A DNA stretch of 64,000 bases from assembly GCF_006345805.1 (NCBI RefSeq), contig NC_042999.1:97960001-98024000 (forward strand). The letters run 5' to 3'. This stretch comes from Octopus sinensis (lineage: Eukaryota). Positions 1 to 64,000 of this stretch are shown here, piece by piece (positions within the stretch are counted from its first letter, which is position 1; the number at the start of each line of letters is the position of its first letter). The position numbers and the translations under genes are program-made. Under the pieces are notes generated by a model, which was given only the letters and a program-made list of their open reading frames with translations, was not told the origin of the DNA and did not search any database.

Positions 1-109
1 ACCTCTAGAGGTCATAGTAGGCGAAACTAACAATCATCTCCCCAGACAGTGGAATTAATAAACAACAACAATATATATTCATTTAACGCATATATAGATT
101 CATACCTAC

Positions 110-415
110 GCAACATACATACATACACACATACATACACACATTCCATTCATACATATATATATGTATATATACGAAGATCATGCAGTCTGATATGTGT
201 GTGTGTGCGTGTGTGTGTGCGTGCGCGCGTGTGTGTGTGCGTATGTGTGTGCGTGTGTGTGTGCGTGTGTATGTGTATGTAATATGTGTGTGTGTATGTA
301 TATCTATATGGATAAGTTTACATTCACACATATACATACGCCTATACGGACACAAATACACTCTCAGTTTGCGAGCGAAATCCGTATATTAAAATATGTA
401 AATATGTGTGTGTGG

Positions 416-448
<33 letters not shown>

Positions 449-560
449 TGTATGTATGTATGTATGTATGTATGTATGTATGTATGTATGTGTGCATGTA
501 TGCATGTATGTATGTATGTATGTATGTATGTATGTATGTATGTATGTATGTATGTATGCA
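110..560. repeat. Compound microsatellite (CA/TG)n and (TATG)n
   Basis: Directly visible tandem repeats; they explain the HTYI/CMYV ORFs. Confidence 0.95.
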
Positions 561-3254
561 TTTGGGTGATGTGTACACAAACATAATTGAAATTGTATGA
601 AACCAGGCGTATCGTATTAACAGAAGCAGTTTATTTAGTAAATACGAACGCATATACAGACATATTTGTATTTATCATCTGAGAGATCTGTTGCCTTGTG
701 GGTTGTTATGGTATCATTGACGTACTACTGGTCATTACGCAGTGATACTAAGGATTGCTGTTGCTTTTTTAGCCCCAGGTCATCTCTGTTCTATGACAAA
801 CTGCCATGACCACCTCATCGTTTCGTATATCTAGGTTACTGTTAGTAAACCGTATTAGCCCTGTTATTTCGAGATTTAATTTCTTTAATAATCCTGTTAT
901 TAGAGTGTCAATATTATATAGGGCCGTATTTTAGATTTAGGTAAATACCTATACATAAGCTTTTTATGACATGATATTGAAGGGGAATATTTGTTGCCGA
1001 AACTCATTGCACATCACCTAAAATCTCACGGCGCATCACTGCTGACACTAACCATCACTAACCTAAGGGACCACGTCGTGCAACTGGTCCTCCTTTTTGT
1101 AAGACAGTAGTGTGGTTTGATTTAAGGGAAATTTTACCTGTTATTTCTAGCATTTCAGGCGACCACATAAAGCGCCTTTCGTTGGCAAGATTACACATGC
1201 AGATCTGTGGTATTGGGCAGAATATTTGCTGTAACGATGTTTCTGCATCAACAACTCAGCGCTGAATCTGTCTGAAATATAATGAAAATAGGTCAGTTTC
1301 GAAATATTGATGTCCAGGTTACAAAAGCAAAGCTTGAAGGGAATAGTAGTCATTTCCTTTGATTTCTAGATAGAAGCAAATAAGAAATAACACTTACTGA
1401 ACAAAGACACACACACAAAAAAAAGAAAAGAAAAGAAAAGGAAATAAAAATATTGTTGCATAGTGTTATCATCTGCCCGTGACTGACACAGCCGATCGTT
1501 AGGGTGCCATACCCGATTCTCTCTCTGGTAGTCAGCACCTGCTACTGGTCCCTGTTCTTCGTCATATGCAGAAGTGTTGCGGTGTTGAGACCTGTCTGGC
1601 TCTCGAAATTGCGGCAGCAGCATTTTCTTTCCTTTTTTATTTTTTGGCCTTCCTTCAATTGTTCAGAATAGTTTTGGAGAGGGAGCCGTGGTATAGCTGT
1701 GGTGCTTGTACACCCAATCCACACAAACCAGAAGCAGGACTCAATAGAAACTATAGTGACCTGCCTCACGGTTAAGTCGATGAGTTTGGATAGTTCTGTA
1801 TTGTATACCGAGGAGGGAAGAGAAATACGACGTTTCGAGAAAAAAAAACTGCTTCATTTGAGAGAGAAAAGTGAAAAAAATTCTGAGGCGCAGAGCCAAT
1901 TCTGAAACGTGATATTTCCTTTCTTCTCAGGTCATATCAGCTTATTTAAACACGCGAACTTAACTGTGGTACCAATATACAACTACTTTGACTGATCTCT
2001 AGTAGTTACTCTAAGGAAATTTTGCGATAACATGATTTTCCATTGCCTTGGCTCTACAAGTTAAGGAACAACTTTTCAAAGCGCCGGTTTTATTTAGAGC
2101 AGTGTGTTGTTTGTGGCACCTATATGATGGATTCCCTCCTTGTTTCCAACGATAAGCTTTCAGATATGCTTAATACCACAGATTTGCTTGTCAGTTGCTT
2201 GACGTTAACCACTTGAGCATGTCCCTTAATGGTACACAATTAGTGCATCACTGATCACGAGCAGATGTAGTGGGGGAGCATCATTGCCCTGTGTTGAGAG
2301 GGAATCTTTGCGGGTTTGAATAAATGTAACGAAAGCAAAGTTTGAAGGAAATATCAATTTTTCATATTTGCTAGGGGTAAGCAAATAAAAAATAACAGTT
2401 GCTGCTCGAGGACAAAAAATTGTGTTACACAGTGTAATCTATCGAAATATAGATATTGTACGATGGTATAGAACTTACTACTGTTGGTTGACAACTTATG
2501 ATGGTATAATTCACTGTCATGTCACAAAATCCCTCTCATGTCAAGTCATTAGTGGCAGTAACTTTGGTTACCAAGATTTTTCAGTGCGTAAAATAAATAT
2601 ATTTCGTATAAATTGTTTTAAAAAATGTTTACAGTCTTCAATTGGTTCAAGAATAATGCATCACTTAAGAATTGTGGTACCCAAGCAAGCTATAAATGGT
2701 TCAAGCTGAACTTCATAAATTGTATAAATGTATAATAAATAAATAAATAAATAAATATAGAACAACATTTGAATTTATTCTTACATTTAAAAAAAAAATT
2801 GGGGGAAGGGCAAGAAGATTTTTATATTTATTTCAAAACATTATTCTAATGTGCATAATTACTCTCAGTGAATTACATTTCTAATACGTAAGTTTTATCA
2901 AAGTGTATTGAAGCGCAACGTCTGTCTATTGCTGTGTATTTTTTCTAAGAAATAGACTATAGTAAATATATTTAATAAGTTTATTTCTAAGATGAGATTA
3001 GCATACATAGTCATTGTTGGCACACCCAAATTATTGAGGTTGATGTGGTTAACGCTCAATTTGAACACATAACAATCGATGTGTTCAGAAAACATTTGGG
3101 CAAGTTGGAAATTATAGGTTACAACCGTGAGTGGGGAAAGGTTGAGAAAAAGCTGTTGGTTCCGGATCTGAAAAGAATCAGCACATATGTTTTGAGGCTT
3201 TTTTTTTTTTGTTTTTAGGAGAGGCAATAATAATTGCTATAGATTATTGTAATA

Positions 3255-4398
3255 ACTGTATATTATTACTATACATCTAATATGTTGACCAGTGAACTTT
3301 TTTTTATTCCTGATTGAAGCGCTCTGCAATAAAGTTTTGTGTTAAACTGGGCATAAACGCTACAGAAACTTATGAAATGCTCCAGACTGCTTTTGAATCA
3401 ACTTGTATGAGCCGAATATCTGCTTTTGCTGGCACAAGAGGTTCACGAACGGTAGAGAGAAGGTGAAAGACGATGAGAGGTGATGAAGGGAGCGGGACGT
3501 CAGAATATCAGAAATGGTTGAGAAAAAATTACAATTTTCTGGATGAAGACCACCATATGTCTATAAAGACAATCAGCATACGGTTTTGAGTTGATGTAGC
3601 AACTGTACACAGAATTATTTATGAAGATCTGAACGTCTGCATATTTGTGTAAAGTCTGTTCCCGGGTGTTCAGTGACGAACAGAAAGAAAGACCCGTTGG
3701 TGACAGCAGGAACATAGTTGAGTTCATTATCTCCAATCCAAGACTACTTGAGTCTCTGGTGGCCTGTGATGAAAGCTGGATTAACTGTAAGGATCCAGAC
3801 ACTAATAGGAGGAGTGCTCCATGGAAGTATCCTGGTTCCCCAAGACCTATGACGCTCAGGTAAAGCAAGTCCACCGGGATGATCCCCTTTTTTGACAGCA
3901 AGGGCACATCTACATCCAATGGGTTTCCTCTGATCAGACCGTTAACAAAGTGTCTTTGTGGACGTTTTGAGGCAATTCAAAAAGAGAATTCATTGCAAAC
4001 GGCTTGAGCTCTTCCACTCGGATCGGTAGCACCAACACCAGGATAATGCACCAGTTCACAATTCCATCCTGGTACAAACTACTTGACAGAGATGGGCATC
4101 AAAAATTTCCCTCACCTCCCTATAATTCAGACCTTGCTCTCTGTGCTTTTGGTTGTTTTCCAAGCTGAAGGGGAACCTCAGGGGCAGTCGTTTTGAAGAT
4201 ATTGAATAAAAGGAGAAGGATGTGACAAGGGTCTTGGATACTTTCACTCTAGAAGACTCCCATGGAGCCTTCATGAAGTGGCTACAGCTCTACAGGGGCA
4301 TCGAAGTAAGAGAATTCTGCTTTGAAGGAGATTAAAGTTTTTACTTGTTTGAAATTAATAAATGTCTCTTCTGAAAATGTCTCAAAACTTCCATGTAA
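3255..4398 (+). mobile_element. Degenerate mariner (DD34D-type) transposase fossil
   Basis: Fragments translate to AIKFCVKLGINATETYEMLQTAF (HTH), CDESWI..DPDT..WKYPGSPRP, HQDNAPVHNSILV and a YSPDLAP-like PYNSDLALCAFWLFSKLK, with many stops and frameshifts. Confidence 0.85.
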
Positions 4399-4449
4399 AT
4401 AAGATGTGCTGTAGGATTTTGGTGCGGGAATATTTTCCTATTCAGATGA

Positions 4450-5385
4450 TGGCCTAGAATGTGAAAGAATTATTAACACCAGATGTATAAGGATATCTAA
4501 TATTGCTACTGCCGAACATTTTCATCAAGAGGAATACTGTCGATGAAACCAATTCCAATGCATGAATATACTCGAGATTTGTTATGCTTGCTCTGGTAAA
4601 AGTTTTGAAGGGGACGCTCATAAATATTTCTTGTGTTGATATACATATACATTCAATAACAGGGGTATTATCTATATTGACCCGAGTGCAATCTTTTCTA
4701 TAGATAGCATTGTATATTGTTTTCGCAATAACATTACGCTGCAATAGGAGGTGGTAACTTGATGGCGTTTATGGGCAGCTGTTGATCACGAGCGTAATAT
4801 TTTTCCTATTTCTTTTGTCCAGTGTAGCTAAGTTCTACTCTTGGATTGTAAAAGAATAACCTTCAAAGTTTGGCATGTTGTAACGGCTTCGAGTGGAATG
4901 CTGAGTGTTTCTCTTCCAAGACTTTTGTTGCGGTATACTAGCGTAGTAATTCTGAGACCACATGAGAAGTTATCGGGAAGTAAATACTTCTTAAGGAGTT
5001 CAATACTGATTTATAGGATATTGTTCTTTTCACATTTGAATGTATTTTCACTAATACGTATTTGTAGAATTTGTCGCGTGAATCGCGAGAGACCGAAAGA
5101 CCACTGATGAGAATATTTTTGGTTTGGAGAACGGTTTCTGCGTTCAGTTATCAAATATCGCCAAATTCCATCTCCACATCAGAAAATGTAACTAAATCCA
5201 GTTATTTTTCAGCATTGTACATTTTTCGGGTATAGATCTTGAAATCGACTACAAAGAAATCATGGGTTACTCTGGTGTCTCTTACTGTTAGCATATGGTC
5301 AGTGGATTTTCCTAAAATGAAAAGAAGCGCAGACAGACTGTCTCTGGAATATTACCTTTAAGATATTTATATCAGAGATATGAAT
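4450..5385 (-). mobile_element. R4/Dong-like RLE non-LTR retrotransposon fragment
   Basis: Minus strand gives FEGYSFTIQE and QRNVIAKTIYNAI, homologous to MRHDVVAKTIYNSI near 33615. Its 5' end abuts the (TATG)n array at 5390-5500. Confidence 0.7.
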
Positions 5386-6137
5386 TTATGTACGTACGTA
5401 CGTACTTACTTACTTATGTATGTATGTATGTATGTATGTATGTATGTATGTATGTATGTATGTATGTATGTATGTATGTATGTATGTATGTATGTGTACG
5501 TACGTGTACGCGTGTGAGCGTGTGCTTACATTCATTGAGTGATATATAATCTTGATGTGGATTTGCTCATTTCTTTCATGGTATTCTTTCTGCTCCACTC
5601 CTTCGTCTCTCCTTCCCACCACGTTACCACCTAATATCACCACCACCACCAAAACCACCACCACCACCACCACCACACCACCACCACCACCACCGCCTCC
5701 GCATCGTTATCATTAAGTGCATATCGGCTTTATCGGCTAATAAAAAAATAATCTCGAGTTTGTTTAATTTCCTTTTCCTTAATTAATATCTTGCTAATTA
5801 ATATTTATCTAATTCTCTAATGCTGGTTAATGTATTAATTCTATTAATTTGAAAGTTCGGCAGACAAGAATACGATTGGTTGTCAGCCAGAACACGTCAG
5901 CAATGTTATTTCCTTTGCAGCTGTCTCATTGCTATGACATCCTATAATTAATATGAGATTTTGAGGAATTCATGAGCAGTGAAAAACAGTTGCAAAGGTT
6001 TGAGACGTGTTCCAGAAGAATCGAATACCGCATCAGGGTTTCTATATTTGCTTGACGTCGATAGTACACACTTGGGAAAACCACGAATGACGCTGCTGTC
6101 CATTTTCCCGGTTAATTTGAAAACAAAAAGTGTCTAT

Positions 6138-6292
6138 GTGCAGGGGTGACTGTGTGGTAAGAAGCTTATTTCCCAACCTCATGGTTCCAGGTTCAGTTCC
6201 ACTGCGTGGCACCTTGTGTCGTCTGCTATAGCCTCAGCCGACCAAAGCCTTGTGAGTGGATTTGGTAGATGGAAACTGAAAGAAGCCCGTCG
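6138..6292 (+). mobile_element. SINE family A (tRNA-derived head, CORE-like box), 5' part
   Basis: tgtgtggtaagaagctt...ggttcagttccactgcgtggcacc...gaaactgaaagaagcccgtcg recurs at 7803, 18883, 47077 and 55275. Confidence 0.85.
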
Positions 6293-6499
6293 CTTTCAAC
6301 ATCAACATCACCGCCACCACTACTACTACCACCACCACCACCGCCATTGTCACTGCTGCCGCCGCCACCGCCACCGCCTCCACCACCGCCGCCGCCGCCG
6401 CCGCATGACAACTGACTATAGTCCTTGGACTATTGCTATAGCGACAAGATCTGTAAAAAGACACCAACAATGTCCAGACAAGGGGTCATGAAGTTGTTG

Positions 6500-6685
6500 C
6501 TTTTATAAAATGTAGCCAAAGATCTCTCTCAAATCACATCTTCCCGCCTTAGAAAAGACACATTGGCTAATACGGTTGTCTGTCTGGGTTCCCTTCATAT
6601 AGGAAAACGATAGGATAGACATTGCTGGAATGTCTACGATCATGTCAAAGATCTGCCTGGTCAGGGTTGACCTGGGGCTAAACCT
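6500..6685 (-). mobile_element. Dispersed repeat family E
   Basis: gttgacctggggctaaac and tagccaaagatctctctcaaatcaca motifs recur near 770, 1100, 17710-17900, 25040-25305, 26920-27050 and 57715-57905. Confidence 0.65.
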
Positions 6686-6767
6686 TACTGAAGTTATTTT
6701 TCGATGTTAAAACTTTGTTTTTAAATTTTTTATACCACCTGGATATTGAAATCAATTAATTTTATAT

Positions 6768-6861
6768 GGCGGCGAGCAGGCAGGTCAGTTAGCAAGTTGA
6801 GCAATATGCTTAGCGGCATTTCTTCTGGGTTTTACGTTCTGAGTTCAAATCCCGCTGAAGT
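6768..6861 (+). mobile_element. SINE family B, 5' fragment
   Basis: ggcggcgagcaggcag...tttacgttctgagttcaaatcccgctgaag matches the family B head. Confidence 0.7.
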
Positions 6862-7433
6862 AAATTTATATACAGCTATATAAGTACATATTTGAATACG
6901 CTTGCTGCTCTCCTTTTTATATATTTTAGGTCTAATAACAATAATGGTTGTTGTGGGTTCTCCGTCGGTCTCAATGATGGCAATTCAGTTGATCAACCAA
7001 CGGAATTCATACTCGTGAAATATATAGGTAAGCGGCTGAATATACCTCAGATATGTGTACCTGGTCGAATTGGTGTGACACAATGAGACAAACCTGCTTC
7101 TTTGATTTATAGGAACAGTTCAAAGAGAAGGAGAGAAAAAATAAGAGAGAAGAATAGAAAATAGTACTAGATCAACACTTCAAGATTCCACAAACAATGT
7201 ACAGCAAAGTTAACTTCAGCAAGATTTGAACTCATTGCACAGAAAGATGGAACTGATACCTCAAAGCATCTTTTCCAGCACAAACAATTTTGTCAACTTG
7301 CCGCTTTATAATTAGTTTCATCCTCCTTCTCTTCGCCGTCGCCGTCATCGTCGTCACCACCACCACCACCACCACCATCACCACCTTTTGCAGCAGCTGT
7401 AGTAGTCGCTATTGTCATCATAGTAGTAATAGT

Positions 7434-7468
<35 letters not shown>

Positions 7469-7802
7469 TAGAACAGTGGCGTATTACTGGAAGATGGTCA
7501 TTCCCCTAACATTAACCCATTATATTTTAATCAGTAACATGTTATAATCGATCTTTTTGTTTTAATTATTCTTTGTTTTTATAATTCATTTTTATATATA
7601 TCTACTTTATAATCACGATCATCCCTAATCAAATCATTAATTGCTGCCGAACGAAGTGAATCAAGCACGCACATACGCACGCACGCACGCACGCACACAT
7701 GTGCACGTATGTATGTACGTATGTATGTTTGCATGTGTGTTTTTATGTGTAGGAGTAAAATATTTTAATCGGCAAATAAAGTTACACACATACACACACA
7801 TA

Positions 7803-7951
7803 CAGGCGTGGCTGTGTGGTAAGTTTGCTTCCCAATCACATGGTTCTGGGTTCAGTCCCACTGCGTGGCACCTTCGCCAAATGTTTTCTACAATAGACTC
7901 GGGCCGACCTTGTGAGTAGAATTGGTGAGCAGAAAATGAAAGAAGCTCGTC

Positions 7952-8009
<58 letters not shown>

Positions 8010-8012
8010 TAT

Positions 8013-8050
<38 letters not shown>

Positions 8051-8210
8051 CGCGCGCGCGTGTGCTTGTGCCTGTCACCCCACTGCTGCTTGATAACTGG
8101 TGTTTGTGCGTTTACGTCCACGTAAACTAGCGGTTTAATTCGACTAAAATTTGACAAGGCGGTGGTGCCCCAGCATGGCCGCAATGTGATGACTGAAACC
8201 AGTGAAACAT
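7803..8210 (+). mobile_element. SINE family A with internal (TA)n(TG)n
   Basis: Head, internal microsatellite and tail ggcggtg..cccagcatggccgca..gactgaaac. Confidence 0.85.
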
Positions 8211-8216
8211 AAAAAA

Positions 8217-8250
<34 letters not shown>

Positions 8251-8254
8251 GTCG

Positions 8255-8612
8255 TGGCGCTCCGTCGGTTACGACGACGAGGGTTCCAGTTGATCCGATC
8301 AACGGAACAGCCTTCTCATGAAATTAACGTGGCTGAGCATTCCACAGACCCGTGTACCCTAAACGTAGTTCGCGGGGAGAGTCAGCGTGACAAGGCTGGC
8401 CCTTTGAAATACAGGTGCAACAGAAACAGGAAGAAAGAGTGAGAGAAAGTTGTGGTGAAAGAGTACAGCAGGGTTCAACCCCACCCCACCGGAGCCTCGT
8501 GGAGGTTTTAGGTGTTTTCACTCAATAAACACTTACAACGCCCGGTTTGGGAATCGAACCCGCGATCCTACGACCGCGAGTCCGCTACCCTAACCACTGG
8601 GCCATTGCGCCT
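8255..8612 (-). mobile_element. SINE family C, near full length
   Basis: Minus strand starts aggcgcaatggcccagtggttaggg with B-box ggttcgattccc. The head matches 14602 and the tail matches 60110, 6955, 27760 and 52540. Confidence 0.85.
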
Positions 8613-8827
8613 TTTTGTCCGAGTCAGACACCATGATTGATCGTTAGCCACTACACACATTTTTTTCTCTCCTTGTTTCTCTCATTGTTTTTTCTGTGCA
8701 CCTTTCTGTAGAAGAGCGTAGGCTCGAAACGTAAAAGACTTTTTCTATTCCTGAGCGCTATGTTAATACATCTGTTTGTTTTGTACACCACCTGTCTTCG
8801 ACTTTTGTTTATTTTCGTAAACTTTCC

Positions 8828-8831
<4 letters not shown>
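8613..8831 (+). mobile_element. Penelope-like pseudo-LTR remnant ending in (TA)n
   Basis: Homologous to 17310-17445, contains a hammerhead-like motif, and runs straight into (TA)n. Confidence 0.6.
8702..8737 (+). ncRNA. Minimal type I hammerhead-like motif (core CUGUAGA, A6U)
   Basis: cttt-CTGTAGA-a-GAGC gtag GCTC-GAAAC-GTA-aaag. Confidence 0.55.
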
Positions 8832-8920
<89 letters not shown>

Positions 8921-8922
<2 letters not shown>

Positions 8923-9540
8923 GAGGTTGCAATGGGTAAATTGTTGCCCTTTTATATTTTATATTTCGCGCATGAGCGTTGTTTGTTTTTGATTTTGTCG
9001 ACTACACAGTATAATAGGGTCAGTTGGGCTCCGTCTATGAGAAAAACAGCACCATGATGCAATTCACTCTGCCAGAAATTTGGAAACGACATGCTGTACC
9101 GCTTGGCATTCGCGCTGGAAGTTCCAATACGAACATTTCAGTGTTTGGATGTCAATCTGAGAACATGTACCGAGAATGATAAAAATCAAACATTCACTCA
9201 ACATCATGGTGTTTGGAGTGATCACTAGTGATGGCAACATTATGCCTCCATTTATCTACCCACACGGCCTCAGACTTGACACAGCGGCTTAAATCAAGTG
9301 TGTGGTGGAAGTAGTGCTACCCTGGGTCAAGACGGTGTTGCTGGAGGACCCTGTGTCTGGCAACAAGACTCTGCACCATGCCACACAAGCAGGAGAACCT
9401 AGTCATGGTTGTCAGACAATTTCTGCGACCACGTCACCCCTAACTTCTGGCCATCTAACTCCCAAAACTGCAACCCCCTTGATTATAATGTGTGGGGCGG
9501 AGCTGAGCGAGAGACCAGCAAAACTCCTTGTAACACTCTT
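8921..9540 (+). mobile_element. Tc1/mariner superfamily (maT/DD37D-like) transposase remnant
   Basis: MVFGVITSDGNIMPPFI, WQQDSAPCH, FWPSNSQNCNPLDYNVWG; same type as 53575-54466. Confidence 0.8.
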
Positions 9541-9608
9541 TAATATTTCAAGATATTATACAAGTTTGATAAATGAATCTGTTGAAATGAGATACCAGTG
9601 TTATTTTC

Positions 9609-9674
<66 letters not shown>

Positions 9675-9675
<1 letters not shown>

Positions 9676-9860
9676 TTTATTTAAAGCAGCAGAAAATTCA
9701 ACAAAACCTGTTACTCTGAGTTTCACGTTCCCGTTCGTCGGACAATTTTTGCTAGAATAGAACCGATATCGGTTCTATTCTAGCAAAAACTGTCCGACGA
9801 ACGGGAACGTGAAACTCAGAGTAACAGGTTTTGTTGAATTTTCTGCTGCTTTAAATAAAG
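9675..9860. repeat. 186-bp palindrome (93-bp arms, no spacer), Penelope-type fold-back
   Basis: Centre gat|atc at 9767/9768; one mismatch seen; (TA)n on both sides of the 9672-9931 insert. Confidence 0.95.
9785..9832 (+). ncRNA. Type I hammerhead-like motif (core CCGACGA, U4C)
   Basis: aaaaactgt-CCGACGA-ACG ggaa CGT-GAAACTCaGAGTA-acaggtttt; stems I, II and III can all pair. Confidence 0.6.
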
Positions 9861-9931
9861 CATATTACTCTACCACTGGTATTTGAGTACTCTTTTTTCC
9901 ACCTTGTTTCACATTTATGTGTTTACTCCGG

Positions 9932-9996
<65 letters not shown>

Positions 9997-10295
9997 AAAA
10001 TGTATGTAAAAAATTCTAAGCCAGGTTATTCCTCTTTGTGTATGTGTATGTGTGTGCACTTACTTTAGAAAATTCGGCGGGTATTTTTGTTGAAAATTGG
10101 AGGACTCTTACATAATTTCTACAAGACTTGCTTTGTGTAGAGCCCGTAATATCAGTTTTTAACTGTATTATGGAGATTGTTTATGGTGAAGGGGAAAATA
10201 GGAGAGGAAAGTTGGCGAGGTAGTTTCGTGTTTAGCTCCTCAAAAGCTATTGAAATGTTTGAGCGTTTTGAAGATTTTGCAATTTTGAAAGTGAG

Positions 10296-10718
10296 GGTAA
10301 GTCTATTGCATCGACCCCAGTGTTCAACAGGTACTTATTTTATCGACTCCGAAAGGATGGAAGGCAAAATCATCCCCGGTGGAATTTGAACTCAGAACGT
10401 TAAGACGGATGAAATGCCGTTACACATTTTACTAATCATTTTGTCCGGCGTGCTAACGATTCTGCCAGCTCGCCGCCTTACAAGAGAGTAATAGTAATAA
10501 TAATACTTTCAACTGTAGGCACACGGCCTGAAATCTGGGGGAAGGGATTAAGTCGATTACATTGATCCCAGTTCGTAACTGGTACTTATTTAATCAATCC
10601 CGAAAGGATGAAAGGCAAAGTCGACCTCGGTGGAATTTGAACTCGGAACGTAGCGACAGACGAAATAGTGCTAACATTTCGTCCGGCGTGCTAACGATTC
10701 TGCCAGCTCACCGCCTTA
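10296..10718 (-). mobile_element. Two tandem SINE family B copies
   Basis: atcgaccccag..ggtacttattttatcgac..gaaaggatgaaaggcaaagtcgacctcgg..ctgccagctcgccgcctt at about 10296-10479 and 10508-10718. Confidence 0.9.
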
Positions 10719-10742
10719 CAATCGAGTAATAATAATACTCTA

Positions 10743-11618
10743 TCTATAATACACAGAAAGTCAGCTTGAATCTTGCTTGCTTGCTTGCTTGCAATGTTAG
10801 CCAGCCAAACTGGCGCATAATGGGAAAATACTATGAATTAAGTTGCCCCTGAAATTTTAATAGGAACGGAATAAAACAAGTTTCGCGTAAATCGGACTAG
10901 TAGTTTTTGAGATATTAGGGGTTTTCGGGGTATAAATACCCCAAAACGCTGCATGATGGAAAAATATTCAGAAAATAACTTAATCCTGAAAGAGAAGAAA
11001 CTTACTTTTCGATTAGACAGTAACTTGACAACGAAAAAGTACGATTTGCTTTTTACAGTTAATGTTTCTATTTTCACTTTTGTTAAACACAATATTTTAA
11101 TCATTTAGAAATATTTTTAAGTGAATGTGATTTCAAAAATGTTGCTTATACAGAACCGATTTATATTTTAGTCAATATTTTACTGTTTTTTTTAAATATT
11201 ATTTTCAAGTGAATACCATTACATAAATTTTGTTTCGCATATTCAGAAAATATTTTAAAGTGGAAATGACTTTAAAGTAAAATAATTTTTTTTTTCTATA
11301 GGATTTTTTCGAGTGCATTTAACGTATCTCACCACCAAAGATTTGGCTGCTATTTCCAGCATACCCTGCTACCACATAACAGCTATTTCGGATAAAGAAC
11401 TCGAAATACCTGTTACGTGGTAGCAGGGCGTGCAAGAAATAGCAGTCAAATCTTTCATTTTCTGGGGAAAGGATCCGTTTACGCGTAATTTCGATGTCAC
11501 ATTCATTGAAAGCATGCGAAATAACCCGGAAAAGAAAAAAAACAAAAAGAACCCACAAAACTTCGTTGCTGGGAAACTCAGACTTTCCCGGTGACCCAAC
11601 GGTTCACGGGTAGTCTAG
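10743..11618 (+). mobile_element. Non-autonomous Helitron-like element
   Basis: 5' a|TCTATAATA followed by (GCTT)n; 3' hairpin cccggtgacc-caac-ggttcacggg then CTAG|t; A|T target and no TSD. Confidence 0.65.
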
Positions 11619-12727
11619 TCATTAATAAAAATAATGGCTTCTAACATACACACAAGGTCTCACATTTTGTACTTGATTATATCGACTTAACTAGTATTTT
11701 ATTTTATTGACACCAAGCAGACGATGGGCAAGAGGGCATTTGAACTCTGAACGCAAAGATTAGAAGTTAATACTGCCAGACATATCGTCCGACGCTCTAA
11801 CAATTCTGCTACTTCACTACTAAAATTATAATCGTCTTAAAATAAAATGCTAGACTAGAAATTTGCTCGGAGAGAAATTGTTATTTATATCGACTCTAGT
11901 ACTTGACTAGCGTATACAAGTCATCTTTTAAATTGTCGGTGTACATCGTGCAAATAATGATTTATTAATATTGGATAATGTGGTTCCAAATATAAAAATA
12001 AATGCGAAATGATCACGGCTAGAACGCCTTTGATCATAGATAAGGTATACTCGATCAGAACTGATCGGTTGCTTAAACATCCAGGAAGAATGTAAATTTA
12101 TATCCAGCCAAAGTGAAGTAGTTTTGCACGAAAATATCACACACCCGGTCAGTCAATTGGTGGCAATACGGGAAGCTTACTGGTTGGTTCGTAAGCTTCC
12201 ACATCGACCGACGGCGACACAACCAGCTGTGACATTTCTGTTATAGGAGCAGTCAAAAGAAATTATTTCACGTTTGAGCGATTCAGCTACACACTGCTTG
12301 CTGTGTTGACTGTGAAATGAAGTAGCGGTAACAGTTAATTGTTAAACTGCTTGTTGGAGTTTGTTAACAATTAAGGTTAAGACATTCATTGCTGTTCCAG
12401 CATTGTTTGAGGTGACAGTTGACATGGGCGACACATGAGGGCTACGGTGACAGTTGGCGTTTGTTACATGACAAATGTTTTGTTTGTTAAGAAACATATT
12501 GACGGCGGTTGTGCTGCTCATTCAAACGTCACACATCTCATTTAAGTCCTTCCTCACAGTAGGTGTTGTGTGTTTATGTATTCAGTGTGTTTGTCTGTCT
12601 GCCGCCACCACCTCTCTCTCTCTCTCTTCATATATATGTAACTTAGATAATTTAGATATATTTCGGCCAAAGATTGGCCTAGGCCATGTCAAATTTAATA
12701 GCACCATCTAATAAGATTTGTTAAGTC

Positions 12728-12762
<35 letters not shown>

Positions 12763-12765
<3 letters not shown>

Positions 12766-14090
12766 GGAAGAAATACCAAAAAGGATCAGTAAGGAATTCA
12801 TTACTAAATCAATTGAATTCATCCTACACAATAACCACTTCATGTTTGACAATACATTTTACCGTCAAAAATCCGGAATTGCTATGGGTACAAGGGCAGC
12901 ACCAGTCATTGCGAACTTAACAATGGGATACATGGAAATAATCATTTACCAGGAATCTCTATCAATCTTTGGAAACTCCCTCTCTCAATACATAAAAGAG
13001 AATTGGAAACGATTCCTAGACGATTGTTTCATTCTCTGGAATGAAAACATAGATAAACTCCTAAAATTAAAAACTTATTGAACAGCATAAACCCAAATAT
13101 ACAGTTCACAATGGAATACAACCAAAAGGAGCTCCCGTTCTTGGATATACTAATTAAAAAAATTAACCTTAAAATAGAAACAGACATTTTTTACAAAGCC
13201 ACAGACGCCAAACAATACCTTCTTTTTAATTCATGCCACCCAAGACACACTAAAACAAACATCCCCTTCAACCTTGCAAGAAGGATATGCACAATAGTGT
13301 CAGAACAAAATACCAGGAACTTTAGACTGCAAGAACTCAAAAACACCCTAATTGACAGACATTACCCAGCTCAACTCATAGAGGATGGGATCAGACGTGC
13401 AACAGAAATCAACATAGAAACTTTAAGAAAAGTTCAACACAACAACACACCTTCCCCGAAAATACTACCTTACATATCTACATACAACCCCAGAAACAAA
13501 GAAGCCTTCACCATCATCACCCAGAATTTACCAATACTTCATAAAAACCCAAAATTAAAGGAAATTCTAAACATACCCAAATCATTAAAAGCTACAAACA
13601 GCCTAAATCACTTAAAAAGATTCTCACAAAGGCAAAATTGTCTTCTAAAATTACGGATGCAAAAGTAAAAAAATGTGGTAGATCGAACTGTGCAACATGT
13701 CCTAACCTATTGGAAGGATCAGAATTCTTCTTTAAAGAGGGACAGAAATTCAAGATCAAATCTAACTTTACTTGTGCCTCTGAAAACATAATTTATGTCA
13801 TTAAATGCTCGGGCTGCCACCAAGACTACGTGGGTTCCACGGGACTATCACTCAGGCGTAGATGCACACTGCATCGACAACAGATTGCATTCCCAGAATA
13901 TAGAATGATACCTTTTAGTGAGCACATTGAGAAATGCGCAAAGCAACTACTGCCACAATTTTTAATCTTCCCATTTCACCAATGTGCTTTCGGATCATCA
14001 ACACAAATGAGACTGAACAAGGAAACATTCTTCATTGAAAAGTACAAACCCAGACTCAACCATCCGAACATACTGACACAGAGAAATTAA
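12763..14090 (+). pseudogene. Penelope-like element (Neptune type) RT + GIY-YIG ORF, 5'-truncated, two frameshifts
   Basis: YRQKSGIAMGT, WKRFLDDCF, LPFLDI, QYLLFNSCHP, Cys linker CGRSNCATC and NIIYVIKC...YVGST. ORFs 12842-13081, 13078-13668 and 13638-14090 join across frameshifts. (TA)n on both flanks; 3' region extends to about 14490. Confidence 0.95.
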
Positions 14091-14273
14091 CAAGGGAAAG
14101 GGAAAAACCATCCGAACATACTGACACAGAGAAATTAACAAGGGAAAACGAAAAAAATTTTTAAGCGATTATCTCCCTTACACCGGAAGAAATCACTCAC
14201 TACCTCCCCTTATTTAGAAATCTCCTGATAATAAACACAACGATAACTCCATGCAATATAAACATAACGTCAC

Positions 14274-14313
14274 AAGAAATTTGAAAAGCTACACGCGAAA
14301 CCGGTAATTTCTT
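14274..14313 (+). ncRNA. Minimal type I hammerhead-like motif (core UUGAAAA, U3:A8)
   Basis: AAGAAAT-TTGAAAA-GC tacac GC-GAAAC CG GTA-ATTTCTT: perfect 7-bp stem I, palindromic ACCGGT, located in the Penelope 3' pseudo-LTR. Confidence 0.75.
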
Positions 14314-14496
14314 TAAAAATTTTAAAATTATGTCATTTTAAGGAAAGGAAAAAAAATTTTTCCAATATTCTCCAGACATTTTGACACAAATATATATATT
14401 TTTTAACATTTAAGCCTTCTGTCGTTTTTTCACACTTTACTATTTTCTTATATATTCACCCACGTGCTTTACCAAACAAACTTTCTTATCTATATA

Positions 14497-14532
<36 letters not shown>

Positions 14533-14567
14533 TGTATGTATGTATGTATGTATGTATGTGTGTGTGT

Positions 14568-14601
<34 letters not shown>

Positions 14602-14603
<2 letters not shown>

Positions 14604-14890
14604 AGGCGCAATGGTCCAGTGGTTAGGCAGCGGACTCGCGGTTTCGATTCCCAGATCGGGCGTTGTGAGCGTTTATTGAGCGAAAACACCTAAAGCTCCA
14701 CGAGGCTCCGGCAGGGGCTGGTGGCGATCCCTGCTGTACTCTTTCGCCACAACTTTCTCTCAATCTGTCTTCTGTTGCCCTGCTCGCTTAGCCAGCGGGG
14801 TGGCGTCACTTGAAGGCTAAAACAATGCAAAGCGCATTGTGAGCAGCGATATGTAGCAACATCTGATAGCCTGGTCGGTCACGGTGATCA
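14602..14890 (+). mobile_element. SINE family C head with an alternative 3' tail
   Basis: A-box tggtccagtgg and B-box ggtttcgattcc; matches the 8255-8612 copy up to about 14765, then diverges. Confidence 0.8.
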
Positions 14891-14946
14891 CAGTGATATA
14901 TATATATACATACATACATACATACATACATACATACATACATACA

Positions 14947-14982
<36 letters not shown>

Positions 14983-14990
14983 TATATATA

Positions 14991-15700
14991 CAGAATGTGC
15001 CCTAAAAGTGTATACATACATTAAATGGTTTTAAAGGAAGTGTTTATTAAAATACATTTCATTTTCAAAATTTAGCACAATCTACAGACAGAACGCCTGT
15101 TGTCAAACTAATGATCGGTCTGCATCAGACACAGCGGATAACGCGAAACAATGGAATCGCAAATATCAAGAAACATTTCGTCTTCCATTTGTGCACGTTC
15201 TCATTCAGTAGCTACCTTCTATTTCTGGTGATAGTTTTGTACCGTTAACTTCATCTTTTAAGTATTCCGATACAAAAAAGTCAAATGGTATGAGTTGCAG
15301 CAAACGCAAATGATATTCTACTGAACCTCTTTGTACAGTTCTCCAGCTGGGCAAATTCTCATTCAGGCAGGCCCTTTCATTACTATGGTAGTGCGGGAGG
15401 TGCCCCATCTTGCTGGAAATAAAACTCCACATCTTCAAATTCCTATTGAATTCTTGACCTAACAAACTGTAGTAACAGGTTCAAGTAAATGAGACTAGTC
15501 ACAGAACTGCCAAAATAAAGAATTATCCAGTTAATCCTTTTGGTGACAAGCTGCATCATATCGTAACTCCTGGTAAATTTATATGATATTCCTCCATAAT
15601 AAGCGGATTTTTAGGAACAATGCTGATGATTAATTGAGCTATTTAATTGAAATGTAGCTTCATTACCCCAAACAATCTTCGTTGGAAAGTATTATCTACT
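14991..15700 (-). mobile_element. Tc1/IS630-like transposase remnant
   Basis: Minus strand QQDGAPP and LIPFDFFVSEYLKDEV (LTPLDFFLWGYLK-like); terminus ta|CAG at 14991. Confidence 0.7.
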
Positions 15701-15775
15701 ACACATTTTGTCAAACACCACTCACAAAAGTACACTTCTCGCTCCGGATATTCATTGTATGTATATGTATGTATG

Positions 15776-15869
<94 letters not shown>

Positions 15870-15878
15870 GTATATATA

Positions 15879-17143
15879 CGAGGGGCGTTCAATAAGTAAT
15901 GCCCCTGACCCACTTCCCATAGCAGTAGAGCAACGACACTTGGCACAGTTATTAGTCTTTTCCTACATAGGAACTACCCAGAGTTATGCATTCTCCCATC
16001 GTTTGATACAGCTCTGGAGACCGTTTTTGTAGAAGACCCCAGCTTGGTCCTCCAACCACGACGTGACTTCAGACATCAAGGCTGCATCATCTGGGAAACG
16101 CTTTCCTTTCAAAATCAACTTCATGGCTGGGAAGAGGTGAAAATCAGAGGGTGCAAGGGGAGGAGTTCATAGCTGCACGCCTGTGCTTCTGATCTGGCGA
16201 CACGAGTTGTGGACCGGAGCGTTGTCCTGCAGGAGGAGGATGCCTTTGCTGATCTTGCCCCGCCTCTTGATTTTGATAGCTTCTCTTAATTTCCTCAAAA
16301 GTGAAGCATAATAGGCTCCTGTAATTGTGGTACCCTTTGCCAGGAAATCTGTCATCACTACTCCGTCCTGGTCCCAGAAGACTGTGAGCATAACCTTGTC
16401 AGCGGGGGCTGCACCCTTGCCTTCTTTGGAGGAGGTGAGTCACGGTGCTTTCACTGCATTGACTGGGCTTTGGTCTATGGATCATAGTGATGGACCCAGG
16501 TTTTATCCTGTGTGATCAGTCTTTTGAAAATTTTTGACTCATCTTCTTGGCACATCTCCAAATCATCCTCGAGCACTCAACGCGTTCTTGCTTCTGGAAA
16601 GGTGTGAGCAACCTGGAAATCCATCTGGCAGACACCTTTTGCATATGCAAATGGTCATGAATGATAGTTTCCACAGACCCGGTACTAATCTTGACCTTAT
16701 GGGCTATTTGGCGAATAGTTATGCGTTGACCTTCCAAAATGGCAGCCTCAACTTGACGGACAGACGTCTCATCAACGGCAGAAGGAGGCGACCAGATCTG
16801 GGAACTGTTTCCACAGAGTTCCGACTATGTTTGAATTCACAATGCCAGCGTTTTACAAAGTCATATGATGGGGCATCATCACCATAAGTTACTTTCATTT
16901 CATGAAAAGTCTCCCGTGGTGTGCGTCCTTTCAAATACAAAAACCAGATCACTGCTCGACACTCAACAGGCTCCATTTCACACTTGACTCAGTTCAAACA
17001 CCTGTAAATCAGAAACCACAATTAGTTCAGATCTGTAATTCGCCACTTAATCTATAGAGGTATAAATAAGTGCACATGCAAAATTTCAGCTAGATCAAAC
17101 AACTGCAAGTGGGTCAGGGGCATTACTTATTGAACGCCCCTCG
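15879..17143 (-). mobile_element. Full-length mariner element (1265 bp) with 37-bp perfect TIRs and broken transposase
   Basis: TIRs 15879-15915 and 17107-17143; TA on the left, CA on the right. Transposase starts at 16976 (MEPVECRAVIWFL) with MLTVFWD, LLQDNAPVH and DFHLFP; several frameshifts. Confidence 0.95.
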
Positions 17144-17242
17144 CATACATACATACATACACACACATATACATGTATATGTATATATTATATATATACA
17201 CACACACATATACTATATATGTATATGTATATAGATATATAC

Positions 17243-17295
<53 letters not shown>

Positions 17296-17309
17296 GTATA
17301 TATATTCCC

Positions 17310-17445
17310 TATTATTCCTTTCTGTTGAAGAGCGTAGACTCGAAGCGTAAAAGACTTTTTCGTTTTCCTGAGCGTCAAACTAATATGCTTGCTTGTTGTT
17401 CATACACCTGTCTTCATCTTTTGTTTTTCTATAAATTTCAACTAT
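17310..17445 (+). mobile_element. Penelope-like pseudo-LTR remnant in (TA)n with decayed hammerhead motif
   Basis: Homologous to 8700-8831; cttt-CTGTTGA-a-gagcgtagactc-GAAGC-GTA-aaag. Confidence 0.6.
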
Positions 17446-17475
17446 ATATATATATATATATATAGATATATATAT

Positions 17476-17521
<46 letters not shown>

Positions 17522-18703
17522 ATATTATATATATATATACATACAGTGTACATTTAAACACATAGGATTCCTTGTACGCTAGAAGGAACAGCTAAAGTCC
17601 AAACCACTATTAGGGATAAAAAGTAGAAGAGAGTGAAAAATAAAAATAGTTGGTAAATGGTTTTCATCAATTGATGAGAGTAAATGTGGAAGTTGTTGTT
17701 GCTATTTTTGTTTAGCACTAGTTAGTCCTGATTGAGTAGGTTTGGAACCCAAAACCATTCCACTCATGGCTATCTCGTCTTTTTGCTATGTTTAGAGCAT
17801 CCAGGACTACTTTACCAGCGTATCTTTTATTTTTAAGACGGTGAGGCATGATTTGAAGAGATTTGGTTGATATTTTTAGCTGGTCGATGAACCGCTTAGT
17901 CACTCAGTCAATAGGCGGTGGCGGAACCAGCGGGTGTGTTTTTTGTTTCCTCAAACCACAGATGGTACAAGACTGACGGTGGCTTTACTTGAAAGACATG
18001 TTAAGAGTAACGGGTGAACAATAATACGAAGACACTTTATCTAGCAATCAGGGATACACAGGCGTTTACTGATCTATATAATTGACTTACATTCATACAT
18101 GCCTGTGCATCAGCCTTTTTTTTTTTGTTTGCATGTATGCATGAGTAACGGTGAATGAGCCAATATCAGAGTTGTGAATGAATGTATGCATGTTGGTATA
18201 TGCATGTGTGGGTGTGTGCGTGTGTTTGTGTGTATTTGTGTATGTGTGTATGTGTGCAGGCGTATTAGTGGATATGTGTACGTATTTCTGTGCATGTAAT
18301 TCTACTTATATGTAGCAATGTTGGCGATTCGTATATCTCATTACTTATGTGTGCGTTTATGTGCTTGATTGTATATTGAAAATACATAAAAAACACACAC
18401 ACACATTTACACACACACACACAACTATATGTGTTATGTACTCAAAAGAAAAATATATATTTAATATACATTTGTGTGTGTGACTGAGTATTTCTATGAG
18501 CCTATTAATATATATATATATATATATATGCTTGGCTTAGATTTTCCTTTGGGGCTGGTCAGATCGGAGCAATCTCAATATTAATCAGCCGAAATTGCGA
18601 GGATGATCCGGTTCTTGACTGAAGATTGAAGGCTTCGTATGTTCCGTCCGTGTCTTTTTGTATCGTCTTCTAAATGTTTTGCGTTTTTGTCCCAGTTTGT
18701 ATG

Positions 18704-18775
<72 letters not shown>

Positions 18776-18882
18776 ACACACACACATATAAATACATACT
18801 ATATATATACATACATATATGTTAGCACATCTATATGTGTGTGCGCGTGTGCGTGCGTGCATTTGCATCGCATATTTCATCC

Positions 18883-19388
18883 ACGCATGGCTGTTTGGTA
18901 AAAAAAAAGCTTGCGTCCCAACCACATGGTTCTGGGTTTCAGTCTCTCTGCATGGCACCTTGCGCAAGTGTCTTCTGCTATAACCTCGGGCAGGCCGAAG
19001 CCTTGTGAGTGGATTTGGTTGACGGAAAATGAAAGAAGCCCGTTGCATATAAATAAATAAATAAATATATATATATATGAGTCAAAACAGCTCAAAACGC
19101 CACAAAAGCACTGTTGTATATATATACACACACACACACAAATGTATTTATATATATTTTTGTGTTTGTGTGTTTGAGTCTGTGTTTGTACCCCGCTACA
19201 TCTTTGACAACCGATGTGGGTATGCTTACCTCCCCGTAATCTTACGGTTCGGCAAAATAGACCGATAGAATAAACACTAGCTTACATAAAATAAGTCCTG
19301 GGGTCGATTTATTTGACTAAAAGCCCTTTAAGGTGGTGCTCCAGCACGGCCGCAGTCAGATGACTGAAACAAGTAAAAGAATAAAAGA
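18883..19388 (+). mobile_element. SINE family A, full length
   Basis: Head, internal microsatellite block and tail as at 47077. Confidence 0.85.
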
Positions 19389-19859
19389 ATACTGCAGAGG
19401 AATACAACAAAATGAATCTTCTTTCATTTTCTTCTTCATATCATACTCGCAATCAGAGGACAACTAAGTACTTTTTTTCAGTAATTTATTTACCTCCTTT
19501 CGTGTACGTACATTTCGGCATCTTGGGCTTCCTTCAGTGCAGTCTGTATAACATTATTCGTCCAAGAAATTCAAGCAAGAATTACCTTTCAAGAAATATT
19601 TCATTTCAAACAACATTTCAAATTTATTCGTAGCTGTTTGGTTGTCAAAGCTGTCTATAGTTGTTAGAAGAACGAATAACGGTTTCAAGTCGATAAAATT
19701 GGAAGCATTAGTTTTTTTTTTTACCTCTCGTTCTAAAAACAGAATATTTTAAGTTTCGTTTTTATTTGTATTTTCTTCTCTTCCTTACCTTGTTCAGGGT
19801 GTAATATACTTTCTGACTGCTGTAATCCATAACATACATTCTGCATGTTAGTGAAACAA

Positions 19860-21030
19860 CATCACTGAGAGTAGTGAGGACATTTAAGTATTTCGGGCCT
19901 ACATCCACGAGTGATGGAATGTAGGATGCTGAATTAGGTGCTAGAATTGTAGGTGCTGGCACAGTAATGCATCTGTTCGAACATTCCATCCTCAAAAGAG
20001 GAGAGTTTGTTAAAAAAATATCCAAACTCGCTATCTTCCATTCGGTTTTTGTGATATCCTAATCTATTGTTACAAATATTGGGCAATGACCAAAAAAGTA
20101 TGATCGCGAATAAAGCGGCCGAAATAGAGTTCCTCCGAAAAAGTTCTGGAATATTACTCGACAGGGTAGCTCAGGGTGTCTATCCAAGGTGAGCCGCTAC
20201 TTCTCCGCATTGGGAAGTCACAGCTCCGGTACTATGGACATGTGATCAGAATGTCGCAGGAAAGAATGGCAAAACAGTTTCTTAACCCATCATGGGCCAG
20301 CGGGGTCCCTTAGGACCCCAGCAAATTTTAAAAGTTATGTAGCTTTTACATTTTTTTATTTAAATGATTTTATATATCATGACATTTATTGTCAATAGCT
20401 TATGTATGTCCATACAAATTTTGAGTTAAAAAATTTCCAGTCATATGGATGTTATAGCATAAAATATGGTCATTGGGGTCCACCTGGACCACATTGGGCT
20501 TCTGCGAAGTTATTTTTTTTCTGTTCATTTTCCAGATATTCTGATGAACTGCAAGTCAAGTTTCTTCGTATTTGTGCTGGTGTGAATCGATATACTAAAT
20601 AATTTTGTTTTATTTTATATTTAGTGTTATATGTATAGTTTATAAGACTACAAAGACAGTTGATTTATTCAACAAATGTTTTTTTTCAGCCAATAAATTA
20701 TATTTTAATTCCCTCCTCCATTAAACGCTAATAATGGCAAATATATACCTATAAGGTGCTAAATTTCTTGTTTTGTATCATGCACTCACACATATATACA
20801 AGATTAAACAAATATTACTTTGGGAAATGCGCAAAAATAAAAGGGGGTCCCTCGAAACCGCAAAGGCCTTTTGTGTAAACCCAGCCCCGCCGGCCCACGA
20901 AGGGTTAAATCCGAGCTAAATCAGCAAGATACCTAGGAGCAGACCAGGAACAAATGGTTGAATAATATCCATAGTTTCAGTTGGTTACGCTTGGAAATTC
21001 AGCCGGAAAGTCTAATGACTGTTGTGGGCA
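19860..21030 (+). mobile_element. RTE-like LINE 3' fragment split by an insertion
   Basis: FKYFG, SQLRYYGHVIRMSQERMAKQFL, then an RPRGRP..W-like segment resuming after 20908. Confidence 0.75.
20286..20904. mobile_element. Non-autonomous piggyBac-type element
   Basis: TTAA at 20282-85 and 20905-08; termini CCC...GGG; 20-bp TIR with 17/20 match. Confidence 0.85.
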
Positions 21031-21322
21031 GAGAAAATGCACGTGGTGATGTATGGTAATTCATAATTTACTACGTAGCGATGGTACTATTTTATCACTA
21101 CTTGTTTGCTAAAAAAATATATCTATTCATACTAGTTGTTGATCTCCTCCGACATCTTTCAATGCTTAGTTTTACCAGCTATACATCTTAACGGAAACGG
21201 AAATAGCTTACTTTTTCAAAACACCATTCTGTAAAGATTTAGAAGATTAAAGGAAATGTCTGACGCCTGTCTCAAGGACAAGAAGTTATGGGTAACTACG
21301 ATAGAGAATCTCAAGTACGTAT

Positions 21323-21366
<44 letters not shown>

Positions 21367-22113
21367 CATATGTCTGTGTACACACACATACGCACATACA
21401 CATGCACATAAATATACATATACATTCACTTATATATGTTTGAGAGCGCGCGCACATCGCTGTGACTGTTTTGAATAAAGCTGCCAAGAAATGATGATAG
21501 ACCACTCCCTAAACGTTCACTTGATTTAAATTGACGAGAGTCACACTGAAGCTAGATTTGTTACCCACATTCTCTGTGAGGCATCACAAGAGATGGTGGG
21601 CGGTGGCCGTGGATAGATCTTCCTGAGATTGCGCAAGTTTGAGCTTTTCTGGCAACTCCACCAACAGCAAGGCAGTCCATTTGCCAAAATATTAAATACT
21701 GCTTTCAGAAGCCTTTATGTGTTAAACGTTTTCAGTTACGTTCATATATAATATAATGCAACCTAGTCATTCGATTAACAGTGATTAATAAAATAAGTAT
21801 CGAGCTGAAATAAGTATTAAAGTAGATATGATCGATGAAAATCTTTATGGCATTGCTCCAGCATGGCCATGGTCGAATGAGTGAAATCTGTAAAACAACA
21901 GAATTCATACATATAATATAAGGATTTAGTTCGCTGGTGATCTAATGGAATAGGTACGCTAGGTAAGTGGTGTAACGAATTATCAGGGTTCATGTTTAGA
22001 TTGTTCATGTTCTCTACTCGTCTCTGATGATGGAATAATCCATATTCAGGTATACTCGCCTATCACTTGAGATATTCTAGAAACAGCTGTAAGACCTCAA
22101 CTAATTACTATGT

Positions 22114-22328
22114 AAGGTGGCGAACTAGCAGGATCGTTAGAATGCCGGACAAAATGCTTAATGACATTTCGTCCGTCTTTACGTTCTGAGTTCAAAATCC
22201 GTTGAGGTTGACTTTTCCATCCATCCTTTAGCAGTCGATAAAATAAGTACAAGTTGAACCCTAGGGTCGATATAATCGACTTAGCTCCTCCCTCAAAATT
22301 GCTGGTCTCGAGCCAGAATTTGATATCG
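22114..22328 (+). mobile_element. SINE family B
   Basis: Full match to 25472-25668. Confidence 0.85.
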
Positions 22329-22884
22329 ATATTACTATTATTTCAATTACTATTATGTCTTTTTTAGAAATATATCTTGGACAACATTTTCAACGTATCC
22401 TTATCTTGTTTAAAATAAGAAATTTGGATCATTATTTGCAGCAGATTGAATTACCAGGTAGCGACCCCTTTGTTGGCTTCTGTGAGTGAGTGAGTGTATG
22501 TGTGTTTATATAGATTAGAAGGCTTGTGGTAGTGAGGGAGTGGAAGCTTGGGTGTGCTGATGGAAGTTCGATTGAGTGGTAGAAATGATTGAAATTAAAG
22601 AATATGAGAGATGTAGTAAGAGAAACTGAGATAGAGAGAAAATGAGAAGGAGTGAGAAAGAGAGACAGAGGGAGTGAGACAGTATAATAATAAATAAATA
22701 AATAAAATGAAAAGAGTGTGCAAACAAATGTTTTGAAGTATATGAATAGAGAGAAAGGTAATTTCTATCATTGGTACAAGACCACAAAATTTGGAAGTAG
22801 AACAGAGACAATTATATTGGCACCAGTTCTAGATTGGTACATTATTTTATTGATACCTGCAGTATAAAAGTGAACGTACGTGAT

Positions 22885-23090
22885 CTAGGGATTAAGATGT
22901 TGCTCTAACCCTAAGAACGTGGTTTCGATCTCCGGACGGACAGCACCTTCTGTTCTTGAGCTAAACACTTCATTCCACGTTGCTTCAGTCCACTCAGCTG
23001 TAAATGAGTTACACTACAACTGACTGGCATCCTAACCAGGGATGATGTTGTAATGTCAGTCACTTATGCATCAATGAAATCGGGTAACCG
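22885..23090 (+). mobile_element. SINE family D (decayed)
   Basis: ggtttcgatc..tgttcttgagctaaacacttcattccacgttgcttcagtccactcagctg matches the reverse complement of 52122-52305. Confidence 0.7.
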
Positions 23091-23231
23091 GATGTATGAA
23101 TCCTAGGCCTCAAGACATCAATATCCAGAGGATGCTGCTGTTATTGTTGATGATGATGATGATGATGAAAAATAAAGCTGACATCGACGAGATTTGAACT
23201 CAGAACGTAAATAACAATAACTAAATAGCTA

Positions 23232-23663
23232 TTTCAAGTTTTGGCAGAAGGCCAGCAATTTTGGGGAGGGGTAAGTCGATTACATCGAGCCCAGTACTAA
23301 ACTGGTACTCATTTTATCGACCTCCGAAAGGATGAAAGGCAAAATTAACCTGGGCTGAATCTGAACTCAGAATCTAAAGACGGACGAAACGCCACTAAGT
23401 TCTTTGGTTAGCGTGCTAACGATTCTGCCAGCTCGCCACCGCAAACCGTAACTTAATATCCTTTCTACTATAGGCACAAGGCTTGGAATTTTGGGGTATG
23501 TGGCTAGTCGATTATATCAACCCTAGCGCTCCATTGGTACTCATGCTATCGACTCCGAAGGGATAAAAGGTAAAGTCGACCTCGGCGAAATATGAACGAA
23601 GAACGTAAAGACGGATAGAATGACGCTAAACAATTTTTGCCGAGCGTGCCAGCGATTCTGCCT
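23232..23663 (-). mobile_element. Two tandem SINE family B copies
   Basis: Copies at about 23232-23441 and 23462-23663. Confidence 0.85.
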
Positions 23664-23802
23664 CGAAGAATTTTTAGATGAATGAATCGATCCCAGTGCT
23701 TATTCTTTTTAAAGCCTGGTGCTGCTAAGTTGCGGGACGTGAATACACTAACACCGGTTGTCAAGCGGTGATGAGGGACAGAGGTAAAACTTACACATAC
23801 AC

Positions 23803-23860
<58 letters not shown>

Positions 23861-23878
23861 ACACACAATATATATATA

Positions 23879-23909
<31 letters not shown>

Positions 23910-23978
23910 AAGAGACATGACAGAAAGAGAGAGATACAATATATAGTGAAGCTGAGATAAACTGTGATGAGGAGAGAG

Positions 23979-24038
<60 letters not shown>

Positions 24039-24331
24039 ATTATTAATTAGAGAGATAAAAGCCAAAGAAAATATAACTGTGAGAGGAAAATATGAGTGAG
24101 TGAGAGCGACCTGATACGAATAGAGAAACCATAGGGTGAAAGAGAAAGCGGGAGGGGGAGAGAGAGGAAGGGAGAGAAAAAGAACGAGTGAGCAAGCGAG
24201 AGAGATGGAGGGAAGAAGAGAAAGAGACAGAGAGAGAGAGAGACAGACGGATAGAGACAGAGAGAAGCAGAGAGAGCGGGGGATAGAGAGAAGAAGTGTC
24301 AGAGAGAGAGAGAGAGAGAATGAGGGAACGG

Positions 24332-24363
<32 letters not shown>

Positions 24364-24480
24364 GAGAGAGAGAGAATGGAGAAGCAGAGAGATAGAGGGA
24401 AAGAATGGAGAAGCAGAAAGAGAAAGAGAGAGAGAGAATGGAGAAGCACAAAGAGATAAAGAGAGAGAGAATGGAGAAGC

Positions 24481-24522
<42 letters not shown>

Positions 24523-24605
24523 ATGGGAATGCAGAGAGAGAGGGAGAAAAAAGAGAGAGGGAGGGAAAAGCAGAGAGAATAAGAAGCAGAGAAAGAGAGA
24601 ATAAG

Positions 24606-24650
<45 letters not shown>
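23910..24650. repeat. Long (AG)n-rich polypurine tract
   Basis: Directly visible; includes short gagaatggagaagcag repeats. Confidence 0.95.
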
Positions 24651-25319
24651 CTAGGTGAGTGGTTGACACTGATAGTGTACGAGTTAGGCTATTTGTCACA
24701 CATGCCAATGCTTCTTCTCACCTGCATTGCTACTGCAGCCTATCTTGTGCAGGTGTATGGAACAGATATGTGCAGCTGCTGTTGCTCTTGCTGCTGACCT
24801 CCCACTTACATCACAGCAGCATCACTGCTAATGTCAGCTTCGTCATGAGAACCACCTTCACTGCTACCACCACTGTGTGGTACGTTACACAACAGCCAAA
24901 GATAACACTCCCACCATTACCAAGTAAGGCGACGAACGAGCCGAGAGGAGAGTCACTGTATGGACGTCAAGCCTGCTAGAAACAGCAGTCACTATCCCTA
25001 CTGAATGGGTTCCCCGTGTATAGGAAAGTAAGGGATAATCACGACTGGAATCCATCTGATCATTGGACTGCTCGATCAGGCCCAACCTGGGGCTAAACAA
25101 CAGCATTACCATCTCAGGAAACTAGCTAACGGTGTGAGTCTCTACGCAGATACGAGCCTTGCTAGAGATAGCAACTTTACTTCAAACCACATTTTACCAT
25201 CTTAAAGAAAGAGAAGAACCGTTGGACAATGTAATAGGATCAGTCGGGATTGTCATGGTAGGAGGGCATTTGATTATAGATCTGCTTGATTTGAGGGCTA
25301 GACAACGATCATTAACAAT

Positions 25320-25668
25320 GGTTTCAAATTTTGGCACAAGGCCAGCAATTTCGGGGTAAGGGATAGGTGAATTACATCGACCCAAGTGCTCAACTGGTAC
25401 TTATTTTATCGACCCTGGAAGGATGAAAGGCAAAGTCGACCTCAGCAGAATACAACGACCATTAATATGTAAAGCGGCGAGCTAGCAGGATCGTTAGCAT
25501 GCCGGACAAAATACTTAATGACATTTCGTCCGTTTTTACGTTCTGAGTTCAAAATCCGCTGAGGTCGACTTTACCACCCATCCTTTCGCAGTCGATAAAA
25601 TAAGTACCAGTTGAACACTGGGGTCGATGTAATCGACTTAGCCCCTCCCCCAAAATTGCTGGCCTCGG
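25320..25668. mobile_element. Divergent pair of SINE family B copies
   Basis: Minus copy 25320-25450 and plus copy 25472-25668. Confidence 0.85.
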
Positions 25669-25699
25669 GCCATATAACTATAATTTCAATCATATCAAT

Positions 25700-27600
25700 A
25701 TTACTATTATTACAATCATAATCACTGCTACTATCACCTCTACCATCACAATATAAACAGCCACCGTTACCATCAGTGACACTTCTACCACGACAATGGA
25801 CATTGTAACCACTCTTATTACAACTACCATTACCACTTCCACCACCACTTCCATCACTACTACAAAGCTAGGATCACCATCAACACCACCACCACCACCA
25901 CCACCTCGATTACCACCACCATTACCACCACCTTGATTACCACCATCACCACTACTACTTTCACTCCACTGCCACCGCCACCCTCATCACCATTATCACA
26001 ACCACCATCACCGGAACCACGTGGCTGGGAAGCAAGCTTCTTACTAACACAGCCACGCCTGCACCTACAGATTGTTCGCCTAATCTTCGATCTCAATGAC
26101 CATGTACTCATTTCCGTACACTCTCCCCGGTCGATGGACTACATACCATGCTACACAGCGGCAAAGAATTCCTCCAACTGTTCTTCGGGTTACATAAGGC
26201 AAACCCCTTGTTTTATTTTTAACCCCCCGAGGTATGCCATTTTGTATATTGCTTTTCCCTCGATGAATTTATCGGACAAGAAAGCACAGGTGTATCTCCC
26301 TCATTCTTTTTTTCTCTCTCGAGTTGAGCTATATCTTCATTTCCATTTGAACTCGTAACAATCAATGAATCAGTTCTCATGTCAGCTCAGTTGGATCATA
26401 GCTGATACGGGTACATGGGTGGTGGGGGACTGAAAAACAACGACATCAGCACCCTATCACTATCTAAACAGTACAATCAAATCTTTAATATTACCACCAA
26501 CACCAGCACCAGCACCAGCACCAGCACCACCACCACCACCACGACTGCCGCTGCCACCACCAGCGCCGCCGCAGCCACCACCACCACCAGCGCCGCCGCA
26601 GCCACCACCACCACCACCACCACCACCACCGCCGCCGCCGCCGTTACTGCCACCGTCGTTACCGCCACCGCAACTGTCGCCGCTACCATTGCCGCCATCG
26701 CTTCCGCTGTCGCCGCCACTATACCACCACTACAAATCCCCTCATCATCACTACCACCGTCCACATGCCCATGCACAAGTGCACGTCCTCCCTCTCATAC
26801 GCACACACGCACGCGCACGCGCACACACACATACACACCGTATTCACACACACACACACACACACACATACATACGTGCAAAACTGCATTGTTCTAACAA
26901 AAATAAATAAATGAATAAAAATCACATTGGATAATGTAATGTGAATTCCGGCGAACATTAAGGTTTAGAATAGAAAGATATTATCCCGATTGGAATGCCT
27001 TTGATCATAGATCTGCAGAGTCAGGACTGGTTGACCTAGGGCTAAACAACAGCAGTAACATGCCTTTCCCTCTTACTGCATCACCTCACACAATTAATAC
27101 ACTGACATCCATCATCCCTAGAACAACAACCTTCCCCACTTCCCCCAGGACTCACCACCACCACCGATGCCATCACCACTACCCCCCCCCCCCGCATCAC
27201 CACCACCCCTACCACTACCATCATCATTACATCGTCACTCCTCCATTCTGCGCTACCCCGTTACATTATCGCAATAAATACATCGCCGTCGCTGCCGCCG
27301 CCACCATCACCACCGCCTTGACCGCCACCGTTACTACCACCACCACCACCACCACCACTACCACTTCCACACTACCACCACCACCACCACCACTACCACC
27401 AAGACTACCACCATAACCCACCCACCACCATCGCCATCGCTATTACAATAAACACCTGAAACACAATTCAAGATATATATTTACACACACTATATTAACT
27501 CAAGACACCACCACCAAGACTGCCATTACTACTACTACTACTACTACTACTATACTACTACTACTACTACTACCACCACCACCACCACCACCACTAACAA
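25700..27600. repeat. (ACC)n/(GCC)n/(ACT)n trinucleotide-rich low-complexity region
   Basis: Several visible trinucleotide tracts interspersed with repeat fragments. Confidence 0.85.
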
Positions 27601-28357
27601 TCCCATCACGGAGACTATTGTCATAACAACTGTATTTAGAAATCGCGCACGTACACACATACCTGCATACGCACACATACACACATACATACACAAGTGC
27701 ATATCTAGAAACATGACTGCAAATATACATGCAACACAAGTACAAGAATACTGACTGTGGATCCTCCGTCAGTTTTAACGTTGAGTATTCAGATGATCAA
27801 TCAACTGAATCCTTAATCAGGAATTTATGTGTGAGTAATTTGATATTCCACGAGTACTCTTAACGTAGTCTCTCGTAGAATCAGCGCCACAAAGTATAAT
27901 CCGTTGGTTTTTATGACGTTTTTTTTATCCGTTGGTTATATGTAAAAACAATTTAACATTAAATTAAAAGATTGCTCAATACATTTTAGTAGATTACATA
28001 TTAACTTTTAAAAAGGAAGAGTTTGTCAGTGACTTTTAAATCTGATTTAATCGTAAGTAATAATAAAATTCAACATCAAACCAAAATAAATCGCTTAACC
28101 ATATTTTCTGTCAACCCACGCCCTATTAATAGATACTTTATTCCTGTTCTCTTTTAACCCTCCTTACTTACTATACACTACACCACACCTAATTGTCATG
28201 CTCTTAGCTCTATCTCCCCTGATAAAACATGGAAGAAAATGCCAAAGACTATACAAATAGGGAAAATAAAACTCAAGGAATGCAGAGATGAAAATTCGAA
28301 GTCATTGTCAGCATTTTCCTTGTAAAAGTTAACACACACACACACACACACACACAC

Positions 28358-29529
<1,172 letters not shown>

Positions 29530-29769
29530 GTATATATATATATATATATATGTGTGTGTGCATATATATATATATACATACACACACACACACACACACA
29601 TATATATATGTGTGTGTATGTATATATATATATATGCACACACATGCATATACATATACAAACACACACACACTCGCACACACACACGTATATATAGAGA
29701 CAAACAGAGACAGAGAGTGAGGTAATCTAGTTTTAATAATTTATCCAATCTAGATGTTTCTACTAACAG

Positions 29770-30350
29770 AGCTAGGAGCTCCTTGAGTTTTGTTAAATGT
29801 TATTTCCCAAGAACCCTTCCATATCATAAACTCTTCGATTCCATAACGTCAAGATTAGCTGTGCATTCTTAGGTAATATTGCTTCCAACATTGAACGCTA
29901 CGAGGCGAAAACACATTTAGAAAATTTTTTCCCATATCTCATCCTGTAACCACAGAATTTCTTCCAACTGCCTACAGGTGGTGTTTCTGCCTCTTAAAGT
30001 CATTGACCTATAGAGCTACCCTCACACCGTCCGGTGGTATCTCTAGGCACTACCAAGTTATGACTTTAAGGAAAGTTTCTGGCAAGAAACATTCCCCTTC
30101 AAGGGTAGGAACAATGAAACATCCATCCCCTTGTCCCAGTCCACCAGTAGACTCCGAGTCCGGGGACACGATTTCCGCAACATTGCATGAAAAATCATTG
30201 ACAGGGCCCTCTTTTCTCAACTGTGCATATTCCAGCAGTAAGTAGTATCCGTCGATAGGAAAACTAACATATCCTCATCAATGATACGCCCTTCAAACCA
30301 TTGTCCATTGAAAACCCGGAAATAACAACCCAAGCACAATAATAGGGTTT
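29770..30350 (+). mobile_element. Decayed Naiad-type Penelope C-terminal fragment
   Basis: YFPRTLPYHKLF..NVKISC and SCNHRISSNC..TYRATL parallel HFPHSHNYHKIFNRNSVKVSYSC and CNCR..VYKAKI at 36030-36677. Confidence 0.6.
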
Positions 30351-30865
30351 ATAATCAATGCTGCCTGTAGAGCTTACTGTTTATTGTCATCCGGCAACTA
30401 TGCTTGTCACGAAAACTCACATATAAACTTGACACTATCCCACCGGTTGCTTCTCTATGTGGTAACTGTTATTGAAATGTCACACTTTACAGAATGCCGA
30501 CTAACTGACGCCAAGTTTCAGTTTGTTCAACCACTTGGAGTAGGCAATGAGCGAAATTATGTCATTAAAATAGTTAAAGCACCAGCGTGATATGAAACGA
30601 CCAGCTGAAGGTTGAATACTCTCACCTAGAAGACACTGACACCGAATATCAGATGATGGGGAAGAATTTAGAACCCACAAAACTTAAGATTACTTGGAAC
30701 CGAAACAACCCGTTCTTAAATACATACAACTACAACTAAATATGTTGAATGTTTCTTTCGTTTATTGAACGAATCTTAAGGGTACAGGACGTCAGCAACG
30801 GTTCAAACAACATAAAATACGCCAGCAAACGAGTTAAACCCTGTACCCATACATACATGTGTGTA

Positions 30866-30985
<120 letters not shown>

Positions 30986-31095
30986 GGGAATAAACTATTA
31001 TTCCAATCTTCCAGGTAAATTTCAGTATAATAATATTTGACCGAATTTCGTAATATATAATATATAATATATGTACATATATATTATATATTATA

Positions 31096-31144
<49 letters not shown>

Positions 31145-31187
31145 TATATATATACATGTATATATGGGTACAGGACGTCACCAACTG

Positions 31188-31234
<47 letters not shown>

Positions 31235-31350
31235 TCTATATATATATATACAGACACAGGTGATATTGCAGAATTTACCCGGCACGCCTACACACCAACC
31301 CACATGCATAATTATGTATGTAGGTTAAATACGTGCATAATTACTCGCAA

Positions 31351-31398
<48 letters not shown>

Positions 31399-32215
31399 CC
31401 ATTAACAGATGCACAACTTAAAAAAATATACTCATGCATCTCATACGATGGACGTAATTACATGAGCCGCACACATACGAACACACTCACACATACGTCA
31501 TCTCACACACACGCACATAGGTACATACATCCATATACAGATGCACCAACGATTGCACACAAAGTAATACATAGCTTCCCGCATATTCACCAATATACAA
31601 AGAACATATATTCACACTCATACGCAAAACAAACAATTTACAGGATAGACATAATTGCATACACCTACACACATATGCATACATACACCCAAATATACAA
31701 ATACACATATATATATAATTAAACATTTATACACTCTCGTACAAACATACACATACACAGCCATAATTACCTACGATCACATATAAAAGCAGATACAAAC
31801 TTACACATAGTTACACACAATCACATACACACACAGGCGCAAGTGCGCACACAATACACACACACATGCGCGCGCACATACAAACGATCAACTCACGCAA
31901 TAAACGTAGTTAGCCGATGGTGGAACATATCTGTGATCGATCGACCTGCTTTGAAAAGATGGCAGAATTCCTCAAATTGCGTTTATATAGAATGCGGGAC
32001 ACGTTGTAGTTAGTGCTAGACATTCACCGAGACGGAAATAGTCGACGGCTTTCATAACAGAGCTGACCGCAAGCTAAACAACAACTAGGCAAACATAATT
32101 ACACACACACACACACGTACACACACACACACACACAAACACGCACACACACACAAACACAAACACACACACACATACAAACACGCACACATGCACACAC
32201 ACACACACACATACA

Positions 32216-32253
<38 letters not shown>

Positions 32254-32298
32254 AACACGCACACACGCACACACACACACACACATAAAAACACGCAC

Positions 32299-32351
<53 letters not shown>

Positions 32352-32605
32352 ACCGAGCCGATCCCACGTAAATTGTCAGTAAACATTTCAAATTCAGTTC
32401 CGCAACTTCATTACGACTAATTATTTCTAACTTCTCTTACTCATCATAATTATTATTTATCAAACAACGTTATTTTAAGTTTCACATACATACATACATA
32501 CATACATACATACATACATACATACATACATGCATACATGCATACATACATACATACATACATACATACATACATACAACATACATACATACTACATACA
32601 TACAT

Positions 32606-32709
32606 ACCCTGTTGTTGAAGTTGGAATTCCAATGAAGCAACCTTGGATCTAGGTTAGAAACCGGTTCTTTCTCTACTGGCAAGAATTTTTGAAATAAACT
32701 GAATAATGA
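32606..32709 (+). mobile_element. 3' terminus of R4/Dong-like element (subfamily 1) within (CATA)n
   Basis: Matches the reverse complement of 61670-61772; (CATA)n on both sides. Confidence 0.75.
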
Positions 32710-32756
32710 CATACATACATGCATACATACATACATACATACATACATACATACAT

Positions 32757-33126
32757 CTCTAGTACTCTAACTATAAATCCTCACTTGTGCCTATCGTTAT
32801 AAGTGCATTAGACTATGTACCAATAAATTGTCCACAGACACTTAGAAGTATTCGGTTTCAAGAAGAGTAAAAAAAAAAAAAGCTGACTCGGATTTTCCAA
32901 ATCCAATCTATTTGTGGCACAGAGAAGATATTCCGAAGATTCTCCATTTGAAATCATTATATGAATAGCAGCACACACTTGGACGCATGCGTCGACAGCT
33001 CAGCCAACACACCAACTCGACCACATATTTACAAACACCGAGAACTCTCTTAACTCAAGAAGTTTTGATGCTTTGTTAGCGACGGGCATGAACTTTCTGA
33101 AGAACTTACATAAAACTCAGAGAAAT
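32757..33126 (+). mobile_element. 3' end of R4/Dong-like element (subfamily 2) within (CATA)n
   Basis: VPIVISALDYV and LTRIFQIQSICGT, then a 3' UTR homologous to the reverse complement of 63026-63320. Confidence 0.75.
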
Positions 33127-33486
33127 CATACATACATACGTACATACATACATACATACATACATACACACATACATACATACATACATACATACATACA
33201 TACATACATACATACATACATACGTACATACATACATACATACATACATACATACATACACACAAACACACACACACATACATACACACATACATACATA
33301 CATACATACATACATACACACATACGTACATACATACATACATACATACATACACACACACATACACTACATACATGCATACATACATACATACATACAT
33401 ACATACATACATACATACATACATACACACATACGTACATACATACATACATGCACATACATACATGCATACATACATACACATAC

Positions 33487-34130
33487 AAAAGTGGCAACAA
33501 AACCCTTGGGTCTCCAAGATACAACCGAATATGTAGATTATGTCATATTTCTGTGGAAGACGTCACACAAGTGATTATAAGCTGCCCCAAAATGTCATCA
33601 AGTTACTACCTCCCTATGCGACACGACGTTGTCGCAAAAACTATATACAATTCCATCCAGAAAAAAAGAGTGTCTTGGAATAAATATAGAGAGTCCTCCT
33701 GCTGCTGAATACATACACAAACATCAATGCTAGGAATACTGGTGGAACATTGCCATCAAAACATCTGTTAAATGTAAACATAACAGGCCGGAAATTGCTT
33801 GGGACAGACAAAAATGTATGTACCATCATAAAGGTCAGCTGTCCTGCTGATGTGAATATCTCTTTGATTATAGATTCACATTTATACCGATGATAATTGG
33901 TGCACTTGATTTTGTGAGTAAAGCGTAAATGACAATCTTGGTTAAGCTAGGGATTTCAGAAAAAGAAATCAACTAACATTACAAATACAAGCTGTTAAGT
34001 TGAACAGTAAAAATATGCAAGACTTTTGTCAAGTTTAAAATGTCACATTGTTTTTGTTATCTATATGGCGCTCGTATCTTTGTTAGAAACCAGATTCTTC
34101 CTCAGAGGAAGAATTTAAATAATTAAAAAC
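33487..34130 (+). mobile_element. R4/Dong-like element: zinc knuckle and RLE endonuclease fragment
   Basis: CRLCHISVEDVTQVIISCPKMSSSYYLPMRHDVVAKTIY, then KHNRPEI..WD and VSCPADVN; begins directly after (CATA)n; the 3' UTR motif gttagaaacc is shared with 32650. Confidence 0.85.
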
Positions 34131-35395
34131 AGAAGAAAACACACAGACACACACGAATATATATTTATAGTTACATATGTATATATGTATATGTGTGTGT
34201 GTATATAAATATATATACAAGGACACTATACAGTGGCATACATATATACATATACGAATTTATATTTTTATGTATTTATATGTATATATGTATGTGTGTG
34301 TGTATGTGTGTGTATATACATACATACATACAAGGACACTATACTGCGATAATCTAATATTTAGAGGCCCTCAAGTATTCAATTGCTTTCTTTGGCAATC
34401 AGAAACACAGAAGGAACTTGTATCGAAACATTGAAGAAAACACTGGAGAGATTCCTAACCAATATACCAGAACAGACAACTATACAAAATTACACTTAAC
34501 ACTACTGAAAAAGAAAACATAGTAGTAAATAAACAAAGATAAGGCAATGCTCCAGCTTGGCCGCAGTTCATTGAGTGAGTCCACTAAAAGAATAAATTTG
34601 CTATTCAGTCTTACAGTCTTTTTCTGTTTGTAGCTTATATTTTTGCGAACTCTCTCCATGATATTGCAAAATTATTGCTTAAAAATCACGTTTTTCGTAT
34701 GTTTCAGGTGCATGGATTACTCAAAAGAGAAGAATTTTATTACTTGTCTTATCAATATAGAAATATATATATTCTTGTTTTATGGCATAAAGGGGATACA
34801 AAATAGCACGCGCAGAAACAGACTCTGGCGTACATTAAAAAAGAGTTACACACACACATATATAGATGTATGCAAAATAGACGAGCACACACAGACAAAG
34901 ACTAGACATTCATAAACACGCATATACACACACACACAGAATGAGCATACACAGACACAAAGACATAATTACATACAACCAGATCGTTACACATATACAT
35001 ATAATATCCTGGCATTTTCTGAATGAACAATATTTTAGCATACATGAGCGCGAGACAAAGAGAGAAAGAGTGTGTGTGTGTGTGTGTGTGTGTGTGAGGG
35101 GAAAAGAAAAAGAGAGAGGGTGTGAGAGAAAGAAATAGTCAGGGATATAGAGATATAGAGAAGGAGATGAATATAAAGAAGGGAGAGTAATGTAAGAGAT
35201 GACAATAATGTTCAAAGGCTGTCATTGTAGCGAGATATATTTGTGTTCGCCACATAAGTATAGTGTGTGTTTGCATATACATTTATATCTTTGCATCTAC
35301 CAGTGTATGTATGAATGTACATACATATATATGTACATGCATACATAATGGGTGTATGAGTTACACGCTGACGGTACTAAAGGCATTCATTGCTA

Positions 35396-35458
<63 letters not shown>

Positions 35459-35689
35459 CAACATTATTCATTATAAAAAAGACATTACATATGTACACAC
35501 ACGTATACACACACATGCACGTGCACACGCACACAAACATGTGATTATTTTTATATTCAGATATGTTTATCCTATTCTCTTTCACACTTTTATCATGTAT
35601 ATATATATATATATATATACACGTAAATGTCGAACGATGAAAATGAGTGCTCAACACCGCATTGGTGGATAGAATTTCTTTATTTGTGA

Positions 35690-36925
35690 ATCAAGGCGAC
35701 CATTGGTTTCACGTTAACAAAACTAGGAAAATATCCCAGTGTCTTAACAATTTTTCAAGCCGATAACATGGAGAAAAGTGTTCGCCTCCATTTTGGAAAA
35801 CAATCTCGTTTAGTTCACGGGGCCCCTCGTAAATTAACGTGAATGAAACAATGAATCAATGAATCAATGAATCAAGGGACGTTATTCTTGGGTAGCTTCT
35901 TTTGGATGTTTGTCTCCCTTGGATTTGTCTTTTGGGCAAATTTTTTTTTGTGGTCAATTCGTTTGCATTATTTTGCTTTCGTTCTCGGCATGGTGTTCTT
36001 ATACTTGTGTGCTGACGTTTCGGAAGAAGCTATCCTGGTTGTGTTTCCTTCGCAGATTGGGGCTCTTCTTTGAAATATTTGAGTGTAAAATATTGCTTGT
36101 GTATGCAAGCAGAGAAGGTTTCATCCCTAATGTTTAGGATGTTATCTGTTGATTGTATAATGCATAATTGTTCAGTAATACGGAGTTTACATTTGGTATC
36201 CCGTCCTCTGTATTTTTTGGCTTTAGCAATAATTTTCCATTCTATTTGGGGGTTGTTTATTCTACCTTCTTTCAATGTCCATATCATATTTAACATAGCT
36301 GTTGCAGGATTTTTGTTTTTGTCTCTGAATGACGCCAGATGTTGTGTATACCTTTCCTTGAACGAGTTGCCCGTAATTCCGACGTATGTTTTTGTTATTC
36401 CGTTGGGGTCTGTGATTTTGGCTTTGTATACGAATTCTTTCTCGAGACAGTTGTTGTTTAGAGGGCAGCTGTTTGGGGATCTACAGTTGCATTGTCTCTC
36501 GGGGTGTTTCTGGTATGTTTATGCTTATTGTGATTGAGTATTACTGACCCTATATTGGAGAGGCAACTATAGCTAACTTTAACACTATTTCTGTTGAAGA
36601 TCTTGTGGTAATTGTGTGAATGTGGAAAGTGGTTGTCTATTAGTTTTAAGACTTTCCTAGTTGTGTTAGTAGCTACAAATTAACCACACAAAAGTTTGCC
36701 CCCAAAAAACAAATCCAAAAGATGCCACCCAAGAATAACATCCCTTGATCCATTGATTCAATGTTTTATTCACGTGAAATTACGAGAAACATCGTGAACT
36801 AGACGAGACTGTTTCCCAAAATGGAGGCGGAGACTTTTCTCCATGTGATCGGTTTGAAAAATTGTCAAGACTCCAGGATATTTTCCTACTTTTCTTAACA
36901 TGAAAGCAATGGGAGCCTTAATTCA
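35690..36925 (-). mobile_element. Naiad-type Penelope fragment (linker + GIY-YIG) between diverged inverted repeats
   Basis: 36677 to 36030 reads KIFNRNSVKVSYSC, CNCRSPNSCPLNNNC (CxCx5Cx5C), VYKAKI..TYVGITGNSFKERYTQH and IEWKII. Inverted repeats at 35690-35945 and 36690-36925. Confidence 0.9.
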
Positions 36926-37064
36926 CACATACACGCACACGCACACGCACGCATGCACGCACACCATAAAACATACTGTAAAGAGACTGGTGTTTGTGTG
37001 CGTTAGAAAAATTCATTTAAGAAAATCGGTAAAAAGAGTACAGTGGACATGCTGAGCGAAGCGA

Positions 37065-37104
37065 AACCCAACGTTTCGGACAGAGACCTTCTTCGGAAAA
37101 AGTT
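37065..37104 (-). ncRNA. Decayed hammerhead-like motif (core CCGAAGA)
   Basis: Minus strand ttt-CCGAAGA-a-GG tctctgt CC-GAAAC-GTT-ggg; stem I only by G-U wobble. Confidence 0.4.
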
Positions 37105-37600
37105 GACCAAAGAAAATTTAGGGAGACACAACAGAGTTGTACATCTTCTAAGTTAGAAATACTGCAACTAATAACGAATGCAGAACTACGGGAGTTTCAT
37201 AGATGGTTGAAGAGGGGAACAGGTGAGGGAGGCAGATGAAAAGGGGAATGGAATGAGGAGGAGAAGCGGGTGAAGCCGATAGTGTGGTGAAGGGAAAAAT
37301 GAAGAGAAAGAGGACTTGGAGGATAAGTAAAGGTATAAAGAAAGATTTTCCTTGTATTCATACAACTGCTCTTAGTTTATTTTATGTATGTGTGTGTGTG
37401 TGTGCGTGTGTTTGTGTGAGTGTATATGTGTATGTGTGTGTGTATTTGTGTGTGTATACACACATATATGTATTTATGGATGATGACATGTATATGCGCG
37501 CGCGTGTGTGAGCATATTTTGTGTGTGTGCGCGCGGCGCGTGAGCTTGTATGTGTATGTGTGCGTGTGTGTCACAATAATGTTCTGTCCTTGTAGTGTAG

Positions 37601-37840
37601 AGAATCTCATGTTTCAATGATTCTAACTGCTATGGTAGCGGAGCGCAACGCCTGGTAGAGTCTCTCATGTTGTACAAGTCAAAGGCTAGAGGTCAATCTA
37701 TTACGAGCTACTACTTGCCTGACGTGAAAATGGGTTTGCGTTGGGCCAACACCAATATAGAAAAGCGCAAAGATGCAGAAACATTTATGACTATTGAAAA
37801 CCAGCCTAGGAAAACAAGGCTTTCCACCAGGAAAACATGA
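37601..37840 (+). CDS. Candidate terminal coding exon, product unknown
   Basis: Pyrimidine-rich ttctgtccttgtagtgtag followed by 79 stop-free codons (RISCFNDSNC...RLSTRKT*) of non-repetitive sequence; no recognised motif. Confidence 0.25.
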   Translation, partial: RISCFNDSNCYGSGAQRLVESLMLYKSKARGQSITSYYLPDVKMGLRWANTNIEKRKDAETFMTIENQPRKTRLSTRKT

Positions 37841-38414
37841 TGCGGTGCTGTAAAACCAGACACGAAAAAGCAAAGATACGATTAGAGAGAAATAGAAACG
37901 ACACCTCAGTATCGAGAACACTGAAGAAAGTCGTTGTTCGCTTATCTAGCGCTCGCCTAAGTAGTGAAGAATCTAAGCAGGCACACACACGCACACACAT
38001 ACACACACACACACGCACATACACACATTCATATATATATATATATATATATACACTTAAATGTATATATACATACATATACATATAATCTAAATATATA
38101 TTTAACTATCTTGGAAACGTCTGAACAACTCGTACACTTGTGTGTAGCTCATAGACTTCCCGCCATACACTTTCTGCAACTTTGCGCTGGCTTCTGAGCA
38201 AGTATCACCATGACAAATTTCTGTCATGATCAATGCGATGATCACACGCTACACACATTCCTTCCAAGTACTGCTATAAACAGGAGAAGTGAACTAGAAC
38301 GTTAAAACTTAGTGTGCATGCACAACAGAGTCCAAACTGTGCCAAGCAGCTTTAGTCTGCGTGCTTTAACTTCGTTACTATAGCAACAGTCCGGATACTT
38401 ATTGATCAGACTTC

Positions 38415-38461
<47 letters not shown>

Positions 38462-38559
38462 TAAAATTTTTAAATCTTTAAATTGTTTCAGCTTCAAAGC
38501 TGCAATTATGCTAGGTCACTAGGTCACCACCGTTGATTGTACTAAACCATTATTTGAAA

Positions 38560-39376
38560 CTTCCTTTGATATGTGGCATTTGGTGAATGAGGAAGTTCTA
38601 GGGAGAAGAATTTTAATTCTATCAGTCTTTCTCAATAGCTGATACGTTGCATTGAGACATCTGCATAGCTAGCAAGGATGGCTATCTGAGCCACTGAGGG
38701 CATGTCTGAGAGGGTTACTATGAATAGCAGTGGCCCCAAGACAGTGCCCTGTGGAACACCACTTATCTTTGTGTTTCCTTTGAGGTAGCTCCATTGGCCA
38801 CCACTTCCTGATGTTTATCTTTTAGGAAGTCGTGCAGCCACTCTAAGTTTTCCGACTATGCCGAGATTACGCAGTTTGTGCCATATCATACATAGTCGAC
38901 TTTATCAAAGGTTTTTGCAAAGTTGAGATATATTACATCCACATTTGAGTCATTTCGCAGCTGTTTTAATACCCAGTCATTGTGATGCAAGAGCTGTGTT
39001 AGGCAGCTTCTACCTGGTCGAAATCCATGCTGGGTGTCAGTAATCAAGTAATTTTCTTCAAGGAATGAGATTAGTTTCTTGCGGACTATTCGTTCCTTGA
39101 CTTTGCTGATGTGTGAGGTCAGAGAGATAGGCCTATAAAGTTTAGCATCTGCTCTGCTTCCTCCCTTATAGATAGGACATATTATCCTTTCCTTCAGTTT
39201 GTCTGGGAGCTTAACACTTGCAAGAAAGCTCTGAAAAAGAAGCTGCAGTGGTTTTGCAATGCTTCGTTTGCATGATTTCAGAAGGACCTCTGGAAATCCA
39301 TCAGGGCCAGTAGCTGAGTTTGTGTCAACTTCATCTATGGCCAGTGTTACATCTTCTTTAATGTTGATGTAACCAA
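38560..39376 (-). mobile_element. CR1/L2/Jockey-group LINE reverse transcriptase fragment, copy 1
   Basis: YRPISLTSHISK, QHGFRPGRSCLTQLL, VDVIYLNFAKTFDKVD, SGVPQGTVLGPLLF. Confidence 0.9.
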
Positions 39377-39380
39377 TATA

Positions 39381-39425
<45 letters not shown>

Positions 39426-39523
39426 TAAAATTTTTAAATCTTTAAATTGTTTCAGCTTCAAAGCTGCAATTATGCTAGGTCACTAGGTCACCACCGTTGA
39501 TTGTACTAAACCATTATTTGAAA

Positions 39524-40336
39524 CTTCCTTTGATATGTGGCATTTGGTGAATGAGGAAGTTCTAGGGAGAAGAATTTTAATTCTATCAGTCTTTCTCAAT
39601 AGCTGATACGTTGCATTGAGACATCTGCATAGCTAGCAAGGATGGCTATCTGAGCCACTGAGGGCATGTCTGAGAGGGTTACTATGAATAGCAGTGGCCC
39701 CAAGACAGTGCCCTGTGGAACACCACTTAATCTTTGTGTTTCCTTTGAGGTAGCTCCATTGGCCACCACTTCCTGATGTTTATCTTTTAGGAAGTCGTGC
39801 AGCCACTCTAAGTTTTCCGACTATGCCGAGATTACGCAGTTTGTGCCATATCATACCATAGTCGACTTTATCAAAGGTTTTTGCAAAGTTGAGATATATT
39901 ACATCCACATTTGAGTCATTTCGCAGCTGTTTTAATACCCAGTCATTGTGATGCAAGAGCTGTGTTAGGCAGCTTCTACCTGGTCGAAATCCATGCTGGG
40001 TGTCAGTAATCAAGTAATTTTCTTCAAGGAATGAGATTAGTTTCTTGCGGACTATTCGTTCCTTGACTTTGCTGATGTGTGAGGTCAGAGAGATAGGCCT
40101 ATAAAGTTTAGCATCTGCTCTGCTTCCTCCCTTATAGATAGGACATATTATCCTTTCCTTCAGTTTGTCTGGGAGCTTAACACTTGCAAGAAAGCTCTGA
40201 AAAAGAAGCTGCAGTGGTTTTGCAATGCTTCGTTTGCATGATTTCAGAAGGACCTCTGGAATCCATCAGGGCCAGTAGCTGAGTTTGTGTCAACTTCATC
40301 TAGGCCAGTGTTACATCTTCTTTAATGTTGATGTAA

Positions 40337-40340
<4 letters not shown>
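39524..40340 (-). mobile_element. Same LINE RT fragment, copy 2 (tandem duplication, offset 964 bp)
   Basis: 38458-39376 is nearly identical to 39422-40340. Confidence 0.9.
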
Positions 40341-40385
<45 letters not shown>

Positions 40386-40605
40386 GTATAAAAATAAGGA
40401 TTACTCCGAAGTAGTAATAACATTGCCTTTAATTCGACTGATATACAGTGACTAATATACACTTAAATTTCATTAAGTAGGAACTAATAAAAGTACTTCT
40501 AATAAACTAATATTATAAACCTTGCTAAGTTTAAAGAAATAAAACCGCAAGTATTAACACTTACATGTTAAATTCTTAATTCTATAAATTTACGTGCGCC
40601 TATGT

Positions 40606-40676
<71 letters not shown>

Positions 40677-40677
40677 T

Positions 40678-40985
40678 ATATAATTATAAACATAATTATA
40701 ATTATGGTTTAGCAAAATTGCTTGACCACATACCGAAATTTAGAAATAGCAGTTAAATGCTATTCTACTACCATAAGACAGCAATACTCTCAACTCACAC
40801 AGGCAAAGTGAAAAAATAACGAAGCCACCCGGCTTTGATTTTGATTTTGCTAAACTCTAATTATAATTATGTTTATAATTATAATAATTTTTGTATAAGT
40901 TTAACGATAGTGGTTCTTTTAACATACCGAACTACTTGGTAAGATTATTAATTATAAATTGATTAATCAATTTTACCCTTTGTTA
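40678..40985. mobile_element. Short fold-back relative of the 28463-29529 family
   Basis: Inverted arms ataattataaacataattataatta..tttagcaaaa and ttttgctaaa..taattataattatgtttataattat; shares cata(c/t)gaa..tacttggt..aattttaccct with 29455-29515. Confidence 0.6.
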
Positions 40986-41003
40986 TTATTATTATTATTA
41001 TTA

Positions 41004-41098
<95 letters not shown>

Positions 41099-41106
41099 AT
41101 ATATAT

Positions 41107-41158
<52 letters not shown>

Positions 41159-41854
41159 TACATATATATATTTCCGTCTCAGATTTGAACTCCCCGTGCT
41201 CTCCTTCGTGGGATAAAAGAATGAATGACAAGATGTAATTAGGAATATGGTGTCACGTTGCACTATATCCACCGAATAAATCATATCTTATTGGCCAGTC
41301 TCAATCAAACGTTCAACAATGTGTCCTGCTGGGAAAAGTGAAGGTTGACAAGTCTGTTATACTAATTACAATACTGAGTTGCTTTCAGTTTTCAGTACAT
41401 GCATTTCTTGCTATGGCCAATAATCTATGATGGCTACAAGATCTATCGTGTTTAGAATTTTAGATATTTTAGCATAACATTTGTCTGTTTTTAATATATA
41501 AAGAATAATGTAAATTTCTTATGCGGCGTCATAGATATTTTCTTCAGAATGAGGAGCTTTCAGTCAGACTCACGGTAGAGATCATAGTGTTGCTAAGATC
41601 ATTTTTATTTTTCGGATTTCGGAGTATTTTTATATTTGCATCTATAAAATGAGAGAGGTTTCAGTCAGACTCACGGTACATCCATTTTACCCGCTTGTAC
41701 ATTTGAGAATCCCTTATCCGAAAATCATGTGATCGAAAGTGTTGCAGAAATCATTTTTTTTTTTTTATGGATTTCGGAGTATTTTTATATTTGCATCTAT
41801 AAAATGAGAGAGCTTTCGGTCCGACTCGCGGTACATCCATTTTATTCGCTGGTA

Positions 41855-42510
41855 CAGTTGAGAATCTTTTACCTGAAATTCATGTGATCGAAAGTGTTGC
41901 AGAGATCATTTCTTTCTTCGGATTTCGGAGTATTTTTATATAAAATGAAAGAGCGGGACCCAAGTGTAACCACACTATCCAATTACATTTCATAATATAG
42001 CTTATACATTATACCCTAAATGTTGTTTTATGCAAATTTTAAAGTCTTTTATACATGAGAAAGATAAGATCTCATTCTATCATGTTTTCATTAAAAAGTT
42101 ACAGTACTTGTACGCCATTTCTATTTCATATATTTTTTTACTATATTGGTAGGTTTTAAGTGTTAATGTAAGATATAGAAACAAGGCATTAAACAAGATT
42201 AAAATGGAAACTGAAAAAAAGTTAGGCCTTTACTTTTAAAGCAATGTACAAATAATAATGCTGGTCATGTGACACGTACATGGAATTAGAATTCAGATCT
42301 CTCGTAAAAATTATATGTTCTGCATACTGTAAAAAAAAAATCCTAAACAAAACATGATCACAATTCACAAACTGGAAGATAATTGCAGCCCCAAACATTA
42401 ACAACTACGCCAAGTTCGCTAAACTTGAGGGAAAGAGTGTGACATGTCACCATTCCAAAAACTTCCAACTTTTAGAAATTTTCGAATTTCGGATAAAATA
42501 TTTTCAGCTG
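41855..42510. mobile_element. Tigger/pogo-type non-autonomous element with tandemly amplified left end
   Basis: ta|CAGTTGAGAATC... and ...tttcggataaaatattttcagctg|ta; the left junction is repeated in about 155-bp units from 41555. Confidence 0.7.
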
Positions 42511-42664
42511 TATAAAGAAGTGCAGTTTCCCCGATACTCCAGTTTATGAGACGCCATCGGATCCGCTGACTTAAACTTCTAAACCTATTTGATTAGAAAA
42601 GTGGAACAAATGTGTTTAGAAACGGAATCACAACGCAGTTCGCGAAGTCTTCATTCGCCATCTT

Positions 42665-42980
42665 TACAAAACTTTTATTAACACTTTATTAAAACTGTTA
42701 CTAAATTTTTTCTTTTAAATTTTATAAAAAACTTTCATTAAGCAAGAATTAAATCATTTATTATTATGTTTATTAAATCCAATGAAATTTTTATGGTAAC
42801 GTTTTTTAAAATAATATTTTTTAAAAATTAATAATTTCATTAAACCTTTATTAAACCTGTATTATCATTTCTTAAACCCTTTTATTAAATCTTTATTAAA
42901 ACCTAATTAAAACTTCATTAAATCTTTAATAAACATTCATTAAACACTATTAAACACATTATTAAATACTTTATTAATCC
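42665..42980. repeat. Degenerate ~12-bp AT-rich minisatellite (ctttattaaa)
   Basis: Many imperfect tandem copies visible. Confidence 0.7.
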
Positions 42981-44399
42981 AACAGAAACTACTACTGCCG
43001 CCGTCCTGCCACCAACGCCTTCTTCTTCTTCTTCTTCTTCTTCTTCTTCTTCTTCTTCTTCTTCTTCTTCTGTTGTTTGTCTTTTTTTTTTTTTTTGTAA
43101 ATCGTATTATCCATTCAGTCAGTTAATTTATTCAACAAGAGTAGAATTGCATGTTCCCATGGCAGCGCCGCAACAAAAGTAAACTTTTTTGTTTTTTCCA
43201 TAGTTTCTATGTGAGAAAGAACTGTAAAGCTAGACTTGTATTTCCCGTTACAAAAGGGAATCAATCCAGTTGTTTCCTCTCATTTTCTTTTCAATACCTC
43301 ACTTAGTTTTTCTTTCATCTACTTCTTTCAGAAGTCAACTTCAAAAACACTCACTGGACTGCTCAAGAACCGACTATTTTGTTCTCATCGTGCTCTTTGC
43401 ACTCTCTTTTTCTCTTTTTCTATTCTTCTTCCCCCCTTTCTCTATTTCCCCCTCTTTCCTCCTCTCCCTCTTTCTCTCCCCTTTTCAAACCTTTCTATTG
43501 TTTTCGATCTCTTTTTAGATAAATCCTTTTTCTCTCCTCTTTTACGAAATTATTGACGCGAAATCTTTTAGTCTTTTCTTTCTCCGTTAACTTTTTCTTT
43601 CTTTTTTAAAGAATTAAATATAAAAAAAAAGGCACAAGCTTACATACAGAAAAAGAATAAAAGGAAGAAAAAAAACTACTTTCTCATCATAAAAGACAAC
43701 TGTCCCCCTTAAGAAACCCAAAGCATTCCCTTGAGAAACCATAAAGAAAAGCCACGTTGTTTTCTCCAAAATGTTGCTTTGGTGAGAGCGTGTAATTATA
43801 AAGTTGTTAAAAAATAAAATTAATGTTTGAAATAATAATGAAAACTAAGATTAGAACAACTTAAAGGTGAATAGTCTGAACAATTTTATAGACATCAGTG
43901 CAGTACTGGTACTTGATCGACTTCAAGAGGAATTGAACTTAAGGAGAGGTATTTAAATAACGCGAGTTTCTACCAGTTTTATTACTTTGATCATCCCTCT
44001 CAAAGAAAGAACCGTCGTGTTCCTGGATACTGAGCCTTCGGTTGTAATTCCTTTACATTCTGAAGAATAAAAGAAAAAATGGCGCACTAATGAAAGATAT
44101 AATAGCCTCAACAAGAAACAAAAATGCGAGTTAATTGTAATAGTTTAACAGAAAATCGAAACCTCATCACGATCATTCTTGTAAGCACCCTCTCAAACGA
44201 AAAACTGTCATGTTCCTGAATAGTGAACTTTCGGTTTTGATTCCTCTACATTCCAAGGGACAGAAAGAAAAGATTGTGGATCAAACGAGAGATGCTAATA
44301 ACTCCAATAAGAAAGATACGAATTGAGTGTGGTAGTTTAAGAAGAAATTGCATCCCAAACATACATATTTCGGATTATTAGCATATCAGGTCCTAAAGC

Positions 44400-44530
44400 G
44401 GGCATAGGCAACCTTTCTCGAGAAGCGGACCGCTCATCATTAGGTGGGCTACACTACTAAAAACTTTCGAGGCACTTCTTCGTTAGGCGTGCCATTCGCA
44501 AGTCCCGCGGGCCGTAGATTGGCCATGACT
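44400..44530. mobile_element. Possible small hAT-type MITE remnant
   Basis: ggcataggcaacct...cccgcgggccgtagattggccatg resembles hAT/Charlie MITE ends; TSD not clear. Confidence 0.4.
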
Positions 44531-45031
44531 TCATTTTCTTAACTGAGCTGTTCCCAGTTTCAATCCTAAAGCAATTATCAAAAGTTTTCAACTAATTTCT
44601 GGTGGGGAAACTAGTTTTGTCGTAGCTACCGACTGATAATATACGAGTGTCATTTCCGGCAAGTACCCAAGGACTTGGTTGCTGTATGTAGCAATAATCA
44701 GTGCATGGCATACCAAGCAGCTGTCCAGTGGTTTACACGGGTCAAAGAACCCAATGCTAATCTATGTATACAGTGGTTTGCAGTCAGTAAATAAATAAGC
44801 CCCAGTACATTGCTTTGATCGGAAGAGTATAAAGTTTTTAAAACGGCTCTGCAAACAATGCAATGTCTGTCGAACTAAATAGCAAAGGGCGTGCCATTGT
44901 ATTCTACAAATACCTTATTAACCAAACGGAGAGAAAGAAGGTTAAATGATTGCTCGACCAGCTAGAAACAGCAGTCAAAACCATATTAAACTACATCAAA
45001 ACAAATATAATATATATTATGTGTATGTATA

Positions 45032-45118
<87 letters not shown>

Positions 45119-45520
45119 ATATATATATATATATATATATACATACACATACATAGAGGTATAGCAAAAGGGAGGAGGGCAAATGGTTGGGAGTAGGGTG
45201 GGCTAGGAGTCGCCCTACTGTGCAGGTGTGAAAGGGCGCAAAATACCCTTTGGTCTATAACGCCTATTGAAGTGGGTTGGTGTGTGTGTGTGTGTGGGGG
45301 GGGGTATGTGTGTGTGCCAAAAGTGCATTTGCCTTCGTGTAAATATATATATACACTGCTACACTAGTGTATATACAAGATATATGCATATAATACGCGC
45401 GCACACATCACACACACATACATATACCTATGTAAACATACATATACACATGTAAACATACATACACAGATACATGTATGTATGTATGTATGTATGTATG
45501 TATGTATCTATCTATCTATC

Positions 45521-45603
<83 letters not shown>

Positions 45604-47076
45604 TTATATATATATGCACACGCACGATTTGAATGAGCCTAAGAACAGATGAGACCTGAAGATGCAGTCAACCCATGTACAGTAAATTTAACTGAAGTTA
45701 AGTAAATGCTATTTATACCTTAAAAACATAAAAAATGTGTCTGTGTGTATTTATGCCCACGTACGTGTGCATGTGTGTATGTCTGTCATTCTCTGTGTGC
45801 GTGTGTATGTATATATATGTGTGCATGTGTGCGTATGTGTATATGTATATATGCTCACACATACACATGAACGCACACACACACAAATATATATTTAAAT
45901 TTCAAATTTGAAGGTCCAACTGTTGAAAATACCTAAGGCTCTTTGATTTTCTATGGTATGTACATTTTTAGAACTAACATTCACAGACTCGTGAAAACGA
46001 TCTCAGGTAGATAGAAAGCTGTACTAAACTAGCATATAAAGGTGTTTGTTTTTTAGGTCTAGCTCATCCCTGATCGAACAGAACTATGGTCAAAGGCACC
46101 AATCATGATCATCCTTCATTATTTAGTCATAATGTATCTGGAGATAGATCATGAATTGTTTTCTGCCGATTTCAAGAGGGTCGGATATATATATGGTGGA
46201 CTCTCTCATCGAAGACGATGAATGAGGGTTCAGTAAATAACCTTCAACAATTCTTAAGCCTTGTGACACCCAAGAGCAAGTAAGCAATGTTTAGGTCATT
46301 TTTTTATAGACCCTCTCCTCATGAAGAGGAAAGCAGTGCCATTCTAAAAAGGGCTGCTTTGTTATGAAAGGAGTACACGAGTCACACAATTACTTGCGTG
46401 TGTTGTGCAAAACGGCCATCTACCTTCAACCATCTATGTGCAATATTCATGTTAGGAATTACCAGTGACATCCTTCACCTGTTCCCGTCACAATCCCATC
46501 ATTGCCATAGGATTTAATAATAAAAAAAAAGCACACATCGATGCGCCAAACCTCAGGTGTTATTGAGTGAAAATGGTTTACTGGACAACCGGCACTTTGA
46601 CTTGTTTAAAGTGGTCATTGCTTGTGCTGCACAAAGCACACTCTCTCCATCGAATTATCATGGTCTGTACAGGTGCACGGTGTGCCACACGTCAGATGAT
46701 AAAACGATCGCAGGATTTTCTTGTAAGAGTGTTCCGTCTCCTAGATCAGTTGTGAGACTCAACACTAAAGGGTCTGATCCACACTGGTAGGCTATCTGCG
46801 CGCCTGGGCACCATACCAGGTATTTCTAGGTCCTCGCGCAAACACATTTATTGGATGGCCGTCGACTTTCAAGAGTTCCTCCGCCCTTCGACGGGTTTTG
46901 TTTTTCATCCCGCGGGGTGTCGAATAAACACCCTCCTCACCAAGCAAATTTGGTGGGGTTGCCGGTTTAGTCGCCGACGGTCCGACCATGCAACAGGTTG
47001 TGCTGGGTTACATGTTACCGGTAGCACTCGAAAGTGACCTGACATAGGATATTATATATATATATATATATATATA

Positions 47077-47246
47077 GGAGTAGGAGTGGGTGCGTGATAA
47101 GTAGCTTGCTTACAAACCACATGGTTCCGGGTTCAGTCCCACTGCGTGGCACGTTGGGCAACTATCTTCTACTATAACCTCGGGCCGACCAAAGTCTTGT
47201 GAGTGGATTTGGTAGATGGAAACTGAAAGAAACCCGTCGTATACAG

Positions 47247-47277
<31 letters not shown>

Positions 47278-47500
47278 ATGTGTGTGTGTGTGAGTGTATG
47301 TTTGTGTGTCCGTGTTTGGCTCCCCAGCATCGCTTGACAACCGATGCTGGTGTGTTTACGTCCTCGTAACTTAGCGGTTCAGCAAAAGAGGCCGATAGAA
47401 TAAGTACTAGGCTTACAAAGAATAAGTCCTAGGGTCGATTTGCTTGACTAAAGGCCGTGCTCCAGCATGGCCACTGTCAAATGACTGAAAAGAGTAAAAG
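47077..47500 (+). mobile_element. SINE family A, full length
   Basis: Best-preserved copy: head, internal (TA)n(TG)n and tail. Confidence 0.9.
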
Positions 47501-47599
47501 TAAATATATATATAAATAACTGAGATTCAGATGAATTAGATACTTAAGTTGAAGCACCAAATCAGTGTGGTATTATCCGCACAACTCAAAGTGAGGTGA

Positions 47600-47708
47600 A
47601 TAAAATCAAAATAAGCAATAGGATATCAAGAGGTGATGCAGTACGCTTGAAACGGCCGTACTGCATCACCTCTTGATATCCTGTTGCTTATTTTCTTATT
47701 TTGATTTA
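47600..47708. repeat. Fold-back palindrome with hammerhead 3' half in the loop
   Basis: Arms aataagcaataggatatcaagaggtgatgcagtacg and cgtactgcatcacctcttgatatcctgttgcttatt; the centre holds GAAACGGCCGTA. Confidence 0.8.
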
Positions 47709-47721
47709 TATATATATATAT

Positions 47722-48128
47722 ATATATTTGTAAAAAAGAAGTTTGAAAACGCTACTATATTAGATAAATTTTAATATTCTTATGAATTTTACATGTTTCG
47801 GTTCTTGAAAAAACGAACCTTATCAAAAATATTATAAAAGTGCAATAGAAAAGTTCATAATTGTTTCTTACTGGTCTCAATAGAATCCATGTGGTGGTGT
47901 TTTGTCGGTAGTTGGTATAATATAGCGATTATACCAACTACCGACAAAACACCACCACATGGATTCTATTGAGACCAGTAAGAAACAATTATGAACTTTT
48001 CTATTGCACTTTTTATAATATTTTTGATAAGGTTCGTTTTTTCAAGAACCGAAACATGTAAAATTCATAAGAAAATTAAAATTTATCTAATATAGTGGCG
48101 TTTTCAAACTTTTTTTTACAAATATATA
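47722..48128. repeat. ~400-bp near-perfect inverted repeat (about 200-bp arms, 6-nt loop)
   Basis: Loop atagcg at 47922-47927; only a few mismatches; (TA)n flanks. Confidence 0.95.
48020..48064 (+). ncRNA. Type I hammerhead-like motif (core UUGAUAA, U3:A8)
   Basis: attt-TTGATAA-GGTTC gttttttcaa GAACC-GAAAC AT GTA-aaat; mirrored on the minus strand at 47786-47830. Confidence 0.65.
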
Positions 48129-48149
48129 CCCACTCGTATATGATCTACT

Positions 48150-48197
<48 letters not shown>

Positions 48198-48210
48198 ATT
48201 ATATATATAT

Positions 48211-48322
48211 GGTCGGTCCAGAGATATTGTAGAAGACACTTGTTCGGAGTACCACGTAGTGGAACTGAACCCTGAACCATGTGTTTTGGAATCAAACATC
48301 TTACCACACAGCCACACCTGCA
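48211..48322 (-). mobile_element. SINE family A head
   Basis: cttaccacacagccacacctgca is the reverse complement of the family A 5' end. Confidence 0.75.
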
Positions 48323-48534
48323 TCTTTATGCTCAAAAGAACATCAACCATATTAACAGCTGTCTTTTGAGGAGTATCTGGAAATATATTAATGTGTCGTT
48401 CTTTTATTTTAAGTTGGCAGGAGAATAATTTGAATGTTATCTGCTGCTACTTTTGAAAGTCCAGCTACTTTTGAGGGTAGCGGCGAAGAGAGAGAGAGAG
48501 AAAGAGAGAGATAGAGAGAATGAGAGAAAGATAT

Positions 48535-48633
<99 letters not shown>

Positions 48634-48658
48634 GAGAGAGAGGAGGAGAGAGAGAGAG

Positions 48659-48690
<32 letters not shown>

Positions 48691-48832
48691 GATAGAGAGA
48701 GAGAGAGAGGAGAGAGAGAGAGAAATGATGTACAACTTTTCTGGACAGAAATTCCTGTGGCTAGTATACTGACCCAACTACTGAACACTATCAGTTTTGT
48801 TTTACTTTTGCTTTCTCTAATACATACATACA

Positions 48833-48868
<36 letters not shown>

Positions 48869-48914
48869 TGCATACATACATGCATATATATATTTATATA
48901 TATATGTGTGAGTG

Positions 48915-48958
<44 letters not shown>

Positions 48959-49627
48959 CATAAACATATATATATACACAAACACACATGTATATGTATA
49001 AAATATACTTTAATTGAAATGCATTTTCCCCAAAGTTAAACATATCTAATATAATAAATGTGAATGTCAGTGTGTCAGTGTGTCATACTTTTTCATCTTT
49101 AATCCTAGAGGCCGTACACAAACATATCATAACAATTTAGAAGCAGGCTAACTCTGCAAGTAAATTAAAAACCATTCCGGACCGAATCCGGACCTGCAAT
49201 CGTGAAATTTTGCATTCCTATATTTTCATTACTCCGATTGTTTTCGACAATTTTTTTTTACATGATTTTTAGCGACGAATATGATCATCATTGGGATATG
49301 ACTCTGGAGGGAGCAATTGCAATAAATTCTCCAAAACAAGTCAAGAGATCTGTTTGCCCAATAGGGTGGCTTTTAAACAGTCTTACTAAGCAGCCATGTT
49401 TCTTTTAACGATCATGCAGCCAAGCTGCAAACATCAATCACTCTGTTGTTCATCAGGAACATCAAGAACGAGATAGAATATCTAGGATAAAAATTATTTT
49501 CATTGGTGGGTAATGTTTTGTTATCGCCATTGGAAAAGCCAAGGCTTCAAGTGATTGGCTAAAATATTTTGCACACAAAGACAAATACGAACACAGACAC
49601 ACAAACTCTCTCACACACACACACACA

Positions 49628-49688
<61 letters not shown>

Positions 49689-49772
49689 CTTTAATATGTG
49701 TGTGCGTGTATGTGTGTATGTGCATATATACAAATACATGCATGTATAAGATACATACATACATACAGACAC

Positions 49773-49820
<48 letters not shown>

Positions 49821-50167
49821 ACACACACATATATATATATATATAAGATAAAACTTACTTGGAAGTGGATGCGTGGCGTTCCATCATATAATAACAAAAT
49901 AATAAATAAAACATATGCATATATACATACATATATGTACGTACCTACATCTATGTTGTTTAAAAAAAATATCCGTTTCCTTGGTTTTGTTTTTATGTTT
50001 TCGTTTCTCATTGTGTTCGATGTTTTTTGGTGTCCTGTACCCATATATGCATGTATAAATACATATAGATCTAGGTACGTACATATATGTATGTATATAT
50101 ACATATGTTTTATTTACTATTTTATTATTAATATATATATATATATATACAAATGTATGTGTATATA

Positions 50168-50207
<40 letters not shown>

Positions 50208-50249
50208 CATATATATATATATATATATAATAATATATATATATATATC

Positions 50250-50304
<55 letters not shown>

Positions 50305-50589
50305 CGCAGCTCTGAGCTGAAACTAGAAAAAAAATATATAATATATATATATACATACATATCGTTAACATTTTTTAAAAATTTTCATTCGTAATGCACA
50401 CACTCGGAAGTTTAGGATAATTTGAAATGTCAAATAAGATACCGTTAAACTAGAGGTTTAAAATGTTGGCACCGAGCCAGCAGTTGTGAGGTGAGAGAAA
50501 AGTCGGTTACATCGACCCCTTTACTTGATTGGTGCCTATTTTATCGACTCAGAAAGGATGAAAGGTCTTGTCGACCTCGGCGGAATATA

Positions 50590-51206
50590 GAGGATTGGTG
50601 GAGGGGAGGTGCGACAACTTTCTCGAGCAGAATCTGGGCGTTGACGAGGAACACCTGACCCGCCTGTCCAGTATAACTTTCGGGCCGGGGCCTATGGACA
50701 ATCACCAGAGATCCCTGGCCTGGCAGTACTATCGAGAGGCCTTATTACTCGTTCGGGATAAACTCTACAGGCACGGTTCGAGACACACCGGACAGACTTG
50801 TCTGAGATAGGGTCAGAGCGACGAAACCGTTCTGCGCGCACTCGTGCAGTATGCAACCATTATGCCGAACGGCTGCCGTCACGTGTGGGACGAGTTCGCC
50901 TGTCGGCCGAGTCTATCATGAAAATTGCTTCGCCACCGTCCTTTAACCGGGAAGGCAAGGCATCTTCATCGTAGTGGTGGCCATGGTGAAAGAATGTGTG
51001 TGGTGAACTCGAGCGAAAGGTTTAGAGACAAACACTTACTCCTCTGGTCAATCGCTCATCATCTTTTTCAAGTACCATTTGAAAAGGAAGGTGAGAATAG
51101 AGAGGCAACTTTTGTCTAGTGAAAGTTTCAATAAAAGGTGGATGAATGTAGCAAAGATGGTGCGTGCGAGTGATGAAGCCACTTTGAGCATGATCCTGTA
51201 AATCGA

Positions 51207-51237
<31 letters not shown>

Positions 51238-51549
51238 AGGCAGACAGACAGAGAGAGAGAGAGAGACAGACAGACAGAGAGAGCACTTTGCTCTCTTGTG
51301 TTTATTCCCTCCCTGCCTGAGGTTACCGTGGACGTTTCCGTAGGCTTTTCTTTCTACTGATAAACCTAATCTTGCTTTTTACACTTTTAAAATTTTCTGT
51401 GATACACGATCCCTTTTGATCATTATTTTTTCTCACGATCCCTTTTGATCGGAATTTTATTTTTCTCCTTTTTTCTATTATCGAAAATAAAAGATCTACA
51501 TTGTATTTTGTCTCTTCTGTGTTCGGCCCTGTGTGGATAATAAAGAAAC

Positions 51550-51550
<1 letters not shown>
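50590..51550 (+). mobile_element. Tx1/L1-like LINE 3' fragment ending at (TATC)n
   Basis: SLAWQYYREALLLVRDKLYRHG..TCLR*GQSDETVLRALVQ (decayed zinc knuckle), KECVW, FFKYHLKRKVRIER; the 3' UTR ends aataaagaaact then (TATC)n. It truncates a SINE B copy at 50453-50586. Confidence 0.7.
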
Positions 51551-51646
<96 letters not shown>

Positions 51647-51715
51647 GCTGTCTGTCTAACTAGCTAGCTCTGTATGTATATATATATATATATATTATAT
51701 ATATATATATATATT

Positions 51716-51776
<61 letters not shown>

Positions 51777-51788
51777 CATATATATACA

Positions 51789-51834
<46 letters not shown>

Positions 51835-51884
51835 AATATAATTTATTATTAAAGCTGCAAAACACAAAAAAGTATCACAAAAGC

Positions 51885-51921
51885 TACTACTCAGTGTTTC
51901 GCGTTCCCGTTCGTCAGGTGG
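51885..51921 (-). ncRNA. Hammerhead-like motif with canonical CUGACGA core, same family as 9785
   Basis: Minus strand ccac-CTGACGA-acgggaacgc-GAAACACTGAGTA-gtag; stems imperfect. Confidence 0.5.
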
Positions 51922-52121
51922 AAACTATAAGAATTAACCCAAGAACTGAAAATTATAAAAGCAGTTATTATTAATTCAGATAAAGCAAGAAACTTTATAA
52001 CATAGATATTAATTTATGTCATAAATCATATATAAATAAATTACAAAAAATATACGATAGTTCTTAATAGCACCCTTAAATAATAAATGCGCTCTTTTAA
52101 AATTTCTGTGGCGTATGTGTT

Positions 52122-52305
52122 CCCCAGCTGGACGGGACGCCAGTCCATCGCTGCGTTACTCATTTTTGCCTGCTGAGTGAACTGGAGCAACGTGAAATGA
52201 AGTGTTTTGCTCAAGAACACAACGCGTCACCCGGTCCAGGAATCGAAACCACAATCTTACGTTCATGATGCTGATACCCCTAACCACTAACCCAACGCGC
52301 CTCCA
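52122..52305 (-). mobile_element. SINE family D
   Basis: Minus strand tggaggcgcgttgggttagtggttagggg...ggtttcgattcctggacc (Pol III A and B boxes). Confidence 0.8.
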
Positions 52306-52319
52306 CAATAGTATCCTTA

Positions 52320-52535
52320 GATAGATTAATCTAGAGGCTAAAAAAATTATGGAAAATTATAATATAGACGATAAAACAGAACTATTAATACTTTGTAGAC
52401 CACGGATTACACTTAAAGATCATGAGGAGAATTTTCATAATGATACAAAAGGTTAGATTAATCTGTCCTAATAAATCTGATTTATGTAAACTTAGCAAGA
52501 TAATTTTAAATAAATATATACCGATCTTGAAAAAT
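52320..52535 (+). mobile_element. Naiad-type Penelope RT N-terminal fragment
   Basis: ITLKDHEENF and VRLICPNKSDLCKLSKIIL resemble the TLKDHK / RLINP.KS..SK.IL motifs. Confidence 0.55.
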
Positions 52536-53574
52536 GACGGGAACCCTCATCATCGTAACCGACGGAGTGCCACGACATATCCATACATAAATCGTTCTCA
52601 TATGCGAATGCAAGTAAATAGCTTATAAGCTATGGTATTCAGTTCAAAACTTGTGCAAATGTGTGTATGTACGCGCGTGGTAATGGAGTGTGAGAACGGA
52701 GAGAGAAGAAGGCCTCGGCCACATGAGAATAAATTTATGCTTACATTCACTCATTGGTCAATCCCTTCATTTCTTCTGCGGCCTACATCGACTATTTTAT
52801 TGACGATAGTATTTTTGCTGTCGTTTGATGATTGTATTGATGTTGATAATGATAATGATAATGCGATGTTCTAGTGATATTGGTGCCGTTGTGGTTGTTG
52901 TTGTTTAATTCTTGGTCACTCCTCATCGAGTAGGTTACGATAAAAGGCAACATTTCCCACCAACCCTTTTATTCTTAGGGGACTCTTGAGTTACATTCCA
53001 CGTCTCAGGGATTCTCGAAGAAATGAGTATTCTTACACACACACGCGCCCACAGACAGATAGACACACACATACACACACACACACACAAACACGCATGT
53101 ATGTATGTATATGTTTTCGCTTTAATAAATATTAGATATCATAAGAGATTATACAAATCATAAAACTGTCTTTGAAAAGTTTGTCAGTGCTAATTCCATA
53201 TGGCACCACTAAAAAGGTTTTAAGAGATTTCATCTGAACCAAGGCTATGTTGAGACAAAATTCCCTTGCGATTCCCAAGAGGTAATTTTTTCCTCGTGAA
53301 ATCTTCGTACTAGAGAGATGCCCGCATTTCCAATATACCCTTGGTGTATAATAAAATTAAGAATATAGAACGGCATAAAAATTACTCAAAAATGCATTTG
53401 TATATTATAAACCCCGTTAATATTATTTCACAGGGAACAAGAAACGTTTCGTCGTAGATCTCTACAATTCCCATGAACTTCAGTTCGAAAACGCTGATGT
53501 AAGATGTTGTTTGTCCATCCTCATCTGTTTTCTATGTACAAAGGGACTGCATTTTCCAATGAGTAAATTCATTA

Positions 53575-54466
53575 CAGGGTGTTCAGGCTAAATTCCATTG
53601 TTTGTATACAAGGAAAATATCCCAAATAAATATATTCCATCAAAAATAAAGTATTTAAAAAAAATCAAGAAATATCAACTAGATTATGGCTGAGAGATGA
53701 GAGTTTAATCAAAGTATCTTCCACCTTGACCTTAAGGCGGCTCCAGAACCTGGCGCATGCGTTCCTCACTGTGGTCCCTGGGAAGATCTTCAAACACTTC
53801 CTTTACTTTGGCAACCAGCTCGGCCTTAGTGTTGCAGAGTCGTTTGTTGTCTTTCTCAACCGCACCCCACACATATCTATCCATGGGATTACACTTAAGG
53901 GAATTAGGAGGCCAGAAACTGGGGCTGGTGAAGTTGTAGTAATTCTCTGAGAAACACTTCTGATTCCTTGCCATAACTCTTTCCAGAGGTATGACAAGGA
54001 TCCGAATGCTGCTGCCACACATTTGGCTTTCCAGCAACAACCCTCTCCAATCAGGATTTGACCACAGTCTCCAGCAGTTTGAGCCAAAGACCTTATTCCT
54101 GCAGTTAGTTGAATGAACTCTGGCGTGCTGACGCAGTCAGAATGCTTACTGTGTCCCTTCCTGTTGACCACGGTTTCGTAGTCTTTTTTTGCAGCTGTTC
54201 GAGTCATGTCTTATACCCTTTACAGTGTCCATAGATCATTGAGCAGCAGCCACGATTTCGACATTTTGATAACCGGCGCAAATCCTCATGATACAGGTAA
54301 CTCTTTTCCAATATTCAAATACTTTACAGTCCTTCATGTCAGCTAATTTTTTCTTATCTACAACTTCAATATTCATGCTCTTCAAAACCATTGTCTGTTC
54401 ACCAATACATCATGCTGTTCCTGTAAAAAAGGAGAAAAAAATTGTCAAATTTAGCCCAACTCTCTG
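53575..54466 (-). mobile_element. maT/DD37D-like Tc1-mariner element, internally deleted
   Basis: TA at both ends; diverged TIRs cagggtgttcaggctaaatt and aatttagcccaactctctg; FWPPNSLKCNPMDRYVWGAVE. Confidence 0.85.
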
Positions 54467-55274
54467 TATTTAAGCTAGTGGACTGTGATTTGAAGGATAC
54501 CCTCTTTTTTTAAATGTTTTTGTTTGTTTAGGAAAAGGCAATATCCATGGCCTGTTGCAAGGTCCTCGAGATAGAAGGGGAAGGAGAAAGATGTCCTTAC
54601 ATTGAAGAAACCAGATCTGCAATTTTGCAACAGAGAATAGTCTGTTAAAAGCATCGTTAAGGGTACCAGGCAGTGGTGTTAAACCGGGAGGCGAGTTGTG
54701 TCTACTACTTGTGTAGGCTATTGCGGGATTAGAACGCAGAATGCAAATAGTCAGAACAAATACCGCAAAATCAGCCAATCCGATGTTCTTACGTCTCTGC
54801 TAATCTACCGCTTTGGATTAGTTCTTTTTAATCGACCCCGATGACAGGCAAAATTGATCTCATTTGGATTTGATCTCAGAGGGCAGATGACGGAACAAAT
54901 ACCGTGAAGTATTGTATTTGATGCTCTGTCTGCAAGCGCGAGCGCGTGTGTGGCTGTTGTTTCTAGCAAGTCAACTGACTGCGTACATGCTTTTACAATA
55001 TTATGTGGATACGCGTGACATCGGGGTTAGGGGTGTCGAGCTTACATTAAGTTGTGGATTCGGGCTGTGCATTGTGCTCTTGAGCAACACACTTCATTTC
55101 ACGTAGCTTCAATACACACTACGGTAAATATGATTAATAAATTTTCACTCTACTTACAGTATAGTCCTACCATCAATAGACGTATGCTAATAAGAATTTT
55201 TATTAACTAACACTAAACGTTATTATATATATATCTGTAAATGTAATATGTGACAATTATTCAGTAGCCATGAT

Positions 55275-55560
55275 AAGCTTTGTGACTGGATTTGGTAGAC
55301 GGAAACTGAAAGAAGCCCGTCGTATATATATATATATATATATATGTATTTGTGTGTCGGTGTTTGTTCCCCCACCATCGCTTTACAACCCATGCTGGTG
55401 TGTTTACGTCCCCGTAACTTAGCGGTTCGGCAAAAGAGACCGATAAAATGAGTAGTAGGCTTACAAAGAATAAATCCTGGGATTGATTTGTTCGACTGAA
55501 GGCGGTGCTCCAGTATGACTGCAGTCAAATGACTTAAACAAAAGAATAAATGAGTAAAAG
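55275..55560 (+). mobile_element. SINE family A, 5'-truncated
   Basis: Matches 47190-47500. Confidence 0.85.
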
Positions 55561-55579
55561 AATATCTAGATCTTAATGC

Positions 55580-55660
<81 letters not shown>

Positions 55661-55805
55661 ACGTATGTATGTATTATATATGTATGTATACACACACATA
55701 CACACACACACATACACTCACGCAAACACACGCATGCACACACACATAGATGTGAGTGTATATACGAAAATATTCATTTGCGCATACAAACACATACGCA
55801 TATAT

Positions 55806-55859
<54 letters not shown>

Positions 55860-56769
55860 CCTTATAAATACATGCTCGCATATGTTCACGCACACACTTG
55901 CCCCTCACCTCCACATATTTCTGATCACTCAACTAACTTTGACTAATCAAATCGAATGCGACATAGCGAAATAAACATTCCTCGCTCAGCTGACCTGCCA
56001 TATGTGATGAAACCGTCCACCATTTGTCAATGTATCACGTGACCTGCTTAGCCTACTGAAACGCAGACGATAACCTCCGTCTACTTAATCTTGTAAATAA
56101 TTCGGCCAATAAAACTTCATATTTATGATCCGTGTTCGGTGACTCGGTGTGTCTGTCCGTTTGTCTGCCTCTATTTTATTTTTCATTTCTTATTTATTTG
56201 TTCAGTGGAATTTCCAGTTCTTAATCAAATATCATCGATGAAATAAAGAATGAGTGAGTGATTGAGCGAATGACAGGCTGAATATAAAATAACAAAACAA
56301 ACAAACTAACAAATAAATAAATTGTCAATATGAAACTATCTCATAACCAGGCGACCATGTTTGATTTGAAAATACACCACACACACACACACACACACAT
56401 ACACACACACACGCACAGAGGCAAACATATACACATGTATCCTCCCCGATTTTTATTTTTACTTTTGTTGTTTAATCTCATTCGTGCTCATCCCATTTCT
56501 TTTTTAAAGATATAGTAAACCTAGGACTAAATTATCCAATGGTTCCTTTTTCTTGTGTTGTTTTTTGAAAATATATTGAAAGTCAAGGGTGTGATTTAAG
56601 AGAGAATTGGAGGCTAATTCTCGTAGGCCAAGCTACCTGATAGAGGTTAACGCACTGTGATAGAATTGATTGTGTTTAACTGTATTCTTATAAATAAGAA
56701 TGGCCGAGAAGAAAAAGTTCCTTGAGACGTCTGCTGCATGAAAACTCAGTAGCTAAGTTGGCATTAGTC

Positions 56770-59300
56770 TACTTGATGTAGCGTTTTGGGTTCAAATCAC
56801 ATCGCGGTCGACTTAATCTTTCATTCTTTCAGGGTCAGGGAAAAAAAAAAAAGCAATCATGTTCTGGAGTAATTGGTATCGTCTAAATTTCCCCCCAACG
56901 AAACTGCTGGCCCTGTGCCTAAATCAGAGACAATTATTTAAAGACAGGAGTTGGCAGAAATATAAAAGGTATTTTAAAATCCCGCGCACTATTTATTCGG
57001 CCCTTTAAGTTCTGATTTCGAATCCTGCCGAGGTCAACTTTGCCTTTCAACCTTCTGGGGTCATGAAATAAAATATCGCTCAAGTACTGGTATCGACTTA
57101 CCACTCCTTTCAAAATTGCCGGCGTTGAGCCAATTACCAGAAACAATTAATTCCCCTCCTTCTCCTCCTTTCCATGTTACTACTACTACTACTACTACTG
57201 CTGCTAAAGCGAGCAGTGGTAGTTTTGCAGAAAATCAGTCTTGAAGGATTTGAATTCATAGCCTAAATGGATGAAGTCAATTTTTCTTTCTTTTGCAAGT
57301 TCGACTTTACCTTTTACCCTTATGGAGAGTGGGGGGTATCAATAGACTAAGATGTGCGTCAGAAACTGGAGAGTAACGGTGTGTATGTGGGCGTCAATCT
57401 CAGTCGACTAATACCCTCAGCTAAAATGTGTACCTTGGAACGTCAGAAGAATGTCCTGTGGAATTTACTCCAGCTTTATAAGTTCTGGGTTCAAATCCTG
57501 CTAAAGTTAACTTTGTTTTTCATTTTTCGGACCCGATAAAATAAAGTAACAGTCAAGAACGGGGGTTGATGGTGTCGGCTTATGCTTAAATCAGAAATCA
57601 TTATTATAAAAAAAGGCAGTACGTTGTAGAATGGATGGAATAACGGTCAAGTTGCATAGTGATATCTAGTTACATCCTTTTACATTATGCTATCGAAGGA
57701 TACTGAAGATGACCTTATGTGGTCGCTAAATCTGCTAGAAATAGCAAATATATCTTCCCCAAATCACGTTCCGCTGTATTAAAGAAAAGGATATATTAAA
57801 TAATGGAGACCTGGATAACCCACTGCACATAGCTCTGTAGTGTGATCAGGGCTGTCAAGCCTTTGACTATAGGTTTGCTCTGTCGTGATTGCCCCGGGTT
57901 AAAATAACAAACAGCCACAACAACAATCAGTCTTTAACTTATGAAATTCCACCGGGTTTAACAATACTTTGCCTCCTTTCGAATATCAATGGAATAATAT
58001 TGGTCTCAAATTTTGGCATAAGGCCAGCAATTTCGTGGGAGCGGGTAAGTCTATTACGTCGACCCCAGTGCTTAACTGCTGCTTATTTTATCGACCCCGA
58101 AAGGGTGAAAGGCAAAGTCGACATCAGCGGAATTTAAACCCAGGACGTAAAGACGGATGAAATGCCATTAAGCATTTTGCTCGGCGTGCTAGCGATACTG
58201 CCAGCTCGCCACCTTAATAAGTGCTAATGTTTACAGTGGGGTTAAGGCGGGGAGCTGGCAGAAACGTTAGCACGCCAGGGAAAATGCTTAGCGACATTTC
58301 GTCTGTCTTTACGTCCTGAGTTCAAATTCCGCCGGGGTCGACTTTGCCTTTCATCCTTTCGAGCACTGGAATCGATGTAATTGACTTACTCACTTCAGCG
58401 AAATCGAGGTCGATAAAATGAATGTCAGTTGAGTATCGGGGTCGATGTAATCGACTTACTTACTCCCCGAAATTGCTGGACGTCTACCGAAATTTGAAAT
58501 CAATATTGATAGTGAAGTCAGTCTTATCGACTTCACGTATCCTATCCAAGTCGTGGCTTTATCTCTGAACTGATTATCACGAATACCGGGAATCGAATAT
58601 ATCGTTTGTACACAACCTCTCACTAAATTTCTAGTATATATTATTTATTGCTGGTACTTATTAAATGTACTTATTTTTGACAGCGGGAAAAGATCAACTC
58701 CGGCGCAATTTGAACCCAGCATGTAAACATATGAAATACTGCAAAGCATTTTGTTTGACGATCTAGTGAGTCTATAACCACCCATCCATGTAATGATATA
58801 TTATAATACACAGGTAATAATGTATGGTGGCACTTGATAATAACATACACTATAGGAATAATAATAATAATGGTTTCAAATTTTGGCACGAGGCCAGCAA
58901 TTCTATGGAAAGGAGTAAGTCGATTACATCTATCCTCGTGCTCAACTAGTACTTATGATACCGACCTCAATAGGAAGAAAAGCAAAATCGACCCCGGCTA
59001 AGCATTTTTCCCGGTGTGCTAACAGTTCTGCCAGCTTGTCGCATTAAGGTGTAATTATAATAATATTGGCTTCTAACATATTTAGACTTATCCCCTAATA
59101 TACATATAATAATAATAAATAATATAATAAAGCGGCAATAATTATTTCTAACATAGATACATGGTCAGAAATTTAGTAGGATGAGGATAGACGGTTATAT
59201 CGATCCCGAGTACTTGAGTCATATATTATTTATCATTCTTGGAAGGATGAAAGACAAAGTCGACCACAATGTGATTTGAACCCAAAACATATTCGGCCGT
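56770..59300. mobile_element. Cluster of SINE family B copies
   Basis: Copies near 56770-56930(+), 57000-57145(+), 57470-57600(+), 58001-58216(-), 58243-58502(+), 58660-58770(-), 58871-59046(-) and 59145-59300(-). Confidence 0.8.
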
Positions 59301-59329
59301 AACTAATTGCCATTTACTACATGCTCTTG

Positions 59330-59500
59330 CTAAAAGAACTTCCCAGAAACATACTTGACACCAACATTAACATCCGTCTGTACAAGACTATCATCGTACT
59401 AACATAGTATAAATGCTAGGAAAACGTGGAAGTAAAATGCGAAAATCACCAAAATATTGAAAACCTTTTATCAAAGATGCTTGAAAAGACTCCTGAGAAA
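59330..59500 (+). mobile_element. RTE-like LINE fragment
   Basis: NIRLYKTIIV...KTFYQRCLKRLLR. Confidence 0.6.
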
Positions 59501-60109
59501 TGATATAAGATGCTATTTTAAAATAAAATACAAGTATGTATAACATAATATGTGTTTTATATAGCTATCGTGATTCTTCCACGATGTAATTGTTTCAGTT
59601 TTAATGTAGTCTCTCAGATGAAGTCAATATTATGTTTTTTTAGTTATATATATTTTCTTATTATTTAGTTTGTGGAGAAGAGGCCTCAATCCTAACATTT
59701 TGCATCTAGTGATGAGGTTGATGAATTTGATGTTTGTGCATCAGTCTGCTATATATTGATGTTTATAAATAAAATGTATTCAGAGGAGAAATTCTAGGAA
59801 ATTGCACTTTGAAGAGGGGAGGATTAGGTAATATTTTTAAGGGCGTGATTTGATGCAGCGTGAGACACAGTAGCAATGATGGGAGAAAGGAAGGTGAGAG
59901 TATCGGTTGGGCTTGGAGGAAGGTGATAGGCGGCTTCTTCGTTCAGAGCATCAGAAGCCGTTATAGTTACGGAAAAGGAGGCATACACTGAAGAAACAGT
60001 ACATCGTAGCATGTTGATGATTCGGGCTTTACCAATCAGTCGGAGTCCTTTTTTAAAGAAGGACGTGGTCTAGTATGATAGCGTGTGTAGCAGTATTATT
60101 CTAAATTCG

Positions 60110-60385
60110 GACTCCGTCGGTTACGACGACCAAAGTTCCAGTTGAGCTGGTCAACAGAATAACCTGCTCGTGAAGTTAATGCGCAAATGTCTGAGCAATC
60201 CACAGATACGTGTACACTTAATGTAGTTCTCAGAGAAATTTGGTGTGACAGAATGTGACAAGGCTGGCCCTTTGAAATATAGGTACTTCTCATTTTTGTC
60301 AGATGTGCGGACTGTAACAAGGTGAAATAAAGCGTTTTGCTTAAAGACACAAAGCGCCGCTGAGAATCGAACTCATGACCATTCC
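60110..60385 (-). mobile_element. SINE with family D body and family C tail
   Basis: 60110-60285 matches 8258-8415; 60285-60350 matches 52155-52225. Confidence 0.7.
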
Positions 60386-60580
60386 AGATATACGGACGGT
60401 GCTCCAGGTATCTGGGATCTCGTTCAGAGAAGCTGTTGTTTCATCAGAGGAGACAGGAATAAAATTGAGGCTACACAGTACTTTCATTAGCTGGATGTCT
60501 GTAGTCACCATTTACAAAATAACAAAATTTATATATATTTTTATTACCCACAAAGGGCCAAACAAGGACAGACAAACAGA

Positions 60581-60752
60581 TTAAGTCGATTACATCGACC
60601 CCAGTGCGTAACTGGTACTTAATTTATCGACCCCAAAAGGATGAAAGGCAAAGTCGACCTCGGCGGAATTAGAACTCGGAACATAACGGCAGACGAAATA
60701 CGGCTACGCATTTCGTCCGGCGTGCTAACGTTTCTGCCAACTCGCCGCCCTT
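60581..60752 (-). mobile_element. SINE family B
   Basis: Well-preserved copy. Confidence 0.85.
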
Positions 60753-61777
60753 AAAATAACACAATTTATATATAATTAAATAAATTAATCGATCAATTTA
60801 TAATTTGTTTATTAAATAAATCTCTATATCAAAAAGAAATTATTTCTGTAGATTTCAAGTGTCTTGACTCTAACTGAATTCGTTAACTTTTCGAGGGTAC
60901 TCGTAAAATATGTAGTTTTTTTTAAGTGGGGTGCTTCGTGGTTTACTTGAAACGAATGTCATGAATCTTTTTAAAGGAGTGCGTACTGAGATTTTCTATG
61001 GGTATTGTCATTTTTCAAGGGGATGTACTTTAAACTTTATGTAATATATTTTCATTACAAGTCGGGGGGGATAACTGTGGAGTGTGTATGTGTGTTACGA
61101 GGGTAGGGGTGACGCTGCTCTCTTTAACGTCACAATATTGTTGATGTACATTTGTCTGAACAGTTGCTGTTGTTAATATCGTTGCTGTTATTATTTATCG
61201 TGTCGCTGGTGGCAAAGCGGTGGTGATGAAGAGGTATAAGGAAGGTAATGGACTCGTAAGAAATATTACCATAAACACTACTTTCTCCGCCACTTTCATA
61301 TCATACCCTTTCACCTCGATTTCGCCGAATATTCTAATGAGCAGCGAAGTGTTTCGCTTTACAGCTGCTTTCACGCAACAAAGGACTTTCTGTTCCTACA
61401 CATTAAAAATTCTGCCTCTCTGCTCCTCAGTCTGCCTATTTTCCCATCCATCCATCCATCCATCCATCCATCCATCCATCCATTCGTATGCTTCTTGCTC
61501 TATCTCTCTGTCTGTATGTTTCTATTTCAGTCAACCCATTTAACCATCAGTCAGTTTTCTACTTGTATGTATGTTGACTTTTTGTCTACCAACGTATGTA
61601 TGTATGTATGTATGTATGTATGTATGTATGTATGTATGTATGTATGTATGTATGTATGTATGTATGTATGTCATTCAGTTTATTTCAAGATTTCTTGCCA
61701 ATAGAGAAAGAACCGGTCTCTAACCTACATCCAAGGTTCCTTCATTGGAATTTCAACATCAACAACAGGGTATTTTT

Positions 61778-62394
61778 CAGTTCTATATTTAAAAGATGAG
61801 GAATTATGTACATTATTTACATTATTTACATTCGACGGTTATTTGTCTTCATCTTGTTTGTTGTTAACACAACGTTTCGGCTGATATAACCTCCAGCCTT
61901 CTTCAGGTGTTCTGATGTCATATGGGCCGCATAGCTTTTGTATCTTTTCGGAGAGGCCTTTCACATTGGGTAGACAGACTGTGGACAGTTTATTGGCCTC
62001 ATCCTCTCTCTTCTTCATAATTTGAGTGGATAGTATACTTTTGGGGTAGTTGTTGCTTAAAAGATCGTTATTGAGTTTGATCATTACTTTGTGGTGTGTA
62101 CCACGATCGCTACTTATATTCTTTGCACGATGTTTTAGGCACTGAGCAATCTTTCTCTTTACACTGAATGGATGGTGGGAATTGAAGTTGAGGTATCGTC
62201 TAATAAAGGTCGGCTGGCGCTATACGGATGTCCTGAATCCATACTTGGTGCGTGTTTATTGAGGTCACATGATCTAACAGCACTTGGACATCTCCCTGTG
62301 GGGCCAGAGTATAAAGGTGTCAACATATCGCAGCTATAGGGTTGGTTTTAGTGGTGTTGATCCTGAAGCCAAATTCCATCGAATGTAAATAATG
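61778..62394 (-). mobile_element. Penelope (Poseidon-like) deleted copy with 14-bp TSD
   Basis: aacagggtattttt at 61764-61777 and 62395-62408; LRYVD, YLNFNSHHP, VCLPNVKGLSEKI; 19-bp inverted end (62376-62394 vs 61820-61838). Confidence 0.9.
61866..61911 (-). ncRNA. Minimal type I hammerhead ribozyme motif, canonical core
   Basis: AACAC-CTGAAGA-a-GGCTGg aggttata tCAGCC-GAAAC-GTT-GTGTT; perfect stem I, 6-bp stem II, palindromic AACGTT. Confidence 0.85.
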
Positions 62395-63025
62395 AACAGG
62401 GTATTTTTGTGTGTGTGGTATGTATGTATGTATGTATGTATGTATGTATGTATGTATGTATGTATGTATGTATGTGCAGACTTTTTTTTTTTATGCATGT
62501 ATTCTTATGCATATAGTTACATATCTAGATATGCTCATATATATTTAAATGATAAACTTCTGGAAAGTTTTACAGATTTTTACAGTTCCAGTGATGGATT
62601 GAATCTGTAGTCTTCGAATTAGCTTTCTCCTTTCTTGTTTTTGAGAAACCTAATTTCTGTAGATTGGTATTTAGACAGTGTGTTACATATCTCAGAGCCC
62701 CAATAATTACAGGTATAAACCTGAACATGTAATTTGGGTAGAGTAACTGCAGATTTCTCAATAGTTCAGCATAGCTGCCCTTTTTTTCATTGATCTTCAG
62801 CTTTATGTTAACACCCGCTAGGCAGTTAATTTCTACAACTGTGCGCAGTTTCTCTTCTCAATCCCAAATCATTATATCAGGTCTGTTGTGCTTACATTTT
62901 TATTGATGTATGTATGTATGTATGTATGTATGTATGTATGTATGTATGTATGTATGTATGTATGTATGTTTGTATATGTATGTATGTATGTATGTGCGTA
63001 TGTATGTATGCATGTGCGTATGTAT

Positions 63026-63320
63026 GCAATTTTCTTCGAGTTTTGTTTAAGTTCTTCTTAAGAGGGTCCAAGCTAGATGCTAACAAAGCGACAAGACTTT
63101 TTGAGTGAAGAGAGTTCCTGGTGTTTGTGAATATGTGGTTGAGTTTGTGTATTGGTTGAACTGTCGATGCACTCACCCAAGCGAGTGCATCTATTCCTCT
63201 AATGAATCTCAGATGGAGAATCTTTGGAATGCCTTACAAATCTTCACGGTGTCGCTAATATATTGGATTTGGAGAATCCCAGTCAGTTTCTTTTTCTCTT
63301 TCTTCGGAAAGATTTTGTAC
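63026..63320 (-). mobile_element. R4/Dong-like 3' end (subfamily 2)
   Basis: LTGILQIQYISDTVKICKAFQRFSI* plus a 3' UTR homologous to 32860-33126, running into (CATA)n. Confidence 0.75.
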
Positions 63321-63335
63321 GTATATAACCTAATA

Positions 63336-63624
63336 CAGTGCTCCTCAAATTATCTAATTTTTTTCCAGTGAGCCAGAGACCGGTAATATTTCTTAGTAAT
63401 ATTAATTTATACCGGAAGCAATATATATATATAATGAATATAATAAAAGTTGACAATTTTTTAATCTTATATTTTGTAAACAAATACAATATTACATAAG
63501 CACTTTATAAGTATTTTATAAGCATTTAAAATGTTTCTTTCTTTTCTGGAAATTCGCCGCGTACCGGCAGCTGATGGCTCGCGGTCCGACACCGGTCCGC
63601 GGACCACCACTTTGAGTAGCACTA
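63336..63624. mobile_element. hAT/Charlie-type MITE
   Basis: TIRs cagtgctcctcaaa and tttgagtagcacta; 8-bp flanks acctaata and gcctaatg (6/8). Confidence 0.7.
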
Positions 63625-63881
63625 GCCTAATGCACTTATAATGATAGGTACAAATGAAAATTTACAGTCAGGGTAAAAAAAAAACTGTAAGTTCCACATT
63701 AATTCACCATAAAGGTTCTCCTTTTCTTGTACGTTGATATCGTTGGGTATGGATGTATGTATATTATAGCTTTATTTTCATAATTTATATCTCACCAATA
63801 GAGAAACAGCTGGTGCCCAACCCAGTAATAAAGCCTCTTTGTTAGAATTGGGACAAATTTCCCACGAATATATAGCCGTTG

Positions 63882-64000
63882 AAAGGCGGTGAGCTGGCAG
63901 AATCGTTAGCACGCCGGGAAGAATGCTTAGCGGCATTTCGTCCGTCTTTACGTTCTGAGTTCAAATTCCGCTTAGGTCGACTTTGCCTTTCACCCTTTCG
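63882..64000 (+). mobile_element. SINE family B, cut by the window end
   Basis: aaggcggtgagctggcagaatcgttagcacgccgg... Confidence 0.85.

Follow-up and report, generated by a model that had tools for sequence, protein, structure and literature searches.

We analysed a 64,000-nucleotide stretch of Octopus sinensis DNA (the window) and found that a stack of repeats at 61595-63735 is built from two 5'-truncated, minus-strand LINEs of the R4/Dong type, which carry a restriction-like endonuclease and both terminate in (CATA)n when read on the element strand. We consider it likely that the family to which they belong entered (CATA)n arrays already in place, by target-primed reverse transcription, and that the stack represents two dead copies that arrived in this way. 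The association between family and repeat is strand-specific and real, and target-specific insertion explains it best; we directly observed a one-ORF anatomy, CATA at both junctions, nesting of copies in the tracts of earlier ones, and a separation from the Dong elements that are tied to TAA. The stack is composed as follows:

61595-61670/61671, minus strand: (CATA)19 array, equal to (TATG)19, the 3' flank of the subfamily-1 copy
61672-61777, minus strand: UTR-B, the terminal 3' UTR segment of subfamily 1, with a predicted stem-loop common with subfamily 3
61778-62394, minus strand: secondary insertion of 617 bp, presumably Penelope-like, with a short inverted piece at its ends
62409-62475, minus strand: internal CATA tract of the subfamily-1 3' UTR, (CATA)14 plus a short CA run, with (TATG)14 at 62419-62474
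62476-62544, minus strand: UTR-A of subfamily 1, from the stop codon to the internal tract
62545-62905, minus strand: 5'-truncated subfamily-1 ORF remnant, covering the C-terminal endonuclease domain between the PD motif and the stop codon
62906-63025, minus strand: imperfect (CATA)n array, at once the 3' flank of subfamily 2 and the 5' flank of subfamily 1
63026-63327, minus strand: 3' part of subfamily 2, with the 3' UTR at 63026-63208 and the final ORF codons at 63209-63327
63336-63624, no strand assigned: multicopy MITE of 289 bp, sitting inside the subfamily-2 copy
63625-63735, minus strand: subfamily-2 ORF remnant upstream of the MITE, with the 5' truncation point near 63735
63747-63762, minus strand: short, degenerate stretch of CATA where the subfamily-2 copy has its 5' junction, with no perfect run beyond 10 bp

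Translation yields the C-terminus of a restriction-like endonuclease in both elements, with no Pfam name returned for these remnants, and the subfamily-1 ORF remnant, 89% alike to a full-length copy (L284), holds one stop and one frameshift. The stack copies are dead and without sign of host function, and no RNA sequencing run was listed as carrying the stack sequence searched. The 617-bp insert is bracketed by a perfect 14-bp direct repeat (61764-61777 and 62395-62408); Pfam and Rfam searches with it were blank, and we take it to be Penelope-like from its motifs. The MITE is bordered by a degenerate 8-bp duplication (6/8) at 63328-63335 and 63625-63632, and is presumably hAT-like, going by its features. 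Both repeat families are multicopy in the contigs of 4 public sequencing runs, where each border of the MITE shows loose ends. The 5' junction of the window copy is spanned by one public run, which may be the window's own source and so does not count as independent support.

The initial annotation had placed subfamilies 1 and 2 on the minus strand amid (CATA)n, and the arrays do lie where it had put them, with each element ending in the repeat. For subfamily 2 it had given 63026-63320, of which the 63026 end stands, the copy in fact reaching 63735 past the 289-bp MITE. The span proposed for subfamily 1 (61670-62905) is right in position (62905-61672) and wrong in continuity, the element being split by the separate insertion at 61778-62394. 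Related sequence also occurs on the plus strand of the window, in another stack:

32484-34136, plus strand: first stack, beginning with CATA, a lone subfamily-1 UTR-B (32604-32709), CATA and subfamily 2 (~32750-33126)
33127-33481, plus strand: CATA, first stack continued
33514-34136, plus strand: subfamily 3, first stack continued

The element at 33514-34136 (plus strand), directly behind the large CATA array of the first stack, belongs to a third subfamily that the initial annotation does not mention. Aligning the two stacks as had been suggested, we find that the reverse complement of 61672-61772 agrees with 32607-32710 at 90/99 aligned bases (91%), and that of 63026-63330 with 32836-33126 at 226/284 (80%); the subfamily-2 partner named earlier therefore does match, and it begins at ~32750, right after the CATA array, rather than at 32860.

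Both stacks hold subfamily-1 UTR-B and subfamily-2 sequence, 30 kb apart and on opposite strands, as one inverted segmental duplication would leave them. We give that origin next to no credence: elements are ordered CATA/UTR-B/CATA/subfamily 2/CATA/subfamily 3 in the first stack and short CATA/subfamily 2/CATA/subfamily 1/CATA in the second, the identities of the two shared parts are unequal, inserts are not common to both, BLAST of 59-64 kb against 29.5-36.5 kb returns no unique flank in common, and copies elsewhere are closer (97% and 86%) than the two stacks are to each other. Order, identities, private inserts and unshared flanks refute a single segmental duplication, and the claim that the second stack is independent holds. 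Elsewhere in the window, a much older fragment of the lineage lies at 4689-5269 (minus strand), matching at 67-80% over short pieces; some 120 bp upstream of it, and on the same strand, is a CATA array (5390-5505).

The initial annotation had also argued that element orientation flips with the strand of the microsatellite, as strand-coupled, sequence-specific insertion predicts. Orientation alone is equally expected if the element makes the repeat as a 3' tail, so that the 5' junctions are the real evidence. We therefore collected genomic copies by similarity to their 3' part, blind to their flanks, scored 30 of 40 loci per family, and counted as CATA-bearing any 5' junction with a perfect CATA run of >=9 bp within 30 bp upstream, after dropping 5 copies that ran off the locus edge, 8 subfamily-1 rows with only UTR-B in range and 1 false hit. 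The CATA run was present in 14/20, 12/27 and 15/29 copies of the three subfamilies, and an opposite-strand run in 0, 2 and 1. Pooled after removal of two duplicate loci, 40/74 junctions carry CATA and 3/74 carry TATG (strand p=1.5e-9), bearing out the prediction genome-wide; the 40 include one case that is the UTR-A end of a subfamily-1 host. Truncated copies with a CATA junction break off at many different points, and the background rate of such runs is 0.985% (20,000 random windows). Full-length 5' ends share one sharp start position and carry CATA in 19/30 cases and TATG in 0/30, a set that includes 2 duplicate rows and a few anchors ~8 bp off. At the other end of the element, 21/28, 15/28 and 18/29 copies of the three subfamilies carry CATA.

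As a control from the same genome, the TAA-type Dong (1 short locus dropped) shows CATA at 0/29 and TAA at 10/29 of its 5' junctions, with TAA at 23/29 of its 3' ends. Conversely, no TAA run was found at the junctions of the three CATA-associated subfamilies (0/76 5' rows, 0/85 3' ends). The control Dong is itself a canonical, TAA-flanked element coexisting in this genome (L251-L280), 93-95% alike among copies, with flanks that include CAA and TGA variants.

These counts bear on whether the elements merely accumulated where they are tolerated, that is, inserted at random and survived in microsatellite-rich, gene-poor DNA, as a passage in PMC3812793 proposes for Drosophila Waldo-A/B. The genome is very microsatellite-rich, and a local control 300-500 bp upstream of the junctions is also enriched in CATA (19/203), both of which speak for such accumulation; it predicts no strand bias, however, whereas we see 40 against 3, and the TAA Dong would not then show TAA in place of CATA in the same genome. 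Unless the junction calls are wrong, the strand bias refutes passive accumulation, and we assign it a negligible probability.

The 34/74 truncated copies whose 5' junction has no CATA run of 9 bp, many of them showing CA or TA runs or nothing, raise the alternative that the true target is short or loose (a unit or two of CATA, or alternating DNA rich in CA/TA) and that long arrays grew afterwards by slippage. Many junctions do have short or mixed CATA/CA/TA runs, and the internal tract of subfamily 1 varies from 16 to 178 bp among copies. Against this, CA (142) and TA (466) arrays outnumber CATA arrays (86) in a random 1 Mb of the genome, at the cut-offs applied, yet strand-specific CATA dominates the junctions, and a relative described below (L333) is embedded in extended, almost pure (CTTA)n at either end. 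We regard a loose target as unlikely, though as the most serious competitor to insertion into pre-existing arrays. Arrays at the 3' end of another relative (L332) and in the flanks of three genomic copies (L029, L059, L237) drift to the related tetramers CTGA, CGGA, CAGA and CGTA.

A further account dispenses with target choice altogether: the element would make the repeats, with a CATA tail at its 3' end and with 5' CATA arising by template jumps onto the tail of another RNA or by slippage synthesis. The frequent CATA on 3' ends agrees with it, as does the result that target-site duplications are no more common than in shuffled pairs (8 observed vs 6.8 expected, p=0.375), and RTE elements are reported, in the abstract of PMC2887409, to generate microsatellites from their 3' ends. 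Several observations speak against it, to the point that we consider it highly improbable. Another family member lies <=450 bp upstream in only 6/40 of the 5' CATA tracts; guests split a host tract that is known to pre-exist; and most long arrays have no adjoining family member. For this last point we used a sample picked by position (1 Mb in 100 stretches), in which 0/60 CATA arrays of >=5 units directly abut a family member, and the 2 with a family hit <=250 bp away have it on the other strand and off the junction, so that the target exists without the element. In the same position-picked sample, 4/5 copies with coding sequence have 5' CATA, as judged by eye. An unclassified ~540-bp repeat also abuts CATA arrays, with the same end at both loci, at L003 (where it lies within the internal CATA tract) and at L166:9752-9986; it is possibly another CATA-tied family, in either orientation.

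The guests in question belong to the CATA tract inside the subfamily-1 3' UTR, which had been noticed in the window and proves to be a trait of the family. In 37 hits UTR-B comes no more than 200 bp after UTR-A, the gap being 16-178 bp (median 69); among the other UTR-A hits, UTR-B lies farther off in 8, another family member follows in 5, and nothing follows within the locus in 6, some loci in this tally having been fetched twice. At L015 a guest copy splits the internal CATA tract of its host, with the host UTR-B coming after the guest and the tract intact in other copies, and L336 probably has the same arrangement, a tandem duplication of UTR-B being also possible there. Together these loci amount to a paralogous comparison of filled and empty sites, in which CATA is present in the empty form. 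Of 36 pairs of neighbouring 3' ends, 35 agree in strand, a figure inflated by one tandem array and by repeated loci. Lone UTR-B copies, such as that at 32604-32709, would come from reverse transcription that stopped and joined at the internal tract. At L027:1501-2827, ~10 tandem units of subfamily-1 UTR-B plus CATA form a minisatellite born from the 3' end of the element.

We rejected the idea that UTR-B is an independent SINE or the product of 3' transduction: most copies have it behind UTR-A, and it is kin to the end of subfamily 3 (cross searches, E 0.0005-0.03). Accordingly, the earlier claim that two distinct 3' UTR types are tied to CATA stands as to the association, while the types are not all unrelated, subfamilies 1 and 3 having a terminal stem-loop in common. 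A terminal stem-loop is predicted for all three subfamilies, with two-sided changes in 6/9 pairs that reflect few independent events and with weak folding energy; by their 3'-end sequences, subfamilies 1 and 3 are clearly kin, and subfamily 2 weakly so.

On the model known from R2, the protein would bind the CATA repeat, the predicted endonuclease of the element would nick the TATG strand, which would then serve as primer, possibly aided by pairing with CAUA at the 3' end of the RNA, and the cDNA would then be joined to upstream CATA. Every insertion would leave target on both flanks, with subfamily 1 adding another in its 3' UTR, so that same-strand stacks would build up. In the window, subfamily 2 probably came first, followed by subfamily 1 into the 3' CATA of subfamily 2, and then by the MITE and the Penelope-like piece.

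The family is large. A first look at the 2.7-Gb genome gave at least 1502, at least 1783 and at least 2958 candidates for the three 3' ends, and the position-picked 1 Mb contains six 3'-end hits plus one further copy, which points to a copy number of the order of ten thousand. The full-length subfamily-1 copy L284 measures ~4.0 kb. All copies fetched from this genome are broken, none with an intact ORF, and there is consequently no young, clean junction. The best-matching subfamily-1 copies differ pairwise by 10.9%, or ~0.06 each from their centre, in a sample biased toward young copies; for scale, a passage of PMC13282606 equates a divergence of 0.065 with 18 million years. Relatives are present in Octopus bimaculoides (75%) and also in Argonauta.

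The encoded protein comprises, in a single ORF, a three-helix N-terminal domain, a reverse transcriptase, a CCHC motif and a PD..E..K endonuclease. RVT_1 was found in genome copies and in L333, and the CCHC and PD..E..K motifs are present in broken genome copies as well; among 29 complete C-termini of the lineage, all have CCHC (29/29) and 26/29 have PD..E..K. The N-terminal motif aligns with that of a Dong-like set, and a zinc-finger pattern was found in 0/23 long N-termini. The modelled three-helix N-terminal domain is weakly Myb/SANT-like: Zeste is its best match, and a weak one (Z 6.0, rmsd 2.5, 65 aligned), comparisons with Zeste, TRF1 and GT-1 are weak but consistent (Z 5-6), and Foldseek returned no significant match for this domain. 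In L197, L201 and L211 (subfamily-1 N-terminal coding region) the linker that follows the N-terminal domain contains a (GTA)n tract whose length varies. The model of the L333 protein (pLDDT 86) has R2 as its closest fold.

Around 75 protein clusters match the lineage at 40-67%, after which similarity drops to ~35% with Dong-like insect proteins; the nearest proteins outside the lineage are Dong-like at 32-37%, compared with 16-18% to R2. One Dong-like protein (P0282, 1403 aa) has a precomputed OTU protease domain (PF02338). Scanning metagenomes with a single protein gave no match, while another metagenome scan yielded five contigs (L331-L335). L333 has an intact ORF of ~1147 aa and is flanked at both ends by (CTTA)n; L331 and L332 form a second family, 99% alike to each other and 68% to L333, with the 3' end in (CTTA)n; and the L334 and L335 contigs end before any repeat. 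The evidence for CTTA consists of one contig that shows both element ends and two that show just the 3' end. A link between the 3' ends of these CTTA relatives and the octopus stem-loop was set aside, the two being alike in alignment yet missed by the octopus profile.

Two quick, unrooted trees, built without an R2, HERO or NeSL outgroup or a named Dong/R4 reference, place the CATA and CTTA elements together (SH-aLRT 99-100) and away from the Dong-like set, which includes this genome's TAA Dong. Forcing all octopus elements into one clade is rejected on the quick tree (p-AU 1.9e-6), and with it the idea that the CATA elements are a switch from the TAA Dong of this genome.

We can entertain, as a reading somewhat short of probable, that these elements belong to a widespread and unrecognised animal lineage with a restriction-like endonuclease, apart from the TAA Dongs and specialised on (TACN)n—CATA in octopods, CTTA in another host—in which one octopus subfamily brings along a landing site and thereby gives rise to nested stacks. 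If so, intact members existing, a one-base switch of target could be traced to the Myb-like domain or to the endonuclease; the one-base difference in target together with the intact ORF of L333 makes a natural experiment on how target choice is encoded. Passages of PMC13580325 describe site-specific LINEs with restriction-like endonucleases as being adapted for RNA-templated gene insertion. Targeting of this kind would also explain part of the octopus repeat landscape, and it carries the warning that CATA microsatellite markers in octopus may adjoin multicopy DNA.

No 5' ribozyme was found by Rfam in the five loci with full-length 5' ends or in L333, searches of those five loci and the window locus giving only sub-threshold, microsatellite-driven miRNA noise, and an HDV fold could not be fitted by eye to the conserved 5' end. 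The first 150 bp of full-length subfamily 1 (L301-L330) are sharp and conserved, with several possible hairpins and no Rfam match, and are a candidate for an unusual self-cleaving or promoter structure.

Among known systems, R2 is the source of the target-primed reverse transcription model, targets 28S rDNA and has N-terminal zinc fingers. It also provides the solved structures closest to our elements, both by sequence (E 6e-29) and by fold (E 4e-35), at an identity of only 16-18%; the zinc fingers of R2, mentioned in a passage of PMC7998251, contrast with the 0/23 found here.

The closest known elements are the Dong elements of the R4 clade (Bombyx Dong, DongAg, DongBg, ostracod Dong1/2); the lineage aligns with 28 Dong-like proteins over 1085 columns, N-terminal motif included, at 28% identity. 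The target of Dong is (TAA)n, according to passages of PMC7998251, which cover insects, molluscs and cnidarians, and of PMC3812793, as opposed to (CATA)n here and (CTTA)n in the relative, and unlike Dong, subfamily 1 has a stretch of target within its 3' UTR. The passages of PMC3774820 give Bombyx Dong an HDV-like self-cleaving 5' end, where Rfam found none in our elements. Annotations of octopus genomes list 'Dong-R4' as abundant, with no target given in the passages concerned (PMC13282606, PMC8967140), and in O. vulgaris it amounts to 92.7 Mb in 51 families, the youngest five of which account for 1129 recent insertions (PMC13282606).

Targeting of microsatellites is well known; what appears to be new is the probable CATA or CTTA target for the R4/Dong type. 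The same simple-repeat strategy is followed, in other clades and with other units, by Togen on (TG)n and by some HERO families (passages of PMC4640811), and the targets listed in a section of the review PMC3812793 are ACAY for Waldo, AC for Mino, TC for Kibi, TTC for Koshi and TAA for Dong. The passages on Togen, HERO, Mino, Kibi and Koshi in these two sources name no CATA or CTTA target, and we met no R4/Dong element with either target in the parts of the literature searched, although Repbase or Dfam may record one. The ACAY target of Waldo (WaldoAg1, WaldoAg2, WaldoFs1) covers the same repeat as (CATA)n, but in the passages of PMC3812793 Waldo belongs to the R1 clade and has an AP-type endonuclease, in contrast to the C-terminal restriction-like endonuclease here, so that the two would have converged on one target.
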